DNA from: Dehalococcoidia bacterium
GTDB taxonomy: Bacteria; Chloroflexota; Dehalococcoidia; UBA2979
DNA: 64,000 nucleotides
NCBI GenBank assembly: GCA_965219085.1
Contig: OZ244720.1
Location: 1,184,001-1,248,000 of the forward strand
Direction of reading: 5' to 3'
In this document: one piece after another, positions 1 to 64,000 of the stretch
How the letters are laid out: every line of letters starts with the position of its first letter
Position numbering within the stretch: the first letter of the stretch is position 1
Program-made: the position numbers and the translations under genes
Notes under the pieces: model-generated
What the model saw: only the letters and a program-made list of their open reading frames with translations
Database searches by the model: none
What the model was told of the DNA's origin: nothing

Positions 1-452
1 CGCACGGCGAGCTCGGTGAACGCGGGCGCGTGCCACATCGACGTGCCCGCTCCGGCGACTGCGACGGCCACGAGGACGAACCAGTAGTTCGAGGCGAGCC
101 CGACGGCGGCGTAGCCGAAGGCGAGGCAGGCCATGCTGCCGGCGAGCATGAACGCGATGCGGCTGCGGAACATGTCGGTGAACATGCCGGCCGGGATGTT
201 CATCGCGCCCATCGCCGCCGCGCGCACGCCGATGATGCCGCCGGCGGCGACGTCGCTCAGCAGCAGCGCCTCCTTGATGTGGGGGAGGAGCAGCAGCAGC
301 GTCTGCTGGTAGAAGTGCTTGACGCCGTGCCCGGCCGACAGCCCGACCATGAGCCGCATGCTCCGCGGCGGGCGCGACGCGGGCGTCGGCGCCTGCGGGC
401 GCTCCTCGCCAGGTGCGGGGACCGGCGTGGGGGTGCGTTCGGCGGTGGCCAT
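1..452 (-). CDS. MFS transporter (N-terminal part, runs off window)
   Basis: Manual translation: MATAERTP...LSAGHGVKHFYQQTLLLLLPHIKE...NIPAGMFTDMFRSR...GAGTSMWHAPA; MFS TM1-TM4 pattern; not in the ORF track because it is truncated. Confidence 0.8.
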   Translation of the reverse strand, partial: MATAERTPTPVPAPGEERPQAPTPASRPPRSMRLMVGLSAGHGVKHFYQQTLLLLLPHIKEALLLSDVAAGGIIGVRAAAMGAMNIPAGMFTDMFRSRIAFMLAGSMACLAFGYAAVGLASNYWFVLVAVAVAGAGTSMWHAPAFTELAV

Positions 453-686
453 GGCGGCTAGGGTACCGCCCGCGTCGAGCGGCCGGGTCGCATCATTGGA
501 ATGGTTACCGGAATCGCGCCGCGTGCATCACAGCTCGAGTTACCGAACGGCACGACGACACACCCTGCACAGGCAACCGGATCAACGCTGCCATTGAGCA
601 GTTCATCCGCTGGTGGCAACGAGGGTGCGGGTGGGGCGGGGTGGGCTCACACTCGCAGGCCGACCACGGGTCGGCTCACGCCCGGC

Positions 687-1097
687 CTATCGGAGCAGGG
701 CGGTGAAGCCCGCCTGCTCGAAGTCCCGGTCGTAGGCGAGCGCCTCGGTGATGCTCCGCTCTTCCATGACGAGGAAGCTTGCGCAGTCCGTGAGGCTCCA
801 CGTCTGGTCGGGCCGGGCGGCGTAGTGCTCGACGGCGGCACTGAACTGGGCGTCCGTCTGCGGGACGATCTCCACGTCGGGTCTGGCTTGCAGGTTTCGG
901 ACCATCTCCACGGCAAGGCTCCGAAGGTAATCACCTCCACGTGACGCGTAGTTGAGGACCTCGGCTATGACCATCTGGGTCGTCACAGTGCCGAACAACC
1001 CCAGACCCGCGGCCACCGTCCTCGCCCGCTCGTGCAACGGGTCCCTGCTGTCCAGGTTCGCTATGAAGTACCCCGCGTCAGCGAACACCACGTTCAT
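687..1097 (-). CDS. PIN-domain (VapC-like) toxin
   Basis: VFADAGY...E...SLTDCASF...D.DF PIN acidic motifs; ATG at 1097 overlaps the antitoxin stop (TGATG). Confidence 0.9.
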   Translation of the reverse strand: MNVVFADAGYFIANLDSRDPLHERARTVAAGLGLFGTVTTQMVIAEVLNYASRGGDYLRSLAVEMVRNLQARPDVEIVPQTDAQFSAAVEHYAARPDQTWSLTDCASFLVMEERSITEALAYDRDFEQAGFTALLR

Positions 1098-1351
1098 CAG
1101 TCTTCGACCTTCGGGTGTCCGTACAGGTAGTGCTTGTAGTTCCTGGCCCCATCGGTCGGCATGTCGTCCCACGCCTCCGGCGGGACGGAATTCCTGAGCC
1201 TGTCGAACATCTCCACGAGAGATTCATGCGCCCCGCCGGGCAGCTGCGCGGCCTCAATGGACACCGTCACCTCCTCGCCCTCATCGAGGTCAAGAGGCTC
1301 CACGGGCGTGAGCACGCCATTGGCGTACGTGGCTCTGACGGTTGTAGTCAT
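1097..1351 (-). CDS. Antitoxin, DUF104/AF2212-like
   Basis: VRATYANGVLTPVEPLDLDEGEEVTVSIE pattern; C-terminal NYKHYLYG; coupled to the PIN gene. Confidence 0.85.
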   Translation of the reverse strand: MTTTVRATYANGVLTPVEPLDLDEGEEVTVSIEAAQLPGGAHESLVEMFDRLRNSVPPEAWDDMPTDGARNYKHYLYGHPKVED

Positions 1352-1447
1352 GGCTGATCTTCCCGGAGCGCGTATCTGCCCCTATCCTACCGCGCCGACC
1401 TCGGTAACACTCACTGATGGCGCACTGCGGCTGCTTGGTGGCGCGCC

Positions 1448-1550
1448 CCCTCGCTGTAGCCTCACGACGCGCTCCATTACGATCGCGGTCACGCGAGGAG
1501 CGACCGCGACCGCGACCGCGGGCGTCGCCGCCTCGGCGTTCGCCGCGAGG
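1448..1550 (+). repeat. Direct repeat copy 1 (promoter/RBS/first codons of the downstream RM gene)
   Basis: CCCTCGCTGTAGCCTC(A/G)CGACGCGCTCCATTACGATCGCG..CGAGGAGCG.. recurs at 2335-2437. Confidence 0.85.
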
Positions 1551-1557
1551 AAGGGCT

Positions 1558-2346
1558 ATGTCGCTGCACCTGGTTACATGGAACGTCCAGTGGGCTACCC
1601 CTCGCTCACCGCGGCGCACTGAAATCCTGACCCGCATCGACCGGGCACGCCCCGAGGTCATCCGTCTCACTGAGACGGATGTCGGGCTGCTGTCTCAACG
1701 CGGGCACACGATCTGCTCGCAACCCGACTATGGGTACCCGATCCGGGAAGGGTGGCGGAAGGTCATGCTCTGGTCCCGGGAATCCTGGGAGCAGGTGGAT
1801 GACGCGGGACACCATTCGATGCCGCCGGGGCGGTTCGTGTCCGGCGTCACGCATACATCGCTCGGCCCGGTCACCGTCGTCGGGGTCTGCATTCCCTGGT
1901 TCCGATCACGTGCCGAGGCCAGGCGCGGGCCGGAACGCAGGAAGCCGTGGGAGGACCACGAACGCTATCTGGCCGGTCTCACTGCAGTCCTGCGACGCGC
2001 GCCTACGGAGCGCCTGATCGTCATGGGCGACTTCAATCAGATCGTTGGGCCGGGCAGCCGCGCACCTCTTGAGTTGCGATCGGCACTGCAGCAGGCCTTC
2101 CCACCAGGCATGCGCATTGCTACGTCGGATCTGACCTTCGAGGGCCGGAAGAGCATCGACCACCTTGCACTGAGCGACGACCTGGCAGTCGAGTGCCTCG
2201 ACGTCATCAGCAACAAGCACGACGGGCCGAGGCTGTCAGACCACTTCGGGGTCGTCGCTGCACTGTCCGCCCGGAACGCGCTCGACCGCCCCTGCCGAGC
2301 CGACGACCGCCGAGCCGACGACCGGGGAGCCGCGCCCTCGCTGTAG
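1558..2346 (+). CDS. Endonuclease/exonuclease/phosphatase family protein
   Basis: TWNV, LTE, MGDFN, IDH, SDH motifs. Confidence 0.9.
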   Translation: MSLHLVTWNVQWATPRSPRRTEILTRIDRARPEVIRLTETDVGLLSQRGHTICSQPDYGYPIREGWRKVMLWSRESWEQVDDAGHHSMPPGRFVSGVTHTSLGPVTVVGVCIPWFRSRAEARRGPERRKPWEDHERYLAGLTAVLRRAPTERLIVMGDFNQIVGPGSRAPLELRSALQQAFPPGMRIATSDLTFEGRKSIDHLALSDDLAVECLDVISNKHDGPRLSDHFGVVAALSARNALDRPCRADDRRADDRGAAPSL

Positions 2347-2437
2347 CCTCGCGACGCGCTCCATTACGATCGCGTTCAAGCGAGGAGCGCCCGTGACCGC
2401 GACGCCCGACACCTCCGCAGCCGCCTTCGCCGCCAAG
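2335..2437 (+). repeat. Direct repeat copy 2 (native promoter and start of RM gene)
   Basis: Near-identical to 1448-1550; -10 TACGAT, RBS GAGGAG, GTG start 2393. Confidence 0.85.
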
Positions 2438-5347
2438 TGGCGCGAGAACGCGCGCCGCGAGCGACCGGCGTCGCAGGAGCACTTCATCGACCTCTGCCGC
2501 CTGCTCGGCGTGCAGACTCCCAACGAGGCCGACCCCGTGGGCGAGTGGTACGCGTTCGAGGCGGGCGCGGAACGGACCAGCACCGGCCGGCAGGGCCGCG
2601 CCGACGTCTGGAAGCGCGAGCACTTCGGCTGGGAGTACAAGGGCGCCCACGCCGACCTCGCCGCGGCGTACCGCCAGCTCCTCGACTACCGCGAGGACCT
2701 CGAGAACCCGCCCGCGCTCGTCGTCAGCGACATGGACCTGATCGAGGTCCACACCAACTTCACCGGCACCCGCCCCGACATCCACCGCGTCACCCTCGAC
2801 GACCTCGATGCCGGCGGCGACCGCACGGCCGATGCGCTGCGCGTGCTGCGCGCCGTCATGCTCGAGCCGGAGGCGCTGCGGCCCGAGCAGACGCCCGACG
2901 AGATCACCGAGCTCGCCGCGGCGCGCTTCGCCGAGATCGCTCGGTCCATGCACGAGCGCGGGCACGAGCCGGAGGCGGTCGCGCACCACCTCAACCGCGT
3001 CGTCTTCTGCCTGTTCGCCGAGGACGCCCGGCTGCTGCCGGAGCGCGTGCTCACCGGCATGATCGAGTCGCGGCGCGGCGACCCCGGCGAGTTCGACCGA
3101 GGGCTCGCCGAGCTCTTCCGCCTCATGTCGGACCGCGCGGCCGGGCGCTTCTTCGGCAACGAGCGCGTCGAGTGGTTCAACGGCGGGCTCTTCGACGGCG
3201 CCGAGGTGATCCCGTGCACCGCCGAGGAGCTGCGCGCGATGCACGACGCGGCGCTGCTCGACTGGTCGCGCGTGGAGCCGGCGATCCTCGGCACGCTGTT
3301 CGAGCGCGGGCTGGACCCCGACAAGCGCGGGCAGCTCGGCGCGCACTACACGGACCACGAGAAGATCCTGATGGTCGTCGAGCCGGTCGTGCTCGACCCG
3401 CTGCGCCGCGAGTTCGCGGCGATGCAGGCGCGCGTCGAAGAGCTGGCGGGCGGCCAGGAGCCGAGCCCGCCCTTGCGCGACGGCCGCCGCCGCCCGCGCA
3501 GCGGCCGATTCCGCCTGGAACCGTGGGAGCAAGACAGTGAGGACGCGTGGCGCGCGTTCCTCGATCGGCTGCGCGCGGTGCGCGTGCTGGACCCGGCGTG
3601 CGGGTCGGGCAACTTCCTGTACGTGACGCTGCGGCTGCTCAAGGATCTGGAGCAGGAGGTGATCGGCTGGGGGACGGACCGGCTGCGCATCCCGCGCGAG
3701 TTCCCGCAGGTGGGGCCGCACAACGTGCTGGGCATCGAGCTGAACGCGTACGCGAGGGAGCTGGCGGGCGTCTCGATCTGGATCGGGCACATCCAGTGGA
3801 TGCTGGACCACGGCTACGGCTTCCCGCGCAACCCGGTGCTGCAGCCCCTCCACAACATCGAGCAGCGCGACGCGATCCTCGCCCGCGACGCCGAGGGCGC
3901 GCCGGTCCCGGCCACGTGGCCGACGGCTGAGTTCGTCGTCGGCAACCCGCCGTTCCTGGGCGGCGGCGGAGGTCGGCTTCGTTCGGCGCTCGGTGACGAC
4001 TACCTCACCTTCCTATGGGAAGCATGGGAGGGCGCAGTCGCCCGGGAGTCTGACCTCGTGTGCTACTGGCACGAGTTGGCGAGGGAGCAAATCGTAGCTG
4101 GCCTCACTTCTCGCGCTGGGTTGCTAGCCACGAACTCCGTCCGCGGAGGTCCGAATCGCCGCACGCTCGAACGGATCCGGGACTCCGGTCAGATCTTCAT
4201 GGCCTGGTCGGATGAGCCCTGGATAGTCGAGGGAGCAGCCGTCCGAGTCGCGATCGTCGCGCAAGACGACGGCTCGGAGTCACAGCGGGCGCTCGATGGT
4301 CACGCGGTCCCCGCGATCAACAGCGATCTCACGGGTGAACTCGATCTCACGCTGGCACGCGCTCTGCCAGAGAATTCGGGGACTTCCTTCAGAGGTGACA
4401 CAAAGGGGGGCGGGTTCGACATCGACGGCGACCTTGCCCGTGAAATGCTGAGGCAGCCGACAAACATCAACGGCCGCCCGAACGCCGACGTGATCGTGCC
4501 ATGGGTGAACGGGCGCGACGTCACGGCTCGGTCGCGCGGGATGTTCATCATTGACTTCGGGACAGAACTCTCAGAGGTCGAGGCCGCCGCCTATGAGTCA
4601 CCGTTTGCGCATGTCGAGGCGAACGTTCAGCCGGCGCGCGCCACGAATAGGCGTACCGCGTACCGAGAGCGCTGGTGGCGACACATCGAACCGCGGCCGG
4701 GGATGAGAAGCGCTCTGGCCCCGCTCTCGCGTTTCATTGTGACTACGATGGTGGCGAAGCACCGCACGTTCGTCTGGCTCTCTGCGCCGACACTCCCGGA
4801 TCAACAAGTCATCGTCATCGCGCGGGAGGACGACTACGCGTTTGGGGTGCTGCACTCGCGGGCGCACGAACTGTGGTCGCTGCGCATGGGGACGTGGCTC
4901 GGCGTCGGCAACGACCCGCGCTACACGCCCACCTCGACGTTCGAGACGTTCCCCTTCCCGTGGCCCCTCGACACCCCCGACGAGGCGCTGAGCGACGCGC
5001 AGCGCGCGCACCGCGACGCCATCGCCGAGGCGGCGCGGGCGCTCGACGAGGCGCGGCGGCGCTGGCTCAACCCGCCCGAGTGGGTGCGCGAGGAGCCCGA
5101 CGTGGTCCCCTCGCTGCCCCCGCGCCTGCTCCCTGTCGACGAGGACGCCGAGCGCGAGCTGCGCAAGCGCACGCTGACCAACCTCTACAACGCCCGCCCG
5201 GCGTGGCTCGCCCACCTCCACACCACCCTCGACGCCACCGTGTTCGCGGCGTACGGCTGGCCGGAGGCGGGGGCGCCCGCCGAGTTGGGGGAGGAGGAGC
5301 TGCTGGGGCGGCTGCTGGCGCTGAATTTCGAGCGGGCGGAGCCGTAA
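2393..5347 (+). CDS. Type IIL/IIG (MmeI-like) restriction-modification enzyme, N6-adenine MTase
   Basis: N-terminal AD...EYK nuclease motif, FNGGLF, GAHYT, DPACGSGNF (motif I), GNPPF (motif IV), C-terminal TRD and RTLTNLYN. Confidence 0.9.
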   Translation: MTATPDTSAAAFAAKWRENARRERPASQEHFIDLCRLLGVQTPNEADPVGEWYAFEAGAERTSTGRQGRADVWKREHFGWEYKGAHADLAAAYRQLLDYREDLENPPALVVSDMDLIEVHTNFTGTRPDIHRVTLDDLDAGGDRTADALRVLRAVMLEPEALRPEQTPDEITELAAARFAEIARSMHERGHEPEAVAHHLNRVVFCLFAEDARLLPERVLTGMIESRRGDPGEFDRGLAELFRLMSDRAAGRFFGNERVEWFNGGLFDGAEVIPCTAEELRAMHDAALLDWSRVEPAILGTLFERGLDPDKRGQLGAHYTDHEKILMVVEPVVLDPLRREFAAMQARVEELAGGQEPSPPLRDGRRRPRSGRFRLEPWEQDSEDAWRAFLDRLRAVRVLDPACGSGNFLYVTLRLLKDLEQEVIGWGTDRLRIPREFPQVGPHNVLGIELNAYARELAGVSIWIGHIQWMLDHGYGFPRNPVLQPLHNIEQRDAILARDAEGAPVPATWPTAEFVVGNPPFLGGGGGRLRSALGDDYLTFLWEAWEGAVARESDLVCYWHELAREQIVAGLTSRAGLLATNSVRGGPNRRTLERIRDSGQIFMAWSDEPWIVEGAAVRVAIVAQDDGSESQRALDGHAVPAINSDLTGELDLTLARALPENSGTSFRGDTKGGGFDIDGDLAREMLRQPTNINGRPNADVIVPWVNGRDVTARSRGMFIIDFGTELSEVEAAAYESPFAHVEANVQPARATNRRTAYRERWWRHIEPRPGMRSALAPLSRFIVTTMVAKHRTFVWLSAPTLPDQQVIVIAREDDYAFGVLHSRAHELWSLRMGTWLGVGNDPRYTPTSTFETFPFPWPLDTPDEALSDAQRAHRDAIAEAARALDEARRRWLNPPEWVREEPDVVPSLPPRLLPVDEDAERELRKRTLTNLYNARPAWLAHLHTTLDATVFAAYGWPEAGAPAELGEEELLGRLLALNFERAEP

Positions 5348-5416
5348 GCGACACCCCCGACCTGGCAGGGGCGTGGTGCTACACTCGATCCGGTCGCGAA
5401 TCGAGCGGAGCTCCGG

Positions 5417-5698
5417 ATGGACGTCAAGGAAGCGGTTGCGGTGGCAAAGGGCTACGTCACGCAGCTCTACGTCGGCGAAGAGATCACCGATGTAGGCCTC
5501 GAGGAGGTCGAATTCGACCAGTTGTCCAATCAGTGGAGCGTGACGATAGGCTTCTTCCGGCCGTGGAACCGCACGTTGCCGGAAGCTTTAGCCCTGGCTC
5601 GCCGCGCGTCCGCACGCTCCTACAAGGTGCTTCGGATCGATGACAACAGCGGCGAAGTGAAGTCGCTCAAGGACCGCATCCTGACCGCCGCGCAGTGA
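5417..5698 (+). CDS. Small hypothetical protein, probable antitoxin partner of downstream PIN
   Basis: 93 aa, GLEEVEFD...W.VTIGF.RPW; 4 nt upstream of the PIN gene. Confidence 0.7.
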   Translation: MDVKEAVAVAKGYVTQLYVGEEITDVGLEEVEFDQLSNQWSVTIGFFRPWNRTLPEALALARRASARSYKVLRIDDNSGEVKSLKDRILTAAQ

Positions 5699-5702
5699 GC
5701 CC

Positions 5703-6164
5703 ATGCCCCCAACCGGGTACTTCATCGACGCGCACCTGCTCGTCCTTCTGGTGGTAGGGAACGAGGACCGCGTCCTGATCAACAGGCACCGGCGGCTCAG
5801 ACAGTACACCGCCGAGGACTACGACCTGCTCCTCGAGATCGTCGCCGGCGTCACGGATATCTACGTAACGCCGAACACCCTCACCGAGGCCTCGAACCTG
5901 CTGAGGCAGCACGAGGAGCCCGAGCGCTCCCGCCTCTCCGAGCAACTGAGGTGGCTGATAGAAGGCAGCGAGGAGATCACGGTCCGGAGCGCAGTCGCGT
6001 CGTCCAACAGCGAGTACGTTCGGCTCGGTTTGACCGACGCAGCGTTGCTTGAGGTCGCTACCGCCGACACTCCATTGATCACGAGAGACGTCATTCTGTA
6101 CATCGCGGCGTGCGAGAAAGACCCGCATGCGGCTCTGAACTTCGACCACTACCGCGGCCTCTGA
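5703..6164 (+). CDS. PIN-domain protein
   Basis: FIDAHLL, LTEASNL, LGLTDAALL, LITRD. Confidence 0.8.
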   Translation: MPPTGYFIDAHLLVLLVVGNEDRVLINRHRRLRQYTAEDYDLLLEIVAGVTDIYVTPNTLTEASNLLRQHEEPERSRLSEQLRWLIEGSEEITVRSAVASSNSEYVRLGLTDAALLEVATADTPLITRDVILYIAACEKDPHAALNFDHYRGL

Positions 6165-6228
6165 ACCGGCCACCGCCTCCACCCAGACCGCGCCGTCGCC
6201 AAGCAAGAGAAGTCGTCACCGACGCGGA

Positions 6229-7038
6229 TTAGCGGACGGCGAGCACCCCCATCTGCGCGAACGTGTAGAACGGCGACTCTGACTCGGCCCACGTCGCCCA
6301 GGCGACCGACAGTCGGTCCAGGTCGGCCTGGGTGGCGTATCCGTACTCGACGGCCTGCTCCGCGACGCTCGAGTAGAGGATGCGCTGCGACCACGTGCGA
6401 CCCCAGATCCTCGCCTCCTCACCGTCGAGGGCGACGACGTTGGGGTGCAACTCGATCTCCGGGAACCCGGCGGCACGGACCCACCCAGGCAGGGCGCGGC
6501 CCGCGTCGGGTTCGGCGTCATTGTGGTACGCGGTCTGGTGGTAGAGCCGGTTCCAGTCCTCGAACTCCGGGAACCTGGGCGAGGGGCTCATCGTCGCGTA
6601 GTCGGCGTCGCGCACGGCGAGCAGGCCGCCCGGCCTGAGCACGCGCCGCATCTCGCGGATCGCGCGCACCGGGTCGGTCAGGTGCTGCAGCAGCTGGTTG
6701 GCGTAGACGACGTCGAACGCCGCGTCCGGGTCGTCGAGGGCGTAGACATCGCCGACGACGAACGTGACGTTGTCGACGCCCTCCCCGGCGGCGTGGGCGC
6801 GCGCGTGTTCGAGGACGCCCGGCGCCACGTCGAGCCCTGTCACGTCGCCGGGCGAGACGGCGCGCGCGAGGCCGGCGGTGACCGTGCCCGGCCCGCAGCC
6901 GGCGTCGAGCAGGCGCATGCCGGGCGCCAGGCGCGGCAGCAGGAACCACGCCTCGACCTCGGCGCGACGCCGCGCGTGCGACCGTACGACGGACTCGTGG
7001 TGGCCGTGCGTGTAGCGGTCGCGCGGGGTGTCACTCAT
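6229..7038 (-). CDS. Class I SAM-dependent methyltransferase
   Basis: YTHGHHESV, LLDAGCGPG, FDVV...LQHL.DP, LRPGG. Confidence 0.9.
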   Translation of the reverse strand: MSDTPRDRYTHGHHESVVRSHARRRAEVEAWFLLPRLAPGMRLLDAGCGPGTVTAGLARAVSPGDVTGLDVAPGVLEHARAHAAGEGVDNVTFVVGDVYALDDPDAAFDVVYANQLLQHLTDPVRAIREMRRVLRPGGLLAVRDADYATMSPSPRFPEFEDWNRLYHQTAYHNDAEPDAGRALPGWVRAAGFPEIELHPNVVALDGEEARIWGRTWSQRILYSSVAEQAVEYGYATQADLDRLSVAWATWAESESPFYTFAQMGVLAVR

Positions 7039-7304
7039 CCGCGAATCCGTCCCCGTCTCGTCTCGCCTGTGCGGTCGCCGGGGCATCTTACGGCGGGCGT
7101 GCGGGGGGAGGAGGCGTCGCTGGCCGAGTGGTCGCTGGGGCTGGTTGCTGGCACTGGATTGGGAGCAGGCACGTGACACGATGGTGGCTCTGTTGGTGGT
7201 AGGCTGAGGGAAGCGCTGACGCGGGCATGCGGATTCAGTTTGGGCGACGACCGTGCGTTGGCATGGCGAGTGAACGTTCCGCACCAGGAGACCTGGGACA
7301 GAAG

Positions 7305-7601
7305 ATGCCTGATCCTGTCGAAGTCCGCGTCAACGACGTCGGCGACATCCTCTACCTGAGGTTCCTGCGCGCGAAGATCGCTGTCAGCCGCGAGGTCGAT
7401 GACCTGCGCTGCGCCGACTACGACAGCGAGGGGCGCCTGATCGGCGTCGAGCTCATCGGGCTCCCGGGCGGCGTGAGCCTCGTCGGGCTGCCGGAGGCGG
7501 AGCGCATCCGCGACGCGCTGATCGAGCACGGCCCGCCGAAGCTGCGCGTCGAAGGCGACGAGGTGTTCCACCCGCTCAACAAGTCGGCAGCGACCTCCTG
7601 A
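7305..7601 (+). CDS. DUF2283-like protein
   Basis: DILYLRF...DYDSEGRLIGVELI; start could be 7263. Confidence 0.7.
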   Translation: MPDPVEVRVNDVGDILYLRFLRAKIAVSREVDDLRCADYDSEGRLIGVELIGLPGGVSLVGLPEAERIRDALIEHGPPKLRVEGDEVFHPLNKSAATS

Positions 7602-7671
7602 ACCGCGCTCCGGCGTTCACGGCGAGCGTCGGGGAGGAACGTGACATGAGCTTCCGGAGGACGGGCACAGC

Positions 7672-7887
7672 TTGAAGGTCAGCCACGACCCCGAGACCGA
7701 CATGATGTACATCGAGTTCGAGGAGCGACCCAGCCTCGAATCGTTCGAGTTGTTCGACGGCATCGTCGTCGACCTCGACGCGGACGAGCACGTCGTGGGT
7801 ATCGAGATCGAGTGGGCGTCGAAGAAGTTCGATGTCGAGCAGTTGCGCACCGCCCTCGAATCGAAGCGCGTCCCTCGCCCCGCCTGA
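7672..7887 (+). CDS. DUF2283-like protein
   Basis: KVSHDPETDMMYIEF...VDLDADEHVVGIEI; TTG start after GGAGG. Confidence 0.8.
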   Translation: MKVSHDPETDMMYIEFEERPSLESFELFDGIVVDLDADEHVVGIEIEWASKKFDVEQLRTALESKRVPRPA

Positions 7888-7927
7888 CGGACGACTTCCG
7901 GCAGCCTGAGCCCCGTATACTCGCGAC

Positions 7928-8734
7928 GTGATCGAGCAGCCGCCGGACGGCGTTGAGCGCCGCCCCGTCACCACCGCCGCACGCATCCTCATGAGCGGCC
8001 CCGTCGCCCTCGTCTCCACGCGCGACAAGGGCGAGAGCAATGTGCTGCCCGTGGCCTGGCACATGCCGCTCTCGCTCGAGCCGCCCCTCGTCGGCATCGC
8101 ACTCGAGCAGTCCCGGTACAGCCTCGACATGATCCGCGGCTCCGAGCAGTTCGCGATCAACATTCCCACCCGCGCCCTGCTCCACCACGTCCAGTACCTC
8201 GGGGGCTACACCGGCGAGGACATCGACAAGTTCGAGGCGACCCAGCTCGAGATCTTCACCCCCACCCACGTCGACGCGCCGCTGCTGCAGTACTGCGCCG
8301 CGTGGATCGAGTGCGAGCTGCAGGACACGATCGTGCTCGGCGACCACGAGCTGTGCATCGGCCTCGTCGTCGCCGTCCACGTCGACGTCGAGGCGTTCGA
8401 CGAGCGCTGGCTGCTGCGCGCCGACGAGCACAGCCCCCTGCACTTCCTCGGCGGCAACGAGTACGCGCAGCTCGGCCAGGTGCTGGAGGCGCGTGTGCCT
8501 CGGTCGTTCGAGGCGCCCGAGCAGATCCTCGCCGAGCGCATCGCCGAGGAGCTGGATCTGACCGAGGAGGCGCGCGAGCGCCGCGCGGAACAGCTCGACG
8601 AGGTGCAGCGGGAGGTCGACGCGGGCAACGTCGTGGACCTTGCGAGCCTCGCCGATCCGGATCTGCCGGACTTCGACCTCTCGGCGGGCATCATCATCGG
8701 CGAGCCGCCGCCCGGCGGGCCGCCCGAGGAGTAG
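7928..8734 (+). CDS. Flavin reductase (DIM6/NTAB) family protein with acidic C-terminal extension
   Basis: PVALVST, PPLVGI, FAINIP, ECEL...GDH motifs. Confidence 0.85.
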   Translation: MIEQPPDGVERRPVTTAARILMSGPVALVSTRDKGESNVLPVAWHMPLSLEPPLVGIALEQSRYSLDMIRGSEQFAINIPTRALLHHVQYLGGYTGEDIDKFEATQLEIFTPTHVDAPLLQYCAAWIECELQDTIVLGDHELCIGLVVAVHVDVEAFDERWLLRADEHSPLHFLGGNEYAQLGQVLEARVPRSFEAPEQILAERIAEELDLTEEARERRAEQLDEVQREVDAGNVVDLASLADPDLPDFDLSAGIIIGEPPPGGPPEE

Positions 8735-8749
8735 CCGGGGCGTCCCGGA

Positions 8750-10102
8750 CTACTCGACGGGGCCTTGCGGTGGCTCCGGCCGGCGACCGATCCACGCAGC
8801 CAGCAGCCCGAAGGTCACGAGCACCCCCGCCAGCGCCGCGACGCCCGCGGCCGCCTGCGGCGACGGCTCCCAGGTGTCCGCGCTGGTGCGCGGCGCGAGC
8901 GAGGCGCCGCCGGTGGTCTCCGTCGGCTGGGCGACCCGCGCGGTCGCCGCACCGTTGGCCGGCGCCGCGGGCGTGGCGGCGGGTGCGGCAGCCGCGGTCG
9001 AGGCCCCGCCACCTGTGGACGACGAGACGGCAGCCGGCGCTGGAGTGCGCGTCGGCGCTGGAGTGCGCGTCGACGTTGGAGTCGGAGTCGGCGTCGGCGT
9101 CGGCGTGGGCGTTGGTGTCGGGGTGGGCGTCGGCGTTGCTACCGGTGTGGGCGTTGGCGTCGGGGTGGGCGTCGGCGTTGGTATCGGCGTGGCCATCGGG
9201 GTGGCGAGAGCCGGAGTCGGCGTCGCGGCGGCTGTCGCGGTCACAACCGGCGTGGCCGGCCCGTCGTCGAATCCCTCGTATGCGATGCGGGCGAGGTTGC
9301 GGATCGCCTCGTACCCCGGGCCGAGGCCGTCGTCGCTCTCGGTGAGCAGCACGAGCACGAACGGCCCGGCGGGCGCGTAGACGATGCCCGCGTCGTTCGC
9401 GTAGGCGTAGAGGCGGCCCGTCTTGTGCGCGATCTCCACGTCCCCGGGCAGGAACCACGGGATGCGGTCGCGCACGAGCTGCCCGCGCAGCACCTCGAGC
9501 ATCGCCGCATCCTCGTCCGCGCCGACGAGCGTCCCGGCGTGGAGCTCGGCGAAGAAGTACGCGATGTCGTCCGCGGTGGTCGTGTACGCGCCGCCGACGA
9601 TCGTGTTGGGCATGCCGAGGCGAGCCGGCGCGGCGCCGATGGCGCTCCACTGCAGGCGGGCGGCAAGCGCCGCCGCGGTGTCGTTGTCGGAGAGCTGGAT
9701 CATGCGCCGTGCGGCCTCGCGCGCGCTCAGCTGGAAGACGTCGACGCCCTCGGCCCTGTCCGCCGTCGCCGGCCGGTACCGCCGGACGGTGATCGACTCG
9801 TCGAACGAGAACGTGCCCTGCCGCACCTGCTCGTGAGCCTCGGCCAGCACGATGAGCTTGTAGAGCGAAGCCGTGCGGAACACCTCGCCGGCGCGGTTGG
9901 AGCAGCGGCTCCCGTCGGTGAGGTCGAGGACGACGAAGCCCACACGGGCGCTGGACGCCTCGGCGTACTGCTGCATGGGCGCGCATACGTCGTCGACGGG
10001 GCCCGCGTGCGCGGTGCGGGGCACGGCGAGCGTGGCGAACGCAAGGGCCAGGACGAGCGCCGCGAGCGTGGGGCGCAGGGCGGCGCGGAGCGAGGGCGTC
10101 AT
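8750..10102 (-). CDS. Exported serine hydrolase, class A beta-lactamase/PBP-like, with Pro-Thr linker and C-terminal membrane anchor
   Basis: Signal peptide, SLYK (SxxK), SDN, HKTG; (PT)n stalk; hydrophobic tail + RR. Confidence 0.85.
   Translation of the reverse strand: MTPSLRAALRPTLAALVLALAFATLAVPRTAHAGPVDDVCAPMQQYAEASSARVGFVVLDLTDGSRCSNRAGEVFRTASLYKLIVLAEAHEQVRQGTFSFDESITVRRYRPATADRAEGVDVFQLSAREAARRMIQLSDNDTAAALAARLQWSAIGAAPARLGMPNTIVGGAYTTTADDIAYFFAELHAGTLVGADEDAAMLEVLRGQLVRDRIPWFLPGDVEIAHKTGRLYAYANDAGIVYAPAGPFVLVLLTESDDGLGPGYEAIRNLARIAYEGFDDGPATPVVTATAAATPTPALATPMATPIPTPTPTPTPTPTPVATPTPTPTPTPTPTPTPTPTPTSTRTPAPTRTPAPAAVSSSTGGGASTAAAAPAATPAAPANGAATARVAQPTETTGGASLAPRTSADTWEPSPQAAAGVAALAGVLVTFGLLAAWIGRRPEPPQGPVE
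9041..9225 (-). repeat. Coding (Pro-Thr)n low-complexity repeat
   Basis: Tandem hexamers GGCGTC/GGAGTC/GGCGTT on the + strand. Confidence 0.9.
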
Positions 10103-10336
10103 CCAGACGTACTCTCCCGATCCCCGGTCGCGAAGGATAGCAACGAGCCGCCTTAGCCCGAAGCCACGCCGAACCGTCCGGCGGCGCGCGAGCACTAGTG
10201 GGAGCGGCGGTTGCCGAGACGACGGAGCAAGCGTCACGGAGTGGCTCGCGGGGCCGATTTGGTGACGTTCCGCCGCTCCAGCGCGTCGACTTTGAGCCCT
10301 CGACGCCACCGGGAGCGGGTGAGCGGGGATTCGAGG

Positions 10337-10366
10337 TTGACCACCCATCGGCCACTCTCCCATAAT
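10337..10366 (+). promoter_or_regulatory. sigma70-type promoter
   Basis: TTGACC-N18-CATAAT. Confidence 0.65.
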
Positions 10367-10372
10367 CGCGCC

Positions 10373-10610
10373 GTTGAGTAATCACAGCTCGGCGATCGGC
10401 GGGAGACTCGCAGACCGGGTTCCCACGCGCGACGAGGCTGTGTCAGTCGGTGCTCGGCGAGCCGTGTCCGCCCTGCGGATGCGGGCGAGTCAGTCCGCCC
10501 GGATCGGTCCACCGTTCGTGTGTGAGCGGCGGGAGCCGAAGCCGGGCGCAGCGCATCGCAACCCGCGGGAAGGGCCGGCCGCGGGGGAGTGGGTGGGAGA
10601 CCCGCTCTCG
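10373..10610 (+). ncRNA. Candidate structured non-coding RNA (raiA-motif-like block order)
   Basis: Own promoter, no credible ORF; GCTCGGC/TCGGC near the 5' end pair with GCCGA/GCCGGGC near 10535-10548; CTCGCA pairs with TGTGAG; two GC hairpins at the 3' end. Confidence 0.5.
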
Positions 10611-10679
10611 TGTCAAGGCCGCAGCAGGCGAACGACATCGGCGTGACTGCGAAGCGCGCCAGAGTATAAGGAGAGGTAG

Positions 10680-11789
10680 ATGGACCTCGGATTCACCGAG
10701 ATGCAGGACTTGCTCAAGAACTCGGCGCGCGAGTTCCTGGAGGCCGAGTGCCCCGAGCAGCTGGTGCGCGACATGGAAGAAGATGACATGGGCTACTCGC
10801 CCGAGCTCTGGTCGATGATGGCCGAGCAGGGCTGGCAGGGCCTCCTCATCCCCGAGGAGCACGGCGGCGCCGGCCTGGACTTCCTGGACTTCTGCGTCCT
10901 GATCGAAGAGTTCGGCCGCGCGCTCGTGCCCGGCCCGTTCATGTCGAGCGTCCTCGGCGGCGCGGTCCCGATCATGGAGGCCGGCTCCGACGACCAGAAG
11001 GCGCAGTACCTGCCCGGTATCGCCTCCGGCGACCTCATCTTCACGCTCGCCCAGACCGAGCCTTCCGCCCGCTTCGACGAGGAGGGCATCCAGGCCTCCG
11101 CGACCGTCGACGGCAGCTCGGTCACCATCAGCGGCACGAAGCTGTTCGTCGCCGACGCCAACGTCGCCGACTACATGGTCGTCGCGGCCCGCTCCGGCGC
11201 GGGCGTGACGCTGGCCATCGTCCCGACGGCGCAGGACGGCGTGACGGTCAACCAGCTGCTCACGATCGCCCGCGACAAGCAGTGCGAGGTCGTCCTTGAT
11301 GGCGCGACCGGCGAGCTGCTGGGCGCCGACGGCGGCGGTTGGGACATCCTCGGCCCGGTCATGCAGAGGTACGCGGTCGCCGAGTGCGCCTACATGGTGG
11401 GCCTGGCGCAGATGGACTTCGAGATCTCGGTCGACTACGCCAAGGAGCGCGTGCAGTTCGGTCGCCCGATCGGCTCGTTCCAGGCCATCCAGCACAAGTG
11501 CGCGGACATGGTCACGGACGTCGACGGCTCGCGGTTCATCATGTACAAGGCCGCGTGGTCGCTGAACACCGACCAGGACGACGCACAGCTCGCCGTGAAC
11601 ATGGCGAAGGCGTGGACCTCCGAGGCCACCCGGCGTGTGGTCGCGCACGGGCAGCAGATCCACGGCGGCATCGGGTTCACGAAGGACTACAAGATCCAGC
11701 TGTACTACCGCCGCCAGAAGCGTGCGGAGCTCGCCTACGGCGACTCCGACCACCACCGCGAGCTCGTCGCCGACCAGCTCGGCATCTAG
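10680..11789 (+). CDS. Acyl-CoA dehydrogenase family protein
   Basis: PEEHGGAG, AQTEP, SGTKLFV, YAKERVQFGRPIGSFQAIQHKCADM, QIHGGIGFT. Confidence 0.95.
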   Translation: MDLGFTEMQDLLKNSAREFLEAECPEQLVRDMEEDDMGYSPELWSMMAEQGWQGLLIPEEHGGAGLDFLDFCVLIEEFGRALVPGPFMSSVLGGAVPIMEAGSDDQKAQYLPGIASGDLIFTLAQTEPSARFDEEGIQASATVDGSSVTISGTKLFVADANVADYMVVAARSGAGVTLAIVPTAQDGVTVNQLLTIARDKQCEVVLDGATGELLGADGGGWDILGPVMQRYAVAECAYMVGLAQMDFEISVDYAKERVQFGRPIGSFQAIQHKCADMVTDVDGSRFIMYKAAWSLNTDQDDAQLAVNMAKAWTSEATRRVVAHGQQIHGGIGFTKDYKIQLYYRRQKRAELAYGDSDHHRELVADQLGI

Positions 11790-11812
11790 TACTCGCGGCA
11801 CGGTTCGCAATC

Positions 11813-11842
11813 AATGGGGCCGCCCTTCGGGGCGGCCCCATT
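11813..11842 (+). terminator. Stem-loop terminator
   Basis: AATGGGGCCGCCC-TTCG-GGGCGGCCCCATT. Confidence 0.8.
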
Positions 11843-11892
11843 CGTTGTCCGGGGCAGGATGCCGGCTCTTAGATGTGGCCGCCAGGATCGGG

Positions 11893-12159
11893 CTATGCGA
11901 ACGCCGCGCCGGCGAGCTGACCGATCTGGTCGAGGAAAGCGTCCGTCGGGACCGCGCCCTCGCTCATGTCCGTCGTCAACTGCTCCAACTCGCCGAGCAG
12001 CCGCACGACATCTTCGTCCGCGGCGTCCAGCCCTGACCAGTCGACACCTGCCACGAAGTCGCAAACGGAACGCACCGGCGTGGCGCTGTCCAGCGCCTCG
12101 CGAAGCGCAGCTCGGACCTTGCGTTCGGACAGTGCCTGAATAGCGATCGTGTCGCCCAT
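11893..12159 (-). CDS. Hypothetical protein (88 aa, acidic helical)
   Basis: MGDTIAIQALSERKVRAALREALD...; protein-like composition. Confidence 0.5.
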   Translation of the reverse strand: MGDTIAIQALSERKVRAALREALDSATPVRSVCDFVAGVDWSGLDAADEDVVRLLGELEQLTTDMSEGAVPTDAFLDQIGQLAGAAFA

Positions 12160-12457
12160 GATCCGTCTCTCGCGGAGCCAACTGGAACGCGAGTGGGCCG
12201 ACAACGGCCTGCCAGCCAAGCGTGCCGACGGCATCCTTCACGCCGTTATCGTACACGAGCGAGCGGCGACGAATCCCGCCTATCCCGGAGGGGCCTCGCG
12301 GATCGTGAAGCTCCTCACGGCGAACAACCAGCACATCGGGACGATCCACGAGATCGTCCTGCCGGACGGCACGGTGCCGCACTCGCACCCGAAGGACTAC
12401 ACGCGCCGCGACTGCGAACGAGTCGCGGAACCGCTCGCAGACGATGAGTCCGCCTGA
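12158..12457 (+). CDS. Hypothetical protein (99 aa, His-containing)
   Basis: MIRLSRSQLEREW...GTIHEIVLPDGTVPHSHPKDY. Confidence 0.55.
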   Translation: MIRLSRSQLEREWADNGLPAKRADGILHAVIVHERAATNPAYPGGASRIVKLLTANNQHIGTIHEIVLPDGTVPHSHPKDYTRRDCERVAEPLADDESA

Positions 12458-12610
12458 TTGCTGCTCGCGGGCGACCACGAACCTGCCTCGAGGGTAAGTC
12501 CGACCCGTCCGCCTCACCCCCGCTCTGCTAACATCGATGCACGGGCGCGACACGCCCGGCGCCGCGCCGCCCCAACTGCACACGTACCGATCGAGGATCG
12601 CCACGACACC

Positions 12611-13435
12611 ATGCAGAACTTCAAGACCGTGGTCCTGCTCGCCGCCATCAGCGGCCTGCTCATCGCCATCGGCGCCATGCTCGGCGGGCCCGAAGGCGTC
12701 ATCATCGCCTTCGTCATCGCCCTCGCACTCAACGTCGGCTCCTACTGGTTCTCCGCCGACATCGTGCTCAAGACCTCGCACGCCCACGAGATCGAGCACG
12801 ACGACGACCCCGACCTCTTCCGCATGATCGAGACCGTCGCCAACGCCGCGAACATGCCCATGCCGCGCGTCTACATCATCGACTCCCCACAGCCCAACGC
12901 CTTCGCCACCGGCCGCAGCCCGAAGCACGCCGCCGTTGCCGTCACGACCGGCATCCGCCGCATCCTCACCGACCGCGAGCTGCGAGGCGTCCTCGGACAC
13001 GAGATGGCGCACGTCTCCAACCGCGACATCCTCACCTCCTCGATCGTCGCGACAGTGGCCTCGGCGATCTCGCTGATCTCGTTCTTCGCGTTCTTCTTCG
13101 GGGACCGGCGCAACGGGCTCGCGCTGCTCGTCGTCGCCATCGTCGCGCCGCTCGCGGCAAGCGTGATCCAGCTCGCCATCAGCCGCGCGCGCGAGTACCA
13201 GGCCGACACGGACGGCGCCAACTATGTGAGCGACCCCCAGGCGCTCGCCTCGGCGCTGTCGAAGCTGGAGCGCGGCGCGCAGGTGATCCCGATGGAGGTG
13301 CCGAACGCGACCGCGCACCTGTTCATCGTGAACCCGCTGGCCGGGCACAGCTTCTCGGGCCTGTTCTCGACGCACCCGCCCATGGAGCGGCGCATCGAGC
13401 GCCTGCGCCAGATGTCGGGCTACGGCGGCCGGTAG
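12611..13435 (+). CDS. htpX: Zinc metalloprotease HtpX
   Basis: QPNAFATGR, HEMAH, SRAREYQAD, FSTHPP. Confidence 0.95.
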   Translation: MQNFKTVVLLAAISGLLIAIGAMLGGPEGVIIAFVIALALNVGSYWFSADIVLKTSHAHEIEHDDDPDLFRMIETVANAANMPMPRVYIIDSPQPNAFATGRSPKHAAVAVTTGIRRILTDRELRGVLGHEMAHVSNRDILTSSIVATVASAISLISFFAFFFGDRRNGLALLVVAIVAPLAASVIQLAISRAREYQADTDGANYVSDPQALASALSKLERGAQVIPMEVPNATAHLFIVNPLAGHSFSGLFSTHPPMERRIERLRQMSGYGGR

Positions 13436-13450
13436 GCCTGGACCTGCCCC

Positions 13451-14551
13451 TCAGTCCCCGACCGACGCGAGCACGTCGAGGTCCACCGCGGCCTGGCCGG
13501 CGTTGCGCACGAACCTCGAGAGCACCGCGGGCGGACGCTCCTGCCCCTTATCGGCATGCCCGCGCATGAGCAGGAAGAACATGCGCGTGAACGGCTCGCA
13601 GAACGACAGCCGGTAGACGTCGAAGCACTCCTCGAACGTGACGCCCTCGCCGCCGCCGGCTGCGAGGGCGTCGACGTAGCGACGCAGCAGCGCCTGCTCG
13701 TGCTCGCGCCGCTGCTCGGGCTCGAAGGCCATGCACATGAAGTAGGCGAGGTCGTACGGGCCCGGGCCGCGCGAGGCGTTCGACCAGTCGACGGCGGCGA
13801 CGGGCTCGGCGGCATCGGCGGGGAAGAACAGGTTGTCGAGCCGCAGGTCGCCGTGCAGCAGCGTCGGCGGCGACTCCGCCAGCCGTGTCACGGCCTCGCC
13901 GAGGTGGTGCGTTATCGCCTCGCCGAACGGCACAAGCTCTCCCGGCACGAGCTCCTCGATCCACTCGCGCTGCTCGCGCCAGGCGGTCGCGAACATGCGC
14001 TGCCAGACGAAGGCGCGCTCATCGATCGCGGGCATCCAGTCGAGCGCGTCCAGGTCGGGCGAGCGCCACCAGGCAGCGTGCATCGCCGCGACGGCGTCGA
14101 CGACGCGCTCGGCGTCCTCAAGCGTCGTGCCCACGAGGTCGTCGCCGGAGGCTATCGCGCCGAGGTCTTCGAGCAACAGCACGAAGGCGTCGCCGTCGTC
14201 ATCGATGGCCGCGTAGTAGCAGGCGGGGACGCGCACCGGCACGCGGCCGGCGAGTTCGCGGTAGAAGCGCACCTCGCGCTCGGGGAGGCGCAGGAAGCGG
14301 CCGCCGCCGCGCGTGAGCTCGATGGCGCTCGGCAGCTTGGCGATGATCGAGGCGGGCGCACCAGGCGCGTCGCCCTCGTAGGCGAGGCGGATCCGCGCCA
14401 CCGTGCCGCCGATGCCGCGGTCAGCTGCAACGAGCTCCGCGTGAGCCTCGGCGATGCGGGCGCCGCCGAGCACGCCCGAGTCGCGCAACGCGTCGTTGAG
14501 CCACGCGGGCGTGAACTGCGCAAGGTCGCCGGGTGTCGCGGGTACGGGCAT
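13451..14551 (-). CDS. Phosphotransferase (APH/ecdysteroid kinase-like)
   Basis: REVRFY, LLLEDL, HGDLRLDN, DW, GPYDLAYF. Confidence 0.9.
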   Translation of the reverse strand: MPVPATPGDLAQFTPAWLNDALRDSGVLGGARIAEAHAELVAADRGIGGTVARIRLAYEGDAPGAPASIIAKLPSAIELTRGGGRFLRLPEREVRFYRELAGRVPVRVPACYYAAIDDDGDAFVLLLEDLGAIASGDDLVGTTLEDAERVVDAVAAMHAAWWRSPDLDALDWMPAIDERAFVWQRMFATAWREQREWIEELVPGELVPFGEAITHHLGEAVTRLAESPPTLLHGDLRLDNLFFPADAAEPVAAVDWSNASRGPGPYDLAYFMCMAFEPEQRREHEQALLRRYVDALAAGGGEGVTFEECFDVYRLSFCEPFTRMFFLLMRGHADKGQERPPAVLSRFVRNAGQAAVDLDVLASVGD

Positions 14552-14638
14552 GGATGCGATAGTATCGCGACAGCACTGACACTTCGTCTCACACTAGTAC
14601 GCGGAAGCACAATCGGCACGGCACGAAGGGACCGCGAC

Positions 14639-16501
14639 ATGTCTGTCCGCCACGCATGGCTACACACGTTCCTCGCAGCGCTCGTCACGTTCGCCCTCGC
14701 CGCCTGCGCGGGCGACTCCGACGGCACGGACGGCGCGTCCGAGGCGACCGAGTCCACTCCCCCGCCCTCCACCGCCACCCCGGCCGCCGACGAGTCGATC
14801 ATCGAGCAGCTCCGAGCGAACGCCGACGCCTTCTCGTACGACATCGGCACCCCGGGTGGGACGGTGACGACGGCCACCATCGGCAAGCCGCTCACCTTCA
14901 ACCTCGCGCTCTCGAACGACGCCTACTCCTCGGGGCTCCTCGGCAACCTGTTCGAGGGACTCACCGAGGTGTCGTGGCTGACCGACGAGGTCGAGCCGGG
15001 GCTGGCCGAGTCGTGGGAGCACTCGGACGACGGACTGACGTGGACGTTCCACCTCCGCACCAACGTGCGCTGGCACGACGGCCAGCCGTTCACCGCCCGC
15101 GACGTGGACTTCACGTTCAACCGCATCATCTACGACGACGACATCCCCACCAGCGACCGCGCCGCCTTCCAGTTCCGGTACCTCGACGCCGCCGGCGAGT
15201 GGCAGGAGGCGCCGATGACCGTGACCGCCGTCGACGACTACACGGTGCAGTTCGTGTTGCCGACGCCGTTCGCGCCGTTCCTGCGCTCGATGGGGGCGGC
15301 GATTTACCCCCGGCACATCCTCGAGCCGCACGTCGAGGCGGGGACGTTCAACCAGGTGTGGAGCGTGGACACGGATCCGTCGGAGGTCGTTGGCACCGGC
15401 CCGTTCACCATCGAGAGCTACGTGCAGGACGAGCGAGTGGTGCTGCGGCGCAACCCCGACTATTGGCTGCGCGATGACCAGGGCAACGCCCTCCCGTACA
15501 TCGAGACCATCGTGCACCTGCTCGTCCCGACCATCGAGGACGAGCTGGCGAAGTTCCAGGCGGGCGAGGTGGATGCGTATGGGTTGCGCGGCGAGGACTA
15601 CGCCACCCTCGAGCCGCTGCAGGAGGCGGGCAACTTCACCATCCACCGCCGCGGCCCCGCGTTCGGCACCGTGTTCCTCGGCTTCAACCTCAACACGGGC
15701 TCGGACCCCGAGACCGGCGACCCCTACGTCGCGCCCGAGCAGCTGGCGTGGTTCTCCAACGTCGAGTTCCGCCGCGCCGTGGCGCACAGCATCGACAAGG
15801 CGCGCATCATCGCCGACGTCCAGCACGGGCTCGGCTACCCGCAGTGGGCGTCGATCAGCCCCGCCGCCGGCGACTTCCACAACCCCGACGTGCGCCGCTA
15901 CGAGTACGACGTCGAGGGCGCCAACGCGATCCTCGACGGCCTCGGCTGGCGCGACGGCGATGGAGACGGGGTGCGCGAGGACGGCGCCGGCAACCCGATC
16001 TCGTTCAAGCTCGTGACGAACGTCGACAACGACGTGCGCGCCCGCGTCGCGACGATCATCGACGAGGGGCTCGACCTCATCGGCATCGACGCGCGGTTCG
16101 AGCCGATCGACTTCGGGGACCTCGTGGGACAGCTGACCACGACGTACGACTGGGAGGCGATGATCGTCGGGCTGACCGGCGGCACGGAGCCGCACGGCGG
16201 CATCGCCGTGTGGCACAGCAGCGAGTCGCTGCACCTGTGGCGCCCGAACCAGGAGCAGCCGGCCACCGAGTGGGAAGCCGACATCGACGTGGCGTACGTC
16301 AGGGGCAGCCAGGAGCTCAACCACGAAGCGCGCGTCGCGCACTATCATCGCGCGCAGGCGATCGCGGCCGAGCAGCTGCCGCTCATCTACACGACGCTCT
16401 CCGAGCGCCTGAGCGCGGTACGCAACGTCTTTGGCAACACGACGCCGACCCTGTACGGGCTATGGGACGTCCGCTATGTATACCGGACGGACCTGAACTA
16501 G
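14639..16501 (+). CDS. ABC transporter substrate-binding lipoprotein, family 5
   Basis: Lipobox LAAC; PGLAESWE.SDDGLTWTFHLR, WHDG.PFTA.DV, GTGPF, RNPDYW. Confidence 0.95.
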   Translation: MSVRHAWLHTFLAALVTFALAACAGDSDGTDGASEATESTPPPSTATPAADESIIEQLRANADAFSYDIGTPGGTVTTATIGKPLTFNLALSNDAYSSGLLGNLFEGLTEVSWLTDEVEPGLAESWEHSDDGLTWTFHLRTNVRWHDGQPFTARDVDFTFNRIIYDDDIPTSDRAAFQFRYLDAAGEWQEAPMTVTAVDDYTVQFVLPTPFAPFLRSMGAAIYPRHILEPHVEAGTFNQVWSVDTDPSEVVGTGPFTIESYVQDERVVLRRNPDYWLRDDQGNALPYIETIVHLLVPTIEDELAKFQAGEVDAYGLRGEDYATLEPLQEAGNFTIHRRGPAFGTVFLGFNLNTGSDPETGDPYVAPEQLAWFSNVEFRRAVAHSIDKARIIADVQHGLGYPQWASISPAAGDFHNPDVRRYEYDVEGANAILDGLGWRDGDGDGVREDGAGNPISFKLVTNVDNDVRARVATIIDEGLDLIGIDARFEPIDFGDLVGQLTTTYDWEAMIVGLTGGTEPHGGIAVWHSSESLHLWRPNQEQPATEWEADIDVAYVRGSQELNHEARVAHYHRAQAIAAEQLPLIYTTLSERLSAVRNVFGNTTPTLYGLWDVRYVYRTDLN

Positions 16502-16523
16502 CGGGACGAGGCAGTCGCGCACG

Positions 16524-17156
16524 GAGCGACTCGCCTGGTTCCGTACACTCGAGTTCCGGCGCGCCGTAGCGCACAGCATGGACCGGGACCGGATCATCGC
16601 CGAGGCGATGGGGGGATCGGCTTCCCGCTGTGGGCGGCGCTCTCGCCGGCCTGTGGCGACTTCCACAACCCGAACGTTCGCCGCTACGAATACGACATCG
16701 ACAAGGCCAACGCGATCCTCGACGGCCTCGGTTGGCGCGACGGCGACGACGGCGTGCGCGAGGATCGGGCGGGCAATCCGATCACGGCTCACCTCCATGT
16801 ACGACTGGGAGACGGTGATCATCGGCCTCACCGGTAGTCCGGAACCGCACAGCGCGATCAGCCTCTTGAACAGCAGCGGCACACTGCACCTCTGGCACCC
16901 GCACCAGCCCTCGCCGGCCACGGATTGGGAGGCCAGCATCGACGCCCTTACATCGCAGGGAGCCAGGAACTGGATCACGAGCAACGCGTCGAGTTGTACC
17001 ATCGCGCGCAGGTCATCATGGGCCGAGCAACTCCCGCTGATCTTCATGCCGCTGTCGGAGCGGTTGACCGCGACGCGGAACGTGTTCGGCAATATGGCGC
17101 CTACCGAGCACGCGCTATGGGACATCCGTTACCTGTACCGTACTGGCACGAAATAG
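16524..17156 (+). pseudogene. Decayed copy of the C-terminal part of a family-5 SBP
   Basis: ERLAWFRTLEFRRAVAHSMDRDRII vs upstream EQLAWFSNVEFRRAVAHSIDKARII; frameshifts and internal deletion; ends LWDIRYLYRT. Confidence 0.85.
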
Positions 17157-17187
17157 CGGCACGAGGCAGCAGCGAAGGAGCAACCAC

Positions 17188-18027
17188 ATGGCCACCGCGA
17201 CGATCAACGGCGTCGAGATCTACTACGAGGAGCACGGCTCGGGCCCGCCGATCCTGTTCCACCACGGCTTCACCGGGTCGCACGACGGCTTCGTGCCGAT
17301 CGCCGAGCGCCTGCAGGATCGCTTCCGCTGCATCCTCATGGACTCTCGCGGCGCCGGCGACAGCGAGCGTCCCGACGGCGGCTACACGATCGAGCAGTAC
17401 TCGCAAGACATCGTCGGTCTGCTCGACCACCTCGGGCTCGACCAGGTCGCGTACGTCGGCCACAGCATGGGCGGCGGCATCGGCTTCCAGCTCGGCCTCG
17501 AGCACGCCGAGCGCTTCACGCACATCATGCTCGTCACGCCCATCTCCGCCGACGGCTACGCGACCGACCCGGTGCAGGCGGCGCGAGGCCGCCAGCTGCG
17601 CATGGACGGGGCGCGCGACGTGCTGATCCGCGAACGCAAGACCGGGATCGCGCGCGAGGAGCTCATCGACGAAGCCGAGATCGCACGGGACGTCGACCGC
17701 TCGCTCTCGGCCTCCGACGGCCACTACGACGACGGCATGGTGGCGATGGCCACCCTGCGCGTCGGTGACCGCCTGGACGAGATGACGACGCCGACGCTGA
17801 TGATCACCTCCGCCGCCGACGCCCTGCTCGCGGCCAACCTCGCCGACTTCCAGCGCCTGCCGAACGCCTCGCTGCACGTCTTCAACCGCGTCGCGCACGG
17901 CGTGCAGGACGAGGTCCCGGACGAGTTCGCCGAGTTGGTCGCGGACTTCGTGACGCACGGCGTGGTTAACGCGCAGACGCTGGCTGACCGCCTCGTCGCC
18001 GTGCAGGCGGAGGCCGCAGCGGTCTAG
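17188..18027 (+). CDS. Alpha/beta hydrolase
   Basis: HGFTG, DSRGAGDS, GHSMGG nucleophile elbow, late His. Confidence 0.95.
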   Translation: MATATINGVEIYYEEHGSGPPILFHHGFTGSHDGFVPIAERLQDRFRCILMDSRGAGDSERPDGGYTIEQYSQDIVGLLDHLGLDQVAYVGHSMGGGIGFQLGLEHAERFTHIMLVTPISADGYATDPVQAARGRQLRMDGARDVLIRERKTGIAREELIDEAEIARDVDRSLSASDGHYDDGMVAMATLRVGDRLDEMTTPTLMITSAADALLAANLADFQRLPNASLHVFNRVAHGVQDEVPDEFAELVADFVTHGVVNAQTLADRLVAVQAEAAAV

Positions 18028-18170
18028 CAGGCTGCTGAAGAAGCGCCCTTCCGGGGTCTCGGAGTGGCGAGAGGCGGCTTCAAGCCGCCTCCGGGTTCGT
18101 GATCGTGGCCTCCTGACCGGCCCCCGGGGGCCTCTGAGGGCTCCCTGGCGGGGCGGAGGGCGCACTGCGC

Positions 18171-18646
18171 CTACGCCGCGGCGGTCTCGAGCGTGGCCAT
18201 GCGCACGAGGTTGTAGGCGGCGGCGGTGAGCTCCAGCCAACAGCGGTTGCGCTCGCGGCCCACGAAGCGCAGCTTGCGCCCGCCGCCCACGGTCTTCATC
18301 CAGCCGAAGACCTGCTCCACGATCTTGCGCCGCTTCTGACTCTGCCTGTAGCCGCGATGCCGCGTGGTGCGCCCATCCACGGCGCTGCGGCGGCCGCGGT
18401 CGTGCTGCGCCACGTGCGGCGTCACGCCGCGAGCGCGCAGCGCCGCCACGAAGCCGCGCGTGTCGTAGCCGCGGTCGGCGCCCAGCGTCCCGCAGCCGCT
18501 CACGCTGCGCTCCAGCATCGTGACCGCCGCCTCGCGCTCGGCGTACCCGTTCGCCTCGGTCAACTCCACGTCCAGCACCAGACCGTGACGGTTCTCGGTG
18601 AGCAGATGGCCCATGTAGCTGAGCTTCGCCGTCTGCCCCGACCCCT
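18171..18646 (-). pseudogene. IS5 transposase, C-terminal fragment
   Basis: GSGQTAKLSYMGHLLTENRHGLV...GADRGYD...RKIVEQVFGWMK...AAYNLVRM. Confidence 0.9.
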
Positions 18647-18654
18647 AATGGGGC

Positions 18655-18890
18655 CCGACCAGCGGCCAGAGGTTCTCTGGCAGACTGGTTCTGGACCCTG
18701 CCAGCCGGTGAGCTCTCAGCTGATCCCTGCGGCTTCTGGACCGCTTCACGAAGACCGAGCCCCTGCTGGTATTCCGGGTTGTTCTGCAGCACTCATGGGG
18801 TGTCGTGCCATCGAGCACTGATCCATTAGGCCGTCGCAGGAACCAACCCGCCGGGTCGCACCGAGCAGCGCGAAGCGGGAGAGGAACTGA
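18655..18890 (+). ncRNA. Bridge RNA of IS110 element (ends approximate)
   Basis: Target loop CTGATCCCT (18720-28)/CACGAAG (18747-53); donor loop GGGGTGTC (18797-804)/CCATTAG (18823-29); each pair is separated by a short stem-loop. Confidence 0.85.
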
Positions 18891-18896
18891 AACACG

Positions 18897-20120
18897 ATGG
18901 CCTTGTACCTGGGCGATGACTGGTCCGAAGACCACCACGACGTCCATCTCATGAACGACGCGGGCGAGCGGCTCGCCGCCCGGCGTCTGCCCGAAGGGGT
19001 GGAGGGCATCACTGCCCTGCACGGACTGGTCGCCGGGTACGCCTCAGGGCCGGGTGAGGTGATCGTCGGCATCGAGACGGACCGCGGCCCCTGGGTCGCG
19101 GCACTGCTCGCGGCCGGCTACCACGTCTACGCCATCAACCCGCGCTCGGCGTCGCGTTACCGCGACCGCCACCACGTCGGCGGCGCCAAGTCCGACGCCG
19201 GCGACGCGAAGCTGCTCGCCGACCTCGTCCGCACCGACCGGCACAACCACCGGGAGGTCGCCGGCGACAGCGACGAAGCCGCCGCGGTGCGCATCCTCGC
19301 CCGCGCCCACCAGCAGTTGATCTGGGACCGCGTCCGCCAGACCAACCGGCTGCGCAACGCGCTCAGGGAGTACTTTCCGGGTGCGCTGGAGGCCTTCCCC
19401 GACCTCGCGCACGACGACGCGGTGGGCGTGCTGGCGACAGCGCCTGGCCCGCGCGAGGCGGCGCGGCTGAGCATCACCCAGATCCGCTCCGCGCTGCGCC
19501 GCGGCGGCCGCCGGCGCAACATCGAGCGGCGCGCCGCCGAGGTCCGCGACGCGCTGCGCTCACCGCAGCTCGAGGCTCCGCCCGCGGTGAGCAAGGCATT
19601 CGCCGCGAGCACCAGTGCGGCAATGAGGGTGATCGGCGAGATCAACCGTCAGATCAAGGAGCTCGAGGCCGAGCTCGCGAGCCATTTTGAGCAGCACCCG
19701 GACGCCGGTATCTACCGTTCCCTGCCCGGTCTCGGCGTGGTCCTCGGCGCCCGGGTGCTTGGCGAGTTCGGGGATGACCCCGAACGCTACGAGTCGGCGA
19801 AGTCCCGCAGGAACTACGCCGGCACGTCGCCGCTGACGGTAGCATCCGGCCGCAAGCACACCGTGAAAGCCCGCTTCGTCCGCAACCGGCGCCTCTACGA
19901 CGCAGTCGACCAGTGGGCGCTGTGCTCCCTGCAGGCCAGCCCCGGCTGCCGCGAGTTCTACGATCGGCGGCGCGCCGCGGGCGACCTCCACCACCAGGCG
20001 CTCCGCGCCCTCGGCAACCGTCTCGTCGGCTACCTACATGGCTGCCTGAAGCGCCGCTTGCCCTACGACGAGACGACCGCCTGGGGACACCGTTACACCC
20101 ACGAGGACCTCGCTGCTTGA
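18897..20120 (+). CDS. IS110-family DEDD recombinase/transposase
   Basis: GDDWS, GIET, KSDAGDA, SLPGLG, ASG, RALGNRLV; 407 aa intact. Confidence 0.95.
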   Translation: MALYLGDDWSEDHHDVHLMNDAGERLAARRLPEGVEGITALHGLVAGYASGPGEVIVGIETDRGPWVAALLAAGYHVYAINPRSASRYRDRHHVGGAKSDAGDAKLLADLVRTDRHNHREVAGDSDEAAAVRILARAHQQLIWDRVRQTNRLRNALREYFPGALEAFPDLAHDDAVGVLATAPGPREAARLSITQIRSALRRGGRRRNIERRAAEVRDALRSPQLEAPPAVSKAFAASTSAAMRVIGEINRQIKELEAELASHFEQHPDAGIYRSLPGLGVVLGARVLGEFGDDPERYESAKSRRNYAGTSPLTVASGRKHTVKARFVRNRRLYDAVDQWALCSLQASPGCREFYDRRRAAGDLHHQALRALGNRLVGYLHGCLKRRLPYDETTAWGHRYTHEDLAA

Positions 20121-20144
20121 CCCCTTAGCGTCCTGGGGGTGTCT

Positions 20145-20274
20145 TCGTGTACAGCCGCGCCTCCGGGTCCGTGCCGGAACTATGCGTATCGCGGCTGCGC
20201 CGCCGCCCGCGGAAGTCGACATCCGGGTTGCGTCCGCCCAGGGGTGGCTCCTGCTCGTCGCGCGGGCGGTAGCT
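20145..20274 (-). pseudogene. IS5 transposase, middle fragment
   Basis: Manual translation SYRPRDEQEPPLGGRNPDVDFRGRRRSRDTHSSGTDPEARLYTK. Confidence 0.9.
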
Positions 20275-20299
20275 TCTATGAGGGACGGTCTTTCTGCAA

Positions 20300-20610
20300 G
20301 GCCGACGTGGCGGCCTCCTCCTCGGGGCGTGGCGCTCCTCGACATCGGGGCCGATCCGCTCGTGATGTCCCCTGACGGAGCCTGTGCCGAGCTTCTATCC
20401 GCACTCTTTGATGGGCCACGTATCGGGCCCGGTGCATGAAGGCACATCCTGCTTCCAGGGGGCGCTGCCAACTCTTGAACGTCCTTGTTGGACCGCTACC
20501 GCCTCGCAGTCGCCCGTTGCCCGGCATCACGTGCAGTGGTTGGTTTGCTGGGCCTCCTCCCAGGTCCGTCTCAGTCTCGCTCTCCTGGTCGGTTGCTTCG
20601 GCGCCGCGCC
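20300..20610 (-). ncRNA. Seek/bridge RNA of IS1111-type element (3' non-coding region, ends approximate)
   Basis: Minus strand GGCGGTAGC (20503-20495) and TCAAGAG (20478-20472) match the target flanks; CCATC (20414-10) and ATAGAAG (20398-92) match the circle junction. Confidence 0.8.
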
Positions 20611-20613
20611 TTG

Positions 20614-21702
20614 CTACGCGGCCTCCTGCGCCGCGGCGTCGCGCAACGGCTCGTAGACCTCGCCGGTCTTCCACAGCGCGAGCAGCAGCACCGCCAGCCG
20701 CCTCGCGACGCCCACGACGGCGCGCTTCTTCGCGTTACCGGCCCCCGTAGCGGTGTAGCGCTCACCCCAGCGGCGCAGGTCGGTGTCGGGCCCGAAGGGG
20801 CCGAGGATGTAGTGCGCGGCCTGCACCAGCAGCCGCCGCAGGTGCGGATCGCCGCTCTTGCCGATGCCGAGTTGCGGCGTGCGCTCGCCCGAGTCGCGCT
20901 GCCTCGGCACGAGCCCGAGGTAGGCGCCGACCTCGCGGTTCTTCGGGAAGCGCCCAGGATCCTCGATCGTCAGCACGAACGTGAGCGCGGTGATCGGCCC
21001 GACGCCCGTGACCTGGCGCAGCGCCGCGGTCTCGGAGTGAGCCTCGCACAACGCCTCGATCTCGCGGCCGGCCGCCGCGATGCGCGCGGTCAGCTCGCCG
21101 ATCGCCTCCACCAGCGGCAGCAGCGCCGGGCGCAGCCCGTCGGGGATGTGGTCCGCCGTCTTGCGGTGGAACGCCTCGGCCGTGCACGACGGCAACGCGG
21201 CTCCGCAGGCCTTGACGGCCCCGCGCACGTGGTTGATGAGCAGCGTCCGCGAGCGCACCAGCGCGTCGCGGGCGCGCACCACGGCGAGGTCGTGCTGGCT
21301 CGCCTCGCTGCGGTGGCGGATCGGGGCGAGCAACTGGGGGTCGAAGCGCCCCAGCCGCGCCAGCCACTCGGCGTCGAGCCGGTCGGTCTTGCGCTGGCTG
21401 CGGGCGATCAGCGCGACCTGGCGCGGGTTGGCGACGACCACCTCGTGGCCGAGGTCCGCCATGAGGCGGCTCAGCCACGGCGAGCGCGGCCCCGCCTCGA
21501 TCACGACCCGCGATGGGGGGAGGCCGGTCAGCACCATGCCCAGCGCTGCCGTCGTGGTGCGGACGCGCCTCTCACGTACCACCTCCCCGCCGGCGCCGAG
21601 GGCGTGGACGTGGGTGTAGCGGTCGCCCACGTCGAGGCCGATGGTGACCCCTGACCCTTCCTTGCCCTCAATGCTCCACGTCGTTGCGGTATCCTGCTGC
21701 AC
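20614..21702 (-). CDS. IS110-family (IS1111-type) transposase
   Basis: GLDVG, VIEAG, KTDRLDA, VTGVGPITA, YLGLVPRQRDSG, AVVGVARRLA. Confidence 0.95.
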   Translation of the reverse strand: MQQDTATTWSIEGKEGSGVTIGLDVGDRYTHVHALGAGGEVVRERRVRTTTAALGMVLTGLPPSRVVIEAGPRSPWLSRLMADLGHEVVVANPRQVALIARSQRKTDRLDAEWLARLGRFDPQLLAPIRHRSEASQHDLAVVRARDALVRSRTLLINHVRGAVKACGAALPSCTAEAFHRKTADHIPDGLRPALLPLVEAIGELTARIAAAGREIEALCEAHSETAALRQVTGVGPITALTFVLTIEDPGRFPKNREVGAYLGLVPRQRDSGERTPQLGIGKSGDPHLRRLLVQAAHYILGPFGPDTDLRRWGERYTATGAGNAKKRAVVGVARRLAVLLLALWKTGEVYEPLRDAAAQEAA

Positions 21703-21814
21703 GGCCGGTCTCCTACCTCGTCAAAGCTCCGCAAAGAGCCGTTCTGGCCCATCGAGGCCGCTGTTTCGGGGGCGAGTATCCCCCTTGAGGAAGAGACCGG
21801 CCCTCATGCCATCT

Positions 21815-22285
21815 CTTGAGCGACGCCCACGCCTCGAGCAGCGTCCCGTCCACCGTGAAGTGCTCGGCCGAGAGCAGCCGGCGGCGCTTTGCCTCGGCCA
21901 CCACCTCGGCGAAGAAGGCGCGCGCGACATCGGCTGCGAGCAGGCGCTCGCGGTTCTTGGAGAAGCTCGAGGCGTCGAACGGCGCGTCTGAGATGTTGAG
22001 GTCCAAGAACCACTTGAAGAGCAGGTCGTAGCGCAGCCGCTCGCTGAACTGGCGCTCGCTGCGGATCGAGTAGAGCGCGATCAGCAGGCTCGCCTTGAGC
22101 AGGTGCTCGGGCGGGATCGAGGGCCGCCCGCTCGTTGCGTACATCGTGCCGAAGAGCGGCGAGAGCCGCTGCAGCGCTGCATCGACGATCGGCTTGATGC
22201 GTCGGATCGGGTGGTCGTCCGGGATGAAGGAGTCCGGCGTCACCGCCAGCAACATGTTGGTCTGACGCTCAGCGTCGCCTCGCAC
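21815..22285 (-). pseudogene. IS5 transposase, N-terminal fragment
   Basis: DHPIRRI, GRPSIPPEHLLKA, SIRSERQ, HFTVDGTLLEAWASLK. Confidence 0.9.
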
Positions 22286-22516
22286 GGGGCTGCCTCCCAG
22301 GCTACGCCCCCGCCGCCTTCGCTATCCTGCCAGATGGCCGCGCCTTTTTCAGCACCCTGCTAGGCTCCCCACCTGGGGCCGAACGCAAGAATCGGGGAGC
22401 CGCCGCGGCGGCTCCCCGGCGTCACCTCCGTGGCGCGGCCGAGGGCGATCCGGGTGGCGACGCAGCCCCACCCGAGCGCAAAGACGACTACCAGCCGTAA
22501 TCGGAGAGTGATTCTT

Positions 22517-22672
22517 ACAGGCTGTAGCACGTGCTTATAGGGTATACATACAGGCCATAGCACGTGCTTCCGAGCGTCGACCGACTGGTTGTCCCCCTCG
22601 GTCTGAGCCCCTATAGCGGACGCGACAGGCTGTAGCACGTGCTTATAGCGTGATATACACGTTGTAGCCTGT
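22517..22672. repeat. Three 20-24 bp direct repeats plus inverted half-site; probable operators
   Basis: ACAGGC(TG/CA)TAGCACGTGCTT at 22517, 22550, 22625; AGCCTGT at 22666-72 abuts -10 TACTAT. Confidence 0.75.
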
Positions 22673-22683
22673 ACTATCGACCT

Positions 22684-23154
22684 ATGCCTTCCTCGAACGC
22701 GCACGCACGATCACGGCTCGATGCCCGTTTGAGCCTGCTTCGGCCGCTCAGCCGGGAGCCGCTTCCGCACGCCGGGTGGATCCGGGCGATCCGCCAGGCA
22801 CTCGGCATGTCCGGCAGGGAGTTGGGAGACCGGTTGGGAGTCAGTCAGCAGACCATCCCCAACATCGAGCGCAGCGAACAACGCGGCGCCATCAAGCTGG
22901 AGACGTTGCGACGCGCCGCTGACGCTCTCGACTGCGATCTCGTGTACGCGCTCGTGCCCCGCCGCAGTCTGGATGAGCTCGTCATGGCGCAGGCCCGCCG
23001 CAAGGCGACCGATCACCTCCGGCCGATAGCGCACCACAGCCGACTCGATGATCAGGCGGTCACCGGCACGGATGCCGCGGCCCAGATCGACGAACTCGCG
23101 GCTCACTTCGTCGATCGCAGGGGCCTCTGGACCGAGTCGACAGCGCCGCGATAG
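22684..23154 (+). CDS. Mobile mystery protein A (XRE-family HTH)
   Basis: GWIRAIRQALGMS..ELG.RLGVSQ..IERSE..G.I.L.TLRRAA.ALDC.LVYALVP. Confidence 0.9.
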   Translation: MPSSNAHARSRLDARLSLLRPLSREPLPHAGWIRAIRQALGMSGRELGDRLGVSQQTIPNIERSEQRGAIKLETLRRAADALDCDLVYALVPRRSLDELVMAQARRKATDHLRPIAHHSRLDDQAVTGTDAAAQIDELAAHFVDRRGLWTESTAPR

Positions 23155-23586
23155 CCCGCGCGGCTCCTCGACGACAAGTACCTGCGCGATCTGCACGCTG
23201 CCATGTTCGGCGACGTCTGGAACTGGGCGGGCCGCTATCGGACTCTCGAAACCAACATCGGCGTCGCTCCGCACCGGATCGCAGCGGACATCCGGCTCAT
23301 GGTCGGAGACACCCGAGCGTGGGTGGAACACGACACGTACGGTTCCGACGAGCTGGCGGTGAGGTTCCACCACCGTCTCGTCGAGATTCATCCGTTCGCG
23401 AACGGCAACGGACGCCTCGGTCGAGTCGCCGCCAACTACCTGATCCGGGGTCTCGGAGCCGAAGCCTTCAGCTGGGGAGCCCGCGCCGACCTCGAGACCG
23501 ACGCGCTCCGGGGCGCCTATCGCCGCGCGCTTCAGCGCGCGGATGCCGGCGAGATCGCCGAGCTGCTGGCGTTCGCGCGCACCTGA
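23155..23586 (+). pseudogene. Mobile mystery protein B (Fic domain), N-terminally truncated
   Basis: LH..MFGDVWNWAGRYR and intact HPFANGNGRLGR; homology starts right after the mmA stop with no start codon until 23203. Confidence 0.75.
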
Positions 23587-23663
23587 TCCCGCCCCTCGGC
23601 CGCCCGCTCAGGGCGCCGAGGGGTCATACGCGTCGGCGATCGTCGGAGGGCTACACTGGATGG

Positions 23664-23844
23664 GTGGAGGCGACCCTTGCCACCGTGCCAAGAGACCGAG
23701 CAACGCCCACCACAGCCGTTCACCCTCGAATCGGTGTACGGGTCCGTGCAGCCCTCTGCGGCTCCGGAGGACTCCGACCAGTTGGTGCGTGACGCCAAGG
23801 ACGCGAAGGCCGAGCGAACCGTGCGGGAGCTGCGCGAGTCGTAG
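23664..23844 (+). pseudogene. Remnant of an AbrB/MazE-like antitoxin
   Basis: -10 TACACT 6 nt before GTG; second frame reads PFTLESVYGSVQP...VRDAKDAKAERTVRELRES*. Confidence 0.35.
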
Positions 23845-23849
23845 CCCGC

Positions 23850-26366
23850 TCAGGGCACCGAAGGCTCGTACGTGTCGCCGATGTGCCCGAGTTCCTCGAA
23901 CCGCCGGTACTCCGCGTCGCTGAAGCCCAGCAACTCCCTGTAGACGTACTCGTTGTCCTCACCCAGCAGCGGCGCGTGGCGCGGCGCGAACTCCGGGATG
24001 GCGCTGCCGCTCCATGAGCGGCCGACGTGGCGGTACGTGTCCGTCTCCGGGTGCGGGACCTCGTGGAGGAAGCCGCGCGCCTGGTGGTGCGGATCCTCGT
24101 ACACGTCCGCCTCGGTCATCACCGGCGCGGCCGGCACGCCGACGCGCTGCAGGCGGTGCGCGATCCAGTAGCGGTCACGCGGCGAGGTCCACTCGCTGAC
24201 GATCGCATCGAGCTCCGCGCGGTTCGCGAGCCGCGCGGCCATGTCGGCAAAGCGCGGGTCCTCGATGAGGTCCTCGCGGCGCATCGACTCGCACAGCCGC
24301 CGCCACTCCTCCTCGCTGCGCACGGCGATGGCGACCCAGCGGTCGAGGCCCTGGCACGGGTAGGCGTTGTGCGGCGCCATCCACACGTCGTTGTTGCCCA
24401 TCTGCTCCCAGGTGCGGCCATTCATCGAATAGTCGAGCACGAACTCGCCGATCAGCGGGACGAAGTTCTCCGTCGTCGCCTGCTCGATCAGCAGGCCGTG
24501 GCCGGTGCGGTCCCGGTAGCGCAGCCCCATCGTGAACGAGAAGGCCGCGCCGGCCCCGCCCGCCGCGTCGGAGGGCACCCCGAGCGGGACGTACTCGAGG
24601 CTGAGCCCGGGGTAGGAGCGGATGGCGGGGTGGCCGGAGAACGCCTCCATGTGCATGCCCATGCTGCGCAGGTTGCGGTACGGCCCCTGCAGGCCGTAGC
24701 CGGGCATGCGCAGCATGACGAAGCGGGGGTTGATCGCCGACAGCCGCTCCCAGTTGACGTCCAGACGCTCGATGTTCTGCGGCAGGTTGTTCTCAATCAG
24801 CCCGTCCGAGACCGCGACGAGGCGCTCGAACACCTCCTGCCCCTCGGGCCGGGAGAGGTCGATCGTCATCGAGAGCTTGTTGCGGGAGTGGTGGTTGAAG
24901 GCGGACGAGCGATTCCACGGCCGCTCGCCGGCGTCGGCGTCGGGGTAGCCGAGGCCGGCCGTGCTCAGCATCTGGGCAGTCACGATCTCCGGCGAGGGGC
25001 GCGCCATCAGCCCGCGCGTCGCGTTGGCGAAGTGCTGCAGCGACTCGACGCGGATCACCTCGGCGCCCCACTCCGCGAGGTGCATCGTCGAGTAGGGCCC
25101 GGCGAGCACCACGGTGAAGTCGAGGATGCGCACGCCCTCGAGCGGGAGCCGCCCCGTGGCGCCTGCGGGCGGCACGGTCGGCGCCTCGCGAGGCGCCGGA
25201 GCGGGCTCGCCGAGCACCTCGGCGGTGTGCTCGCCGAGCAGGGGGGCGCGGCGTCGCGGCGGCATCGGCTCGTCGGGCCGGTACAGCGTCGCCGAGTAGC
25301 CGGGGTAGGCGAGGGGTCCCGTCTCCGGGTGGTCGATCTCCTGGAAGAAGCCACGATGGCGGAAGTTGGCGTCCTCGAGCATGTCGGCGACGGTGTTGAT
25401 CGGCCCGCCGAGCACGCCGTGCTCGATGCACGCCTCGGTGATCTCGGCCTTGGTGTGCGAGATCATCCACGGGATCAGGTACTGGTTGAACTGGTCGATG
25501 CGCTCCGGCTGCGCACGTGACTCGATGGTCGCCCACTCCGGCTGCTCCAGCAGCTCGGGCTGCTCGATCATGCGGATGACGCCTTCGAGGCGCACCGGCC
25601 CGCCGCTCAGCATGTAGAAGCCGTCGCCGCACGGGAACGTGCCGCTTCCCACCGCCGATGCCAGCGGCGGGCGCGTGCCGTAGCTGCCCGTGTACTGGTA
25701 CATCATCAGCCGCGCCAGCCGCAGGTCGATCGAGTGCGTGGCCGTCTCGAGGAGCGAGAGGTCGACGTGCTGGCCCTCGTCGCCGGCCTCGGCGGCGCGC
25801 AGCGCGAGCGACGTGGCGAGCGCGCCGACGATGCCGCCGTGGAAGAGCGTCATGTGGCCGGCGTTCTTGAGGGGCTCGTGGTCGACATCGCCCGAGGCGA
25901 TCATCGGGCCGCCCATCGCGTAGAGCGTGAGGTCGGTGACCTGGTAGTCGCGGTACGGCCCGTCCTGTCCGAAGTTCGTCATCGACGTCAGCACGACGCG
26001 CGGGTTCACTTCGCGCAGCGCCTCGTAGCCGAGGCCGAGCCGCTCCATCGTGCCCGGCGGGAAGCTCTCGACCACGGCGTCTGCGCCGGCGACGAGGCCG
26101 AGCAGCCGCTCGCGGTCCTCGGAGCGCTCGAGGTCGAGCACGACGCTGCGCTTGTTGGTGTTGAGGAACAGGAACACGGCCGAGCGCTCGGGGCCGGGCA
26201 CGTCCTGGTGGAACGGGGGCTGCATCCGCGCCGGGTCGCCTCCGGGCGGCTCGATCTTGATCACGTCGGCGCCGTAGTCGCCGAGCAGGCGGGTGGCGAA
26301 CGGGCCGGCCTCACCCTGCGTCAGGTCGATAATGGTCACGTCGTCGAGCGGCATCACGTCGGGCAT
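23850..26366 (-). CDS. Family III CoA-transferase (CaiB/BaiF), two tandem domains
   Basis: AGPFATRLLGDYGADVIKIEPPGGDP/NTNKRS and second AGPYSTMHLAEWGAEVIRVES/RNKLS; GGAGG before ATG 26366. Confidence 0.92.
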   Translation of the reverse strand: MPDVMPLDDVTIIDLTQGEAGPFATRLLGDYGADVIKIEPPGGDPARMQPPFHQDVPGPERSAVFLFLNTNKRSVVLDLERSEDRERLLGLVAGADAVVESFPPGTMERLGLGYEALREVNPRVVLTSMTNFGQDGPYRDYQVTDLTLYAMGGPMIASGDVDHEPLKNAGHMTLFHGGIVGALATSLALRAAEAGDEGQHVDLSLLETATHSIDLRLARLMMYQYTGSYGTRPPLASAVGSGTFPCGDGFYMLSGGPVRLEGVIRMIEQPELLEQPEWATIESRAQPERIDQFNQYLIPWMISHTKAEITEACIEHGVLGGPINTVADMLEDANFRHRGFFQEIDHPETGPLAYPGYSATLYRPDEPMPPRRRAPLLGEHTAEVLGEPAPAPREAPTVPPAGATGRLPLEGVRILDFTVVLAGPYSTMHLAEWGAEVIRVESLQHFANATRGLMARPSPEIVTAQMLSTAGLGYPDADAGERPWNRSSAFNHHSRNKLSMTIDLSRPEGQEVFERLVAVSDGLIENNLPQNIERLDVNWERLSAINPRFVMLRMPGYGLQGPYRNLRSMGMHMEAFSGHPAIRSYPGLSLEYVPLGVPSDAAGGAGAAFSFTMGLRYRDRTGHGLLIEQATTENFVPLIGEFVLDYSMNGRTWEQMGNNDVWMAPHNAYPCQGLDRWVAIAVRSEEEWRRLCESMRREDLIEDPRFADMAARLANRAELDAIVSEWTSPRDRYWIAHRLQRVGVPAAPVMTEADVYEDPHHQARGFLHEVPHPETDTYRHVGRSWSGSAIPEFAPRHAPLLGEDNEYVYRELLGFSDAEYRRFEELGHIGDTYEPSVP

Positions 26367-26473
26367 TGCGAGGACCTCCGCGCGGAGTGTACGAGACGGG
26401 CGCGAGGGTACTCCGCCGCGACCCCCGTTTGCAGCGGTTGCCACGTTGCCACATCACGGCTATCGAGGGGCCC

Positions 26474-28227
26474 TCACTCTGGGAAGTCCTCAAGCAGTTC
26501 AAATGCCGGTCGAGCTGCATCAGTTCCGAGAAGGGCCAAGTTCAGCTCCGCTCGGGCAGTCAGTTCGAGTGGGCTCGTACCTTCGACAAACCAGGCATGG
26601 GCCAGTCGATCTAGGCCAGCTCCCACGAGGGGCGGTGCGGTTCGCAGTGCAGCTGCCCGCCCTTCACCAGAGACGCGGCCGCCGTGCAGAATGAGGTTGC
26701 GTTGTCGATACAGACGATTCAACGCCCCCGCGAGATAGGACCGTATTCGGCTGAGGGTTCCTCTGGGATCGTGCAGTACCTGGGTCATGCGATAGTACGC
26801 CGCGTCGTCAACTGGCCCGCGGCCATGTAGAGACGCCCCTCCCAGTATTGCCTCGGCAACAAGCCGGGCACGCCCCAGATTGTCCGCCTCTTCAGAAAGC
26901 CTGCGGGCAAGGTTATCTGACGCGCCGTTCTGGTGTTGGTAGGCAAGCGTTGTCAGTTCCGCTCGCGAGAAGGAACACGTGACGACGGAAGCGAGTCGGG
27001 CAGCAACAATACCTCTCGCCTCCCGAGGCGCCGTGAGGAGGGACTCGACTGCGGCCCAACCTCCGCTGATAGCAGCGGCGCGGGGGCCACTTGCGAGCGG
27101 CTGCGCGAGTTGAAGTGCGTCATCAAGCCTGAGTGCGGTCTCGTTGTCGTCGAGGGGAGCGTACAGCCGCGTCTCCCGTTCTAGAGCGCCGATTTCGATC
27201 TGACGACGCTCGTCGGCGAATGGGATTCCTCTAGCAGGCTGCTGAAAAAGTCTTCCCGGGCGGTCTCGGCCCTGAATCGGCTGATTGCGGCTCACGCGAA
27301 ACCCTTTGTTTTCAAGGGGTTCTTGTAGCTCCGCAGTGCTCCAAGCGCTCCGTTTCCGCGCCTTCACGGGTTTTTCAGCAGCCTGCTAGACACACCGTCC
27401 ACCCATGCAGTTCCGCTCGGGGCCAGCCTCTGCGGCGTTGCCAGTTCGACTCGCGCCGCCCAACGGTCGAAAGCCTCCCGCGCTTGCTCGACCGCAGCAT
27501 AGGGATCACGGGCCGTGACGTTGATAGCGAAGCCACCGTTATGGCGCACGCCGCTCGTATTTCCCACGATACGGGTCAACGACTTCGACATATCGATCGC
27601 AGAGAGCCATCCGGCAGGAGGGTCCTCCGCCGATATGCGTGGGACGGAGAGACATGGAACGAAGACCTCGAAGCTGCGAGGCGGTCGCCGAGCGAGGTCC
27701 GCAGCGGCCTCTTCAAGGATTTCGGAAAGAGTCACCGGACTGGATCGGGGGCTCATCCTGTATTGGAGCCACCGATGGAGATACGTCGCAGCAAATCCGG
27801 CCTCCAACAGGTGGCTCGCGACGTAGCGCGCCGCTCGCTCTTGGGTCTGTTGTTCGCTCCCTCTAGCAAAGGCAGCCCAGCGCTGAAGGTAAGCGTCCTC
27901 GATTCGCTCAGCGATCTCAAGGAGTTCATGCCACTCAACACGGCCCGCAGTGAGATCACCGCGCAGAAGGCGCTGTAGTACGCGACGCGTCTCCGAATCG
28001 CCAACCCCTGGATCAGGGCCGACGAGCTGCGCGACCTCGGACTGCAAGCGCTTCAGCGATTCCTCGGACAAGACGGACTCGGACACCGCCGTCGAGGCCT
28101 CTGCGACTTCTCTGAGAGCCGACACGGTCCCAACATTCCAGAGGTGTCGTTGCCAAGGGGTGTATTCTCCCCTGAACTCCTGAAGGCGAGCCGCAACCGC
28201 GATCGTGGCCTGCGTGTCTTGAAGCAC
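26474..28227 (-). pseudogene. HEPN-domain (Apea-like) protein, 532 aa, interrupted by a MITE
   Basis: Removing 27235-27389 (155 nt) joins the ORFs in frame (DGVS-RGIPFAD); C-terminal WAAVESLL and LYRQRNLILHGG (RxxxxH); lower GC than neighbours. Confidence 0.8.
27235..27385. mobile_element. MITE, 151 bp, IS5-type ends
   Basis: Perfect 15-bp IR CAGGCTGCTGAAAAA/TTTTTCAGCAGCCTG; CTAG duplicated at 27231-34 and 27386-89. Confidence 0.93.
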
Positions 28228-28561
28228 CTTGCTTTTGCTACACGGTCCCGAGATAATGAACTTGCAGATTCGCGAAACAGAGGGAGTCGCCCTTCGGGGC
28301 CGCTCCCTCTTTCTTTGCGTTTGTCACCGGCGCACGCGCCCATATTGTTCGTTTCCGGGCTGATGTCGCCTCGCACGGCCCGTTCGCGACGTCGCGGAGC
28401 GGACGATACCCAACCACCATGAGTAGCCACCCAGCCAGTGGTCAAGGTCGCGGCTGGCGCCCGGCGTTGCCCCGCCGGCCGCAGTCTGTCTCCATTGCCG
28501 CGCCCGCCGCGCGGGCGCTACGGTCGCCACGCGAACGAACACGCACGGCAGGAGGGCTGCG

Positions 28562-29284
28562 ATGGCTGGACGGTTCGAGGGCAAGGTGGCGATCGTGACC
28601 GGCGGGGCGTCGGGCATCGGCCGCGCCACCGCGTCGCGGCTCGCCTCGGAGGGGGCGAGCGTGCTCGTGGCCGACCGTGACGAGTCGATGGGCGCCGAAA
28701 CCGTCGGGCTCATCGAGGCCGCGGGCGGGGTGGCGAGCTTCGAGCGGGTGGACGTGCGCAGCGAGGACTCGGTGGCCGCGATGGTCGCGACCGCGGTCGA
28801 GCGCTACGGCGGGCTCGACGTGGCGCACAACAACGCCGGCGTCGTCGACAGCCTCATGCGCATCACGGAGATGGGCGCGGACCGCTGGGACCGCATGATC
28901 GCGACGAACCTGAGCAGCGTCTTCTACTGCCTCAAGCACGAGATCCCGGCGATGCTTGAGCGGGGCGGCGGCGCGATCGTGAACACCTCGTCGGGCGCGG
29001 GGCTGCACGGCGGGGCGGGACTGGCGCACTACAGCGCGGCGAAGCACGGCGTCATCGGCCTCACGCGCTCGGCCTCTGACGAGTACGCGCGCGAGGGCAT
29101 CCGCGTGAACGCGGTATGCCCGGGCCTGGTCGACACGCCGCTGGTGCAAGGCAGCGTCTTCGACGTGGACTTCAAGGCCGACCCCCCGCAGATCGCGGAG
29201 GTGGTCGCGTGGCTGCTGTCGGAAGACTCCTCGTGGGTCTCGGGTCAGCCGATCGAGGTCAACGGGGGCGGCCGCGGCGGCTGA
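28562..29284 (+). CDS. Short-chain dehydrogenase/reductase
   Basis: TGGASGIG, NNAG, S, YSAAK, NAVCPG. Confidence 0.95.
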   Translation: MAGRFEGKVAIVTGGASGIGRATASRLASEGASVLVADRDESMGAETVGLIEAAGGVASFERVDVRSEDSVAAMVATAVERYGGLDVAHNNAGVVDSLMRITEMGADRWDRMIATNLSSVFYCLKHEIPAMLERGGGAIVNTSSGAGLHGGAGLAHYSAAKHGVIGLTRSASDEYAREGIRVNAVCPGLVDTPLVQGSVFDVDFKADPPQIAEVVAWLLSEDSSWVSGQPIEVNGGGRGG

Positions 29285-29443
29285 GGCGACGCGGCGGTTC
29301 CTCCCGGCAAGGCCTTGCGGAGCCGTGTATGCTCCGCGACAACCGCCGTTGTACCTGGTTCCGGCGGCAACCATCCCGCCTGGCGCTGACTCCGGGCGAC
29401 GCGACAGCGGGCCCGCACGCAGTGGCCCGGGAGGGACTTCCCT

Positions 29444-31321
29444 ATGAGCGAGCACGACCCGGAGCGCTGGTGGGCGCCTGCAGTCAGCAGACGAACACTA
29501 TTGCGAGGCGGCCTGCTCGGCGGAGTGGGCCTTGCCGCGGCCGCCCTCATCGGCTGCGGCGGCGATGACGACGACGATGACGACGACGGCGCGACCACTG
29601 CTACCACGAGCAGTGGCGGCTCCACGACCACGACCACCACGACGCAGACCACGACCAGCAGCGACTCGGACGACGGCGACGATGCCGCGACGGACGACGA
29701 CGGCGGCGATGAGCCTGCCGGCGAGGGCATGTACGTCAAGGACCCGGATCTGCCTTACCCGTACCAGTTCCCGGAGCCGGCCGGCCTGACGCCCAAGCCC
29801 GGCGGCATCATGCGCATAGCCGCGACGTGGAACGTCGCCACGATGGACCCGACGGCATCCGCCGCCGGCGGCACCATCACCGCGCCGAACATGGTCTACA
29901 ACCGCCTGCTCGGCATGGTCGGCGGGCCGCGCAAGAACCCGTTCACCATCGAGCTCGAGCCCGAGCTGGCCTCGTCCTGGGAGCGCACGCCAGACGGTGG
30001 GACGTTCTCGTTCGTGATCCGCGACGACATCAAGTGGCAGAACGTGGCCCCGCTCAGCGGCCGCCAGTTCACCTCCGCGGACGCGAAGTACGCCTTCGAC
30101 CGCTACGCCACGGAGGGCGTGCACAAGTCGTACTGGGCGAACGTCAGCGCCATCGAGACGCCCGACGACACCTCGATGACGTTCCAGATGTCGAAGATCA
30201 CGGCGGACTTCATCCTGCCGCTGGCCAGCCGCTACCAGACGATCTTCCCGCGTGAGCTGGTCGAGAACGGCACGATCAGCGAGCAAGTCGTCGGTACCGG
30301 CCCGATGATCCTCGAGGAAGCCGAGGCGGGCAGCCACGCGATCTTCAAGAAGAACCCCGACTACTTCGAGCGCGAGGTGCTGCTGGACGGCGTCGAGTTC
30401 CGGCTCCGCCAGGACTACACGGCCCGGCTCGCCGGCTTCCGCGTCGGCCAGTTCGACTATGTCTACGGGCTGGCGCCGAACATCGTGCAGCTGGGGAAGA
30501 TCCTCGAGACCAACCCCGACATCCAGATCAACTTCACGCCGGTGGTGAACGGCACCACGCCCTTCGGGATGAACCTCTCCAACCCGAAGTTCGCGGACGA
30601 ACGCGTGCGGCAGGCAATCACGCTCGGGATCGACACGGCGTTGATCGCCGAACTGCTCTACGACAACGTCTCGAAGACGCTGCCGCTGCAGCCGTGGACG
30701 CTCGTCCTCGACGAGGAGCCGACGGTCGAGAACGGCAACCTCGGCCCCTTCGCGGGGCGCTACGACCCCGACGAGGCGCTGAAGCTGCTCAAGGCCGCGG
30801 GCGCCGAGGGGTTGGAGTTTGAGAACTTCTACCACAACTACTCGAACCCCGGTTCGGACCAGCGCGCCGAGATCATCGCCGAGAACCTGCAGAAGATCGG
30901 CGTGAAGATGGACCAGCACCACGTCGACTACACCGAGTTCAACTCGACCTGGGTGCCCGGCAAGCTGGAGGAGGGCTGCACGAGCTGCTGGCTCACCGTC
31001 GGCTTCGACGCGGACAACTTCTTCTACAACTCGGTGCACTCCGAATCGCCTGGCAACCGCTGGCGGCTCAACGACCCGCAGGTCGACGCCTGGGCGGAGC
31101 AGCAGCAGGTCGAGCTGGACCCGGACGCCCGGAAGGAGATCCACAGCACGATGTGGGACTACTTCCTGGAGAAGATGTACTGGCCGCCGCAGCCCGCCGC
31201 GATTTCGCTTGAGGTTTACCAGCCGTGGGTGCGGGGCATCCGCTTCGGCGGGGTGTTCCTCACGAACATCTCGTACTACGACTGGGGCGACCAGATCGCG
31301 GGGGCCTGGCTCAACAAGTAG
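29444..31321 (+). CDS. Tat-lipoprotein family-5 SBP, array copy 1
   Basis: SRRTLL twin-Arg, LIGC lipobox, D/S/T linker, PELASSWE, GTGP, NPDY, RVRQA. Confidence 0.92.
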   Translation: MSEHDPERWWAPAVSRRTLLRGGLLGGVGLAAAALIGCGGDDDDDDDDGATTATTSSGGSTTTTTTTQTTTSSDSDDGDDAATDDDGGDEPAGEGMYVKDPDLPYPYQFPEPAGLTPKPGGIMRIAATWNVATMDPTASAAGGTITAPNMVYNRLLGMVGGPRKNPFTIELEPELASSWERTPDGGTFSFVIRDDIKWQNVAPLSGRQFTSADAKYAFDRYATEGVHKSYWANVSAIETPDDTSMTFQMSKITADFILPLASRYQTIFPRELVENGTISEQVVGTGPMILEEAEAGSHAIFKKNPDYFEREVLLDGVEFRLRQDYTARLAGFRVGQFDYVYGLAPNIVQLGKILETNPDIQINFTPVVNGTTPFGMNLSNPKFADERVRQAITLGIDTALIAELLYDNVSKTLPLQPWTLVLDEEPTVENGNLGPFAGRYDPDEALKLLKAAGAEGLEFENFYHNYSNPGSDQRAEIIAENLQKIGVKMDQHHVDYTEFNSTWVPGKLEEGCTSCWLTVGFDADNFFYNSVHSESPGNRWRLNDPQVDAWAEQQQVELDPDARKEIHSTMWDYFLEKMYWPPQPAAISLEVYQPWVRGIRFGGVFLTNISYYDWGDQIAGAWLNK

Positions 31322-31340
31322 CAGGCACACCTCGGCACGC

Positions 31341-31446
31341 GAGCGGGCGGGCGGCTTCCGGGCCGCCCGCTCCGCGTCCACCGGAGGCCGCGCGAGAGAT
31401 CCATTCGGGTGTCGGGTGCGTATCCCCATTGCGGGGCATGTATGAT
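31341..31446 (+). promoter_or_regulatory. Inter-SBP module: GC hairpin + CGTAT-N17-TATGAT promoter
   Basis: Hairpin 31341-72; -10 TATGAT 31441-46. Confidence 0.7.
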
Positions 31447-31508
31447 GCGCCGCACGGCGTGCGCGATTCATCCCGTGCCGCGCACGCGCGAAAGATGGAG
31501 AGGGACCC

Positions 31509-33413
31509 ATGACCGATACCGAGCGTTTCGATCGCTGGTTCTCGCCTGCGGTGAGCAGGAGGACCTTACTGCGAGGCGGCCTGCTTGGCGGAGTGGGCCT
31601 CGCCGCGGCGGCACTCATCGGCTGCGGCGGCGACGACGATGATGACGACGACACCACCACCGCCACCACCAGCGGCAGCTCCACCACCACCACCACGAGC
31701 AGCAGCAGCTCCTCCAGTAGCAGTGACTCATCCGACAGCTCGTCGGCGAGCGATGACAGCGCCGATGACTCCTCGGACGACTCGGCATCCGACGACAGCG
31801 CGGCGGAGCCGGTCGGTGAGGGGATGCTGGTCCAGGATCCGGACCTGCCGTTCCCGTACCAGTTCCCGGAGCCCGCGGGCCTGACGCCCAAGGCGGGCGG
31901 CGTCATGCGCGTCGCGGCGACGTGGGACGTCGGGTCGATGGACCCGATCGTCTCGGCCGCCGGCGGCAGCATCACCGTGCCGAACATGGTCTACAACAAG
32001 CTGCTCGGCATGGTCGGCGGGCCGGCCAAGAACCCGTTCACCATCGAGCTCAAGCCGGAACTCGCATCCTCGTGGGAGCGCACCCCGGACGGCCAGGTCT
32101 TCTCGTTCCAGCTACGCGACGACGTCAAGTGGCACAACGTCGCGCCGTTGAACGGCCGCGCGCTCACGGCCGCCGACATCAAGTTCGCCTACGACCGCTA
32201 CAAGGGTGACGGCGTACACCAGTCGTACTGGACCAACATCGGATCCATCGACGCGATCGACGACACCAACCTCACGATCACCATGTCGAAGGTCACGGCC
32301 GACTTCATCCTGCCGCTGGCCAGCCGCTACCAGACGATCTTCCCCAGGGAACTCGTCGACGAGGGCACGATCGACCAGAAGGTGATCGGCACCGGCGCGA
32401 TGATCCTCGACGAGGCCGCGCAGGGCAGCCACGCCACCTTCAACAAGAACCCCGACTACTGGGAGAGCGAGGTGCTGCTGGACGGCGTCGAGTTCCGGCT
32501 CCGCCAGGACTACTCGGCCCGTCTCGCCGGCTTCCGCGTCGGGCAGTTCGACTTCTGCTACGGGCTGGTGCCTGACATTCGGGCGATGGAAGCACTGCTC
32601 AAGACGAACCCGGACGTACAGGTGAACTTCAACACCAACGTGCGCGGCAGCCCGTTCGGCATGAACCTCTCGAACCCGAAGTTCGCCGACGAGCGGGTGC
32701 GGCAGGCGATCACGCTCGCGCTCGACACGGACTTCATGACCGACGTGCAGTACGACGGCCTGGCGAAGTCGAACGCGCTGCACGTGTGGACGTTCGCCTT
32801 CGACGAGGAGCCCACGGTCGAGAGCGGCGAGTTCGGCCCGTGGGCCGGTCGCCACGATGTGGCCGAGGCAAAGAAGCTGATCGCGGCTGCGGGCGCCGAG
32901 AGCCTGGAGTTCGAGAACTTCTACCACAACTACGGATCGCCGACGACGGACCAGCGCTCCGACATCATCAAGGAGCAGCTGGCGGAGGTCGGGATCAACA
33001 TGATCCCGCGGCACGTCGACTACACCGAGTTCAACTCGACGTGGGTGCCCGGCAAGCTGAAGGAGGCGAGCAGCACGGGGTGGGCCACGGTCGGCTTCGA
33101 CGCCGACAACTACTTCTACGGCGTGATCCACTCGCAGTCGTCGGGGAACCGCTGGCGGCTCAACGACCCGCACGTGGACGCCCTGGCGGAGGCCCAGCAG
33201 GTGGAGCTCGACCCGGACGCGCGGAGGGACATCCACCGCGAGATCTGGGACTACATGATGGACAAGATGTACCACCCGCCGATGCCGACCCAGTTCAGCT
33301 TCGAGGTCTACCAGCCGTGGCTGCGCGGCATCCGCTTCGGCGGCGTCATGTACTCCAACGGCTCGTACTACGACTGGGGCCACCAGGCCGCGACTGCCTG
33401 GCTCAACAAGTAG
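31509..33413 (+). CDS. Tat-lipoprotein family-5 SBP, array copy 2
   Basis: Paralog of copy 1, same motifs. Confidence 0.92.
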   Translation: MTDTERFDRWFSPAVSRRTLLRGGLLGGVGLAAAALIGCGGDDDDDDDTTTATTSGSSTTTTTSSSSSSSSSDSSDSSSASDDSADDSSDDSASDDSAAEPVGEGMLVQDPDLPFPYQFPEPAGLTPKAGGVMRVAATWDVGSMDPIVSAAGGSITVPNMVYNKLLGMVGGPAKNPFTIELKPELASSWERTPDGQVFSFQLRDDVKWHNVAPLNGRALTAADIKFAYDRYKGDGVHQSYWTNIGSIDAIDDTNLTITMSKVTADFILPLASRYQTIFPRELVDEGTIDQKVIGTGAMILDEAAQGSHATFNKNPDYWESEVLLDGVEFRLRQDYSARLAGFRVGQFDFCYGLVPDIRAMEALLKTNPDVQVNFNTNVRGSPFGMNLSNPKFADERVRQAITLALDTDFMTDVQYDGLAKSNALHVWTFAFDEEPTVESGEFGPWAGRHDVAEAKKLIAAAGAESLEFENFYHNYGSPTTDQRSDIIKEQLAEVGINMIPRHVDYTEFNSTWVPGKLKEASSTGWATVGFDADNYFYGVIHSQSSGNRWRLNDPHVDALAEAQQVELDPDARRDIHREIWDYMMDKMYHPPMPTQFSFEVYQPWLRGIRFGGVMYSNGSYYDWGHQAATAWLNK

Positions 33414-33456
33414 CAAGTACCCCTCGGTACAACACCCCTCGGTTTGGGGGGACTGG

Positions 33457-33588
33457 GCGGGCGGCCTTCGGGCCGCCCGCTGCACGTCCGGGCGCCGCGC
33501 TCCCGCGCGGCTACATCCACCCTCGCGCTCATCCCGTGAATCCACGCACAACAGGGATTGCGTATCGTCTGTAGGGGCCATGTATGAT
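33457..33588 (+). promoter_or_regulatory. Inter-SBP module
   Basis: GCGGGCGGCC-TTCG-GGCCGCCCGC 33457-80; TATGAT 33583-88. Confidence 0.7.
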
Positions 33589-33647
33589 GCCTCGCGTGGC
33601 GCGTACGTGACCTGCGGCACGAGCATGAGGGGAACTGGAGCACAACC

Positions 33648-35540
33648 ATGACTGAACCCGAGAGCACCCGAAATCTGTGGTCGCTGGAACTGAACCGGCG
33701 CACCCTCCTGCGAGGAGGTGTCCTGGGCGGGGCGGGCCTTGCCGCCGCGGCGCTCATCGGTTGTGGCGGCGACGACGATGACGACGACGACGATGGCGGC
33801 GCCACCGCCACCACCAGCGGCAGCTCCAGCACCACCACCACGACCACGAGCAGCACGACCGCCAGCTCGTCGAGCGACGACAGCTCCGACGACTCCTCGG
33901 ACGACTCGTCGACCGACGAGGGCGACGCGGAGGAGGCCGTGGGCGAGGGGATGCTGGTCCAGGATCCGGACCTGCCGTTCCCGTACCAGTTCCCGGAGCC
34001 GCCGGGCCTGACGCCGAAGGCCGGGGGGATCCTGCGAGTCGCGGCGACGTGGGACGTCGGGTCGATGGACCCGACCGTGTCCGCCGCCGGCGGCACCATC
34101 ACCGTGCCGAACATGGTCTACAACAAGCTCCTCGGTATGGTCGGGGGGCCCGCGAAGGACCCGTTCAGCATCGAGATCAAGCCGGAAATCGCCTCGGCAT
34201 GGGAGCGCACACCGGACGGGACCACCTTCTCGTTCCAGCTGCGCGACGACGTGAAGTGGCAGAACGTCGCGCCGCTGAACGGTCGGCCGCTGGTCGCCGA
34301 GGACGTCAGGTTCGCCTTCGACCTCTACTCGCAAGAGGGGGTGCACCAGTCGTACTGGACCAACATCGGGTCCATCGACGCGGTTGACGACTACAACCTC
34401 ACGATCACGATGTCGAAGGTCACGGCCGACTTCATCCTGCCGCTGGCTAGCCGCTACCAGCTGATCTTCCCGAAGGAGCTCGTCGACGAGGGCACGATCG
34501 ACCAGAAGGTGATCGGGACCGGCGCGATGATCCTCGATGAGGCCGCGCAGGGCAGCCACGCGACGTTCAACAAGAACCCCGACTACTGGGAGGGCGAGAT
34601 CTTCCTCGACGGCGTCGAGTTCCGGCTCCGCCAGGACTACGCCGCCCGCCTCGCGGGGTTCCGAGTCGGCCAGTTCGACTACTGCTACGGGCTGGTGCCG
34701 GACATCCGGGCGATGGAAGCACTGATCGGGACGAACCCGGACGTACAGGTGAACTTCAACACCAACGTACGCGGAAACCCGTTCGGCCTGAACCTCTCGA
34801 ACCCGAAGTTCGCCGACGACCGTGTGCGGCAGGCGATTAGCCTTGCCCTCGACACGGAGTTCATGGAGGACGTGCAGTACGACGGCCTGGCGAAGTCGAA
34901 CGCGCTCCAGGTGTGGACATTCGTCTTCGACGAAGAGCCCACCGTCGCGAACGGCGACTACGGGCGGTGGCACGGCCGCCACGACGTGGCAGAGGCGAAG
35001 AAGTTGGTGGCCGCCGCGGGCGCCGAAGGGCTCGAGTTCGACAACTTCTACCACAACTACGGCTCACCCGGCGGAGACCAGCGCTCCGACATCGTGAAGG
35101 AGCAGCTGGCAGCCGTCGGGATCGAGATGACCCCGCGGCACGTCGACTACACCGAGTTCAACTCGACGTGGGTGCCGGGCAAGCTGGAAGAAGCGAGCAC
35201 ATCGGCGTGGGCCACCGTGGGCTTCGACGCCGACAACTACTTCTACAGCGTGCTCCACTCGCAGTCGTCGGGGAACCGCTGGCAGCTCAACGACCCGCAG
35301 GTGGACGTGCTGGCGGAAGCTCAGCAGGTCGAGCTGGACCCGGACGCGCGGCGAGACATCCTCCGCGAGATCTGGGACTACAACATGGACAAGGCGTACC
35401 ACCCGCCGCTGCCCACCCAGTTCAGCTTCGAGGTGTACCAGCCGTGGGTGCGCGGTCTCCGCTTCGGCGGGGTCATGTACTCCAACGGCTCGTACTACGA
35501 CTGGGGCCACCAGATGGGGACGGCCTGGCTCAACAAGTAG
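33648..35540 (+). CDS. Tat-lipoprotein family-5 SBP, array copy 3
   Basis: Closest to copy 2. Confidence 0.92.
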   Translation: MTEPESTRNLWSLELNRRTLLRGGVLGGAGLAAAALIGCGGDDDDDDDDGGATATTSGSSSTTTTTTSSTTASSSSDDSSDDSSDDSSTDEGDAEEAVGEGMLVQDPDLPFPYQFPEPPGLTPKAGGILRVAATWDVGSMDPTVSAAGGTITVPNMVYNKLLGMVGGPAKDPFSIEIKPEIASAWERTPDGTTFSFQLRDDVKWQNVAPLNGRPLVAEDVRFAFDLYSQEGVHQSYWTNIGSIDAVDDYNLTITMSKVTADFILPLASRYQLIFPKELVDEGTIDQKVIGTGAMILDEAAQGSHATFNKNPDYWEGEIFLDGVEFRLRQDYAARLAGFRVGQFDYCYGLVPDIRAMEALIGTNPDVQVNFNTNVRGNPFGLNLSNPKFADDRVRQAISLALDTEFMEDVQYDGLAKSNALQVWTFVFDEEPTVANGDYGRWHGRHDVAEAKKLVAAAGAEGLEFDNFYHNYGSPGGDQRSDIVKEQLAAVGIEMTPRHVDYTEFNSTWVPGKLEEASTSAWATVGFDADNYFYSVLHSQSSGNRWQLNDPQVDVLAEAQQVELDPDARRDILREIWDYNMDKAYHPPLPTQFSFEVYQPWVRGLRFGGVMYSNGSYYDWGHQMGTAWLNK

Positions 35541-35582
35541 CCAGTACCACTCGGGACAACACCCCTCGGTTGGGGGGACTGG

Positions 35583-35712
35583 GCGGGCGGCCTTCGGGCC
35601 GCCCGCTGCGCGTCCGGGGGCCGTGCTCCCGCGCGGCTACATGCACCCCGCGCTCATCCCGTGAATCCACGCACAACACAGATACGTATTGCCTGTAGGG
35701 GCCATGTATGAT
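35583..35712 (+). promoter_or_regulatory. Inter-SBP module
   Basis: Hairpin 35583-606; TATGAT 35707-12; near-identical to the previous spacer. Confidence 0.7.
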
Positions 35713-35771
35713 GCCTCGCGTGGCGCGTACGTGACTTGCGGCACGGGCAGTAGGGGAACCGGAGCACAGCC

Positions 35772-36836
35772 ATGACCGGACCCGAGAGCACCCGAAATCC
35801 GTGGTCGCTGGAGCTGAACCGGCGCACCCTCCTGCGAGGAGGTGTCCTCGGCGGGGCGGGCCTTGCCGCCGCGGCGCTCATCGGTTGTGGCGGCGACGAC
35901 GACGATGACGACGAGAGCGCGAGCACCGCTGCCGACACCAGCGGCAACAGCACCAGCACCGGCGCCACCACGGCCAGTCAGTCGTCGACCACGACGCAGA
36001 GCTCAAGCAGCAGCTCGTCAGACAGCTCTACCGCAAGCACCACGAGCGAAGACACCGAGGAGCAGGTCGAGACGCTCGGGGAGTGGATCAAGGATCCGGA
36101 CCTCCCGTACCCGTTCAACTACCCCGAACCGCCGGGCACGCCCAAGCCGGGTGGCGTCATGAAGGTCGCCACGAGTTGGGACTACCAGACCCTCGACCCG
36201 ATCGCCTCGGCCGCGGGCGGGACGGTGACCGTCCCCAACGTGGTCTACAACCGCCTGCTCGGCATCGTGCGCGGGCCGGCGGCGGACCCGTACCTGCTGG
36301 AACTCGAGCCGGAGCTGGCGCAGTCCTGGGAGCGCTCACCGGACGGGCTGACGTTCACGTTCAACATCACGCCGGGCATCACGTGGCAGAACCTGCCGCC
36401 GCTCAGCGGCCGGGCCTTCACTGCCGAAGACGCACGTTTCGCCATCGAGTTCAACTCGGCCTGGGTACCGAGCAAGCTGCCGGACGTGTCCACCGTCGCG
36501 TGGAGCACCAGCGGCTTCGACGCCGACAACTGGTTCCACGGGCAGATCCACTCGCAGTCGCCCGGTAACCGCTGGCGCATCAACGACCCGCAGCTCGACG
36601 AGTGGGCGGACCAGCAGCAGCTGGAACTGGATCCCGACGCGCGACGCGACATCTAGCAGAAGATCTACGACCGGGACCTGGACATGATGTACCGGCCGGC
36701 CTTCCCCAGCGGGAACTACCCCGAGGTGCTCCAGCCCTGGGTGCGCGGCATCCGTTGGGGCGCCAGCTCGCCGAACGACAACAGCTCCTACTACGACTGG
36801 GGCGACGTCATCCCGTCGGCCTGGCTCGACAAGTAG
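35772..36836 (+). pseudogene. SBP array copy 4: large in-frame internal deletion and premature TAG
   Basis: ARFA joined to IEFNS (about 278 codons missing vs copy 3); TAG 36654-56; the frame continues to YYDWG...WLDK*. Confidence 0.88.
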
Positions 36837-37069
36837 CGAGTCCTTCTCGGGACGCACTCCCTGGTACGGAGTCTGGGCGGGCGGCCTTCGGGCCGCCCGC
36901 CGCTCGTGAGGCGTCGTGCCGACATCGGCCGGCGCTCCGGCATGCATCCAGACGCGCCGGTATCACGTATACGAGTCCTGAGGACATCGACGTCTGCCCG
37001 CGCCAGGCCGCACGGCGATCGCGAGAGGTGTGAGATGGCCGATCACGAGCGCAGCGGACGAGGATTGGG

Positions 37070-38928
37070 ATGGAGCTGAACCGGCGCGCCCTGGTCCAGG
37101 GCGGCCTGCTCGGGGGTCTGGGCCTCGCCGGAGCTGCGCTCCTCGGCTGTACGCGCGATGACGAGACCGCTGCCGTCCCCGTGCAGGCCGACGCCACCAC
37201 TGACGCTGCACCCCGTAGCGCCACGACGGACGCGCAGCCCGAAGCAGCGGGCACGGCCGAGCCGACCCCAACCGGCCTGATGGGTCTCTCGAAGGAAGAG
37301 CTCGTGCAGGCGAAGTGCGAAGGGTGGCTTATAAGTGGTGGCGAGCTGCCCTTCCCGTTGCAGTTCCCCGAGCCAGCCGGACTGACGCCCAAGCCGGGCG
37401 GAACAATGTCGATCGCCGCCACGTTCGATGTCGCTTCCCTGGACCCGGCGTCGTCTCCAGCGGGGCGGAGCCATCACCGTTCAGAACATGGTCTACAACC
37501 GGCTGCCCGGCATGGTCGGGGGGCCACGCAAGCACCCATTCACCATCGAGCTCGAGCCTGAGCTCGCCTCCTCGTGGGAACGCACCCCGGACGGCGTGGC
37601 GTTCACGTTCAACCTCCGCGACGATGTGACGTGGCAGAACGTCGCCCCGCTCAACCGCCGTCCCTTCGTGGCCGAGGACGCGAGGTTCGCCTTCGAGCGC
37701 TACCGCTCGGAGGGCGCGCACCAGTCGCACTGGGCAAACGTCGCGGCTATCGAGGCACCGAACGACACCACGCTCAGCATCCACATGTCGAGAGTCACGG
37801 CGGACTTCGTGCTCCCGCTTGCCGGGCGCTACCAGACCACCTTCCCCCGGGAGCTCGTCGACAGCGGTGAGGTCGACACGAGGGCCGTGGGCACCGGCCT
37901 GATGATCCTGAGCGACCTCGACGCATCGAGCCGCGTCGCGTTCGCCAAGAACCCCGACTACTGGGAACGCGCCGTCCTGCTGGATAGCGTCGAGTTCAGG
38001 CTGGAGCCCGACATCGCCGCGAGGTCTGCGGCGTTTCGCGACGGTGCGGTCGACTACGCGTACTCGGTGGCGCCCACCATTCGGGCACTCGCGCCGATCC
38101 TCGATGCAAGCCCGCACGCGCAGGTCAACCTGCGCCCGGTAGTGAGCGGCGGCATGCCGCTCAGCCTGAACCTGTCCAACCTGAAGTTCACCGGCGAGCG
38201 CATACGCCGGGCGATGACGCTCGCGGTGGACACCGACCTGATGGTCGACCTCGTCTACGGCGGCCTCGCGAAGAACCTGCCACTCCACCCGTGGACACTC
38301 GCGCTCGACGACCCGGACGAAAGGCCCCGCGCAGAGTGTGGCGAGCTTGGCCCGTGGATCGGCCGCCACGACCTCGCCGAGGCGAAACAGCTACTGCGGG
38401 CAGCCGGCACCGAGGACCTCTCGTTCGGCTCGATTTACCACAACCGCGGGGACCCAACGCGGGACGGCATCACGGAGTTCGTCGCCGCACAGCTCGCCGA
38501 TGCCGGCATCACCATGCACTCGCGGCACGTCGACCAGACCCGAGTTCGAGACGACGTGGGCGTCGGGCGACCTGGCGGAGGCCAGCACGTCCGCGGCGCA
38601 CCCCGAGGGCTTCGACGCGGACCACTTCTTCTACCACCTGGTCCACTCGGAGTCCCCAAGGAACCAGTGGAGGCTCGACGATCCGCAAGTCGACGCATGG
38701 GCGGAGCAGCAACAGACGGAGCTCGATCCGGACGCCCGCCGGGGGATCCGCCGCCGGATGTTCGACTACTTCCTCGACAAGATGTTCTGGCCGCCGCTGC
38801 CCTCGGCGATCGGCTTCGAGGTCTACCAGCCCTGGGTGCGCGGGATCCGCTTCGGCGGCATCTACGGCACCAACAGCTCGTACTACGACTGGGGCGACCA
38901 GATCGCCGGAGCATGGCTCGACAAGTAG
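37070..38928 (+). pseudogene. SBP array copy 5, frameshifted
   Basis: Homology spread over three ORFs (37070, 37428, 38338), shifts near 37460 and 38540. Confidence 0.88.
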
Positions 38929-38965
38929 CGAGCACCCCTCCCGACGCACTCCTCATTTGGGGACT

Positions 38966-39081
38966 GGGCGCGCGGCCCGAAAGCCGCCCGCTCCGCGTGG
39001 GGCATCGACGCTGCGCAGCTCCCGGCCAGAAGGATCCATCCCTGCAACGAGAGCGTATAGCCAGTAGCGGGTATGTATGAT
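38966..39081 (+). promoter_or_regulatory. Inter-SBP module
   Basis: Imperfect hairpin 38966-94; CGTAT-N17-TATGAT (39076-81). Confidence 0.65.
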
Positions 39082-39137
39082 GCCGGCACGCGGGGCGTGT
39101 ATCACTTCGCTCTGCGAGTCATCCGGGGGTAGTGATC

Positions 39138-41012
39138 ATGACCGACACCGAGCGCACCGAACAGTGGTGGGCGTTGGAGCTGAACCGGCGGACCTTGCTG
39201 CGAGGCGGTGTCCTCGGCGGGGTGGGCCTCGCCGCCGCGGCGCTCATCGGTTGTGGCGGCGACGACGATGACGACGACAGCGACGATAGCGCGAGCAGCA
39301 CCGGCAGCGGCGCCTCCACGAGCGGCGACGCGGCCACGGGCGCCACGTCCGGCGGGACCAGCAACGGCAGCACGACGGCGACGACAGTCGACGAGGAAGA
39401 GGAGGCGACCGGCGAGGGGATGCTGGTCCAGGATCCCGACCTCCCGTTCCCGCACCAGTTCCCGGAGCCCGCGGGCAAGACCCCGAAGGCGGGCGGGACG
39501 CTGCAGGTGGCGGCGACGTTCAGCGTCTCCACGATGGACCCCTCGAAGTCCGCCGCGGGCGGCACGATCACCGTGCCGAACATGGTCTACAACCGGTTGC
39601 TCGGTATGGTCGGCGGGCCCCGCAAGGATCCCTTCAGCATCGAGCTCGAACCGGAGCTGGCCGCCTCGTGGGAGCGCAGCCCGGACGGCACAACGTTTGC
39701 GTTCCAGCTGCGCGATGACGTGAAGTGGCAGAACGTGCCACCGCTCAGCGGCCGGCCGTTCACCGCACACGACGCGAAGTTCGCGTTCGATCGCTACGCC
39801 ACGGAAGGCGTGCACCAGTCGTACTGGGCGAACGTCGGCTCGACGGAGGCCGTGGACGACACCACGTTGAACATCAACATGGCCACGGTCACGGCGGACT
39901 TCATCCTCCCGCTGGCGAGCCGTTACCAGACGATCCACCCTCGCGAGCTGGTGGACGACGAGAGCATCAACGAGCGAGTGATCGGGACCGGTCCGATGAT
40001 CCTCACGGAGCTCGAGCCGGCCAACCGCGTGGTCTTCGAGAAGAACCCCGACTACTGGGAGCGCGACGTGCTGCTCGACGGGGCGGAGTTCACGCTGCAG
40101 CCGGACCACGCCGCACGCCTCGCGGCCTTCCGCGTGGGGCAGATCGACTACGCCTATCAGCTGGCGGGCAACATCCGGGCGATCAACGCCCTGCTCGATA
40201 CCAACCCCGACGTGCAGATCAACATGAACGTCATCGACAGCGGCGGCCTGCCGCTCGGGCTCAACCTCTCGAACCCGAAGTTCCTGGACGAGCGCATCCG
40301 GCAGGCGATGGTACTGGCGATCGACACCGACCTCATGGAGGAATTGGTCTACGACGGGCTCGCCAAGACGCTGCCGCTCCAGCCGTGGATCTTCATCTTC
40401 GACGAGGAGCCGACCGTCGAGTCCGGACTGCAAGGCCGCTGGTTCGGCCGCCACGACCCGGGCGAGGCCAGGAAGCTCCTGGAGGCGGCCGGCGCGGTGG
40501 GCCTCGAGTTCGGCTCGATCTACTACAACTACGGCCTGCAGGCGATCGACAACCTCACGGAGATCGTGGTGCAGTCCTTCGCCGCTGTCGGCATGACGAT
40601 GAACTCGCGGCACGTCGACTACACCGAGTTCAACTCGACGTGGGTGCCCGGCAAGCTCGAGGAGGCGAGCACCTCGGCGTGGCGCACCGTCGGGTTCGAC
40701 GCCGACAACTACTTCTACAACCAGGTGCACTCGGAATCGCCGGGGAACCGCTGGCAGCTCAAAGACCCGCAGATCGACCAGTGGGCAGACCAACAGCAGG
40801 TCGAGCTCGACCCGGACGCACGGCGGGAGATCCTGCGCCAGATGTGGGACCACATCGTGGAGCAGTGCTACTACCCGCCGCTGCCATCGTCGTTCTCGTT
40901 CGAGGTCTACCAGCCGTGGCTGCGCGGTCTCCGCTTCGGCGGCGTCTTCGGCACCAACAGCTCGTACTACGACTGGGGCGACCAGGTCGCGAGCGTCTGG
41001 CTCGACAAGTAG
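39138..41012 (+). CDS. Tat-lipoprotein family-5 SBP, array copy 6
   Basis: NRRTLL, LIGC, full length. Confidence 0.92.
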   Translation: MTDTERTEQWWALELNRRTLLRGGVLGGVGLAAAALIGCGGDDDDDDSDDSASSTGSGASTSGDAATGATSGGTSNGSTTATTVDEEEEATGEGMLVQDPDLPFPHQFPEPAGKTPKAGGTLQVAATFSVSTMDPSKSAAGGTITVPNMVYNRLLGMVGGPRKDPFSIELEPELAASWERSPDGTTFAFQLRDDVKWQNVPPLSGRPFTAHDAKFAFDRYATEGVHQSYWANVGSTEAVDDTTLNINMATVTADFILPLASRYQTIHPRELVDDESINERVIGTGPMILTELEPANRVVFEKNPDYWERDVLLDGAEFTLQPDHAARLAAFRVGQIDYAYQLAGNIRAINALLDTNPDVQINMNVIDSGGLPLGLNLSNPKFLDERIRQAMVLAIDTDLMEELVYDGLAKTLPLQPWIFIFDEEPTVESGLQGRWFGRHDPGEARKLLEAAGAVGLEFGSIYYNYGLQAIDNLTEIVVQSFAAVGMTMNSRHVDYTEFNSTWVPGKLEEASTSAWRTVGFDADNYFYNQVHSESPGNRWQLKDPQIDQWADQQQVELDPDARREILRQMWDHIVEQCYYPPLPSSFSFEVYQPWLRGLRFGGVFGTNSSYYDWGDQVASVWLDK

Positions 41013-41050
41013 CGAGCACCTTCGGGCGCACTCCTCCGTACGGAGTTTCG

Positions 41051-41157
41051 GCGGGCGGCCTGTGGGCCGCCCGCTCCGCGTCCGGCGACGATCCGAACGA
41101 ACCCACGAGATCCACGGCGATAACGTGTGCGTATTGACTATAGGAGATGTGTATGAT
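41051..41157 (+). promoter_or_regulatory. Inter-SBP module
   Basis: Hairpin 41051-74; TATGAT 41152-57. Confidence 0.7.
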
Positions 41158-41208
41158 CGCGCTGGTGGTGCGTCACCGCGCACCTCAGGCAACCAGGAGA
41201 GCAGAGCC

Positions 41209-43110
41209 ATGACCGAACCCGAGAACACCCAACACTGGTGGTCGCCGGAGCTGAACCGGCGCACGCTGCTACGAGGCGGCCTGCTTGGCGGGGTGGGCCT
41301 CGCCGCGGCCGCACTCGTCGGCTGCGGCGGCGACGACGACGATGACGAGGAACCGGCGGCCACCACGGGCAGCTCCGGCGGCTCCGGCGGCACTGCCTCG
41401 GTGACCGTCAAGACCACTTCCGACAGCGCCTCGGACGACTCCTCTGACGACTCCGCAGCGGCGGATGGTGACAACGGGGATGACGGTAGCGGCGGCGAGG
41501 TAGCAACCGGCGTAGGCATGCTGGTCCGTGACCCGGACCTACCCTACCCGTACCAGTTCCCGGAGCCGGCGGGACTGACGCCCAAGGCCGGCGGGATCAT
41601 GAAGATCGCCGCGACGTGGAACGTCGCGACGATGGATCCATCGAAGTCCGCAGCAGGCGGCACGATCACCGTCCCGAACATGTCCTACAACCGCCTGCTC
41701 GGGATGGTCGGCGGGGTGCACAAGGACCCCTTCACGATCGAGCTCGAGCCGGAGTTGGCGTCGACGTGGGAGCGCACGCCGGACGGGGCGGTCTTCACGT
41801 TCAACCTGCGCGAAGACATCAAGTGGCAGAACGTGCCGCCGCTCAACGGCCGCAAGTTCACCGCCGACGACGTGAAGTACGCCTACGACCGCTACGCCAC
41901 GGAGGGCGTCCACCAGTCGTATTGGGCGAACATCAGCTCACGCGAGGCCGCCGACGAGCACACATTCAAGGCGACGATGGGGACGGTCACCGCCGACTTC
42001 ATCCTGCCGCTCGCGAGCCGCTACCAGACGATCTTCCCCAGGGAACTGGTGGATGATGGCAGTATCGACGAGAAGGTCGTCGGCACCGGCCCGATGATCC
42101 TCGAGGAGGCGGAGGCCGGCAGCCATGCCACCTTCCGCAAGAACCCGGACTACTTCGAGCGCGAGGTGCTGCTGGACGGCGTCGAGTTCCGGCTTCGCCA
42201 GGACTACGCGGCGCGGCTGGCCGGGTTCCGCGTGGGACAGTTCGACTACGTGTACGGTCTGGCCCCGAGCCTGCGGGCCCTGGGCGCCATACTGGAGACC
42301 AACCCGGACACGCAGATCAACCTGATGCCCGTGGTGAACAGCACGAGCCCATTCGGGATGAACCTCTCGAACCCGAAGTTTGCCGACGACCGCATCCGGC
42401 AGGCGATCACGCTCGCGATCAATGAGGATCTGCTGGCGGAGCTACTCTACGACAACCTGTCGAAGACGCTGCCGCTGCAACCGTGGACGTTCGTCTTCGA
42501 CGAGGAGCCGACGGTCGAGTCGGGTTTGCTTGGTCGCTTCGCCGGCCGGCACGATCCGGAGGAGGCCAGGAAACTGCTGAAGGCCGCCGGCGCGGAAGAC
42601 CTCGTGCTCGATAGCCTCTACCACAACTACTCGTCGCCAGTGAACGACCAGCGCACCGAGATCATCACCGAGAACCTCCAGCAGGTCGGCGTCACCATGA
42701 ACTCGCGGCACGTGGACTACACGGAGTTCAACTCGACGTGGGTGCCCGGGAAGCTGGAGGAGGCCTGCACGAGCTGCTGGCTGACCGTCGGCTTCGACGG
42801 GGACAACTTCTTCTACAACGCGGTCCACTCCAAGTCACCCGGCAATCGCTGGCGGCTCAACGACCCGCAGATCGACGCCTGGGCGGAGCAGCAGCAGGTC
42901 GAGATCGACCCGGAGGCGCGACGGGAGATCCACCGCACCATGTGGGACTACCTCATGGAGAAGATGTACCACCCGCCGTTGCCCTCGGCGTTCCCCATCG
43001 AGACGTACCAGCCGTGGCTACGCGGGATCCGCTTCGGGGGCGTCATGCTCACGAACGTCTCGTACTACGACTGGGGCGACCAGATCGCCGAAGCCTGGCT
43101 CGACAAGTAG
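41209..43110 (+). CDS. Tat-lipoprotein family-5 SBP, array copy 7
   Basis: AGGAG RBS, ATG 41209, NRRTLL, LVGC. Confidence 0.92.
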   Translation: MTEPENTQHWWSPELNRRTLLRGGLLGGVGLAAAALVGCGGDDDDDEEPAATTGSSGGSGGTASVTVKTTSDSASDDSSDDSAAADGDNGDDGSGGEVATGVGMLVRDPDLPYPYQFPEPAGLTPKAGGIMKIAATWNVATMDPSKSAAGGTITVPNMSYNRLLGMVGGVHKDPFTIELEPELASTWERTPDGAVFTFNLREDIKWQNVPPLNGRKFTADDVKYAYDRYATEGVHQSYWANISSREAADEHTFKATMGTVTADFILPLASRYQTIFPRELVDDGSIDEKVVGTGPMILEEAEAGSHATFRKNPDYFEREVLLDGVEFRLRQDYAARLAGFRVGQFDYVYGLAPSLRALGAILETNPDTQINLMPVVNSTSPFGMNLSNPKFADDRIRQAITLAINEDLLAELLYDNLSKTLPLQPWTFVFDEEPTVESGLLGRFAGRHDPEEARKLLKAAGAEDLVLDSLYHNYSSPVNDQRTEIITENLQQVGVTMNSRHVDYTEFNSTWVPGKLEEACTSCWLTVGFDGDNFFYNAVHSKSPGNRWRLNDPQIDAWAEQQQVEIDPEARREIHRTMWDYLMEKMYHPPLPSAFPIETYQPWLRGIRFGGVMLTNVSYYDWGDQIAEAWLDK

Positions 43111-43150
43111 CGGGCACGCCTCGCTACGCACTCCGTGGTGCGGAGTTTCG

Positions 43151-43268
43151 GCGGGCGGCCTGCGGGCCGCCCGCCCTGCGTCCGGGCGACGGATCCGAAC
43201 GAATCCACGAGATCCACGACGGTAACGTATGCGTATTGACTATAGGAACTATAGGAGATGTGTATGAT
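43151..43268 (+). promoter_or_regulatory. Inter-SBP module with 9-bp duplication in promoter spacer
   Basis: Hairpin 43151-74; ACTATAGGA x2 (43239-56); TATGAT 43263-68. Confidence 0.7.
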
Positions 43269-43319
43269 CGCGCTGGTGGTGCGTCACCGCGCACCTCAGG
43301 CAACCAGGAGAGAAGAGCC

Positions 43320-45182
43320 ATGACCGAACCCGAGAACACCCAACAATGGTGGTCGCCGGAGCTGAGCCGGCGAACGCTGCTACGAGGCAGCCTGCTTGGC
43401 GGGGTGGGCCTCGCCGCGGCCGCGCTCATCGGCTGCGGCGGCGACGACGACGATGACGATGACGACACGGTAGCCACCACGGACAGCTCCGGCGGCTCCG
43501 GCGGCACCGCCTCCGTGACCGTCAAGACCAGCTCCGACAGCGCCTCGGACGACTCCGCAGCGGCGGACGACGAGGCGGCCGGCGAGGGCATGCTGGTCCA
43601 CGACACGGACCTGCCCTACCCGTACCAGTTCCCCGAGCCCGCGGGAAAGACGCCCAAGGCGGGCGGCACGCTGCGGATTGCGGCCACCTGGAACGTCGCC
43701 AAGATGGACCCGACGACGTCCGCAGCAGGCGGCACGATCACCATCCCGAATATGGCCTACAACCGCCTGCTCGGCATGGTCGGCGGGCCGCGCAAGGACC
43801 CGTTCGCGATCGAGCTCGAGCCGGAACTGGCGGCGACGTGGGAGCGCTCGCCGGACGGCTCCGTGTTCACGTTCAACCTGCGCGAAGACATCAAGTGGCA
43901 GAACGTGCCTCCGCTCAACGGCCGCCCCTTCACCGCCGACGACGTGAAGTACGCCTACGACCGCTACGCCACGGAGGGCGTACACCAGTCGTACTGGGTG
44001 AACATCGCTTCGCGGGAGGCCGTGGACGACCACACGTTCAAGGCGACAATGGGGTCGGTCACCGCCGACTTCATCCTGCCGCTCGCGAGCCGCTACCAGA
44101 CGATCTTCCCCAGGGAGCTGGTGGATGACGGCAGCATCAACGAGAAGGTCATCGGCACTGGCCCGATGATCCTCGAGGAGGCCGAGGCCGGTAGCCACGC
44201 CGTCTTCAAGAAGAACCCCGACTACTTCGAGCGCGAGGTGCTGCTGGACGGCACCGAGTTCAGGCTGCGGGCGGACTACGCCGCGCGGCTGGCAGGATTC
44301 CGCGTCGGCCAGTTCGACTACGTGTATGGACTGGCCCCGAACATACAGTCGCTGAACGCCGTGCTGGACACGAACCCGGACACTCAGGTGAACCTCAACC
44401 CGGTGGTGAACTGCACCACCCCGTTCGGCATGAACCTCTCGAACCCGATGTTCACCGACGAGCGCGTCCGGCAGGCGATCACCCTCGCGATCGACGACGT
44501 GCTGCTGGAGGACCTGCTGTACGACGGGCTCGCAAAGACCCTTCCGCTACAGCCGTGGACGTTCGTGTACGACGAAGAGCCCACGATCGAGTCTGGCAAG
44601 CTCGGCCGGTGGTTCGGCCGGTACGACCCCGCGGAGGCAACGAAGCTGCTGGTGGCGGCCGGCGCGGAAGATCTCACGTTCGAGAACTTCTACCACAACT
44701 ACTCGTCGCCGGGCGGTGACCAGCGCGCCGAGGTCATGGTCGATCAGCTCGCGAACATCGGCATCACGATGAAGTCGCGGCACGTGGACTACACGGAGTT
44801 CAACTCGACGTGGGTGCCCGGGAAGCTGGAGGAAGCCTGCACGAGCTGCTGGCTCCCGGTCGGCTTCGACGCGGACAACTTCTTCTACAACGCGATCCAC
44901 TCCGAGTCGCCCGGCAATCGCTGGCGGCTCAACGACCCGCAGATCGACACCTGGGCGGAGCAGCAGCAGACCGAGATCGACCCGGACGCGCGCCGGGACC
45001 TCCACCAAACGATGTGGGACTACATCATGGACAAGGCATTCCACCCGCCTCTGCCGTCGGCGTTCTACATCGAGACCTACCAGCCGTGGCTGCGTGGCAT
45101 CCGCTTCGGCGGGGTGATGATCACCAACAGCTCGTACTACGACTGGGGCGACCAGGTCGCGGGGGCCTGGCTCGACAAGTAG
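43320..45182 (+). CDS. Tat-lipoprotein family-5 SBP, array copy 8
   Basis: AGGAG RBS, ATG 43320, SRRTLL, LIGC. Confidence 0.92.
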   Translation: MTEPENTQQWWSPELSRRTLLRGSLLGGVGLAAAALIGCGGDDDDDDDDTVATTDSSGGSGGTASVTVKTSSDSASDDSAAADDEAAGEGMLVHDTDLPYPYQFPEPAGKTPKAGGTLRIAATWNVAKMDPTTSAAGGTITIPNMAYNRLLGMVGGPRKDPFAIELEPELAATWERSPDGSVFTFNLREDIKWQNVPPLNGRPFTADDVKYAYDRYATEGVHQSYWVNIASREAVDDHTFKATMGSVTADFILPLASRYQTIFPRELVDDGSINEKVIGTGPMILEEAEAGSHAVFKKNPDYFEREVLLDGTEFRLRADYAARLAGFRVGQFDYVYGLAPNIQSLNAVLDTNPDTQVNLNPVVNCTTPFGMNLSNPMFTDERVRQAITLAIDDVLLEDLLYDGLAKTLPLQPWTFVYDEEPTIESGKLGRWFGRYDPAEATKLLVAAGAEDLTFENFYHNYSSPGGDQRAEVMVDQLANIGITMKSRHVDYTEFNSTWVPGKLEEACTSCWLPVGFDADNFFYNAIHSESPGNRWRLNDPQIDTWAEQQQTEIDPDARRDLHQTMWDYIMDKAFHPPLPSAFYIETYQPWLRGIRFGGVMITNSSYYDWGDQVAGAWLDK

Positions 45183-45220
45183 CGAGCACCTTCGGGCGCA
45201 CTCCTCGGTACGGAGTTTCG

Positions 45221-45244
45221 GCGGGCGGCCTGCGGGCCGCCCGC
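45221..45244 (+). terminator. GC hairpin closing the SBP array
   Basis: GCGGGCGGCC-TGCG-GGCCGCCCGC; no U-tract. Confidence 0.6.
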
Positions 45245-45301
45245 TCCGCGTTCGGCGTCGCGTGCCACGCCGCTAGCGGAGAGCCCGTGTAGGCTCGATC
45301 C

Positions 45302-46255
45302 ATGACGTCGAGCGCCGAGGTCACCTCAACCCCGCCGGCACGCACCCGCTCTGACGGCCTCGCCATCCACACGCAGGGCCTGCGCAAGTCCTACGGCGCC
45401 ATCGAGGCCGTGGCCGGCGTCGACCTCGCTATCGAGCACGGCCAGGTGTACGCGCTGCTCGGCCCGAACGGCGCGGGCAAGACGACGACCGTCGAGATCC
45501 TCGAGGGTCACCGCACGCGCGACGGCGGCGAGGTCAGCGTGCTCGGCCACGACCCCGCGCGGCGCGATCGCGCACTACTCCAGCGCATCGGCATCGTGTT
45601 GCAGACCACCGGCGTCGAGCCGTACCTGAAGGTCGCCGAGGCCATCGAGCAGTACCGCGGCTACTACCCGAACCCGCGCCCGCTCGACGAGATCATCGAG
45701 ATCGTCGGGCTCACGGAGCAGCGCGGCCAGCGCATCCGCAAGCTCTCCGGTGGGCAGCAGCGCCGCCTCGACGTGGCGATCGCGCTCGCCGGCGACCCGG
45801 AGCTGCTGTTCCTCGACGAGCCGACGACGGGCTTCGACCCGGCCGCGCGCCGCCAGGCGTGGGACATGGTGCGGAACCTGCGCTCCTCGGGCGCTACCGT
45901 GCTGCTCACCACGCACTACATGGACGAGGCCGAGCACCTCGCCGACCGCGTCGGCGTCATCGTCGGCGGCCGCATGGTCGCCGAAGGGACGCCCGAGGAC
46001 CTGATGGCGCAGAGCGCCGCGGCAGTCGTGTCGTTCCGGTTGCCGCCGACGCAGTCGCAGCTCCTCGACGGCATCGAGGGCGCGCGCGACGCGGGCGACG
46101 GGCGGTGCGAGGTGCAGACCGAGTCGCCGACTGCGCTGCTCCACGAATTGACCGGGCGCGCGCTCGACGCCGGCGCCGAGCTCGCCGAGCTGCGCGTCGA
46201 GCGCGCCACGCTCGAGGACGTCTACCTCGACCTCACATCGGGAGCGGCGTCGTGA
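45302..46255 (+). CDS. ABC exporter ATP-binding protein (DrrA-like)
   Basis: GPNGAGKTT, LSGGQ, FLDEPTTG, TTHYMDEA. Confidence 0.95.
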   Translation: MTSSAEVTSTPPARTRSDGLAIHTQGLRKSYGAIEAVAGVDLAIEHGQVYALLGPNGAGKTTTVEILEGHRTRDGGEVSVLGHDPARRDRALLQRIGIVLQTTGVEPYLKVAEAIEQYRGYYPNPRPLDEIIEIVGLTEQRGQRIRKLSGGQQRRLDVAIALAGDPELLFLDEPTTGFDPAARRQAWDMVRNLRSSGATVLLTTHYMDEAEHLADRVGVIVGGRMVAEGTPEDLMAQSAAAVVSFRLPPTQSQLLDGIEGARDAGDGRCEVQTESPTALLHELTGRALDAGAELAELRVERATLEDVYLDLTSGAAS

Positions 46256-47028
46256 CCACTGCACGGCTGCTGGTCCGACAGCTGCGCTACGAGCGACTGG
46301 CGTTCACGCGGAACCCGGCCGCGGCGTTCTTCACGTTCTTCTTCCCGCTCATCTTCCTCGTGATCTTCAACGTCATATTCGGCAACGAGACCATCCGGCT
46401 CGAGGGCGGCGAGACGAACACGTCGACGTTCTACATCCCGACGATCGCGGCGTTCTCGGTGATCAACGCGTGCTACACGGGCCTCGCGATGTCGATCTCG
46501 TTCGCTCGCGACCAGGGCCAGCTGAAACGCGTGGCCGGGACGCCGCTGCCGAAGGGCGCCTACCTGGGCGCGAAGGTGGTGTTCATGACGATGATCGCGA
46601 TCGTGCTCGTCGCGGTCGTCACCGCGTTCGGCGCCGTCTTCTACAGCGTCGACGTGCCCACGGGCACGCTGCCGGCGTTCGCGCTCACGCTCGCCGTGGG
46701 CGCGGCCGCCTTCGCGATGCTCGGGCTGGCGACGACGGCGTTCGTCCCGAACGCCGAGGCGGCCCCGGCGGTGGTGAACGCGATCATCCTGCCGCTGCTC
46801 TTCATCTCGGACGTCTTCATCCCGCTGCGCGACAACGCGCCGGTCTGGCTCGGGCTTGCGGGGGACCTGTTCCCCGTCAAGCACCTCTCGCTCGCCTCGC
46901 AGGCGGCGTTCGACCCGTTCGAGGAGGGCTCGGGGCTGCGGCTCGGGCACCTCGCGGTGATGGCGGGGTGGGGGATCGCGGGCGGAGTGGTGGCGTTGTG
47001 GCGCTTCCGGTGGGAGCCGAACCGCTGA
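46252..47028 (+). CDS. ABC-2 type permease
   Basis: GTGA overlap; RNP..FFTF.FP, R.QG.LKR..GTP, six hydrophobic segments. Confidence 0.92.
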   Translation: MTTARLLVRQLRYERLAFTRNPAAAFFTFFFPLIFLVIFNVIFGNETIRLEGGETNTSTFYIPTIAAFSVINACYTGLAMSISFARDQGQLKRVAGTPLPKGAYLGAKVVFMTMIAIVLVAVVTAFGAVFYSVDVPTGTLPAFALTLAVGAAAFAMLGLATTAFVPNAEAAPAVVNAIILPLLFISDVFIPLRDNAPVWLGLAGDLFPVKHLSLASQAAFDPFEEGSGLRLGHLAVMAGWGIAGGVVALWRFRWEPNR

Positions 47029-47049
47029 CGCCAGAAGCTCAGCCTCGGC

Positions 47050-47295
47050 CTACGTGTATTCCGCAAGGTCGCCGATCCCGATAGCCCGGACGCCCTCGAT
47101 CTCCTCGACGTTCGCGACGGCTGACAGGACTGCGTCCTCGAAGGTTGGGGCCTCGCTGTCGAAGTCGAGGTACTGAACGCCACAGCTGCGCCCGACGACC
47201 GCATCGTCGCAGCCGTGCTCGTAGAGCGCGTCGATCCGCTCTCCGTCCTGCAGGTCCGGCCCCTCAACGAACAACGTGAAGCCATGAGTCGTCAT
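47050..47295 (-). CDS. Small protein resembling the N-terminal domain of GCDDA-motif antitoxin/DNA-binding proteins (possibly truncated)
   Basis: FTL...DALYEHGCDDA...LDFD.EA.TF.DAVLSAV.NVE; no C-terminal HTH. Confidence 0.55.
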   Translation of the reverse strand: MTTHGFTLFVEGPDLQDGERIDALYEHGCDDAVVGRSCGVQYLDFDSEAPTFEDAVLSAVANVEEIEGVRAIGIGDLAEYT

Positions 47296-47414
47296 GGATG
47301 CGTCCTCGCGATACCCGTACGAACCGATGCCGTAGCCCTCTTGACTACGACACAACAGGAGCTCGCGCGGCGTCAAGCGGGTCGATCCGCGAGCGCGCCC
47401 TCAAGCGACCGCCT

Positions 47415-48782
47415 CTACCCAATCGCGTCGATGAGCAAGGTCGCGAGGCTGAGGAACACGAGGAAGCCCACGACGTCCGTCGCAGTCGTCAGCCAGATGC
47501 CGGCCGACAGCGCCGGGTCCTGGCGGAACCGCTGCAGCCCCATCGGGATCAACACCCCGGCGACCACGCCCACGAGCATGTTCGCCGCGAGCGCGATGCC
47601 GACGACGAGGCCGAGCGCCGCGTTCTCCTGCCACAGCCACGCCGCCACCCCGACGGCGGCGCCGATCACCACACCGTTGACCAGGCCCGTGGCCGCCTCG
47701 TGCAGCACGACGCGCCACAGGTTGCGCCCCGCGAGGCGGCCGACCGCGAGCGAGCGGATGACGACGGTGAGCGTCTGGATGCCCGTGTTACCGCCCTGCC
47801 CCGCCACCACCGGCAGGAACGCCGCCAGCACCGCGACGCGCGCGACGGTGTCCTCGAACGCCGCCACGACGGCCGCCGCGCCCAGCACCGTCACGAGGTT
47901 CACCATCAGCCACGGGAGCCGGAACCGGATCGAGCGACGCACGCTCCGCAGGTCCTCGTCCTCGTGGACGCCGACCTGCCGGAACATGTCCTCGGTCGCC
48001 TCGTCCTCGAGCACGTCGATGAGGTCGTCGGCGGTCAGCGCGCCGAGCAGGTGCCCGTCGTCGTCGACCACCGGCAGCGAGAGCAGCTTGTAGCGCTTGA
48101 GCAGGCGCGCGGCCTCCTCCTGGTCGGTCGAGGCCGTGACCGAGAACACGTCGGGCGTCGCGAGTTCCGTGATGGGGGTCTCGGCAGGCGCGATCAACAG
48201 CGATCGCAGGTTGACGACTCCGCCGAGGCGGCCGTCGGCATCGCGGATGTACACGTAGAACGGCTGCGTCGCGTCGGGCTGGATGGAGCGCAGGTCGTCG
48301 ATCACGTCGGCGGCGACGCGGTCCGGCAGGATGGCGATGAGCTGGCCGGTCATGCGGCCGCCCGCGGTGTCCTCGCCGTGTTCGAGGAGCGCGGCGATGG
48401 CGTGCTGCTGGCGCAGCGGGACGGCGGCGAGTACCTCGCGGCTGATGTCCTCGGGAAGCTCCTGGACGATGTCCGTGGCGATGTCGTCGGCGACGTTCTC
48501 CAGGACGCGCGCGATGCGGTCCGGCTCCAGGCCGACGAGCAGGTCCTCGCGGTAGTGCGGTTCGAGGTAGGCAAGCGCGGAACCCAGCTCGCGCGGCGTC
48601 AGGCGCTGCACGAGCAGGTCGGTGACCTCGTTGTCGACGCCGGCGAAGGCCTCCGCGAGTTGCGCGGGGTGCAACTCGTACGCGAGCGTCAGCGCGCCGA
48701 GCTGGTCCCCGGCCTCGATGCGCGACGCCATCGCCGCCACGGGGTCGAACGGGGCGGCGCGATCGTCCGGCGCGGCGGTCAT
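47415..48782 (-). CDS. mgtE: Magnesium transporter MgtE
   Basis: DTAGGRMT, CBS pair, RLPWL, GQGGNTGIQ, DPAL.AG..LTT.TDV. Confidence 0.95.
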   Translation of the reverse strand: MTAAPDDRAAPFDPVAAMASRIEAGDQLGALTLAYELHPAQLAEAFAGVDNEVTDLLVQRLTPRELGSALAYLEPHYREDLLVGLEPDRIARVLENVADDIATDIVQELPEDISREVLAAVPLRQQHAIAALLEHGEDTAGGRMTGQLIAILPDRVAADVIDDLRSIQPDATQPFYVYIRDADGRLGGVVNLRSLLIAPAETPITELATPDVFSVTASTDQEEAARLLKRYKLLSLPVVDDDGHLLGALTADDLIDVLEDEATEDMFRQVGVHEDEDLRSVRRSIRFRLPWLMVNLVTVLGAAAVVAAFEDTVARVAVLAAFLPVVAGQGGNTGIQTLTVVIRSLAVGRLAGRNLWRVVLHEAATGLVNGVVIGAAVGVAAWLWQENAALGLVVGIALAANMLVGVVAGVLIPMGLQRFRQDPALSAGIWLTTATDVVGFLVFLSLATLLIDAIG

Positions 48783-48840
48783 GCGAGTGGCCTCATTGGG
48801 ACGATTGTACGCAGCCGCGCGCCGCCGCCCGCGCGTGTCG

Positions 48841-49296
48841 TCAGCGGCGCCCGCCGCCGAAGAAACGCCGGACGGAACCCCACACGCCGCCGCCGCCGCG
48901 GCTGCCAAGGCCGTCGAGGAACTCACCCCACGCCGCCTCCGCGGAGGAGGAGCGCTTCAGGTCGCGTACACGCTCGTCGATGATGTCGCGGACGCGGCCC
49001 TCCTCGCCGGCGTCGAGCCAGAAGCCGTGCTCGTCGCGGCACGTGTCGATCTCAAGGTCGTAGGCACGGTAGTTGAACGCGGCCATCGGCTCCTCGCACA
49101 CCGGGCAGCGCAACTCCGAGTCGCGCTCGGAGAAGCGGATCGTGCCGCGGCGCTCACCCTCGTCGGCCCGAGTGGCCTCCAGTTCGTCGAGCTCGTGGTG
49201 GTCGAGCCAGCGGCCGTTACAGGTCCCGCAATGGTCGACCTCGATGCCGTGCATCCGCTCCTCGATCAGGTCCGTACCGTCCCTCGGGCATTGCAT
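48841..49296 (-). CDS. Double zf-TFIIB-like zinc-ribbon protein
   Basis: CPRD..DHCGTCNGRWLD..EL and CPVC..DTC..HGFWLDAGE. Confidence 0.85.
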   Translation of the reverse strand: MQCPRDGTDLIEERMHGIEVDHCGTCNGRWLDHHELDELEATRADEGERRGTIRFSERDSELRCPVCEEPMAAFNYRAYDLEIDTCRDEHGFWLDAGEEGRVRDIIDERVRDLKRSSSAEAAWGEFLDGLGSRGGGGVWGSVRRFFGGGRR

Positions 49297-49428
49297 CGAT
49301 GTGGCCTCGAATCAGGAATTGCGTGCTCGGATCGGCGCTGCCGGGATGCCGCTGCGCGGTGTCGATCAAGTGTACCAGCGCGGTGTCGCGGAGCCGGTCA
49401 CAAAGTGCCTGCGTGGTAGGATGCCGCC

Positions 49429-49944
49429 ATGACCAGCGACTCCCCGGCCGTCGACCCCCGGCACTTCCGCGACGTGGCCGGCTCCTTCGCGACGGGCGTC
49501 ACGGTAGTGACCACGCACGACGACGAACACGGCCCACGCGGCCTCACCGCGAACGCCGTGGCCTCGCTCTCACTCGACCCCGCGCTGTTCCTCGTGTGCG
49601 TCGACCTGCACGCCGGGTCGTACGAGGCGATGGCGCGCGCGGGCCGCTTCGCGATCAACATGCTCGCGGCCGACCAGGAGGGCGTCTCGCAGTTCTTCGC
49701 GCGCCCCAACGACCCGGATGAGCCGATGGGCCCGCACGCCTGGCGGATGAGCGAGCAGGGCTCGCCGCTGCTGGAGGGCGCGATCGCGTGGGTGGACTGC
49801 CGGACACACTCGGTCCTCGACGGCGGCGACCACAAGATCTTCGTGGGTGAGGTGGTGGGCTGCGAGGTGGCGCGCCCGGACGCCGAGCCGCTGCTGTTTT
49901 TCCGAGGCCGCTACCGTGCGATTGGCCCGGCGGACTCTCAGTAG
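49429..49944 (+). CDS. Flavin reductase-like protein
   Basis: FATGVTVVT, SLSLDP, FAINML, GGDH, PLLFFRG. Confidence 0.93.
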   Translation: MTSDSPAVDPRHFRDVAGSFATGVTVVTTHDDEHGPRGLTANAVASLSLDPALFLVCVDLHAGSYEAMARAGRFAINMLAADQEGVSQFFARPNDPDEPMGPHAWRMSEQGSPLLEGAIAWVDCRTHSVLDGGDHKIFVGEVVGCEVARPDAEPLLFFRGRYRAIGPADSQ

Positions 49945-49955
49945 TAGCCAGCTCC

Positions 49956-50366
49956 CTATGGTGCTTCAGCACGCACCAGTTGCGAGAGCAGAGCGGGCGC
50001 ACGCACGATCCGGATGCCCTCGTACTCCCCGATTGGCAGGAGGTGCTGACGGTCGCCCGTCACGAGGTAGTCCGCCTCCGCCGCGCACGCCAGTATCCGG
50101 TTGTCGGCGTGGCCGCCCGCGACCACCTCGACGAGACTGTGAGGCTCAATGATCGTCGCCGCGTCGCGCAGCATCGCGATTGCCTGCGACGATCGCGCCT
50201 CGCTCCAACCGAACTTCCGCGTGAGCACTCCCGCGACTTCCGCGAGGATGAAGGGCGAGAGCACCAGCTCGAACCGCCCCCGGCGGCCGTACTCAAGCAC
50301 CAACCGCTCGTTGCCGGGGAAGTTGAGGGCGGACACCACGACATTGGTGTCCAGGACGACCCTCAT
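49956..50366 (-). CDS. PIN-family toxin
   Basis: RVVLDTNVVVSA, DNRILACA, LVTGD.HLL. Confidence 0.92.
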   Translation of the reverse strand: MRVVLDTNVVVSALNFPGNERLVLEYGRRGRFELVLSPFILAEVAGVLTRKFGWSEARSSQAIAMLRDAATIIEPHSLVEVVAGGHADNRILACAAEADYLVTGDRQHLLPIGEYEGIRIVRAPALLSQLVRAEAP

Positions 50367-50620
50367 CCGCGTCCGGTGCCCGCCTCGGCCCGGTACTCCG
50401 CGACGAGGCGCTCGACATCGTCGGGGCTGATCCCGGCCCGTCTCGCCTGCTGCTCACCGTACTCGATGAGTTCCTGCCACTCCCACTCTTCCATGTAGCG
50501 GAGGAGCGCTTCCCGGACGAACGCGGAGCGCGTCCGTCCGTCCCGGCCGGTCAGCTCGTCCAATCGGTCAGACATCTCGGGCGGCAGGGAGAAGGTGATC
50601 GTCCTGGTGGTTCGAGGCAT
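50363..50620 (-). CDS. Ribbon-helix-helix (CopG) antitoxin
   Basis: ITFSLPPEM...GRTRS.FVREAL; ATGA overlap with the toxin. Confidence 0.9.
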   Translation of the reverse strand: MPRTTRTITFSLPPEMSDRLDELTGRDGRTRSAFVREALLRYMEEWEWQELIEYGEQQARRAGISPDDVERLVAEYRAEAGTGRG

Positions 50621-50768
50621 GGGCCGTCCGGTTATTACTGCGTCTTACTACAGACTGCTTCTCCAACGCCGGTCGCGTCAAGCCGGTGCTGCTCGGCCGT
50701 GCGCACGGTTGGCGCATCCCCACAGCCTGTTACACTCGATGCAGCGGCCGTGGGCCGCGTCTCCACGT

Positions 50769-50846
50769 GGTGGGTGTCGCCTAGCGGTCTAAGGCGCCAG
50801 GTTGTGGCCCTGGAGAGCGGGGGTTCAAATCCCCTCACCCACCCCA
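50769..50846 (+). tRNA. tRNA-His(GTG)
   Basis: G-1, acceptor GTGGGTG/CACCCAC, anticodon arm CCAGG-TTGTGGC-CCTGG, TTCAAAT T-loop, C73 and encoded CCA. Confidence 0.97.
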
Positions 50847-50929
50847 ACACTTCCCATCTATCACGCACGTCTATCACGCACGCGACCGTGCTACGATCGT
50901 TGTGCTCCAACCACCGCCCGGGAGGCACC

Positions 50930-52138
50930 ATGCACCTTCGGCTTGCGCTGCCCGCGGCCCTCCTCGCCGCGCTGCTCGCGCTCTTCGCCGTCGCCTGCGG
51001 TGGCGACAACGACGCCACCGTCGAGGAACCCACCGACCCGACCAACGACTTCGCCGCCCGCGTCCTCCAGCTCGGCGAACCCCTCGACACCGTCATCGAG
51101 ACGCGCAACGGCGAGCTCGTGCCCGGGCTGCAGGCCATCCTCAACCCGGAGGCGCTGACGGTCCTCGGGAACGCCATCGAGGATGGCGACGAGCGGGTCA
51201 CCCTCATCGCGGAGACGGCGGGCATGACCCCCGAGGAGTTCCGCGCCGCGTGGGAAGCCGACCGCGCCCAGGCGTTCGCGCAGTTCGCCGCCGGACTCCG
51301 CGACGCCGAGGACCCGCAGGCTATCCGCGATGATCTGTTCCTCTCGGACATCGCCGCACTCCCGGTGCATCCCGACGCGGTGCTCGTCGCCAGCGGACGC
51401 ATCGACAACCCGGACGGCTCGCAACGCTACTTCATCGTCTTCGACCTCATCGGCTCGCCGGCCGACATCGAGCAGACGGTCGCGGAGCAGCTCGACCAGT
51501 CGCCGTGGCAGGCCACCGGTGGGCAGTCGTCCGAGGAGATCGCGATCGTCCAGTTCCAGAGCACCGTGAGCGCGGACGTACAGGGCGTGGCCTGGGTGCA
51601 GCCCATCCTCTCGAGCGCCACACTCACAGCGGCTGCAGCCGAAGCTGCCGCAGCCGAGGGCGAGGGCGAGGGCGAGGGCGACGCCACGGACGCGGGCGCG
51701 CCGACCCTGGAAGGCCCGCTCGCCAGCCTGCTCTACCTCATCCAGGTCTTGCCGCCCACCACGTCCGAACCACCCGACTTCGAGCTGCCCGAGGGCCGGC
51801 CGCTGCCCGCGGCGTTCCCGGCCGCATTCCTGGTCGACGACGACATGACGGTCGTCAGCACGGCGTGGAGGACCCAGCCCGGCGCGACCGCGTACCAGAT
51901 CACCGTGCTCTCGAGCGGATCGAGCTTCGACCTTGCGGAGGACTACCGTGAGCGCCTCGAAGGTGAGGGCTGGGAACTGACCGCCGACGAAGCGGTCGGC
52001 TTCGCGACAGTCCTGGGGTTTGCCTCGGAGAGCGACGGCATCCAGGGTCAGATCCAGCTCGACGCCTTCCAGGAGGACGAGGGCTACACCCAGGTCATCC
52101 TCGAACTACAGGTCAGCTCACGGACGCCCAGCGAGTAG
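50930..52138 (+). CDS. Hypothetical acidic lipoprotein
   Basis: GGAGG RBS, signal peptide with AVAC lipobox. Confidence 0.8.
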   Translation: MHLRLALPAALLAALLALFAVACGGDNDATVEEPTDPTNDFAARVLQLGEPLDTVIETRNGELVPGLQAILNPEALTVLGNAIEDGDERVTLIAETAGMTPEEFRAAWEADRAQAFAQFAAGLRDAEDPQAIRDDLFLSDIAALPVHPDAVLVASGRIDNPDGSQRYFIVFDLIGSPADIEQTVAEQLDQSPWQATGGQSSEEIAIVQFQSTVSADVQGVAWVQPILSSATLTAAAAEAAAAEGEGEGEGDATDAGAPTLEGPLASLLYLIQVLPPTTSEPPDFELPEGRPLPAAFPAAFLVDDDMTVVSTAWRTQPGATAYQITVLSSGSSFDLAEDYRERLEGEGWELTADEAVGFATVLGFASESDGIQGQIQLDAFQEDEGYTQVILELQVSSRTPSE

Positions 52139-52265
52139 GCCCGACCAGGGCCGGCTCGTGACGCCGGCGGCCGGCCGAGGCGCCCCGGCGCCGGCATGGA
52201 AATGCGACAATGGCTACGTCGGGTCCTCCACCGAACCGGGGGACGCCCGGAAGGCGGGCGGCGAG

Positions 52266-52676
52266 GTGACGACCAGCGCGCGATGCACCTACGGAGGCGG
52301 GTTGCTGCGCCGCGGCTGCGGGCAGGCCGCCGTGACCGACTGCGTCTACTGCGCCCGTCCGTTCTGCGAGGAGCACGGCCAGCGCGGCGCGCAGTACATG
52401 GACGTGTGCAGCCGCACGCGCTGCCAGCGGAAGCGCGAAGACCTGGACGCCCACACCGAGTGGCGGGCCCGCATGGAGCTCTCGAACCGCGTGAGCGTGT
52501 GCGCCGACGAGCGCTGCGACTCGCGGATGCGCCACGAGTGCTCGCGCTGCCGGCTGCTGTTCTGCGCCGACCATGTCCGCGAGATGCGCGGCCGCGACTC
52601 GAGCCGGCAACGGCCGGCCGGCATCAAGGCGCTGGTGTGCGCCCACTGCGGCGAGCGCCGCAAGATCTGGACCTAA
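52266..52676 (+). CDS. Cys/His-rich zinc-finger protein (two AN1/B-box-like units)
   Basis: C..C..CVYC..FCEEH..C..C and C..C..CSRC..FCADH..CAHC. Confidence 0.7.
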   Translation: MTTSARCTYGGGLLRRGCGQAAVTDCVYCARPFCEEHGQRGAQYMDVCSRTRCQRKREDLDAHTEWRARMELSNRVSVCADERCDSRMRHECSRCRLLFCADHVREMRGRDSSRQRPAGIKALVCAHCGERRKIWT

Positions 52677-52769
52677 CTGTACTGACCACACCCAACGGAG
52701 AGCGCCATCGCGGGGGGCCTCATCGCCCCGCCTCGCCTTCCGCCACCAGTTCCCCGTCGGTGCTGGCTC

Positions 52770-53400
52770 GTATCAGCCCCCTCATGTCCCATCCGTCCGG
52801 GGCGACCGTGTAGAGCACCACGTCGGCGTGGGGGCAAACATCGAGATTGCTGCAACTCGAAAACGGCGCCAGGCGGACGGCAAGCCGCGTGCCCGCTGGA
52901 GACCAGGCCAGGCCCAGAGCGTCGTTGATGGGCGGGGCAACGCGGTGGATCCGCTGCGACCCTTCAACAGAGACGGCAAACAGCCCTCCATCCGGATCGA
53001 TCGAGGAGGACCGCGGGCCGTATACCTCGTCGCCGCTGCGCGACCACAGCAGCGGCCCGAACTGCCCTTCAGCGCTCCACCATCAACCTCGAAGATGCAC
53101 AGCACGTCCGAACCGGACGCCACCATCGGGTGCAGAACGCCGTCCTGCAGGAAGGCGATGCGCGTCCCGTCCGGCGACCACGCCGGCCCCGCACCCCACA
53201 CGTTCGAACCGGCCGCCCCCTCCGCGACGAGCGTGAGGTTTGAAGCACGCTCGGACCCACGGAACGCGAGCCGCGGTCGGGCGACCACACCGGTGCGGTC
53301 TGCGATTCCTGGCCGGGCGTGAGTTGCCGGTGCTCCCTGCCGCCCCCGAAGAAGAACAGCACGCGCTCCGTCTCCTCGAGTCCCTTCGTCTCTCACTGCC
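52770..53400 (-). pseudogene. Decayed TolB/PD40-repeat protein
   Basis: APVWSPD and PAWSPDGTRIAF in different frames. Confidence 0.5.
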
Positions 53401-53555
53401 TTCGGGAGACTGTGTACACGCCCGAACCACACACCCCGGTGGCGAGAGCGCGAACGCGCGACTCCTCCCACTCACGATACGGAACGCGCGCCCGATGGTT
53501 TCACGGAACCGCAGTGACTCACCAAGGCATCGAGGTGCCCGGGCACCTCCGGAAG

Positions 53556-55259
53556 CTACCCCTCGTCGCCCGGTGGCGGGCCGAAGAGGTCCGGGAACGC
53601 CTCCGGGCGGTGGGCGAGGATCAGGTCGGTGCGAGGGGCCATGCGGTGGCGACGGGTGAGCGCGCGGTTCGCGTCGGCCGCGACCGCCATCGCCTCGCCC
53701 GCCAGCGACTCCGCCGCCACCGCTCCCGACGGCTCGACGACGTACGCGCCGCCCGCGCGGTCGGGGCCAGCCGAGGCCACGACGTAGACGCGGTTTTCGG
53801 CCGCGCGGGTGCGCGCGATCACGCGCACGGCATCCTCGGCCGCATCGGCGAGCGGGCTGGCGCACCACACGAGCACCTCGGCGCCCGCGAGCTTGAGCGC
53901 ACGCGCCGGTTCCGGCGCGAGCGCGTCGCGCCCCGCGAGCAGGCCGAGCCGCCCGAGTCGCGTGTCGATCAGCGGCGGCGGCGCCTCGCCCGGCGCGAAG
54001 CCGGCCACCTGCTCGTCGGCGTCGAGGTGCGCCTGCCGGTAGGCGCAGAGCAGCTCCCCACCGTCGAGCAGCAGCAGCGACTTGTACGCGCGCTCCTCGT
54101 CGCTGTCGCCGCGCGCGGGGCGCTCGGCGAGCGTGACAGCCAGCATCAGCCCCGTCTCGGCGCTCAGCGCCTCAAGCTGCGGCAGCAGCTCCTGCTGGCT
54201 CAGTGCGTGCGGGTCGGCGCCGGCGAGGTCGGGCAGCACGAGCAGCTGCGCGCCCTGCGTCGCGAGCGTCGTGGCCGTCGCGCGCACTTGCTCCATGAGC
54301 TCGACCGCCGAGGGCTGCACGGCAAGCGCGGCCGCCGCCAGCCGCACCTCGGCGTCGGCGACGGTGATCGGCTCGCGGGTCGCGCGCGCCGCAGGTGAGT
54401 CCTCGCCGACGATGGCCGCGCCGCTGTACAGCTCCGGCCGCCGCGCCACCGGCGCACCGCGCACCTCGTCGAGGTCGATCGAGGCGCGGATGATGCCCGG
54501 CGCGTCGCTCGGCGCCTGCACGCGCCAGCGCCCGGCCGGGTCAACGACGCCCGAGCGGCCGGCGTAGACGATCGTGCCGGCTTCGACGCCGACCTTGTCG
54601 GCGGCGACGACCCACACGCCGTTCTCGATCGCGCGCGCCGCGAGCATGTAGTCGACCTGCGGGTTGGAGAGCGCGGCCGGGTCGCGCCCGCTCGACACCC
54701 ACGCGGTGGGGTCGATGAGCAGCTCGGCGCCCGCAGCAGCGAGCGCTCGAGGGATCTCCGGCAGGCGGCCGTCGGCGCACACGAACAGCCCGGCGCGCGC
54801 CCCGCCGATGTCGACGACCGAGGCCTCCTCACCTGGCTCGAACCACCCCGCCTCGAACCACTCGGTGTCGAAGTGCCAGAGGAAGCGCTTCGCGGTCCTC
54901 GTGAGCACCTCGCCGGAGGGTCCGAAGCAGACGGCCTGGTTGCGGAGCTTGCCACCAGGCGTGCGCTGCACGAGCCCGACGACGATCGTCGTGCCATGGC
55001 GCGCCGCGCGCGCGGCAAGCGTCGCCTCGACTTCGCCGTCGGCGAGCAGGCGCGCGGCCTCGTACGCCGCGCGCGAGTGGAGGTAGTACGCGGGGTAGCT
55101 GGCCTCGGGCGCTACGATCAGGCCGGGCGGCGGACCGTCGGCTGGCGCGGCGGCCTCGTCGATGCGGCGTAGCAGTTCGGCCCATGCCGCCTCGTGGTCG
55201 GCGAGCCCGAACGCGCGCAGTTGCAGCAGCGCTACGTCCAGCACCCGTCCGCCTGTCAC
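53556..55259 (-). CDS. Carbon-nitrogen hydrolase (nitrilase family), two domains
   Basis: APE, AKRFLW, VCADG, RAIENG; second domain ends RAAENRVYV. Confidence 0.88.
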   Translation of the reverse strand: MTGGRVLDVALLQLRAFGLADHEAAWAELLRRIDEAAAPADGPPPGLIVAPEASYPAYYLHSRAAYEAARLLADGEVEATLAARAARHGTTIVVGLVQRTPGGKLRNQAVCFGPSGEVLTRTAKRFLWHFDTEWFEAGWFEPGEEASVVDIGGARAGLFVCADGRLPEIPRALAAAGAELLIDPTAWVSSGRDPAALSNPQVDYMLAARAIENGVWVVAADKVGVEAGTIVYAGRSGVVDPAGRWRVQAPSDAPGIIRASIDLDEVRGAPVARRPELYSGAAIVGEDSPAARATREPITVADAEVRLAAAALAVQPSAVELMEQVRATATTLATQGAQLLVLPDLAGADPHALSQQELLPQLEALSAETGLMLAVTLAERPARGDSDEERAYKSLLLLDGGELLCAYRQAHLDADEQVAGFAPGEAPPPLIDTRLGRLGLLAGRDALAPEPARALKLAGAEVLVWCASPLADAAEDAVRVIARTRAAENRVYVVASAGPDRAGGAYVVEPSGAVAAESLAGEAMAVAADANRALTRRHRMAPRTDLILAHRPEAFPDLFGPPPGDEG

Positions 55260-55262
55260 TGA

Positions 55263-55310
55263 CCTGCGGGGTTTCCCCGCGTCCGCGGGAGGCCTGCGGG
55301 GTTTCCCCGC
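55263..55310. repeat. Duplicated palindrome GCGGGGTTTCCCCGC
   Basis: CCTGCGGGGTTTCCCCGC twice in the intergenic gap. Confidence 0.7.
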
Positions 55311-55312
55311 AT

Positions 55313-56083
55313 CTACGGGGACTCCGCGACGACCGGATTCACGAGGTAGCCGACGCCCTCGACCTCGACGCGGACGGAGTCACCCGCCGCGAGGCGACGC
55401 GTCGTGCCCGGCGTGCCCGTGAAGATGAGGTCGCCGCGCTCGAGGGTCATCGAGCGCGAGATCCAGGCGATGCACGCCCGCACCGAGTGGATGAGGTCCG
55501 CGGTCGAAGCCTCCTGCACCACCTCGCCGTTCACGAGCACGCGTAGCCCGATGTGCTCGGGGTCGAGGTCGGTGGCGATGAACGGGCCGACGGCCGTGAA
55601 GGTGTCGGCGGACTTCGCGCGCCACCACTGCAGGTCGTTGCCCTGCCACGCGCGCGCGGACACGTCGTTGCCGCCGGTGTAGCCGAGCACGTAGTCGTCG
55701 ACGCGGTCCTCGGGGATGTTGCGGCCGCGGCGGCCGATCACGGCGACGACCTCGCCCTCCTCGTCGACCGGCCCGGCGTCTGCCGGGAGCACGATCGCTT
55801 CGCCGGCGCCAATCACGGAGCTCGGCGCCTTGAGGAACGGCTCGGGGTTCGCCGGCTCGGGGCGCGCTTCGGCGCCCGCGGCGAGGTGCGTGCGGTAGTT
55901 CAGCCCGATCGCCACGACCTTGCTCGGCCGTACCGGCGCGAGCAGCGTCGCCTCGCGCGCCGTGAACGACTCGCCCGTCCGCTCGAGGCGGCCGAAGAGC
56001 CCGCCGCGCACGACGTGCAGCGTGTCCCCCTCGACGATCCCGCTGAGGGTGCGACGACCAACGCGAACGCGTCCGAGCAGCAT
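55313..56083 (-). CDS. Fumarylacetoacetate hydrolase family protein
   Basis: IGLNY, FLKAPSS, DEEGE, NDVSAR, AKS.DT, TGTP. Confidence 0.95.
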   Translation of the reverse strand: MLLGRVRVGRRTLSGIVEGDTLHVVRGGLFGRLERTGESFTAREATLLAPVRPSKVVAIGLNYRTHLAAGAEARPEPANPEPFLKAPSSVIGAGEAIVLPADAGPVDEEGEVVAVIGRRGRNIPEDRVDDYVLGYTGGNDVSARAWQGNDLQWWRAKSADTFTAVGPFIATDLDPEHIGLRVLVNGEVVQEASTADLIHSVRACIAWISRSMTLERGDLIFTGTPGTTRRLAAGDSVRVEVEGVGYLVNPVVAESP

Positions 56084-56208
56084 CCGAGGCCTCCTGTCGG
56101 CGGTGCTCGCCCCCTCGATCGACGGTCGGCGCGGGGGACGGGCTGTTCGTTCGGCTCATGCTACGATGCTTCCAGTCATCGTGCGGCACCGCCGCGAGGA
56201 GCCCGCTC

Positions 56209-57414
56209 CTGTTCGAGATCTACAACACCCTCGCGCGTCGCGCCGAGCTGTTCGAGCCGTTTGAGGACGGCGTGGCGCGTATCTATGTGTGCGGCATCAC
56301 GCCGTACGACGTCGGCCACCTCGGCCACGCCTTCACGTACGTCTTCTTCGACACCGTGCGCCGCTACCTGGAGTTCCAGGGGCTCGCCGTCCAGCACATC
56401 CAGAACATTACCGACGTCGACGACGACATGGTGCGCGTCTCCCGCGAGCGCGGGATGAGCATCGCGGACCTGACCGACGAGAACCACGCCATCTACCTGC
56501 GCGAGATGGACTCGCTCAACGTGCTCCGCCCGAACGCCTACCCCCGCGCCTCCGACTCGATGCCGCAGATCATCGAGATGATCGAGACCCTCGTGGCGCG
56601 CGGCCACGCGTACACCGTCGAGGGGTACGTGATGTTCGACGCGTCGACCCGCGCGGACTTCGGCGCGCTCGCGGGCAAGACGCCGCAGGAGCTGCGCGAC
56701 GGCCCGCGCACCGACAGCATGCCCGACGAGCCCGACCACCTGAAGCGCGACTCGCTCGACTTCCTGCTGTGGCAGCCCTCGGACGCGCCGGGCGCCGCCT
56801 ACGACTCGCCGTGGAGCACGGGCCGCCCCGGCTGGCACATCGAGTGCTCGGCAATGGCGACGGCGAACCTCGGCGCCCGCATCGACATCCACGGCGGTGG
56901 GCGCGACCTCGTCTACCCGCACCACGAGTCGGAGCTGGTGCAGTCCGAGTCGGCGACGGGCGCCGCGCCGTTCGTGCGCTACTGGATGCACGTCGGCACG
57001 GTCACGATCGACGGCGAGAAGATGTCGAAGTCGCTCGGCAACCTCGTGAAGGTGAGCGAGTTGCTCGCGCAGGGCCACACGCCGGACGCGATCCGCCTGA
57101 TGCTGCTCGGCCGCCACTACCGCGAGGAGCACCCGTGGAGCCGGGACGAGCTGCTGGGCTACGAGGACCTCGCCGCGCGCCTGCGTCGCGCCGTCGACGC
57201 GCCCGGTGGCCCGCCGGACCAGTTGCTGGTACAGCCGCGCCGCAACCAGTTCATGGACGCCCTCGACGCCGACTTCGACACCCCGAAGGCCATCACGATC
57301 CTCACCCGTATCGCCTCGGACATCGAGGCGCGCCGCCTCCACGCGGAGACGGCAGTCCCCGCGCTGATCGAGCTGGCGGGGGTGTTGGGGCTGACGTTGG
57401 GGCGTGAGGAGTAG
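56209..57414 (+). CDS. Cysteinyl-tRNA-synthetase-like ligase lacking the anticodon domain (MshC-like)
   Basis: CGITPYD..HLGH, NITDVDD, GRPGWHIECSA, FPHHE-like YPHHE, KMSKS; about 400 aa; start CTG 56209 or ATG 56158. Confidence 0.85.
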   Translation: MFEIYNTLARRAELFEPFEDGVARIYVCGITPYDVGHLGHAFTYVFFDTVRRYLEFQGLAVQHIQNITDVDDDMVRVSRERGMSIADLTDENHAIYLREMDSLNVLRPNAYPRASDSMPQIIEMIETLVARGHAYTVEGYVMFDASTRADFGALAGKTPQELRDGPRTDSMPDEPDHLKRDSLDFLLWQPSDAPGAAYDSPWSTGRPGWHIECSAMATANLGARIDIHGGGRDLVYPHHESELVQSESATGAAPFVRYWMHVGTVTIDGEKMSKSLGNLVKVSELLAQGHTPDAIRLMLLGRHYREEHPWSRDELLGYEDLAARLRRAVDAPGGPPDQLLVQPRRNQFMDALDADFDTPKAITILTRIASDIEARRLHAETAVPALIELAGVLGLTLGREE

Positions 57415-57420
57415 CCGCGT

Positions 57421-58254
57421 CTAGTCGAGCCCGGGGAGACGTACCCGACCCACGTGGTCTTTCTGGCTGATCTTCTGCCAGAAATCCCCACCCCGCTCGT
57501 GCTTGCTGGCGTACACCATGTGGTAGATCGAGGCTCCCGTGCGGTTCCGTGCCTGCTGGCGATCATCGAAGACCGTGTATCCGATCGAGCGAAGCTGGTC
57601 CTCATAGAGATTGAGCAAGGCGCGGTACGTGAGGCGCTCAGGGCCCTTTCCCGGAATCAGATCCCTCCACGCTGACGTTCCGAAGAAGCGCTCGAGTGTG
57701 GCTTCAAGCGATGGCTCGCCGATGAAACGTCGGATGTACCCGGTCATGAACGTAATGATGAGATCGATGCGCAGGCCCGCAGTCATTCGCCGGATCGCGT
57801 CGAAGGAGATTTGGAATGCTGTCGGATCAATGACGGCAAGCCCCAGCGTTCGCCCCGCTTCGAACGGCGGGAACAGATGCTCGCGCGCGGTAACAGCAGC
57901 GTCGTTGCAATCCATGTCGGTGAATCGTACGTGGCTGGCGTTCGCCTCGCCCACCCGCCGCCTCAGAGCCGCAATAGAGTCGGTACTGATGTCGTTCAGG
58001 AAGACCGCCTCGAACTCCTCGTGGCGGGCGGCCATGAGGGCTGAGCCCGGGCGTTCCTCGCCCGACTCCTCATCAACGCACAGTCCAGGCCCCGCGAAGA
58101 GATCGGCGTAGACCAGCCTCCACTGTCTCCGCATACCCCCGGTGAAGATACCGAGGTAACCGTCGATCAGGAGCAGCTTCGTCCGTGTCCATGGCTGCAG
58201 CGGGAACGCCGGCAATCCGTCACTCGCAACGAGGTTAGGCAACGCTGGCCTCAA
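57421..58254 (-). CDS. tcmP: Three-Cys-motif partner protein (TcmP-like methyltransferase fold)
   Basis: W...KL....Y, YADLFAGPG, DCN, IDP, FFGT..W, YHMVYASKH..G; downstream of DUF5131. Confidence 0.8.
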   Translation of the reverse strand: MRPALPNLVASDGLPAFPLQPWTRTKLLLIDGYLGIFTGGMRRQWRLVYADLFAGPGLCVDEESGEERPGSALMAARHEEFEAVFLNDISTDSIAALRRRVGEANASHVRFTDMDCNDAAVTAREHLFPPFEAGRTLGLAVIDPTAFQISFDAIRRMTAGLRIDLIITFMTGYIRRFIGEPSLEATLERFFGTSAWRDLIPGKGPERLTYRALLNLYEDQLRSIGYTVFDDRQQARNRTGASIYHMVYASKHERGGDFWQKISQKDHVGRVRLPGLD

Positions 58255-58981
58255 ATCGCGCCGGCGCCTCGTCCCACGTCCGTCCGTCCAGGAGGCGCCC
58301 CGACGCCTTCTTGCTCATCCGCTTCCCCGACGCGTCGTGCGCGCCCCACTGCTTGAAGAAGAATGGGACCCCGGCGTCGAGACACTGGTCCCGAATATCC
58401 AGCGCCCACTCAGGGCGCATCGGCCGGGCCCGCGGGCCGCTCTCGCCTCCCACGATCACCCAGTGGACGCCACCGAGGTCGAGGTCGAGCGGGCCGAGCA
58501 GTGGCTCGCAGGACAGGAAGCGCACCTTCGAGTCGATCGACCGCAGCGCATCGATGCGGGTGGTCCAGCGCTGGTTCTCGACTGAGACGCCGAGCCATAC
58601 ATTCGACGGCCACGGCAACGACGGCGCGAGGGTGGCGGCTCGCTCCGGGCGCTTTGTGAGTACCTGGAACGTGTGCCAGTGCGCGCGCTCCATCACATCG
58701 AAGACCTCGGCGACGAAGGCATCCTCGATGTCCTCGTGGAACAGGTCGCTCATGCTGTTCACGAAGATCGTGCGCGGGCGCTTCCACGCGAGCGGCTGCT
58801 CGATCCGCTCCGGCCGCAAGACGACGTCGAACCCCTGCTCGTACGGATGGCCCGGCACGCCCCGGAACCGCTCGGCGAAGCGCTTCGCGTAGCAGTGCGC
58901 GCATCCCGGCGACACCTCAGTGCAGCCAGTGACGGGGTTCCAGGTCGCCTCGGTCCACTCGATGGCGCTGCGGTCGGACAT
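58235..58981 (-). CDS. DUF5131 / phage Gp37-Gp68 family protein
   Basis: IEWTEATWNPVTGCTEVSPGCAHCYA, FVNSMSDLFH, LTKRP, SCEPLL, GGESG, FFFKQWG. Confidence 0.95.
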   Translation of the reverse strand: MSDRSAIEWTEATWNPVTGCTEVSPGCAHCYAKRFAERFRGVPGHPYEQGFDVVLRPERIEQPLAWKRPRTIFVNSMSDLFHEDIEDAFVAEVFDVMERAHWHTFQVLTKRPERAATLAPSLPWPSNVWLGVSVENQRWTTRIDALRSIDSKVRFLSCEPLLGPLDLDLGGVHWVIVGGESGPRARPMRPEWALDIRDQCLDAGVPFFFKQWGAHDASGKRMSKKASGRLLDGRTWDEAPARFEASVA

Positions 58982-58996
58982 CGGGGAACTCCTTGT

Positions 58997-59016
58997 AGAA
59001 CGTGTGTTCGATAGTA
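58997..59016 (-). promoter_or_regulatory. SOS (LexA) box next to -10
   Basis: AGAAC-GTGT-GTTCG 58997-59010; -10 TACTAT at 59016-59011; RBS AAGGAG. Confidence 0.85.
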
Positions 59017-59114
59017 CACACGTCTGTCAACACTGTATCGGGTGCAGGCGATACGGAACGCGCGCCCGCTCACCCGCCCTGTAGTACGCTCGATCGCCAA
59101 GGGGTGGGGGCAAC

Positions 59115-60395
59115 GTGCTCGAGATTGGCGGCGGTCTACTCGCCGTCGCGTTCCTGGTCTTCCTCAACGGCTTCTTCGTCGCCGCCGAGTTCGCGCTCGT
59201 CACCGTACGCCAGACGCGCGTCCAGCAACTCGTCAACGAGGGCCGCCCCGGCGCGCGCAACGTCGAGGACGGTATCACCCACCTCGACAGCTACATCGCC
59301 GCCTGCCAGCTCGGCATCACCATCGCCAGCCTGGCGCTCGGCTGGATCGGCGAGCCCGCGCTCGCGGGGCTGCTCGATCCGGTCCTGGGGGCGTTCGGGT
59401 CCCACGCCGTCAGCTTCGCGGTGGCGTTCACGCTGATCACGGCCCTCCACGTCATCGCCGGCGAGCTGGCGCCGAAGGGCGTTGCGCTCCAGTACCCGGA
59501 GCAGACGGCGATCGTGGTGGCGGGGCCGCTGCGGCTGTTCCGCGCGGTATTCCGGCCCGTCATCTACGTGCTCAACGAGAGCGGCTGGCTCGTCGCGCGG
59601 CTGCTGCGCGTGAACCGCGCCGCCGGCCAGCACGGTCACTTCGGCCCCGACGAGCTGCGGCTCGTGGTGCAGGCCAGCGCCGAGGCGGGCGAGCTGAACG
59701 ATCAGCAGCAGTTCATGCTGCAGCGCGTGATCCGCTTCGCGGACCTCACCGTCGCCAACGTCACGATCCCTCGCACCGAGGTGATCGCGATCGACGCCGA
59801 CACCTCCACCGACGACGCGATCGCCTTCGCCAAGGCACAGCGCCACTCGCGCTACCCCGTCTACCGCAACGACCTCGACGACGTGATCGGCGTGCTGCAC
59901 GCCCGCGACCTGCTGCTGGCGGAGTCCGAGACGCCGCTGTCCTCGCTGCTGCGCGAGCCGCTCGTGGTGCCGGCGCAGATCGACGTGCAGGAGCTGCTGC
60001 GGCTGATGCGCGTGCGGCGCACGCAGTTCGCCATCGTGGTCGACGAGTACGGCGGCACGGACGGGATCGTGACGCTCGAGAACGTGCTCGAGGAGATCGT
60101 CGGCGAGCTGCAGGACGAGTTCGAGGTGCCCGAGGAGCCAGCCGTGCGCCGGCCCGGCGGCATCGTGCGCATCGACGCCGCCGAGGGTGTCGACGTGCTC
60201 GAGGAGCTGCTGGGCCTTGCAGTGGATCCGGGGCCGTACAACACCGTCGCCGGCCTCGTACTGGAGCTGCTGGGCGAGATCCCGGAGGTGGGCGCGACGG
60301 CCGACTTCGAGGGCCACCGCTTCACCGTCGTGGCGATGGACGGACTGCGCATCGCGCTCGTCGAGGCGCAACGTATCCGTCCGGGAGCGCCGTAG
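59115..60395 (+). CDS. Hemolysin-family CNNM/CBS/CorC protein
   Basis: NGFFVAAEFA, GELAPK, HSRYPV, VVDEYGGT.G.VTLE. Confidence 0.93.
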   Translation: MLEIGGGLLAVAFLVFLNGFFVAAEFALVTVRQTRVQQLVNEGRPGARNVEDGITHLDSYIAACQLGITIASLALGWIGEPALAGLLDPVLGAFGSHAVSFAVAFTLITALHVIAGELAPKGVALQYPEQTAIVVAGPLRLFRAVFRPVIYVLNESGWLVARLLRVNRAAGQHGHFGPDELRLVVQASAEAGELNDQQQFMLQRVIRFADLTVANVTIPRTEVIAIDADTSTDDAIAFAKAQRHSRYPVYRNDLDDVIGVLHARDLLLAESETPLSSLLREPLVVPAQIDVQELLRLMRVRRTQFAIVVDEYGGTDGIVTLENVLEEIVGELQDEFEVPEEPAVRRPGGIVRIDAAEGVDVLEELLGLAVDPGPYNTVAGLVLELLGEIPEVGATADFEGHRFTVVAMDGLRIALVEAQRIRPGAP

Positions 60396-60440
60396 CGAAC
60401 CGTCGCTGCGGGCGTCCCGAACCGGAGGGGGTGAGTGATG

Positions 60441-61070
60441 CTACGAGGGTTTGCTGCCCGCCGGGTCGTCCGTCTTGCCGGACCCGTCCGTCGAGCCCGT
60501 CTCGCCGGTCTCCGCATCCGATCGGGGCTCGTCGCGATCCGCGCGAGGCCGCTTCGAGAGCTCCTCGCCGAGGGCGTCGACGGCGGGCCTGAGGGGTCGC
60601 GGGGCGACGCTGCGGGCGACCTGCGCGGCCGCGCCGCGCAGCTCATCGTCGTGGTCACGCGCGTACTGGGCGGCATCCTGGGCCGCGCGAGCCACATGCG
60701 GCACCGCCGCCTCGCCCGCCACACGGGCCTCGCGCGCCAGGCGCTCGACCTCCGGCTTCGTCCGCTCGGCCGCGTCACGCACGCGATCGGCCGCCGAACG
60801 CGCCGCCCGCTCGGCCGCGGGCCGGCGACGCGCCGCCTCTTCGCGCGCGGCGGAAGCCATCCGCTGCACTCGGTCGGCGAACTGCCGGGCCTGCGGGCCC
60901 GCGGTCTCGTTCGCCGCCTGCGCGGCGGCTTCGACGCGGCGACGCAGCTCGTCGGTGATGCCGCCCCCGGTCGTCGACGTGCCCCGGCCGCGGAGGGGCC
61001 CGCGCCGCTTCGGACGCGGCTTCGCGGGCTCCTCGGGAGGGTCTCCGGCGTCGGTTGGTTCGTCCGCCAT
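60441..61070 (-). CDS. Hypothetical Ala/Arg-rich helical protein
   Basis: Co-directional in the operon, GGAG RBS, coiled-coil-like. Confidence 0.6.
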   Translation of the reverse strand: MADEPTDAGDPPEEPAKPRPKRRGPLRGRGTSTTGGGITDELRRRVEAAAQAANETAGPQARQFADRVQRMASAAREEAARRRPAAERAARSAADRVRDAAERTKPEVERLAREARVAGEAAVPHVARAAQDAAQYARDHDDELRGAAAQVARSVAPRPLRPAVDALGEELSKRPRADRDEPRSDAETGETGSTDGSGKTDDPAGSKPS

Positions 61071-61104
61071 GTGCCGCTCCGCGGCCGGCGCGAGCCGGCC
61101 GGTC

Positions 61105-61437
61105 CTAGCCAGACCCCTGGCCGGCGCGGATCTCGTTGATCGAGAAGACGATCATGCCGACGCTCGGCATCCGGCCCCAGCCCTCGGGGGTGCTGTAGAA
61201 GCGCTCGCCGTTGGTCGTCTCCGGAGGCTCGCGCTCCCCGTACTCGACATCGAGCCCCTCGATGCGGATCGTGGGCGATCCGAGGCAGCGCACCGCCTGC
61301 GCGTCGTCCACCGAAGTGACCACCCGCGTCTCAATCTCCGGATCGGCGACGCCCGCCTCGCGCACGGCGTCGTTGATCAGCGCCAGCGCATCCTCGGTGA
61401 GCGGCTCGTCGGTGGCGACATAGAGAACGATCTTCAC
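61105..61437 (-). CDS. Thioredoxin-fold small protein
   Basis: GSPTIRIEG.D, R.Y..PEG...P; N-terminal redox Cys absent. Confidence 0.75.
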   Translation of the reverse strand: MKIVLYVATDEPLTEDALALINDAVREAGVADPEIETRVVTSVDDAQAVRCLGSPTIRIEGLDVEYGEREPPETTNGERFYSTPEGWGRMPSVGMIVFSINEIRAGQGSG

Positions 61438-61565
61438 AGCTTCCGCCTCTCGCTGCTGTGCGTACTGCCCGCCGACCTCGTGGCGTCGTGGGCCCCGCGC
61501 ATCCTACCGCGCGAGGGCCGAACGTGCGGCATGCCCCGGCGCTACGGCTGGATTGTCGCCGAGCG

Positions 61566-62126
61566 TCACCGCGTGCGCCACGCCTCGATGATCGCCGGGT
61601 CGTGCTGGAAGGCGAGCTCGGGCAACTCGTCGGGGGCGAACAGCCCCACCTCGTACGCCTCGTCCCCCGCCGCCGGCGCGCCTCCCACGACGTGGCCCGC
61701 GTAGGCGATGAACACCACCGGGTCGCCCGCGGCGCTGTAGACGCCGAGGGTGCGGTCCAGCTCCACCTCGACGCCGGCCTCCTCGAACGCCTCGCGGCGG
61801 GCCGCGTCCTCGACGACCTCGCCGGCGTCGACGAACCCCGAGGGGAACGTCCAGCGACCCATCATCGGCTCGTGGTTGCGGCGCACGAGCAACACCCGGC
61901 CCTCGTGCTCGACGACGACGCCGGTCGCGACCTTCGGGTTGTCGAAGCGCACGAAGCCGCACGCGGGGCAGCCGGGCTGCCCGCCCGGGCCGCGTCCGGC
62001 CTCCAGCTCCGTCGCGCACTGCGGGCAGAAGCGCTGCTCGAGGTGTTCGTGCCCCGCGCCCGGCCCGCCCGCCCCGCCCGGCCCGTCCGCATCGCCGTGC
62101 CCCGCATCGGGGCCTGCGGACGTCAC
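61566..62126 (-). CDS. NUDIX hydrolase with zinc ribbon
   Basis: FCPQC..CPACG..NPK; G.VDAGE...AARREAFEEAG. Confidence 0.92.
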   Translation of the reverse strand: MTSAGPDAGHGDADGPGGAGGPGAGHEHLEQRFCPQCATELEAGRGPGGQPGCPACGFVRFDNPKVATGVVVEHEGRVLLVRRNHEPMMGRWTFPSGFVDAGEVVEDAARREAFEEAGVEVELDRTLGVYSAAGDPVVFIAYAGHVVGGAPAAGDEAYEVGLFAPDELPELAFQHDPAIIEAWRTR

Positions 62127-62875
62127 CGGAACATCACCACCTGGCGGAAGGACTCGAGGTAGCGGCCGTCCTCGTCGCGCCAGTGCTCGCGCGCGAACTC
62201 GACGAACTCCTCGCTGTCACCGAACTGGCTGACGTGGGCGAGCAGCGCCTCGATCTTCGTGTCGACGACGGCGGTGATGTCGACGTCGAAGTTGGCGTCG
62301 TTGGTGCCCCACAGGTACATCTCGGCGACCTTGTGGGTATCGAGGCCTTCCTCGATCTGCTCGGGGAAGTTGAGGCGGTCGCGGGCGGTGGGGTAGACGG
62401 CGTCGACGGTGGCGAGGCCGGTGACGCGGTGGTCGTTGTGGTTGACGAAGCCCTCGGTGTGGATCACCGGCTCCGGGTCGTGGGTGTAGACGGCGTGGGG
62501 CTTGAACGCGCGGATCTCGCGCGTGATCGCGCCCAGCAACTCGCGCGAGTAGGTGAGCTCGCCGTCGGTGTAGCCGAGGAAGCCGACCGATACGACGCCG
62601 AGGATGCGCGCGGCGTCGCGCTGCTCGCGGTCGCGCGTGGCGATGAGCGTCTCGGGCGTGAATTTCGGGTCGTCGGAGCCCTTCGAGCCGTCCGTGACGA
62701 CGAGGTAGCGCACCTCCCAGCCGGCCTGCGCGAGCAGGGCGGCGGCGCCGGCCGCGCCGAAGTCGGCGTCGTCGGGGTGGGCGGCGATGACCATCGCCCG
62801 CGCCAGCTCCCCGGCGTCGGGGTCGGGTGCGCCGGGCGCCTGCTGCCCGAACAGGTCCTCGAGGCTCGCGCTCAC
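62123..62875 (-). CDS. PIG-L family deacetylase (MshB/Mca/BshB-like)
   Basis: AHPDDAD, T.G.KG, R..E, H.DH, K..AL.AH.SQ. Confidence 0.92.
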   Translation of the reverse strand: MSASLEDLFGQQAPGAPDPDAGELARAMVIAAHPDDADFGAAGAAALLAQAGWEVRYLVVTDGSKGSDDPKFTPETLIATRDREQRDAARILGVVSVGFLGYTDGELTYSRELLGAITREIRAFKPHAVYTHDPEPVIHTEGFVNHNDHRVTGLATVDAVYPTARDRLNFPEQIEEGLDTHKVAEMYLWGTNDANFDVDITAVVDTKIEALLAHVSQFGDSEEFVEFAREHWRDEDGRYLESFRQVVMFR

Positions 62876-62978
62876 GGGTGCCGCCTTTCGATGCGTGACT
62901 GCCGGGGGCAGGGTAGCGGACGGCATAGGCGCGCAACATGGGGGCGGGCAGCGTGCCCGACGGCGTGACGGAGGGCGC

Positions 62979-63026
62979 TTGACGGGGAGGGAACGCTCAA
63001 AGTACGTTTGTTGCGAACATACGTAC
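62979..63026 (+). promoter_or_regulatory. lexA promoter with SOS box(es)
   Basis: TTGACG-N18-TACGTT; CGAAC-ATAC-GTAC 63014-26; degenerate GTAC-GTTT-GTTG 63002-13. Confidence 0.75.
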
Positions 63027-63100
63027 ATCGCGCTGCCAGCGTGGCTGTGCGATGGCGTGAACGTGCGGCGGATACTGCGCCCCACCTGGCGGGGGTGCAA

Positions 63101-63165
63101 CCGGCGGACGGTAGCCGGCGGACAGTAAACCGGCGGACGGTAGCCGACGGACGGTAAACCGGCGG
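63101..63165 (+). repeat. Tandem 14/15-bp repeat in lexA leader
   Basis: CCGGCGGACGGTAG, CCGGCGGACAGTAAA, CCGGCGGACGGTAG, CCGACGGACGGTAAA, CCGGCGG. Confidence 0.85.
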
Positions 63166-63253
63166 GCTGCGGCGGGGGCGGCAGACCATCGGCCCGGTGA
63201 GCCCGCGGTGATGCCGCAGAGCGCTCCGGGAGCAGCGAGGCGAGGTGACTGGC

Positions 63254-63901
63254 ATGGTGCAAGCAGGCGACGATCTTTCCGCGCGGCAGCGCCGCATCAT
63301 GGAATTCCTGAACGAGTTCATGGCGGAGAAGGACTACCCGCCCTCGATCCGCGACATCCAGCAGGGCTGCGAGATCTCCTCGACGTCTGTCGTGGACTAC
63401 AACCTCAAGCGCCTCGAGGAGCGCGGCTACATCCGCCGCGACCGCGAGGTGTCGCGCGGCATCGAGCTGCTCGACGGCTCCGGCCGGCGCCGCCGTGCGC
63501 CGCTGATGGTGCCGGTGCTCGGCAAGATCGCCGCCGGCGCCCCGATCCCGACCTTCCCGGAGACGCTGGGCCCGGACGTCGAACAGATCGAGGTCACGCG
63601 CGAGCAGACGCGCGGCCGCACGCAGGCGTTCGCGCTGCGCGTCGAGGGCACCTCGATGATCGAGGACCTGATCAACGACGGCGACATCGTGATCCTCGAA
63701 CCGACCAACAGCTGCGACGACGGCGAGCGCGTGGCGGTGTGGCTCAAGGACGAGGGCGAGACGACGCTCAAGCGATTCTACCGCGAGGGCGAACGCGTCC
63801 GCCTCCAGCCGGCGAACGCGACGATGGACCCGATCTACACTTCCGCCGACAACGTGGAGGTGCAGGGCCGCGTGCTCTCCACGCTCCACCTCGAGGCGTA
63901 G
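63254..63901 (+). CDS. lexA: SOS repressor LexA
   Basis: YPPSIRDI, SSTSVV, IAAG cleavage site, GTSM Ser, TLKR Lys. Confidence 0.97.
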   Translation: MVQAGDDLSARQRRIMEFLNEFMAEKDYPPSIRDIQQGCEISSTSVVDYNLKRLEERGYIRRDREVSRGIELLDGSGRRRRAPLMVPVLGKIAAGAPIPTFPETLGPDVEQIEVTREQTRGRTQAFALRVEGTSMIEDLINDGDIVILEPTNSCDDGERVAVWLKDEGETTLKRFYREGERVRLQPANATMDPIYTSADNVEVQGRVLSTLHLEA

Positions 63902-64000
63902 GCCCGCCCCCGGCCAACCCCGACGCTCGAGGCGAGGCGGCGGGCGCTTCGAGCGCCGGCCGGCGGCCGCGCGTCGAGTTGCGGCGTCTCGCGCACCCCG

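Follow-up and report, generated by a model that had tools for sequence, protein, structure and literature searches.

Two probably RNA-guided IS110-family elements nested in the transposase gene of an IS5-family insertion sequence

The window analyzed here, a 64,000-nucleotide stretch of an environmental Dehalococcoidia genome, contains an IS5-family insertion sequence (18024-22363) with an IS length of 1,294 bp and flanking 4-bp CTAG duplications, whose transposase gene is interrupted by two different elements that we term ISA (IS110 group) and ISB (IS1111 group). Sequence comparison makes it very probable that the IS5 inserted at a CTAG site and that two site-specific, RNA-guided elements of the IS110 family later invaded its transposase gene. 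An earlier note on this DNA had proposed that two different RNA-guided IS110-family elements were each programmed against this one gene, a proposal borne out by predicted guides that match the site and covary with it across relatives. The host element comprises the following features.

18024-18027, no strand: IS5 target duplication, left copy (CTAG); 12 IS5 copies at different loci have CTAG or CTAA flanks
18028-18043, no strand: IS5 terminal inverted repeat, end downstream of the transposase gene (inverted-repeat search)
18171-18646, minus strand: IS5 transposase gene, 3' fragment, codons after LYTK to the stop (DDE_Tnp_1, E 2.7e-16)
20145-20274, minus strand: IS5 transposase gene, middle fragment, 130 nt, SYRPRDEQE...LYTK (copy comparison and in-silico excision)
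21815-22285, minus strand: IS5 transposase gene, 5' fragment, GTG start to ...AWASLK (DUF772, 1.5e-21, Pfam)
22344-22359, no strand: IS5 terminal inverted repeat, end upstream of the transposase gene (inverted-repeat search)
22360-22363, no strand: IS5 target duplication, right copy (CTAG) (sequence and copy comparison)

Scripted excision of 18647-20144 and 20275-21814 left 1,302 bp including both CTAGs, or a 1,294-bp IS, and restored a 358-aa ORF that starts with GTG, spans 1,077 nt with its stop codon and is identical at 345 of 358 residues to a natural uninterrupted copy (L010:193-1269, 358 aa). The inverted repeats are imperfect (20-nt arms at 18024-18043 and 22344-22363, 90% complementary), and the four flanking bases can be read as a target duplication because one IS5 copy, c10, has CTAA rather than CTAG on both sides. 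ISB is inserted between the codons ...AWASLK^SY and ISA between ...LYTK^GSG, 130 bp apart (20145-20274), splitting the frame into three pieces with Pfam matches to DUF772 and DDE_Tnp_1; since the insertions split the transposase gene, IS5 inactivation is their direct consequence. The coordinates, the sizes of the ORF and IS, the inverted repeats, the CTAG and both insertion points with their spacing, as the earlier note gave them, all hold. The genome carries 12 full-length IS5 copies and one diverged copy, and because both junction pairs are found again elsewhere and this genome also has empty IS5 sites, the nesting reflects more than chance.

Six copies of ISA (at least 99.8% identity) were found, five of them at an identical IS5 junction, with ...GACCCCT on the left of the element and TCGTGTAC on the right. 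The sixth lies outside IS5, between GATCTCT and TCGTGGAT, where only 6 of 9 left-guide positions match. ISB is present in five copies (at least 99.87% identity), four with IS5 on both flanks and one with IS5 on one flank only. A 4.3-kb IS5/ISA/ISB unit occurs in three copies (c1, c2 and c11) at three loci; besides these, ISA occupies IS5 copies c3 and c12, and ISB occupies c4. Over ~1,300 sites, the occupied IS5 backbones differ at 24-25 positions between c3 and c1/c2/c11, at 55-60 between c12 and either c1/c2/c11 or c3, and at 72-75 between c4 and c1/c2/c11, while the copies of ISA vary at 3 columns and those of ISB at 4. Because the occupied backbones have diverged while the element copies are near-identical, we infer at least three separate ISA insertions and at least two separate ISB insertions. 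Independent copies thus do share their IS5 insertion codons across diverged backbones, as the earlier note had suggested checking. Copy counts overstate the independent events, since c1, c2 and c11 may be one composite that was copied and c6-c10 are identical or differ by 0-2 sites. In an IS5 copy with only 76-89% identity, a relative of ISB also occupies the position taken by ISB.

The organization of ISA is as follows.

18647-20144, plus strand: ISA, IS110-group element, 1,498 bp as delimited, CT on both sides (18645-46, 20143-44) (six copies, junctions, empty sites)
18720-18728, plus strand: predicted target-binding loop, 5' arm, left target guide CTGATCCCT, same sense as left flank CCGACCCCT (guide/site comparison)
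18729-18744, plus strand: small hairpin GCGG...CCGC between the two target guides (compensatory changes in 2 of 4 pairs, 15 distinct sequences)
18746-18753, plus strand: predicted target-binding loop, 3' arm, right target guide TCACGAAG, reverse complement of CT+TCGTG(A) (guide/site comparison)
18795-18829, plus strand: predicted donor-binding loop (sequence; block kept in 15 of 15 distinct family sequences)
18897-20120, plus strand: ISA recombinase gene, 407 aa (PF01548 2.7e-37, PF02371 4.1e-11; aligns to the IS621 transposase 8wt6)

The layout is that of the IS110 group, with 250 nt of non-coding sequence upstream of the gene and 24 nt downstream, and the 407-aa ORF, like the 362-aa ORF of ISB, contains the Pfam domains DEDD_Tnp_IS110 and Transposase_20. 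The 250-nt left end would encode a predicted bridge RNA. Its left guide CTGATCCCT matches the flank CCGACCCCT exactly at 7 of 9 positions, the other two being U-G wobbles, and its donor loop consists of ATGGGGTGTC (same sense as the right end, ...GGGGTGTCT), a hairpin GTGC..GCAC and CCATTAG, the reverse complement of CT+AATGG at the left end. Among 3,000 random sites with the same core, 126 reach the strict score of the ISA guides and 81 the wobble score; the match by itself is statistically weak, and the putative guide assignment rests on covariation in the family. Across 15 distinct family sequences, the left end contains two variable blocks within a stem-closed internal loop, with compensatory double changes at 6 of 40 predicted pairs, and the guides track the flanks (right TCGTG, TCAT or CTCCC; left GGCTCCCT, ACTTCC or CGAGCT).

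ISB lies in the opposite orientation.

20275-21814, minus strand: ISB, IS1111-group element, 1,540 bp as delimited, AG on both sides in its own orientation (copies, junctions)
20278-20290, no strand: ISB sub-terminal inverted repeat, right-end side, ATGAGGGACGGTC on the window plus strand (sequence)
20392-20415, minus strand: putative ISB donor-binding segments, RNA strand (sequence match only)
20472-20479, minus strand: predicted target-binding loop, 3' arm TTCAAGAG, same sense as left flank, TCAAG + core AG (guide/site comparison)
20480-20494, minus strand: ISB hairpin between the two target guides (right-end alignment)
20495-20503, minus strand: predicted target-binding loop, 5' arm GGCGGTAGC, reverse complement of core G + right flank CTACCGCC (guide/site comparison)
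20614-21702, minus strand: ISB recombinase gene, 362 aa (PF02371 4.6e-20, PF01548 2.8e-19; aligns to the ISCro4 and IS621 transposases)
21795-21807, no strand: ISB sub-terminal inverted repeat, left-end side (sequence)

Here the layout is that of the IS1111 group, with 339 nt of non-coding sequence downstream of the gene and 13-nt sub-terminal inverted repeats, and the 339-nt right end would encode a predicted seekRNA/bridge RNA. In the putative donor segments, CCCATC is the reverse complement of the left-end G+ATGG(G) and ATAGAAG matches the right-end ATAGA + AG. The right ends of the ISB family are conserved throughout except for two short blocks flanking a hairpin, with a conserved stem enclosing them. 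Seven of 15 distinct element/site pairs have 11-13 contiguous guide matches beyond the core; non-cognate pairings of guide and site (n=105) average 1.28 matches, with 8 or more in 1 of 105. The true ISB site scores 16, a score matched by 2 of 3,000 random genomic sites with the same core. Guide and insertion site disagree in two family members, which counts against the guide reading: B2_341, a chimera, and L029.

Across relatives in this and sister genomes, the variable guide blocks change together with the insertion site. Relatives of ISB in this genome lie in an IS1380-like transposase gene (3 copies), an IS110-family transposase gene and an IS3-family OrfB, and those in sister genomes lie in an rve-type transposase gene, beside IstB, upstream of an IS110 gene and in an IS1380 gene. 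Relatives of ISA occur in IS256 and IS1380 transposase genes, and most of those in sister genomes sit in a short GC-rich repeat, with ...CCCGCCCT on the left of the junction and CTCCCGC... on the right. From these sequences, both lineages look like parasites specializing on other parasites, with the guides of one lineage diversified against several unrelated IS families. The idea that transposase codons serve as a multi-copy safe harbor, put forward before this analysis, is strengthened by these relatives with other guides in other transposase genes.

In this genome, the 15-nt ISB target is found intact six times and its 12-nt version eight times, in every case inside IS5, and most copies of both elements lie in IS5 rather than in unrelated, equally matching sites. 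Eight unoccupied IS5 copies carry the 12-nt ISB target (six with the 15-nt target), so ISB is not saturating and any "brake" on IS5 would be partial. No unoccupied site in the genome matches the 14-nt ISA pattern; one empty site outside IS5, at genome position 1,837,018, shares the central 12 nt of the ISA target. The IS5 allele that matches the guides (GACCCCT-TCGTG) is ISA-occupied in 5 of 5 copies, whereas the variant (GCTCCCT-TTGTG) is ISA-empty in 7 of 7, or 3/3 versus 0/4 when counted by IS5 lineage. This pattern suggests that the insertions may brake IS5 spread. In such an arms race or brake, the IS110-family elements would be effective regulators of how much IS5 the genome carries, and intact IS5 would persist because of an escape allele at the ISA site. 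We regard this reading as possible but doubtful. The guide-matching allele occurs in five IS5 copies, every one of them disrupted, and the only intact copies, c5-c10, carry ACA AAG GGA GCG instead of ACG AAG GGG TCG, with the 0-2 differences among c6-c10 pointing to recent expansion. Among 8 IS5 loci in six sister genomes, 7 have the susceptible allele and none has the GGA or GCG change; IS5-directed guides, among the loci read, were seen in this genome only. However, the variant costs just one true mismatch and one wobble against the predicted guides, and it is shared by c4, c5 and c6-c10, lineages 17-49 sites apart, which makes it older than the recent ISA burst. The clustering of changes is weak (2 of 31 c6-c10-specific changes fall in the target, with ~0.33 expected in 14 nt), and the surviving lineage keeps its ISB site intact. 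Matches to the IS5 protein range from none to 28 per sister genome searched (match counts, not copy numbers), with no obvious excess over the copies found here.

A single accidental insertion of each element, multiplied by composite copying or IS5 gene conversion with no targeting, is disfavored and would surprise us. It would account for c1, c2 and c11, which share one backbone (3-6 differences) and each carry both elements, and for an extra G in ISA that is private to c1 and c2, and the B2_341 chimera indicates that gene conversion does occur between these elements. Yet the occupied c3, c12 and c4 lie 24-75 sites from that backbone, with differences as near as 19-26 nt from the junctions, the non-IS5 copy of ISA is at a look-alike site, and guide blocks covary with sites over more than 10 variants in two families. 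Still less credible is that the recombinase protein or DNA structure chooses the target and that the RNA-block matches are coincidental: a recent preprint reports, in its available text, a "sequence-structure dual-match logic" for an IS110 element, but recombinases 87-90% identical to that of ISB are found at more than 8 different targets, and hypervariability in the right end is confined to two blocks that spell the flanks. Mis-assembly, with the nesting an artifact of collapsed or joined repeats, we consider the least plausible of all, since although the whole region consists of multi-copy repeats and public runs give only short unitigs, none spanning the stretch, the genome is a single 3.3-Mb contig, the same nested order recurs at three loci, each with its own unique flanks, the junctions agree exactly in empty and singly occupied copies, excision yields a perfect 358-aa frame, and a contig from run X12 joins 18027 to 22373, an empty chromosomal site in a related strain.

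On the favored reading, an IS5-family element landed at a CTAG site, and ISA and ISB would then each have inserted into its transposase gene, guided by their own predicted RNAs. By analogy with published IS621, ISEc11 and relatives, each element would excise as a circle, transcribe its guide RNA and undergo recombinase-mediated strand exchange at the core. The IS5 coding sequence may serve as a landing pad that is multi-copy, dispensable and itself mobile, and sister elements would follow the same strategy with guides pointing to other transposase genes. The disabled 4.3-kb unit is likely moved in trans by intact IS5 copies, and its three copies at three loci are circumstantial evidence for movement as a composite.

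The IS5 of Escherichia coli belongs to the IS5 group of the IS5 family. Our host element resembles it by described properties, not sequence identity, in being ~1.2-1.3 kb long, with 16-bp imperfect terminal repeats, a 4-bp CTAG/CTAA-type duplication and a single DDE transposase with DUF772 and DDE_Tnp_1, and differs in serving only as a host element here. As far as the available text of Durrant et al. (2024, PMC11208160) describes it, IS621 of the IS110 group shares with ISA a DEDD and Tnp_20 recombinase, a long left non-coding end, two internal loops whose 5' arm matches the bottom strand and 3' arm the top strand, and a CT core on both sides without terminal inverted repeats; the bottom-strand arm lies 5' in ISA, agreeing with the order reported there for IS110-type elements. 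The recombinases are distant (phmmer E 5.6e-08 to 8wt6), and the natural targets of IS621 in that account are REP elements, whereas ISA targets coding sequence in another IS's transposase gene. ISB resembles ISEc11, ISKpn4 and ISPa11, as portrayed in the accessible portion of Siddiquee et al. (2024, PMC11187229), in its non-coding region downstream of the recombinase gene and its sub-terminal inverted repeats, and its top-strand match lies 5', the order given there for IS1111-type elements. Those elements target a short linear site, attC sites or REP, while ISB and its relatives are directed at transposase genes belonging to other IS families. Transposons homing into transposons are not a new idea, and ISB is like known IS1111-group elements with a specific target in another transposon; what they enter is the non-coding terminal repeat of a single transposon family, whereas ISA and ISB enter internal coding sequences and destroy the transposase gene. 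ISPpu9, ISPpu10 and other REP-targeting IS110 elements, in the accounts available to us, land in a multi-copy genomic repeat, as do most sister-genome relatives of ISA, and unlike these, ISA has different guide blocks and sits in IS5.

The source genome is a single contig of 3.31 Mb with 69.8% G+C, of which the window covers 1184001-1248000, and within it the transposase gene of an IS5 element is split into three pieces by two further insertion sequences, here called ISA and ISB.

Components of the nested element (window positions, strand, identity)
18024-27 and 22360-63: CTAG repeats, bracketing imperfect inverted repeats
18171-18646, minus: IS5 transposase gene piece with DDE_Tnp_1
18647-20144, plus: ISA
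20145-20274, minus: middle piece of the IS5 transposase gene
20275-21814, minus: ISB
21815-22285, minus: IS5 transposase gene piece with DUF772

Scripted removal of 18647-20144 and 20275-21814 yields an ORF of 1,077 nt (358 aa) that is identical at 345/358 positions to a natural uninterrupted copy. An intact IS5 copy matches PF05598 (6.4e-22) and PF01609 (7.9e-17), a domain-level match that identifies a DDE transposase. DUF772 together with DDE_Tnp_1, the terminal inverted repeats, and a 4-bp target duplication, which is typical of the IS5 group, place the element in the IS5 group of the IS5 family. The earlier note had described the CTAG duplication, the inverted repeats, the two insertions, and the ORF restored by excision, and all numbers in its observation are correct. 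Among four public runs, searched as Logan short unitigs, no piece spans the 18024-22363 stretch, and parts without bridging contigs are uninformative on this point. The nested feature at 18024-22363 is real.

ISA and ISB are new members of two known groups, IS110 and IS1111, respectively. ISA encodes a 407-aa protein on the plus strand with DEDD and Transposase_20 domains (PF01548, 2.7e-37; PF02371, 4.1e-11), both of which are covered by its alignment to IS621 transposase structure entries. Its noncoding DNA comprises 250 nt upstream of the ORF and 24 nt downstream, the 25 longest inverted pairs (220 in all) include no terminal inverted repeat, and CT is present at both junctions in all six copies, with empty sites reading ...CCCT^T(C/T)GTG (^ marks junctions). 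The domains, long left end, 2-nt core, and bridge RNA loops predicted in silico assign ISA to the IS110 group. ISB encodes a 362-aa protein on the minus strand, also with DEDD and Transposase_20 domains (Pfam), that aligns to the IS621 and ISCro4 transposases. The longer noncoding stretch of ISB lies downstream of the recombinase gene (339 nt, versus 112 nt upstream), and 13-nt subterminal inverted repeats, ATGAGGG(C/A)CGGTC, lie a few bases in from each end; the available text of Durrant 2024 (PMC11208160) gives 7 to 17 bp for such repeats in the IS1111 group. The domains, downstream noncoding region, subterminal repeats, and predicted seekRNA arm order assign ISB to that group. The layout of ISA corresponds to the IS110 group as published by Durrant 2024 (PMC11208160) and that of ISB to the IS1111 group as published by Siddiquee 2024 (PMC11187229), as far as the available text of both papers goes. 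Across both elements, Rfam matched no bridge or seek RNA family. The only Rfam match above gathering within 17900-22500 was Ms_AS-4, an actinobacterial sRNA, which lies antisense inside the ISA recombinase gene (19721-19802, minus; 63.9 bits, gathering score 50) and also at positions 3751-3832 (minus) of a second locus, L008; what this family captures is probably a conserved stretch of IS110 coding sequence.

We surveyed copies in this genome by blastn of five segments and by reading the flanks. IS5 is present as 12 copies at ≥92% identity (c1 to c12), one diverged copy, and two fragments, with each copy at its own locus between CTAG repeats (CTAA once).

Occupancy of IS5 copies
c1 (window copy) and c2: ISA and ISB
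c11: ISA, ISB, and an IS1380-like element
c3: ISA only
c12: ISA and an IS256-family element
c4: ISB only
c5 to c10: empty

Five of six ISA copies share an identical IS5 junction; the sixth lies between GATCTCT and TCGTGGAT, and this sole non-IS5 site lies within a 227-codon ORF-like frame that matches nothing in Pfam. ISB has IS5 on both sides in four of five copies and on the left-end side only in the fifth. The right-end flank of this fifth copy (locus L007, genome 1856964-1859963), AG-TGACCGCT, equals AG-CTACCGCC at 7/10 positions, and the copy looks like a product of half-site recombination or deletion. Once the insertions are excised, the IS5 backbones of c1, c2, and c11 differ from one another by 3 to 6 positions, c3 differs from these three by 24 to 25, c12 from all others by 55 to 64, and c4 from c1/c2/c11 by 72 to 75, with 0 to 2 differences among c6 to c10. 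Set against this divergence, ISA has 3 variable columns among its copies and ISB 4, which makes both elements much younger than the split between the IS5 copies. On these alignments, IS5 was entered at least three times by ISA and at least twice by ISB, at the same nucleotide each time. The diverged IS5 copy has the same site occupied by an ISB relative that is 85.7% identical. Two patterns that the earlier note had put forward as checks, independent copies at the same IS5 codons and empty IS5 alleles, are thus both present in this genome: the former for ISA and ISB in diverged backbones, the latter as c5 to c10.

The 4.3-kb unit is the same in c1, c2, and c11, which occupy three loci, each bracketed by an IS5 duplication (CTAG/CTAC in c11). 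The two composite loci other than the window copy lie at genome 3274433-3278771 and 1799390-1805368. Composite transposition of this unit is the simplest reading, the alternative being that sister IS5 copies were invaded repeatedly, at all three loci. The ISA copies of c1 and c2 have a private extra G in common, and a contig from run X12 joins 18027 to 22373, showing a related strain in which this chromosomal site is empty. Transposase could be supplied in trans by intact IS5 genes (345/358 identical), and one intact copy lies at genome 875711-877011.

When the right ends of ISB and its 85 to 87% identical relatives were aligned, two hypervariable blocks flanking a hairpin stood out against an otherwise conserved scaffold. 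The ISB 5' block, GGCGGTAGC, is the reverse complement of the core G followed by the right flank (G+CTACCGCC), and its 3' block, TTCAAGAG, has the sequence of the left flank followed by the core (TCAAG+AG); the two overlap at the core G in the predicted seekRNA. Three further guide variants were called in this genome after resolving tandem right-end duplications. For naming interrupted genes, third-position G+C filtering and Pfam replaced the longest junction-spanning ORF, which was rejected because wrong frames stay open at ∼70% G+C.

Further ISB-family guide variants (5' block / 3' block; site; target gene)
CACCCACT / CGGCAGAG; ..GGGCAG-AG-TGGGTG..; IS1380-like transposase gene
CCGAGCTGC / TCCACCAG; ..CCCACC-AG-CAGCTCG..; IS110-family transposase gene
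CAGGCTGCT / CCGCATAG; ..CCGCAT-AG-CAGCCTG..; rve_3 end of an IS3-family OrfB

Adding 26 sister-genome loci gave 15 distinct element/site pairs, which we scored. Seven of these had 11 to 13 contiguous matches beyond the core, compared with an average of 1.28 for 105 noncognate pairs, and among 3,000 random sites with the same core, 2 scored at least as high as ISB at its own site (16). The ISB relative in the diverged IS5 copy (L006, genome 340394-341911) carries IS1380-directed guides that do not fit its own site. From ∼nt 300 to its end, it matches the IS1380-targeting copies at 98.7 to 100% in 150-nt windows, but its first 150 nt are only 81% identical; on this window-wise identity we rejected trans-guiding for this copy (B2_341), which is a gene-conversion chimera. 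A sister-genome element of the ISB family (L029) occupies the site type of another guide variant (CTCAGT-AG^G-TCTCTGAG) with its own guides, CGAAGCAG and AGCGGCTGT, a mismatch for which trans-guiding or conversion is possible. Two sister-genome loci where IS5 seemed to be broken at the ISB codon were discarded as ISB events: L090 (sister genome G080) holds a 1,035-bp DDE IS with GTAGTTCCC ends at CTAG that interrupts IS5 3 nt from the ISB site by coincidence rather than by an ISB-type event, and L091 is a truncated IS5 adjoining an integrase gene.

The left end of ISA carries, in order, CTGATCCCT, a hairpin, and TCACGAAG, followed further on by ATGGGGTGTC, a hairpin, and CCATTAG. The first pair matches the IS5 left flank with 7 exact positions and 2 U-G wobbles out of 9 and the right flank as CT+TCGTG; the second pair (donor arms) matches the element's own joined ends. 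By itself the ISA guide match is weak, with its strict score reached by 126 of 3,000 random sites. The 28 ISA-family loci compared, drawn from this genome and 11 sister genomes, have a conserved left end in which, as in the ISB family, two variable blocks are found; they occupy a stem-closed internal loop, and folding of the 15 distinct left-end sequences showed compensatory changes at 6/40 predicted pairs. The guide blocks of this family follow the flanks. Most relatives at 81 to 85% identity sit in a short GC-rich repeat (..CCCGCCCT^CTCCCGC..), and those at 67% lie in transposase genes of the IS256 (L066) and IS1380 (L052) families and in a primase-like gene (L065). The repeated junctions and the guide/flank matches support in silico the central proposal of the earlier note, that two different RNA-guided IS110-family elements are programmed against one IS5 transposase gene.

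The ISB target occurs in the genome six times as the intact 15-nt sequence and eight times in a 12-nt version, always inside IS5. No unoccupied site in the genome fits the 14-nt ISA pattern, and the central 12 nt of the ISA target have a single unoccupied non-IS5 match, at position 1837018 (GACCCCTTCGTG), a possible natural test of how many more guide positions ISA needs. ISA occupies all five IS5 copies reading GACCCCT-TCGTG and none of the seven reading GCTCCCT-TTGTG, and the susceptible codons are present in 7/8 IS5 loci from six sister genomes. We offer "escape" by the variant IS5 allele only as a hypothesis because this allele is common to IS5 lineages differing at 17 to 49 sites and because only 2/31 of the changes specific to c6 to c10 fall in the ISA target. 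The brake on IS5 suggested by the earlier note is likewise hypothetical.

Metagenome-assembled genomes of Dehalococcoidia/Tepidiformaceae are the source of close relatives of the elements in the window. Two ISB copies hold a 911-nt ORF-less group II intron (Rfam RF02003, RF00029) between nt 15 and 16 of the ISB subterminal repeat, a further level of nesting (L003:2210-3054, genome ∼1972909-1973819; L007:2239-3083, genome ∼1859038-1859948), and in sister genomes group II intron RT genes adjoin the left end of ISB-like elements (L022, L030). Tandem partial right-end duplications are found in ISB relatives at genome 1261333-1261392, 893319-893395, and 2850003-2850738 (L012, L008, and L014/L073); their units each restart at AG, and one junction lies in DNA encoding the donor guide (GATAGA^AGAAGCTCGG). 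Locus L008 (genome 890500-896100) is an IS graveyard in which an IS256-like fragment is followed by an ISA-like gene fragment split by an ISB relative, by an ISA-like pseudogene with one frameshift and 82.6% identity to ISA, and then by c7, the empty IS5 copy that directly adjoins it. A third IS110-family element of 1,184 bp (L074, L075) is present in three identical copies (genome 751255-752438, 756693-757876, and 3084810-3085993), two of which adjoin, in opposite orientations, a repeat present at least 15 times in the genome (...CAGACCATCC^), a placement that resembles insertion at the ends of another IS. In sister genome G078 (L072), an ISB-family right end (...CCCTCATAGA^AG^CACTCATGGGGTGTC) lies inside an ISA-family left end, within donor-binding-loop DNA; the apparent target of one IS110-family element here is a second element's guide-RNA gene.

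RNA-guided target choice and a preference for repeated DNA are established for this family in the available text of PMC11208160 and PMC11187229. In the open full-text literature searched, which includes the available text of these two papers and of 10.64898/2026.08.14.744561, PMC7371123, PMC6352166, and PMC3205602, we came across no IS110-family elements described as being directed by their guides into the coding region of a transposase; the supplementary target tables and logos of PMC11208160 and PMC11187229 may hold such cases. The same main texts yielded no report of one recombinase lineage whose guides have diversified to match coding motifs inside several transposase genes unrelated to each other, together with two different IS110-family elements converging on one IS5 gene.

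In this and the sister genomes the recombinases are near-identical (87 to 90%) and the guide blocks alone differ, spelling conserved coding motifs of unrelated transposase genes. To our knowledge, bridge and seek RNAs are known as programmable guides, but their natural reprogramming and its targets are poorly documented, and this natural series offers direct comparative evidence for natural retargeting. It also presents a testable mobile-element conflict, where a transposon that knocks out another can nonetheless be carried along with it, pairs susceptible with variant target alleles such that mismatch tolerance becomes measurable, and warns that intact-looking IS families can be hidden from annotation by nested IS110 elements. 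We tentatively raise the broader, and on balance doubtful, idea that two IS110-family lineages in this Dehalococcoidia family might act as specialised hyperparasites of other insertion sequences, retargeting by mutation of only two 8- to 9-nt guide blocks among transposase genes (IS5, IS1380, IS110, IS3, rve-type, IstB, IS256), killing the host transposase, riding its ends, and selecting escape alleles in an RNA-guided arms race that would shape IS load.

Partridge & Hall reportedly described an IS1111 member homing into the ends of Tn21-family transposons. ISB shares with ISEc11, ISPa11, and ISKpn4 a top-strand match 5' of the bottom-strand match, the order reported for those elements in the available text of Siddiquee 2024 (PMC11187229). 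Hunters of transposon ends (IS4321/IS5075 type) target the host transposon's terminal inverted repeat, whereas the ISA and ISB targets lie 619 bp and 545 bp, respectively, inside the IS5 ends, in coding sequence.

Follow-up and report, generated by a model that had tools for sequence, protein, structure and literature searches.

The window analyzed here, a 64,000-nucleotide stretch of a Dehalococcoidia genome, carries an IS110-group insertion sequence that interrupts the transposase gene of another mobile element. The interrupted host is an IS1182/IS5-like element on the minus strand, a 4341-bp composite with two IS110-family insertions (18024 to 22364, the limits at which identity among the genome copies stops), in whose transposase Pfam places DUF772 N-terminally and DDE_Tnp_1 C-terminally. 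One of these insertions, at 20275 to 21812, has a right-end-long layout. The other, the subject of this work, spans 1498 bp on the plus strand (18647 to 20144). It opens with AATGG at 18647 and closes with GGGGTGTCT, whose last base is 20144, and these ends are shared by six near-identical copies in the genome (∼99.9 to 100% identity), all with precise ends. Its recombinase gene (18897 to 20120, plus strand) is intact and encodes a DEDD/Ser recombinase of 407 amino acids, in which Pfam detects both domains that define IS110 family membership (PF01548, 2.7e-37; PF02371, 4.1e-11). The non-coding ends are unequal, with 250 nt on the left (18647 to 18896) compared to 24 nt on the right (20121 to 20144), and this long left end, the short core CT present at both element junctions and the lack of long terminal inverted repeats place the element in the IS110 group.

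The two halves of the target flank the element. The left target (LT), CCGACCCCT, lies at 18638 to 18646 on the plus strand with the core CT at 18645-46, and this 9-mer flanks five of the six genome copies; the right target (RT), TCGTG at 20145 to 20149 on the plus strand, flanks all six, including the copy at a site outside IS1182. The programmed target is a 14-bp stretch within the IS1182/IS5-like transposase gene, whose reading frame on the minus strand runs ...DPEARLYT/K-G-S-GQTAKLSYMGH across this region.

On the plus strand, the left end contains a 5′ stem-loop at 18658 to 18689, whose outer helix (ACCAG 18658-62/CUGGU 18685-89) is 96.2% paired over 22 sequences. It is followed by a target-binding stem-loop (18700 to 18770) with a base stem at 18700-15/18757-70, in which 14 pairs are 98.4% paired and four are changed on both sides. 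The guides lie in its internal loop: the left target guide (LTG), CTGATCCCT (as RNA, CUGAUCCCU), at 18720 to 18728, matches LT at 7/9 positions, and the right target guide (RTG), CACGAAG, at 18747 to 18753, is the exact reverse complement of CTTCGTG, with 8/9 matches when stretched to the 9-mer 18745-53. Between the two guides stands a distal hairpin of four pairs (18729 to 18744, GCGG 18729-32/CCGC 18741-44), three of them changed on both sides. The donor-binding stem-loop (18782 to 18841) has a base stem, UUCUGC 18782-87/GCAGGA 18836-41, that is predicted by single-sequence folding. Its left donor guide (LDG), GGGGTGTC (as RNA, GGGGUGUC), at 18797 to 18804, equals right-end bases 20136-43 at 8/8 positions, and its right donor guide (RDG), CCAUUAG (DNA CCATTAG), at 18823 to 18829, complements CT plus AATGG across the circle junction at 7/7. 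The donor distal hairpin (18805 to 18818, GUGC 18805-08/GCAC 18815-18) is invariant in 22/22 sequences and therefore carries no covariation information, and the donor loop of six related loci shows one covarying G-to-A change, the loop reading GGGATGTC and the right end GGGATGTCT. Every guide, stem and flank coordinate proposed by the sequence-only reading agrees with the sequence.

We assembled related insertions, keeping 80 loci, minus L071, L036 and L050 (leaving 77), plus four copies from the same genome; for the covariation analysis, the set was reduced to 22 guide classes and 18 target families. The LTG tracks the left flank and the RTG the right flank: outside the core, LTG and LT match at 94/126 positions compared to a shuffled mean of 44.3, and RTG and RT at 73/80 compared to 30.0, with 0/100,000 shuffles as high in either case. 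Exceptions to the guide rule are L053 and L054, which match LT at 1/7 positions, and L035, at 2/9. Over the 77 insertions, we counted 138 mismatches in the LTG compared to 20 in the RTG, and in these natural insertions of relatives LT positions 6 and 7 are rarely mismatched, whereas positions 1 to 5 often are. The stems covary as well. In the tested consensus structure of 27 pairs, 98.3% of the cells are paired, compared to 25 to 49% in slid controls, and eight pairs are changed on both sides; none of 500 stem shuffles reached the observed value in four of five measures, and 6/500 did for further pair types. Compensatory changes of this kind indicate a folded single strand, and together with the loop-flank covariation they bear out the earlier proposal that a complete bridge RNA can be read in the left end.

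The guide matches were also compared with chance by shuffling the left end of the element 200,000 times at the mononucleotide level. A target-loop pair (an RTG 7-mer matching exactly, plus an LTG upstream of it that matches at least 7/9 and ends in CT) arose in 105 of these shuffles and a donor-loop pair (an exact 8-mer plus an exact 7-mer) in 2. Folding of the left end, which had been suggested as a further check, supported the 5′ stem-loop (z = −2.66), whereas the whole left end folded like its shuffles (z = −0.27), and we therefore relied on the consensus structure instead. The donor segment, folded as a single sequence, gave z = −0.23, and single-sequence folding closes the guides into internal pairs rather than leaving them open. 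RNAalifold proposed further helices, pairing parts of the two donor guides together and linking columns 3-6 with 239-242 over a long range; these were excluded from the tested structure because they overlap guide segments. Rfam gave no family for the left end at E values up to 1. The sole Rfam match above the gathering score was Ms_AS-4, antisense within the recombinase gene.

Within the genome, occupancy follows the target allele. All five IS1182 copies with the allele CCGACCCCT/TCGTG are occupied, compared to none of the eight with other alleles. The sixth IS110 copy (L005) lies elsewhere, at the unrelated sequence GGGATCTCT/TCGTG; this site has GAT-C-CT and the full RT in common with the IS1182 target, and the open reading frame broken there matched no Pfam family. 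L001, L002 and L006 all derive from one composite and do not count as separate insertions, yet the IS110 copies are ∼99.9% identical while their host backbones differ by 2 to 4%, which implies at least three separate insertions. A search of the genome for a perfect empty target found no site with 0 or 1 mismatch, and sites with two mismatches to the guide numbered 11 compared to 13 expected; unoccupied sites about as guide-like as the occupied off-family site do exist (e.g., GCGACCCCTTCGTG and GCGATCTCTTCGTG). In the three other genomes with informative empty alleles (G045, G010, and G036), the IS110 left end found no match, so their empty sites are uninformative on efficiency.

The two LTG mismatches fall at 18639 and 18642 (LT positions 2 and 5). 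Both are rU:dG, with the guide U facing a G on the bottom (coding) strand, and in the host frame 18642 is the third base of GGG (Gly) and 18639 the third base of TCG (Ser), as the sequence-only reading had claimed. The chance that both mismatches fall on the only two third-codon positions among the seven non-core LT positions is 1 in 21, a coincidence of little weight by itself. The target being coding sequence, most differences among its alleles are synonymous transitions, and mismatches come to lie at third codon positions; the pattern is the expected result of synonymous polymorphism or drift in a coding target. The earlier alternatives, that the guide either tolerates synonymous variation through U:G pairing or was tuned on a synonymous allele, both find a footing: U:G tolerance at the LTG has been published for ISPpu10 and IS621, and each of the two positions carries an A in some natural IS1182 allele (at one position or the other in one allele of this genome and two of other genomes).

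How far these data establish a guide RNA, and one that directs insertion, depends on alternatives that we weigh together. That the matches arose by chance, or are DNA-level protein-binding repeats in the absence of any guide RNA, could be argued from the fact that the bridge RNA is known here from sequence alone and from the insignificant fold of the whole left end; we give this idea hardly any credence, as the shuffle tests and the covariation speak against chance, the compensatory stem changes point to a folded single strand, and the mechanism has been shown experimentally for the family (Durrant et al. 2024, PMC11208160). A less extreme objection is that the element spread among the IS1182 copies because the composite transposed, or because these copies underwent homologous recombination or gene conversion with one another, in which case their occupancy would say little about guide specificity. 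L001, L002 and L006 indeed share the whole 4.3-kb composite at 99.8 to 99.9% identity, ending at the IS1182 ends, and the L003 backbone is of the empty-copy type at −22 and +19 and of the occupied type at −5, −4, +2 and +12. We nevertheless judge this explanation improbable: the second inserted element is missing from L003 and L004, whose backbones are distinct, a conversion tract would have to end within ∼20 bp of the insert on both sides, an outgroup allele in another genome (L090) has the occupied-type site and is empty, and the copy at the unrelated site cannot stem from homology. From the anatomy, the distribution of copies, the covariation of loops with flanks and of stems, and the conservation of a −35 box described below, all of which were seen in the analysis, we conclude that 18647 to 20144 is very probably a typical IS110-group insertion sequence, with a canonical bridge RNA encoded in its left non-coding end.

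Given a bridge RNA in the left end, the guide U residues opposite G can themselves be explained in more than one way. A perfect IS1182 allele, CTGATCCCT/TCGTG (codons GGA and TCA), met in an earlier host or lineage, may have set the guide, and the mismatches would then be tolerated, unselected drift on the side of the target or of the guide. Alleles with a single T are known at LT position 2 (L091, CTGACCCCT/TCGTG) and at LT position 5 (L092, CGGATCCCT, and seven empty copies in this genome, CCGCTCCCT), and the off-family site likewise has T at position 5; the double-T allele was not found in the small sample of 13 own-genome copies and seven site-spanning loci, the latter from the other 60 of the 61 family genomes searched. 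We regard this history as a tentative possibility, somewhat short of an even chance. A more demanding proposal is that the U residues are adaptive, each facing a purine-ending synonymous codon position so that one guide serves several alleles. It draws on the rU:dG nature of both mismatches on the coding strand, on the share of wobble-type mismatches (52% of cognate LTG mismatches compared to 26% of non-cognate ones, a value reached in 0/2000 shuffles) and on a T content of 23% in LTGs compared to 9% in targets. Yet most of the clade's wobble excess is owed to a single target family that is C-rich and looks non-coding, and in the other 32 insertions, with 14 wobble mismatches, 10 other transitions and 37 transversions, the signal vanishes; the positional coincidence in the window is as modest as noted above, and the own-genome alleles with A at position 5 are all empty. 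Selection for such U residues therefore seems unlikely to us. Equally doubtful is a form of IS-on-IS parasitism, in which a degenerate guide would cover several IS1182 alleles and the prey would escape by target-site change. The sole IS1182 lineage still intact and multiplying, with seven copies, differs from the occupied allele at 3/14 positions of the target (changes that turn Ser into Ala, GGG into GGA, and ACG into ACA), compared to ∼0.8 expected from the local divergence of 5.6% (Poisson P ∼ 0.05), a difference that would fit target-site escape.

The junction of the joined ends offers a candidate promoter. A putative −35 box, TTGACC, lies at 20117 to 20122 on the plus strand, and the first half of a candidate −10 box, TCT/AAT, at 20142 to 20144, would meet its second half, 18647-49, only once the element is excised as a circle. 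TTGAC stands at a constant distance from the end in 19 of the 20 junctions examined, the exception being L075 with TTGCC; since the box overlaps the stop codon, its conservation may partly reflect coding constraint. The sequence-only reading had suggested TTGACC-N19-TCTAAT, which is what the window copy reads across the junction. A spacer of 18 nt, with one G fewer, is found in 4/6 genome copies and in the 19 related junctions examined, and all contigs of two DNA-type runs also have one G fewer at 20135. The real spacer is probably 18 nt, not 19, and the conserved −35 box lends support to the suggestion of a possible circle promoter.

By analogy with IS621 and ISPpu10, excision would join the right end to the left end, bringing the −35 TTGAC to the −10 TCT/AAT, and this junction promoter could drive an RNA of ∼190 nt comprising the 5′ hairpin, the loop that binds the target and the one that binds the donor. 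Bound by the recombinase, this RNA would pair on the left of the core CT through its LTG, with the bottom strand, and on the right through its RTG, with the top strand, while LDG and RDG would pair likewise with the element's own joined ends; recombination would then depend on these loops, with the DEDD/Ser recombinase exchanging strands at CT. Four public runs were available as contigs only, and none listed a circle-type joint; because contigs drop rare forms, this is no evidence against circles. One contig of run X1 joins 18644 to 20143 in the empty-site form, and loose ends at 18646 in X1 and X5 run directly into TCGTGTACAGCTG. Excision was considered as their source and rejected, as the X1 letters equal the allele that is empty in another genome (L090), and we read both signals as a related IS1182 copy in the sample. 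Contigs of the RNA-library runs X21 and X22 cover parts of the recombinase gene only, none lying on the left end; their many differences mark them as probably derived from relatives and uninformative on expression.

As a natural example of targeting by a bridge RNA the locus is clean, it comes from a GC-rich lineage that has received little study, and its target is coding; the genome also supplies an internal control, as copies with the matching allele are all occupied, near-miss copies are all empty, and one insertion lies off-family. The ∼77 related insertions follow the experimental rules, that is, a loose distal LTG, strict core-adjoining positions and a strict RTG, and such rules from natural insertions could inform off-target models for bridge recombinases. 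The kind of element is already known, and since its mechanism, promoter logic and wobble tolerance, like its architecture, have all been described before, no new question is opened here.

Among known systems, the closest layout is that of IS621, an IS110-group element whose bridge-RNA architecture and experimental mechanism are given by Durrant et al. 2024 (PMC11208160). Both elements encode the RNA in the left end, upstream of a recombinase with DEDD and Ser domains, as a 5′ hairpin and then two stem-loops that contain internal loops; in both, the 3′ side of the target loop matches the right top strand (4 to 7 nt), the core CT is present in both guides, and conservation is higher in the donor loop than in the target loop. 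The −35 box of IS621 lies in the right end, its promoter forming only in the circle, and the candidate boxes of the present element have this layout. They differ in that the present host is a Dehalococcoidia-type genome of 70% GC, that the RTG is longer here (7 nt, or 8/9), and that the target lies inside a transposase gene, whereas that of IS621 is a REP element; the likeness to the experimentally studied IS621 is one of layout. ISPpu10 of Pseudomonas putida (bioRxiv 10.64898/2026.03.19.712850) likewise shows a U·G wobble at LTG-LT, said there to mirror the G·T wobble of IS621, tolerates mismatches at distal LTG positions while core-adjoining positions are intolerant and the RTG is strict, and has a hybrid junction promoter with the layout of the candidate one here. 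Its target differs, being a REP-type intergenic stem-loop whose structure serves ISPpu10 as a second check. IS1111-group and other mobile-element-targeting IS110-family members, known from seekRNA work, have their RNA encoded at the right end and are directed to terminal repeats. IS4321/IS5075 reportedly insert in the inverted repeats of Tn21-type elements and so resemble the present case as IS110-family elements directed to a particular sequence within a different transposable element; in contrast to them, the present element combines a left-end layout with a target in a coding stretch.

Judged from the sequence comparisons described here, the left end of the IS110-group element in the window is a canonical bridge RNA, with a coding stretch of another insertion sequence as its programmed target. 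The element (18647-20144, plus strand, 1498 bp) has a single ORF (18897-20120), whose 407-aa product matches PF01548 (2.7e-37) and PF02371 (4.1e-11), the domain pair defining IS110-family recombinases. It lies within a larger host element (18024-22364, minus strand), whose protein pieces match Pfam DUF772 and DDE_Tnp_1 and thus point to an IS1182/IS5-like transposase. Translated across the insertion point, the host gene reads ...GRNPDVDFRGRRRSRDTHSSGTDPEARLYT and then K-G-S-GQTAKLSYMGH..., which confirms that the two mismatches of the left target guide (LTG) to the left target flank (LT), at 18639 and 18642, are the third bases of the TCG and GGG codons; the coordinates that a sequence-only reading had assigned to the guides, the small hairpins, and these mismatches are all correct when checked on the sequence. 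An Rfam match to the "sRNA" Ms_AS-4 (19721-19802, minus strand; 63.9 bits, gathering score 50) lies antisense within the recombinase gene, but with 6 structure positions flagged as noncanonical, it looks more like conserved IS110 coding sequence than a structured RNA.

Among 200,000 shuffles of the left end, the target-loop arrangement (an exact 7-mer for the right target guide [RTG] plus an upstream LTG matching at least 7/9 and ending in CT) arose in 105, and the donor-loop arrangement (an exact 8-mer plus an exact 7-mer) arose in 2. Covariation across relatives provides the stronger test. From a scan with one genome per species, we kept the best 80 of 251 stretches encoding a relative; these 80 derive mostly from records titled Dehalococcoidia MAGs (76-86% protein identity), with a few from Actinomycetota (66-69%). 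Leaving out L071 (cut at the contig start) as well as L036 and L050 (left end not recognizable), and adding four copies from the genome itself, gave 81 loci, which fall into 22 guide classes and represent 18 distinct target families. Every left end has the element start CT-AATGGG (here and below, the hyphen marks the insertion point or junction). The donor loop is near-invariant, and both sides of the first internal loop vary along with the flanks, with the LTG matching the left flank at 94 of 126 noncore positions (shuffled mean, 44.3) and the RTG matching the right flank at 73 of 80 (shuffled mean, 30.0), counts that were not reached in any of 100,000 shuffles. The loop-flank covariation in homologs that had been proposed as a check is therefore present. 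Many relatives (L014-L021, L031-L052, L063-L070, and others) are inserted in a C-rich repeated motif, ...CCCCTCACCCCCGCCCT-CTCTCCC..., which occurs at many loci per genome and resembles a dispersed repeat; among these relatives, several LTGs have CA or CC at their end in place of the core-matching CT. One contig of the public DNA-type run X5 (depth 8.4, side 20) matches on either side of the target loop but diverges over the intervening 70 bases (18716-18785), which fits a relative in the same sample with a different target loop.

An alignment of 22 representative left ends yields a consensus fold with a long base stem, an internal loop carrying the LTG and RTG, and a 4-bp distal hairpin. The structure that we tested (27 pairs: 5' hairpin, target base stem, and both distal hairpins) is paired in 98.3% of cells, compared to 25-49% in slid controls, and shows both-sided changes at 8 pairs; the observed values were reached in 0/500 shuffles for four of five measures and in 6/500 for the fifth, further pair types. 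The donor distal hairpin never varies and is thus uninformative on covariation, and the donor base stem is predicted from a single-sequence fold. When the whole left end (18647-18896) is folded, as had also been proposed, its minimum-energy structure is no better than those of shuffles (z = -0.27).

The genome, a single 3.31-Mb contig of 69.8% GC, holds six full IS110 copies. Five of them share one insertion point within IS1182-like copies, between CCGACCCCT and TCGTG. The sixth (L005) is inserted elsewhere, in the unrelated sequence GGGATCTCT-TCGTG, where the right target flank is again perfect and the LT has mismatches at positions 1, 2, and 7, the last of which is not a wobble. This off-family copy (insert G000:C1:166286-167782, on the genome's contig) interrupts an open frame (1344-3524 of L005, minus strand) that continues in phase past the insert (175 and 51 codons) and has no Pfam match. 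The insertion site is carried by 13 host-element copies: 5/5 with the matching allele are occupied, 7/7 with the allele CCGCTCCCT-TTGTG are empty (G000:C1 sites 876390, 895249, 1180754, 1973965, 2154747, 2485554, and 2965343), and a single diverged copy with CCGAACCCT-TCTTG is empty. L001, the window copy, and L006 are the same 4.3-kb composite and count as one event. L003 and L004, which lack the second inserted element, have distinct backbones, 2-4% diverged, with IS110 copies ∼99.9% identical to the window copy; near-identical copies in diverged backbones imply at least three insertions into the matching allele, plus one elsewhere. Gene conversion is a possible, though less likely, route for L003, in which the stretch of occupied-type bases flanking the insert is no more than ∼40 bp long.

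One could imagine that the degeneracy of the guide at synonymous positions is purposeful and that three changes in the 14-bp site allowed the prey IS lineage to escape, a scenario that we regard as unlikely. Compared with the occupied allele, the seven empty copies do carry 3 changes among the 14 target bases, at relative positions -5, -4, and +2 (a Ser-to-Ala and two synonymous changes), and outgroup alleles retain the occupied-type bases at -5 and +2; local divergence is ∼5.6%.

The genome lacks any empty site that differs from the guide-implied 14-mer by one base or fewer, and 11 sites differ by two bases compared to 13 expected. Guide match by itself is not a predictor of occupancy, because some unoccupied sites resemble the guide no less than the off-family site that carries a copy. 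Alleles with an A at either mismatch position exist: GGA is found in the seven empty copies and in L092, and TCA is found in L091, from another genus. The GGA-plus-TCA double allele was seen neither in the 13 copies of this genome nor in 7 loci that span the site in the remaining 60 of the 61 family genomes searched. By position alone, both mismatches would fall on third codon positions with a chance of 1 in 21, and such placement is the expected outcome of synonymous polymorphism in a coding target.

In both LTG mismatches, a guide U faces a G of the bottom strand, which serves as the coding strand for the host gene. Over 77 distinct clade insertions, we counted 138 LTG and 20 RTG mismatches, the former distributed over LT positions 1 to 7 as 25, 22, 37, 17, 27, 5, and 5 and comprising 72 wobble-compatible mismatches, 12 other transitions, and 54 transversions (25, 8, and 40 when counted once per guide class, position, and target base). 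The wobble share is 52% in cognate versus 26% in noncognate pairings (0/2000 shuffles as high), an excess due mostly to a single C-rich target family; the remaining 32 insertions have 14 wobbles, 10 other transitions, and 37 transversions. Passages of a preprint on ISPpu10 (bioRxiv 10.64898/2026.03.19.712850) describe tolerance of U·G wobble at LTG-LT and of substitutions at distal LTG positions, with RTG pairing needed at nearly every position. In light of these passages, the suggestion that the guide tolerates synonymous variation via U:A/U:G pairing is reasonable but already known.

The candidate circle-junction promoter was first read as TTGACC-N19-TCTAAT. In 19 of the 20 junctions examined, TTGAC keeps the same spacing from the right end (L075 has TTGCC). 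The candidate -35 overlaps the stop codon, so that its conservation may be partly due to coding. The N19 spacer is present in the window copy owing to a fifth G, whereas 19 related junctions have 18 nt between TTGAC and TCT-AAT. The run at 20135-20139 has five G's in the window copy and L001 and four in the other four genome copies, and all contigs of the DNA-type runs X1 and X5 have one G fewer at 20135; the spacer is thus probably 18 nt, and the five-G run may be a homopolymer error of the assembly.

The IS1182 copy in the window also contains a second IS110-family element (20275-21812; ORF 20614-21702, minus strand; PF01548 and PF02371). Five IS1182 copies (L001, the window copy, L006, e1, and the diverged e8) carry this element at one shared position; in those lacking it, window position 20274 is joined directly to 21813. 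Copies with 85-88% identity occur elsewhere in the genome. The short upstream end (∼110 nt) and long downstream end (∼339 nt) of the window's second element give it the layout of IS1111-type elements, for which a right-end bridge RNA would be expected. L007 (G000:C1:891933-896122) is a nest of insertion sequences. In it, a recombinase-gene relative with 83% identity (893433-894622) has no left end of its own and directly adjoins one end of an empty IS1182 copy (from 894623 on); a short way upstream is a relative of the second IS110-family element (891783-893321).

The bridge-RNA layout in the passages of Durrant 2024 (PMC11208160) considered here comprises a 5' stem-loop and two internal loops, whose 5' sides pair with the bottom strand (8-9 nt) and 3' sides with the top strand (4-7 nt), core included, the second loop being more conserved. 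The left end matches this 5' stem-loop and these two loops, and the complete bridge RNA first read there is supported by this match together with the loop-flank covariation and the 27-pair structure. The kind of system is already known, and the window element is a further example of it.

What the first reader, a model, noticed from the sequence alone, without database searches (positions are those of the whole stretch)
20265..21822. IS1111-type element with perfect-match seek RNA guides in its 3' non-coding region
Seen: the target is GGCGGTAG-CT-CTTGAGCG (+ strand). On the transposase (-) strand the downstream non-coding region reads GGCGGTAGC (9/9 with 20265-73), then a GTCC/GGAC stem-loop, then GTTCAAGAG (7/7 complement of CTCTTGA plus one U:G). 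About 60 nt further on, CCATC and ATAGAAG match the junction GCCAT-CT-TCTAT. Sub-terminal IRs sit 5 and 3 nt from the core. Both nested elements use a CT core on the + strand although their transposases face opposite ways. Inference: a compact (362 aa) programmable recombinase candidate with long target recognition.
Basis: partly seen in the sequence, partly recalled or inferred. Interest (0 to 1): 0.78.

Follow-up and report, generated by a model that had tools for sequence, protein, structure and literature searches.

The report
RNA-guided IS1111-type insertion sequence
This is a jumping gene of a known kind that carries its own small guide RNA to choose where it inserts; here it sits inside another jumping gene, and its many relatives show the guide changing together with the insertion site.

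Summary
Window 20275-21812 is a 1538-bp IS110-family element of the IS1111 type. It has a 362-aa DEDD transposase on the - strand, 14-nt sub-terminal inverted repeats and a 339-nt 3' non-coding region, and it lies between two copies of a CT core. The genome holds six exact empty sites. The two arms of one RNA loop match the flanks with 1 mismatch in 18; 1 of 20000 shuffles did as well.

Relatives in this genome and five genomes of the same genus carry about 14 different arm pairs. In 20 of 24 guide-plus-site combinations the arms follow the flanks. In a test of 10 guide types, 0 of 20000 permutations reached the observed match. Three of the four exceptions sit at the site specified by another guide type in the same genome.

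One detail is probably wrong. CCATC is not conserved and lies in a stem; UGCCUUC is the better 5' donor arm.

This is the seekRNA/bridge RNA mechanism published in 2024, so it is a new member of a known kind. No expression data could be obtained.

The parts
20275..21812 (-). IS1111-type element, 1538 bp, without the core dinucleotide
   Evidence: 11 copies in the genome. 5 are about 100% identical and 6 are 85-88% identical. The ends are fixed by 6 exact empty sites.
20273..20274 (.). CT core, copy at the right end of the element in transposase orientation
21813..21814 (.). CT core, copy at the left end of the element in transposase orientation
20265..20272 (.). Target half GGCGGTAG, same sense as RNA arm 1
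21815..21821 (.). Target half CTTGAGC, complementary to RNA arm 2
20614..21702 (-). DEDD transposase, 362 aa. GLVPRQRDSG motif at residues 263-272. Likely D24, E69, D107 and D110 by alignment position.
   Evidence: Pfam PF01548 (E=2.8e-19) and PF02371 (E=4.6e-20). NCBIfam NF033542 at 240 bits against a cut-off of 140. 28% identity over 293 aa to the IS4321 transposase, E=1e-22.
20275..20613 (-). 3' non-coding region, 339 nt
   Evidence: Paralogs differ there by indels that are not multiples of three, so it is not a conserved ORF.
20377..20552 (-). Conserved structured RNA (seekRNA/bridge RNA candidate). The outer stem runs from about 20531 to 20382.
   Evidence: Consensus fold of 13 sequences: 41 pairs, 4 with compensatory changes. 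The covariance model R1 scores 177.6 bits here. It also finds relatives at 69% (L104) and 52% (L106) protein identity.
20495..20503 (-). Target-loop arm 1, GGCGGUAGC. It pairs with the transposase-orientation top strand to the right of the crossover, plus one core base.
   Evidence: 9 of 9 match. It covaries with the flank in relatives.
20481..20494 (-). GUCC/GGAC hairpin between the two target arms
20472..20480 (-). Target-loop arm 2, GUUCAAGAG. It has the same sense as the left flank plus the AG core in transposase orientation, and pairs with the bottom strand.
   Evidence: 8 of 9 plus a U:G wobble. It covaries with the flank in relatives.
20438..20444 (-). Proposed donor-loop 5' arm, UGCCUUC. 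It is complementary to the core G plus left-end positions 1-6 (ATGGCA), matching 6 of 7.
   Evidence: It lies on the 5' strand of the donor loop. RNA G changes to C where left-end position 5 changes from C to G in the J and K subtypes.
20392..20398 (-). Donor-loop 3' arm, AUAGAAG, equal to the right end ATAGA plus the AG core
   Evidence: It is invariant in the 13 sequences of alignment A1 whose right end is known, so no covariation test is possible.
20410..20414 (-).
   Evidence: It reads CCACC, CCACA or CCACG in paralogs with the same left end. It lies in the 3' strand of a predicted hairpin stem.
20278..20291 (.). Sub-terminal inverted repeat, right-end arm
   Evidence: pair I23: 14 nt, 93% complementary
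21794..21807 (.). Sub-terminal inverted repeat, left-end arm
   Evidence: pair I23
18020..22367 (-). Host IS, about 1.3 kb without its two inserts, with a DUF772 transposase. It is the target of the element. Its pieces are 18020-18646, 20145-20272 and 21815-22367.
   Evidence: Pfam PF05598 on 21713-22285. Intact copies join 18646 to 20143.
18647..20142 (+). Second nested element, IS110 type, 407-aa transposase at 18897-20120, 250-nt 5' non-coding region

Best explanation
The element is an active or recently active IS1111-type member of the IS110 family. Its 3' non-coding region is proposed to encode a structured RNA of about 150-175 nt that binds the DEDD transposase.

One internal loop of this RNA reads the target. 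Its 5' arm pairs with one DNA strand to the right of the crossover. Its 3' arm pairs with the other strand to the left. Both arms include the CT/AG core.

A second loop reads the junction of the circularised element. Its 3' arm AUAGAAG matches the right end plus the core. Its 5' arm UGCCUUC matches the core plus the left end.

Recombination at the core dinucleotide inserts the circle without a target duplication. Here the insertion point is codons of the DUF772 transposase of another IS.

Shown here: the anatomy, the empty sites, the covariation of the arms with the flanks, and the conservation of the RNA.

Inferred from published work on ISEc11, ISPa11, ISKpn4 and IS621: expression of the RNA, its binding to the protein, the circular intermediate, and the chemistry.
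For: 1. Ends and core are fixed by 6 exact empty sites.
2. The two target arms have 1 mismatch in 18. 1 of 20000 shuffles did as well.
3. The arms differ among paralogs while the flanking stems stay the same. The true flanks beyond tandem repeats fit the arms in c7, c8 and c10.
4. Across 10 guide types, one site each, the summed match is 108. Permuted pairings give a mean of 59.3 (sd 7.4, max 97), and 0 of 20000 reach 108.
5. Of 24 distinct guide-plus-site combinations, 20 score at least 9 of 14 with their own guide. Non-cognate pairs average 5.41, and 17 of 484 score at least 9.
6. A relative at 69% protein identity (L104) also fits: arm 1 matches 8 of 8 and arm 2 matches 5 of 7.
7. The RNA consensus fold has 41 pairs. 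The covariance model finds the RNA in relatives down to 52% protein identity, and in this genome only in copies of the element.
8. IS1111 geometry and protein similarity are met.
9. Five copies are about 100% identical, which suggests recent movement.
Against: - No expression or RNA-end data. All 22 listed public runs are kept as contigs. The one RNA run that was laid covered parts of the transposase gene and the right flank, and 44 nt at the element's right end (20272-20315), but none of the conserved RNA.
- No sigma-70-like promoter or intrinsic terminator was found.
- The single-sequence fold is not better than shuffles (z = -1.32).
- Only 4 of 41 pairs show compensatory changes, because the stems hardly vary.
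- 4 of 24 guide-plus-site combinations do not fit their own guide: L009 scores 5, L024 scores 4, L037 scores 4 and L093 scores 7.
- The 5' donor arm has a mismatch, and its covariation rests on two related subtypes, possibly a single event.
- Copies c1-c3 have identical flanks and may be one insertion copied along with its host IS.
- Rfam has no matching family.
Confidence: 0.9

Rival explanations
1. The arm-to-flank matches are footprints, not guides. The transposase alone recognises the site, and the loop sequences are pieces of target DNA picked up by past imprecise recombination.
For: Arm 2 has the same sense as the flank, as a captured copy would. Tandem partial copies at the right end show that untidy recombination does occur.
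Against: - The arms always sit at the same two positions of a conserved internal loop, one in the sense and one in the antisense orientation. Each includes the core, in 14 different arm pairs.
- A protein that is 75-100% identical across subtypes could hardly read 14 unrelated 16-bp sites.
- Published experiments show the RNA is essential and reprogrammable in this family (PMC11187229, sections 9, 10 and 12, read).
Confidence: 0.03
2. The copy in the window is a dead relic. The RNA-guided mechanism applied in the past, but this copy no longer moves, or its RNA is not made.
For: There is no expression evidence. Copies c1-c3 may be duplicates of a composite rather than independent insertions. 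Copies c4 and c5 carry a group II intron in the right end.
Against: The ORF is intact. Both ends, both inverted repeats and the whole RNA are intact. The copy is about 100% identical to four other copies. Insertions lie in at least three variants of the host IS (c1-c3, c4, c5), alongside 6 still-empty sites.
Confidence: 0.1
3. The four elements at the 'wrong' site arose by homologous recombination or gene conversion between paralogs after a normal insertion, not by guidance from another paralog's RNA.
For: Copy c9 (L009) is a mosaic. Positions 300 to the end are about 100% identical to c6/c7. The first 100 nt are 96% identical to c10. So paralogs do recombine.
Against: For c9 the conversion tract would have to end within the last 25 nt or so of the element. 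L024 and L037 are two separate whole elements of one subtype, sitting in sites of a subtype whose transposase is only about 75% identical to this element's. No flank homology is available to drive conversion.
Confidence: 0.35

Closest known systems
IS1111-family elements with a seekRNA: ISEc11, ISPa11, ISKpn4, ISPst6 (Siddiquee et al. 2024, PMC11187229; abstract and sections 6, 9, 10, 12, 13, 14 read)
   Same: - DEDD transposase.
- Near-perfect sub-terminal inverted repeats with asymmetric extensions.
- Long non-coding region downstream of the transposase gene.
- Two short RNA segments that match opposite strands of the target, with the top-strand complement placed 5'.
- Relatives with exchanged arms and a new target (ISEc11 and ISXne4).
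- Targets that lie inside other IS are reported in that paper for ISEc21, an IS110-type element.
   Different: - Only 28% protein identity to the one named IS1111 member compared here (IS4321).
- The host is a Dehalococcoidia lineage, judged from the labels of relatives.
- The ORF is 362 aa, against 330-350 aa quoted for the family.
- Nothing has been tested experimentally.
- Far more arm pairs are seen at short evolutionary distance: 4 in one genome and about 14 in one genus.
IS621 bridge RNA (Durrant et al. 2024, PMC11208160, passages read; Hiraizumi et al. 2024, PMC11208158, passages read)
   Same: - Two internal loops, one for the target and one for the donor.
- Each loop has two arms that pair with opposite strands and overlap a CT core.
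- No target duplication on insertion.
- Those authors predicted bridge RNAs in the right end of 93% of IS1111 elements.
   Different: - The RNA is 3' of the gene, not 5'.
- The element is inverted relative to the CT core.
- The inverted repeats are long.
- Protein similarity to IS621 is limited to the C-terminal domain (E=1e-6).
The IS110-type element next door, window 18647-20142
   Same: It lies in the same host IS, has a CT core on the same strand, and carries a DEDD transposase.
   Different: - Its 250-nt non-coding region is 5' of the gene.
- Its transposase is 407 aa and resembles this element's only in the N-terminal domain (E=4e-7).
- Its arms are in the opposite order relative to its own transposase gene.

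Membership tests
IS110 family (DEDD transposase) | N-terminal DEDD/RuvC-like domain plus the C-terminal PF02371 domain | tested here: met
   PF01548 (E=2.8e-19) and PF02371 (E=4.6e-20). NF033542 at 240.1 bits against a cut-off of 140.
IS1111 group | Sub-terminal inverted repeats, usually 11-13 bp, perfect or near-perfect | tested here: met
   14 nt, 93% complementary, at 20278-20291 and 21794-21807. Criterion taken from the PMC11187229 introduction (passage read).
IS1111 group | Asymmetric terminal extensions of 7 (or 6) bp on the left and 3 bp on the right | tested here: met
   The right extension is 3 nt (20275-20277). The left extension is 5 nt (21808-21812), or 7 if the 2-nt core is counted with the left end. 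Counting the core with the left end is my reading.
IS1111 group | The longer non-coding region lies downstream of the transposase gene | tested here: met
   339 nt downstream against 110 nt upstream.
IS1111 group | Transposase related over its full length to IS1111-type transposases; GL-P----S(t)G motif | tested here: met
   28% identity over 293 aa spanning both domains to the IS4321 transposase, E=1e-22. GLVPRQRDSG at residues 263-272. Only the N-terminal domain aligns with the neighbouring IS110-type transposase. No phylogeny with ISfinder references was built.
IS1111 group | In the RNA, the segment complementary to the top strand lies 5' of the segment complementary to the bottom strand | tested here: met
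   In transposase orientation, arm 1 (5') is complementary to the top strand and arm 2 (3') to the bottom strand. The neighbouring IS110-type element shows the opposite order.
seekRNA / bridge RNA systems | The arms covary with the target among relatives | tested here: met
   In a test of 10 guide types, 0 of 20000 permutations reach the observed match. 20 of 24 combinations fit.
seekRNA / bridge RNA systems | A donor-binding loop whose two arms match the joined ends | tested here: inconclusive
   The 3' arm AUAGAAG is exact but invariant. The 5' arm UGCCUUC matches 6 of 7, with one covarying position in two related subtypes.
seekRNA / bridge RNA systems | The RNA is transcribed, binds the transposase and is required for circle formation and insertion | not testable with these tools
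   The public runs were contigs only and gave no usable RNA cover of the conserved RNA.

The most novel reading that the evidence does not exclude
Paralogous IS1111-type elements living in one genome may share guides. The target loop of one paralog's RNA can deliver the DNA circle of another paralog to its own site.

- Three of the four elements found at a 'wrong' site sit at the site specified by a co-resident guide type. They score 12, 12 and 11 of 14 with that guide. The 20 well-placed elements score at most 8 with any co-resident foreign guide.
- This fits the published finding that, in IS621, the target loop and the donor loop of one synaptic complex come from two different RNA molecules.
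- Arms also appear to evolve as separate modules. Subtypes D and K share arm 1. B and G share arm 2, and so do E and M.
- In one relative (L104) the DNA that encodes arm 2 was itself used as a half-site. This produced a tandem 231-nt copy of the right end.
Probability: 0.45. Interest if true: 0.55.

Novelty: new member of a known kind. Interest (0 to 1): 0.35.

Why it matters
As a single element it adds little. RNA-guided target choice in IS1111 and IS110 elements was shown in 2024, and bridge RNAs have been predicted for most catalogued members.

The value lies in the family around it. One genus of uncultured Dehalococcoidia holds about 14 natural guide variants on a nearly constant protein and RNA scaffold. 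Their occupied sites, and for this element's guide type six empty sites, are on record.

That is a ready-made natural reprogramming series. It can be used to study which arm positions must pair, how arms are exchanged, and how specific the system is when several guide types share a cell.

The apparent guide sharing would bear on the off-target behaviour and orthogonality of bridge recombinases used as genome-editing tools.

Tried and rejected
- Rfam scan of 17000-24000 at E up to 1: nothing on the non-coding region. The only real hit was Ms_AS-4 at 19721-19802, inside the neighbouring transposase gene.
- Promoter and terminator scan: none found. The scan covers only sigma-70-type consensus.
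- Public runs: all 22 listed runs are kept as contigs. Four were laid. The single RNA run (X21, 0.05 of the words) covered parts of the transposase gene and the right flank, and 44 nt at the element's right end (20272-20315), but none of the conserved RNA at 20377-20552. Nothing can be said about expression. Contigs that skip the element (joints 20272 to 21813) were seen in X1 and X7, but the genome itself holds empty sites, so this adds nothing.
- Single-sequence fold: z = -1.32, not informative.
- Half-match explanation for the tandem right-end repeats in c7, c8 and c10: I compared the internal junction sites by eye with the cognate target halves, using the outputs. The matches were 1 to 5 of 7, with no consistent pattern. 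Only L104 gives a clean case.
- Search for the inverted repeats of L104, L106 and L089 with the repeat finder: not informative. The right end of L106 was not located.
- In the extended count, the two F-type sites (L022, L049) dropped out because a looser left-end anchor hit a wrong place. In one search both scored 9 of 14.
- No phylogeny against ISfinder references was built, because no reference set was available. Supplementary tables of the papers were closed; they may list IS1111 membership and predicted bridge RNAs that bear on the classification.
- Literature on guide sharing: two searches listed no paper that states it. This is not an exhaustive search.
Full report
**What is there**

Window 20275-21812 is a 1538-bp element between two copies of CT, at 20273-20274 and 21813-21814. 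Its - strand carries a 362-aa ORF at 20614-21702. The ORF has both Pfam domains of IS110-family transposases. It scores 240 bits on NCBIfam's 'IS110 family RNA-guided transposase' model, against a cut-off of 140.

A 110-nt non-coding left end precedes the gene and a 339-nt non-coding region follows it. Inverted repeats of 14 nt (93% complementary) lie 3 and 5 nt inside the ends.

The genome, a single 3.3-Mb contig, holds 11 copies. Five are about 100% identical and six are 85-88% identical. It also holds six exact copies of the uninterrupted 18-mer GGCGGTAGCTCTTGAGCG. So the ends, the CT core and the absence of a target duplication are established.

**Context**

The target lies inside a multi-copy IS of about 1.3 kb with a DUF772 transposase. 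In the window this host IS carries two inserts.
- The first is the element under study.
- The second is an IS110-type element at 18647-20142. It has a 407-aa transposase on the + strand, a 250-nt 5' non-coding region, and CT cores at 18645-18646 and 20143-20144.

Relatives of the element are labelled as Dehalococcoidia or Tepidiformaceae metagenome-assembled genomes.

**The guide arms**

Read on the transposase strand, the non-coding region contains three parts in a row:
- GGCGGUAGC, the same as the + strand left flank plus the first core base (9 of 9);
- a GUCC/GGAC hairpin;
- GUUCAAGAG, the complement of CT plus the right flank (8 of 9, the ninth a U:G wobble).

One of 20000 dinucleotide-preserving shuffles of the region reaches this match.

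**The refutation test**

They do not.

In the genome's own paralogs the stems around the loop are unchanged while both arms are replaced. In c7, c8 and c10 the flanks beyond tandem right-end repeats fit arm 1.

Five genomes of the same genus hold further copies at 69-90% protein identity. A pattern scan of those genomes listed their loops. In all I count about 14 clearly different arm pairs.

Scoring 7 nt on each side of the core gave these results:
- Ten guide types, one site each, sum to 108. Permuted pairings give a mean of 59.3 (sd 7.4, max 97), and 0 of 20000 reach 108.
- Among 24 distinct guide-plus-site combinations, 20 score at least 9 of 14 with their own guide. Non-cognate pairs average 5.41, and 17 of 484 reach 9.
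- A relative from another MAG at 69% identity (L104) also fits: arm 1 matches 8 of 8 and arm 2 matches 5 of 7.

**The exceptions**

Four combinations do not fit their own guide: L009 (= c9) scores 5, L024 scores 4, L037 scores 4 and L093 scores 7.
- For the first three, another guide type present in the same genome scores 12, 12 and 11. The 20 well-placed elements score at most 8 with any co-resident foreign guide. Only 5 of 484 non-cognate pairs reach 11.
- L093 has no such partner in its 30-contig assembly.
- c9 is a mosaic of two paralog lineages, so recombination after insertion remains possible for it.
- L024 and L037 are two whole elements in the sites of a subtype whose transposase is only about 75% identical to this element's. 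Guidance by the other subtype's RNA is the simpler reading for them.

This would agree with the report that, in IS621, the two loops of one synaptic complex come from two RNA molecules, and that separate loop RNAs work in vitro (PMC11208158, passages read).

**RNA structure**

A consensus fold of 13 sequences gives the following layout:
- an outer stem, about 20531 pairing with about 20382;
- the target loop, closed by GGGCGaCUGC/GCAGCGCCC and the inner hairpin;
- a small CCUG-GAAG-CAGG hairpin;
- a second loop that carries AUAGAAG on its 3' strand.

The fold has 41 pairs, of which 4 show compensatory changes. The stems are nearly invariant, so the covariation support is thin. The single-sequence fold is unremarkable.

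A covariance model built from this alignment scores 177.6 bits on the window. It finds the RNA in relatives at 69% and 52% protein identity, the latter labelled Candidatus Acidiferrum. In the window's genome it hits only copies of the element, including the tandem copies at c10.

**Donor arms**

AUAGAAG equals the right end plus the core. It is invariant in the 13 sequences of alignment A1 whose right end is known, so no covariation test is possible.

It also lies in a hairpin stem, so I take it for chance.

On the 5' strand of the loop, UGCCUUC is complementary to the core G plus ATGGCA, matching 6 of 7. In the J and K subtypes the left end reads ATGGG, and the RNA has C where this element has G. 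The K subtype reads CCCAUC, a perfect match. This is one covarying position in two related subtypes, so it is suggestive only.

**Classification**

Every sequence criterion given for IS1111-type elements is met (PMC11187229, introduction and sections 6, 9, 12 read):
- near-perfect sub-terminal repeats;
- extensions of 3 nt, and of 5 nt plus the 2-nt core (7 in all);
- a downstream non-coding region;
- the GL-P----SG motif;
- the top-strand complement placed 5' in the RNA.

The transposase aligns over both domains with the IS4321 transposase (28% identity, E=1e-22). It aligns only over the N-terminal domain with the neighbouring IS110-type protein, and only over the C-terminal domain with IS621 and ISCro4. 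No tree was built.

Seen from the CT core, the two elements in the window have their RNA arms in the same arrangement, but the transposase genes face opposite ways. This is the family-level reversal already published.

**Verdict**

The thing itself is a new member of a known kind. Expression, protein binding and programmability are inferred, not shown.

Noticed in passing
L010 (c10, genome 2848476-2850738), L007 (c7), L008 (c8), L045, L104:2560-3099: A complete element is followed by one to four tandem partial copies of its 3' non-coding region. Each copy ends in the right end CATAGA-AG. In all five distinct internal junction sites of c7, c8 and c10, AG precedes the repeated part. In L104 the junction is exactly the DNA that encodes target arm 2 (GGTTCTG-AG|ATTGCAG), which is a built-in half-site. 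Tandem non-coding repeat units beside IS110 transposases, and half-match recombination, are described in preprints 10.64898/2026.08.14.744561 (section 8 read) and 10.64898/2026.08.31.748434 (abstract read).
   Followed up: partly
L004 and L005 (c4, c5); L021, L023 and relatives: An ORF-less group II intron of about 1 kb (Rfam RF02003 and RF00029, opposite strand) interrupts the right end of c4, 15 nt from its tip, inside the inverted repeat. Copy c5 has the same sequence at the same position but was not scanned with Rfam. In other genomes a group II intron (RF02005) lies near the left end, at L021:2729-2954, where the usual left flank is replaced. These introns appear to home to the ends of this IS.
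   Followed up: partly
window 18647-20142: The neighbouring IS110-type element has candidate bridge RNA arms in its 5' non-coding region. CACGAAGA at 18747-18754 is complementary to TCTTCGTG, the last element base, the CT core and the right flank. GGGGTGT at 18797-18803 matches the right end. CCATTA at 18823-18828 is complementary to the core T plus the left end. A solo copy lies at genome 166284-167787.
   Followed up: partly
window 19721-19802 (- strand): An Rfam hit to Ms_AS-4 (63.9 bits, gathering score 50) lies antisense inside the IS110-type transposase gene. This probably reflects that the Rfam family was built on an IS110-like gene region.
   Followed up: no
loci of G000, G013, G015, G017: Arms seem to change independently. 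Subtypes D and K share arm 1 but differ in arm 2. B and G share arm 2 but differ in arm 1. E and M share arm 2.
   Followed up: no
left ends of L009, L024, L030, L031, L032, L044: The first one to three bases of the left end next to the core vary among copies (ATGGC, ATAGGC, ATTGGC, CTGGC), although the rest of the end is constant. The three bases that follow the core in target arm 2 vary as well (AUG, AUA, UUG, CUG). No clean rule was found.
   Followed up: no
L106:2560-2900: A relative at 52% protein identity (labelled Candidatus Acidiferrum) has two tandem target-loop modules with slightly different arms before a single donor loop. The arm 2 of the first module fits the left flank better (TGTCAAG).
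   Followed up: no
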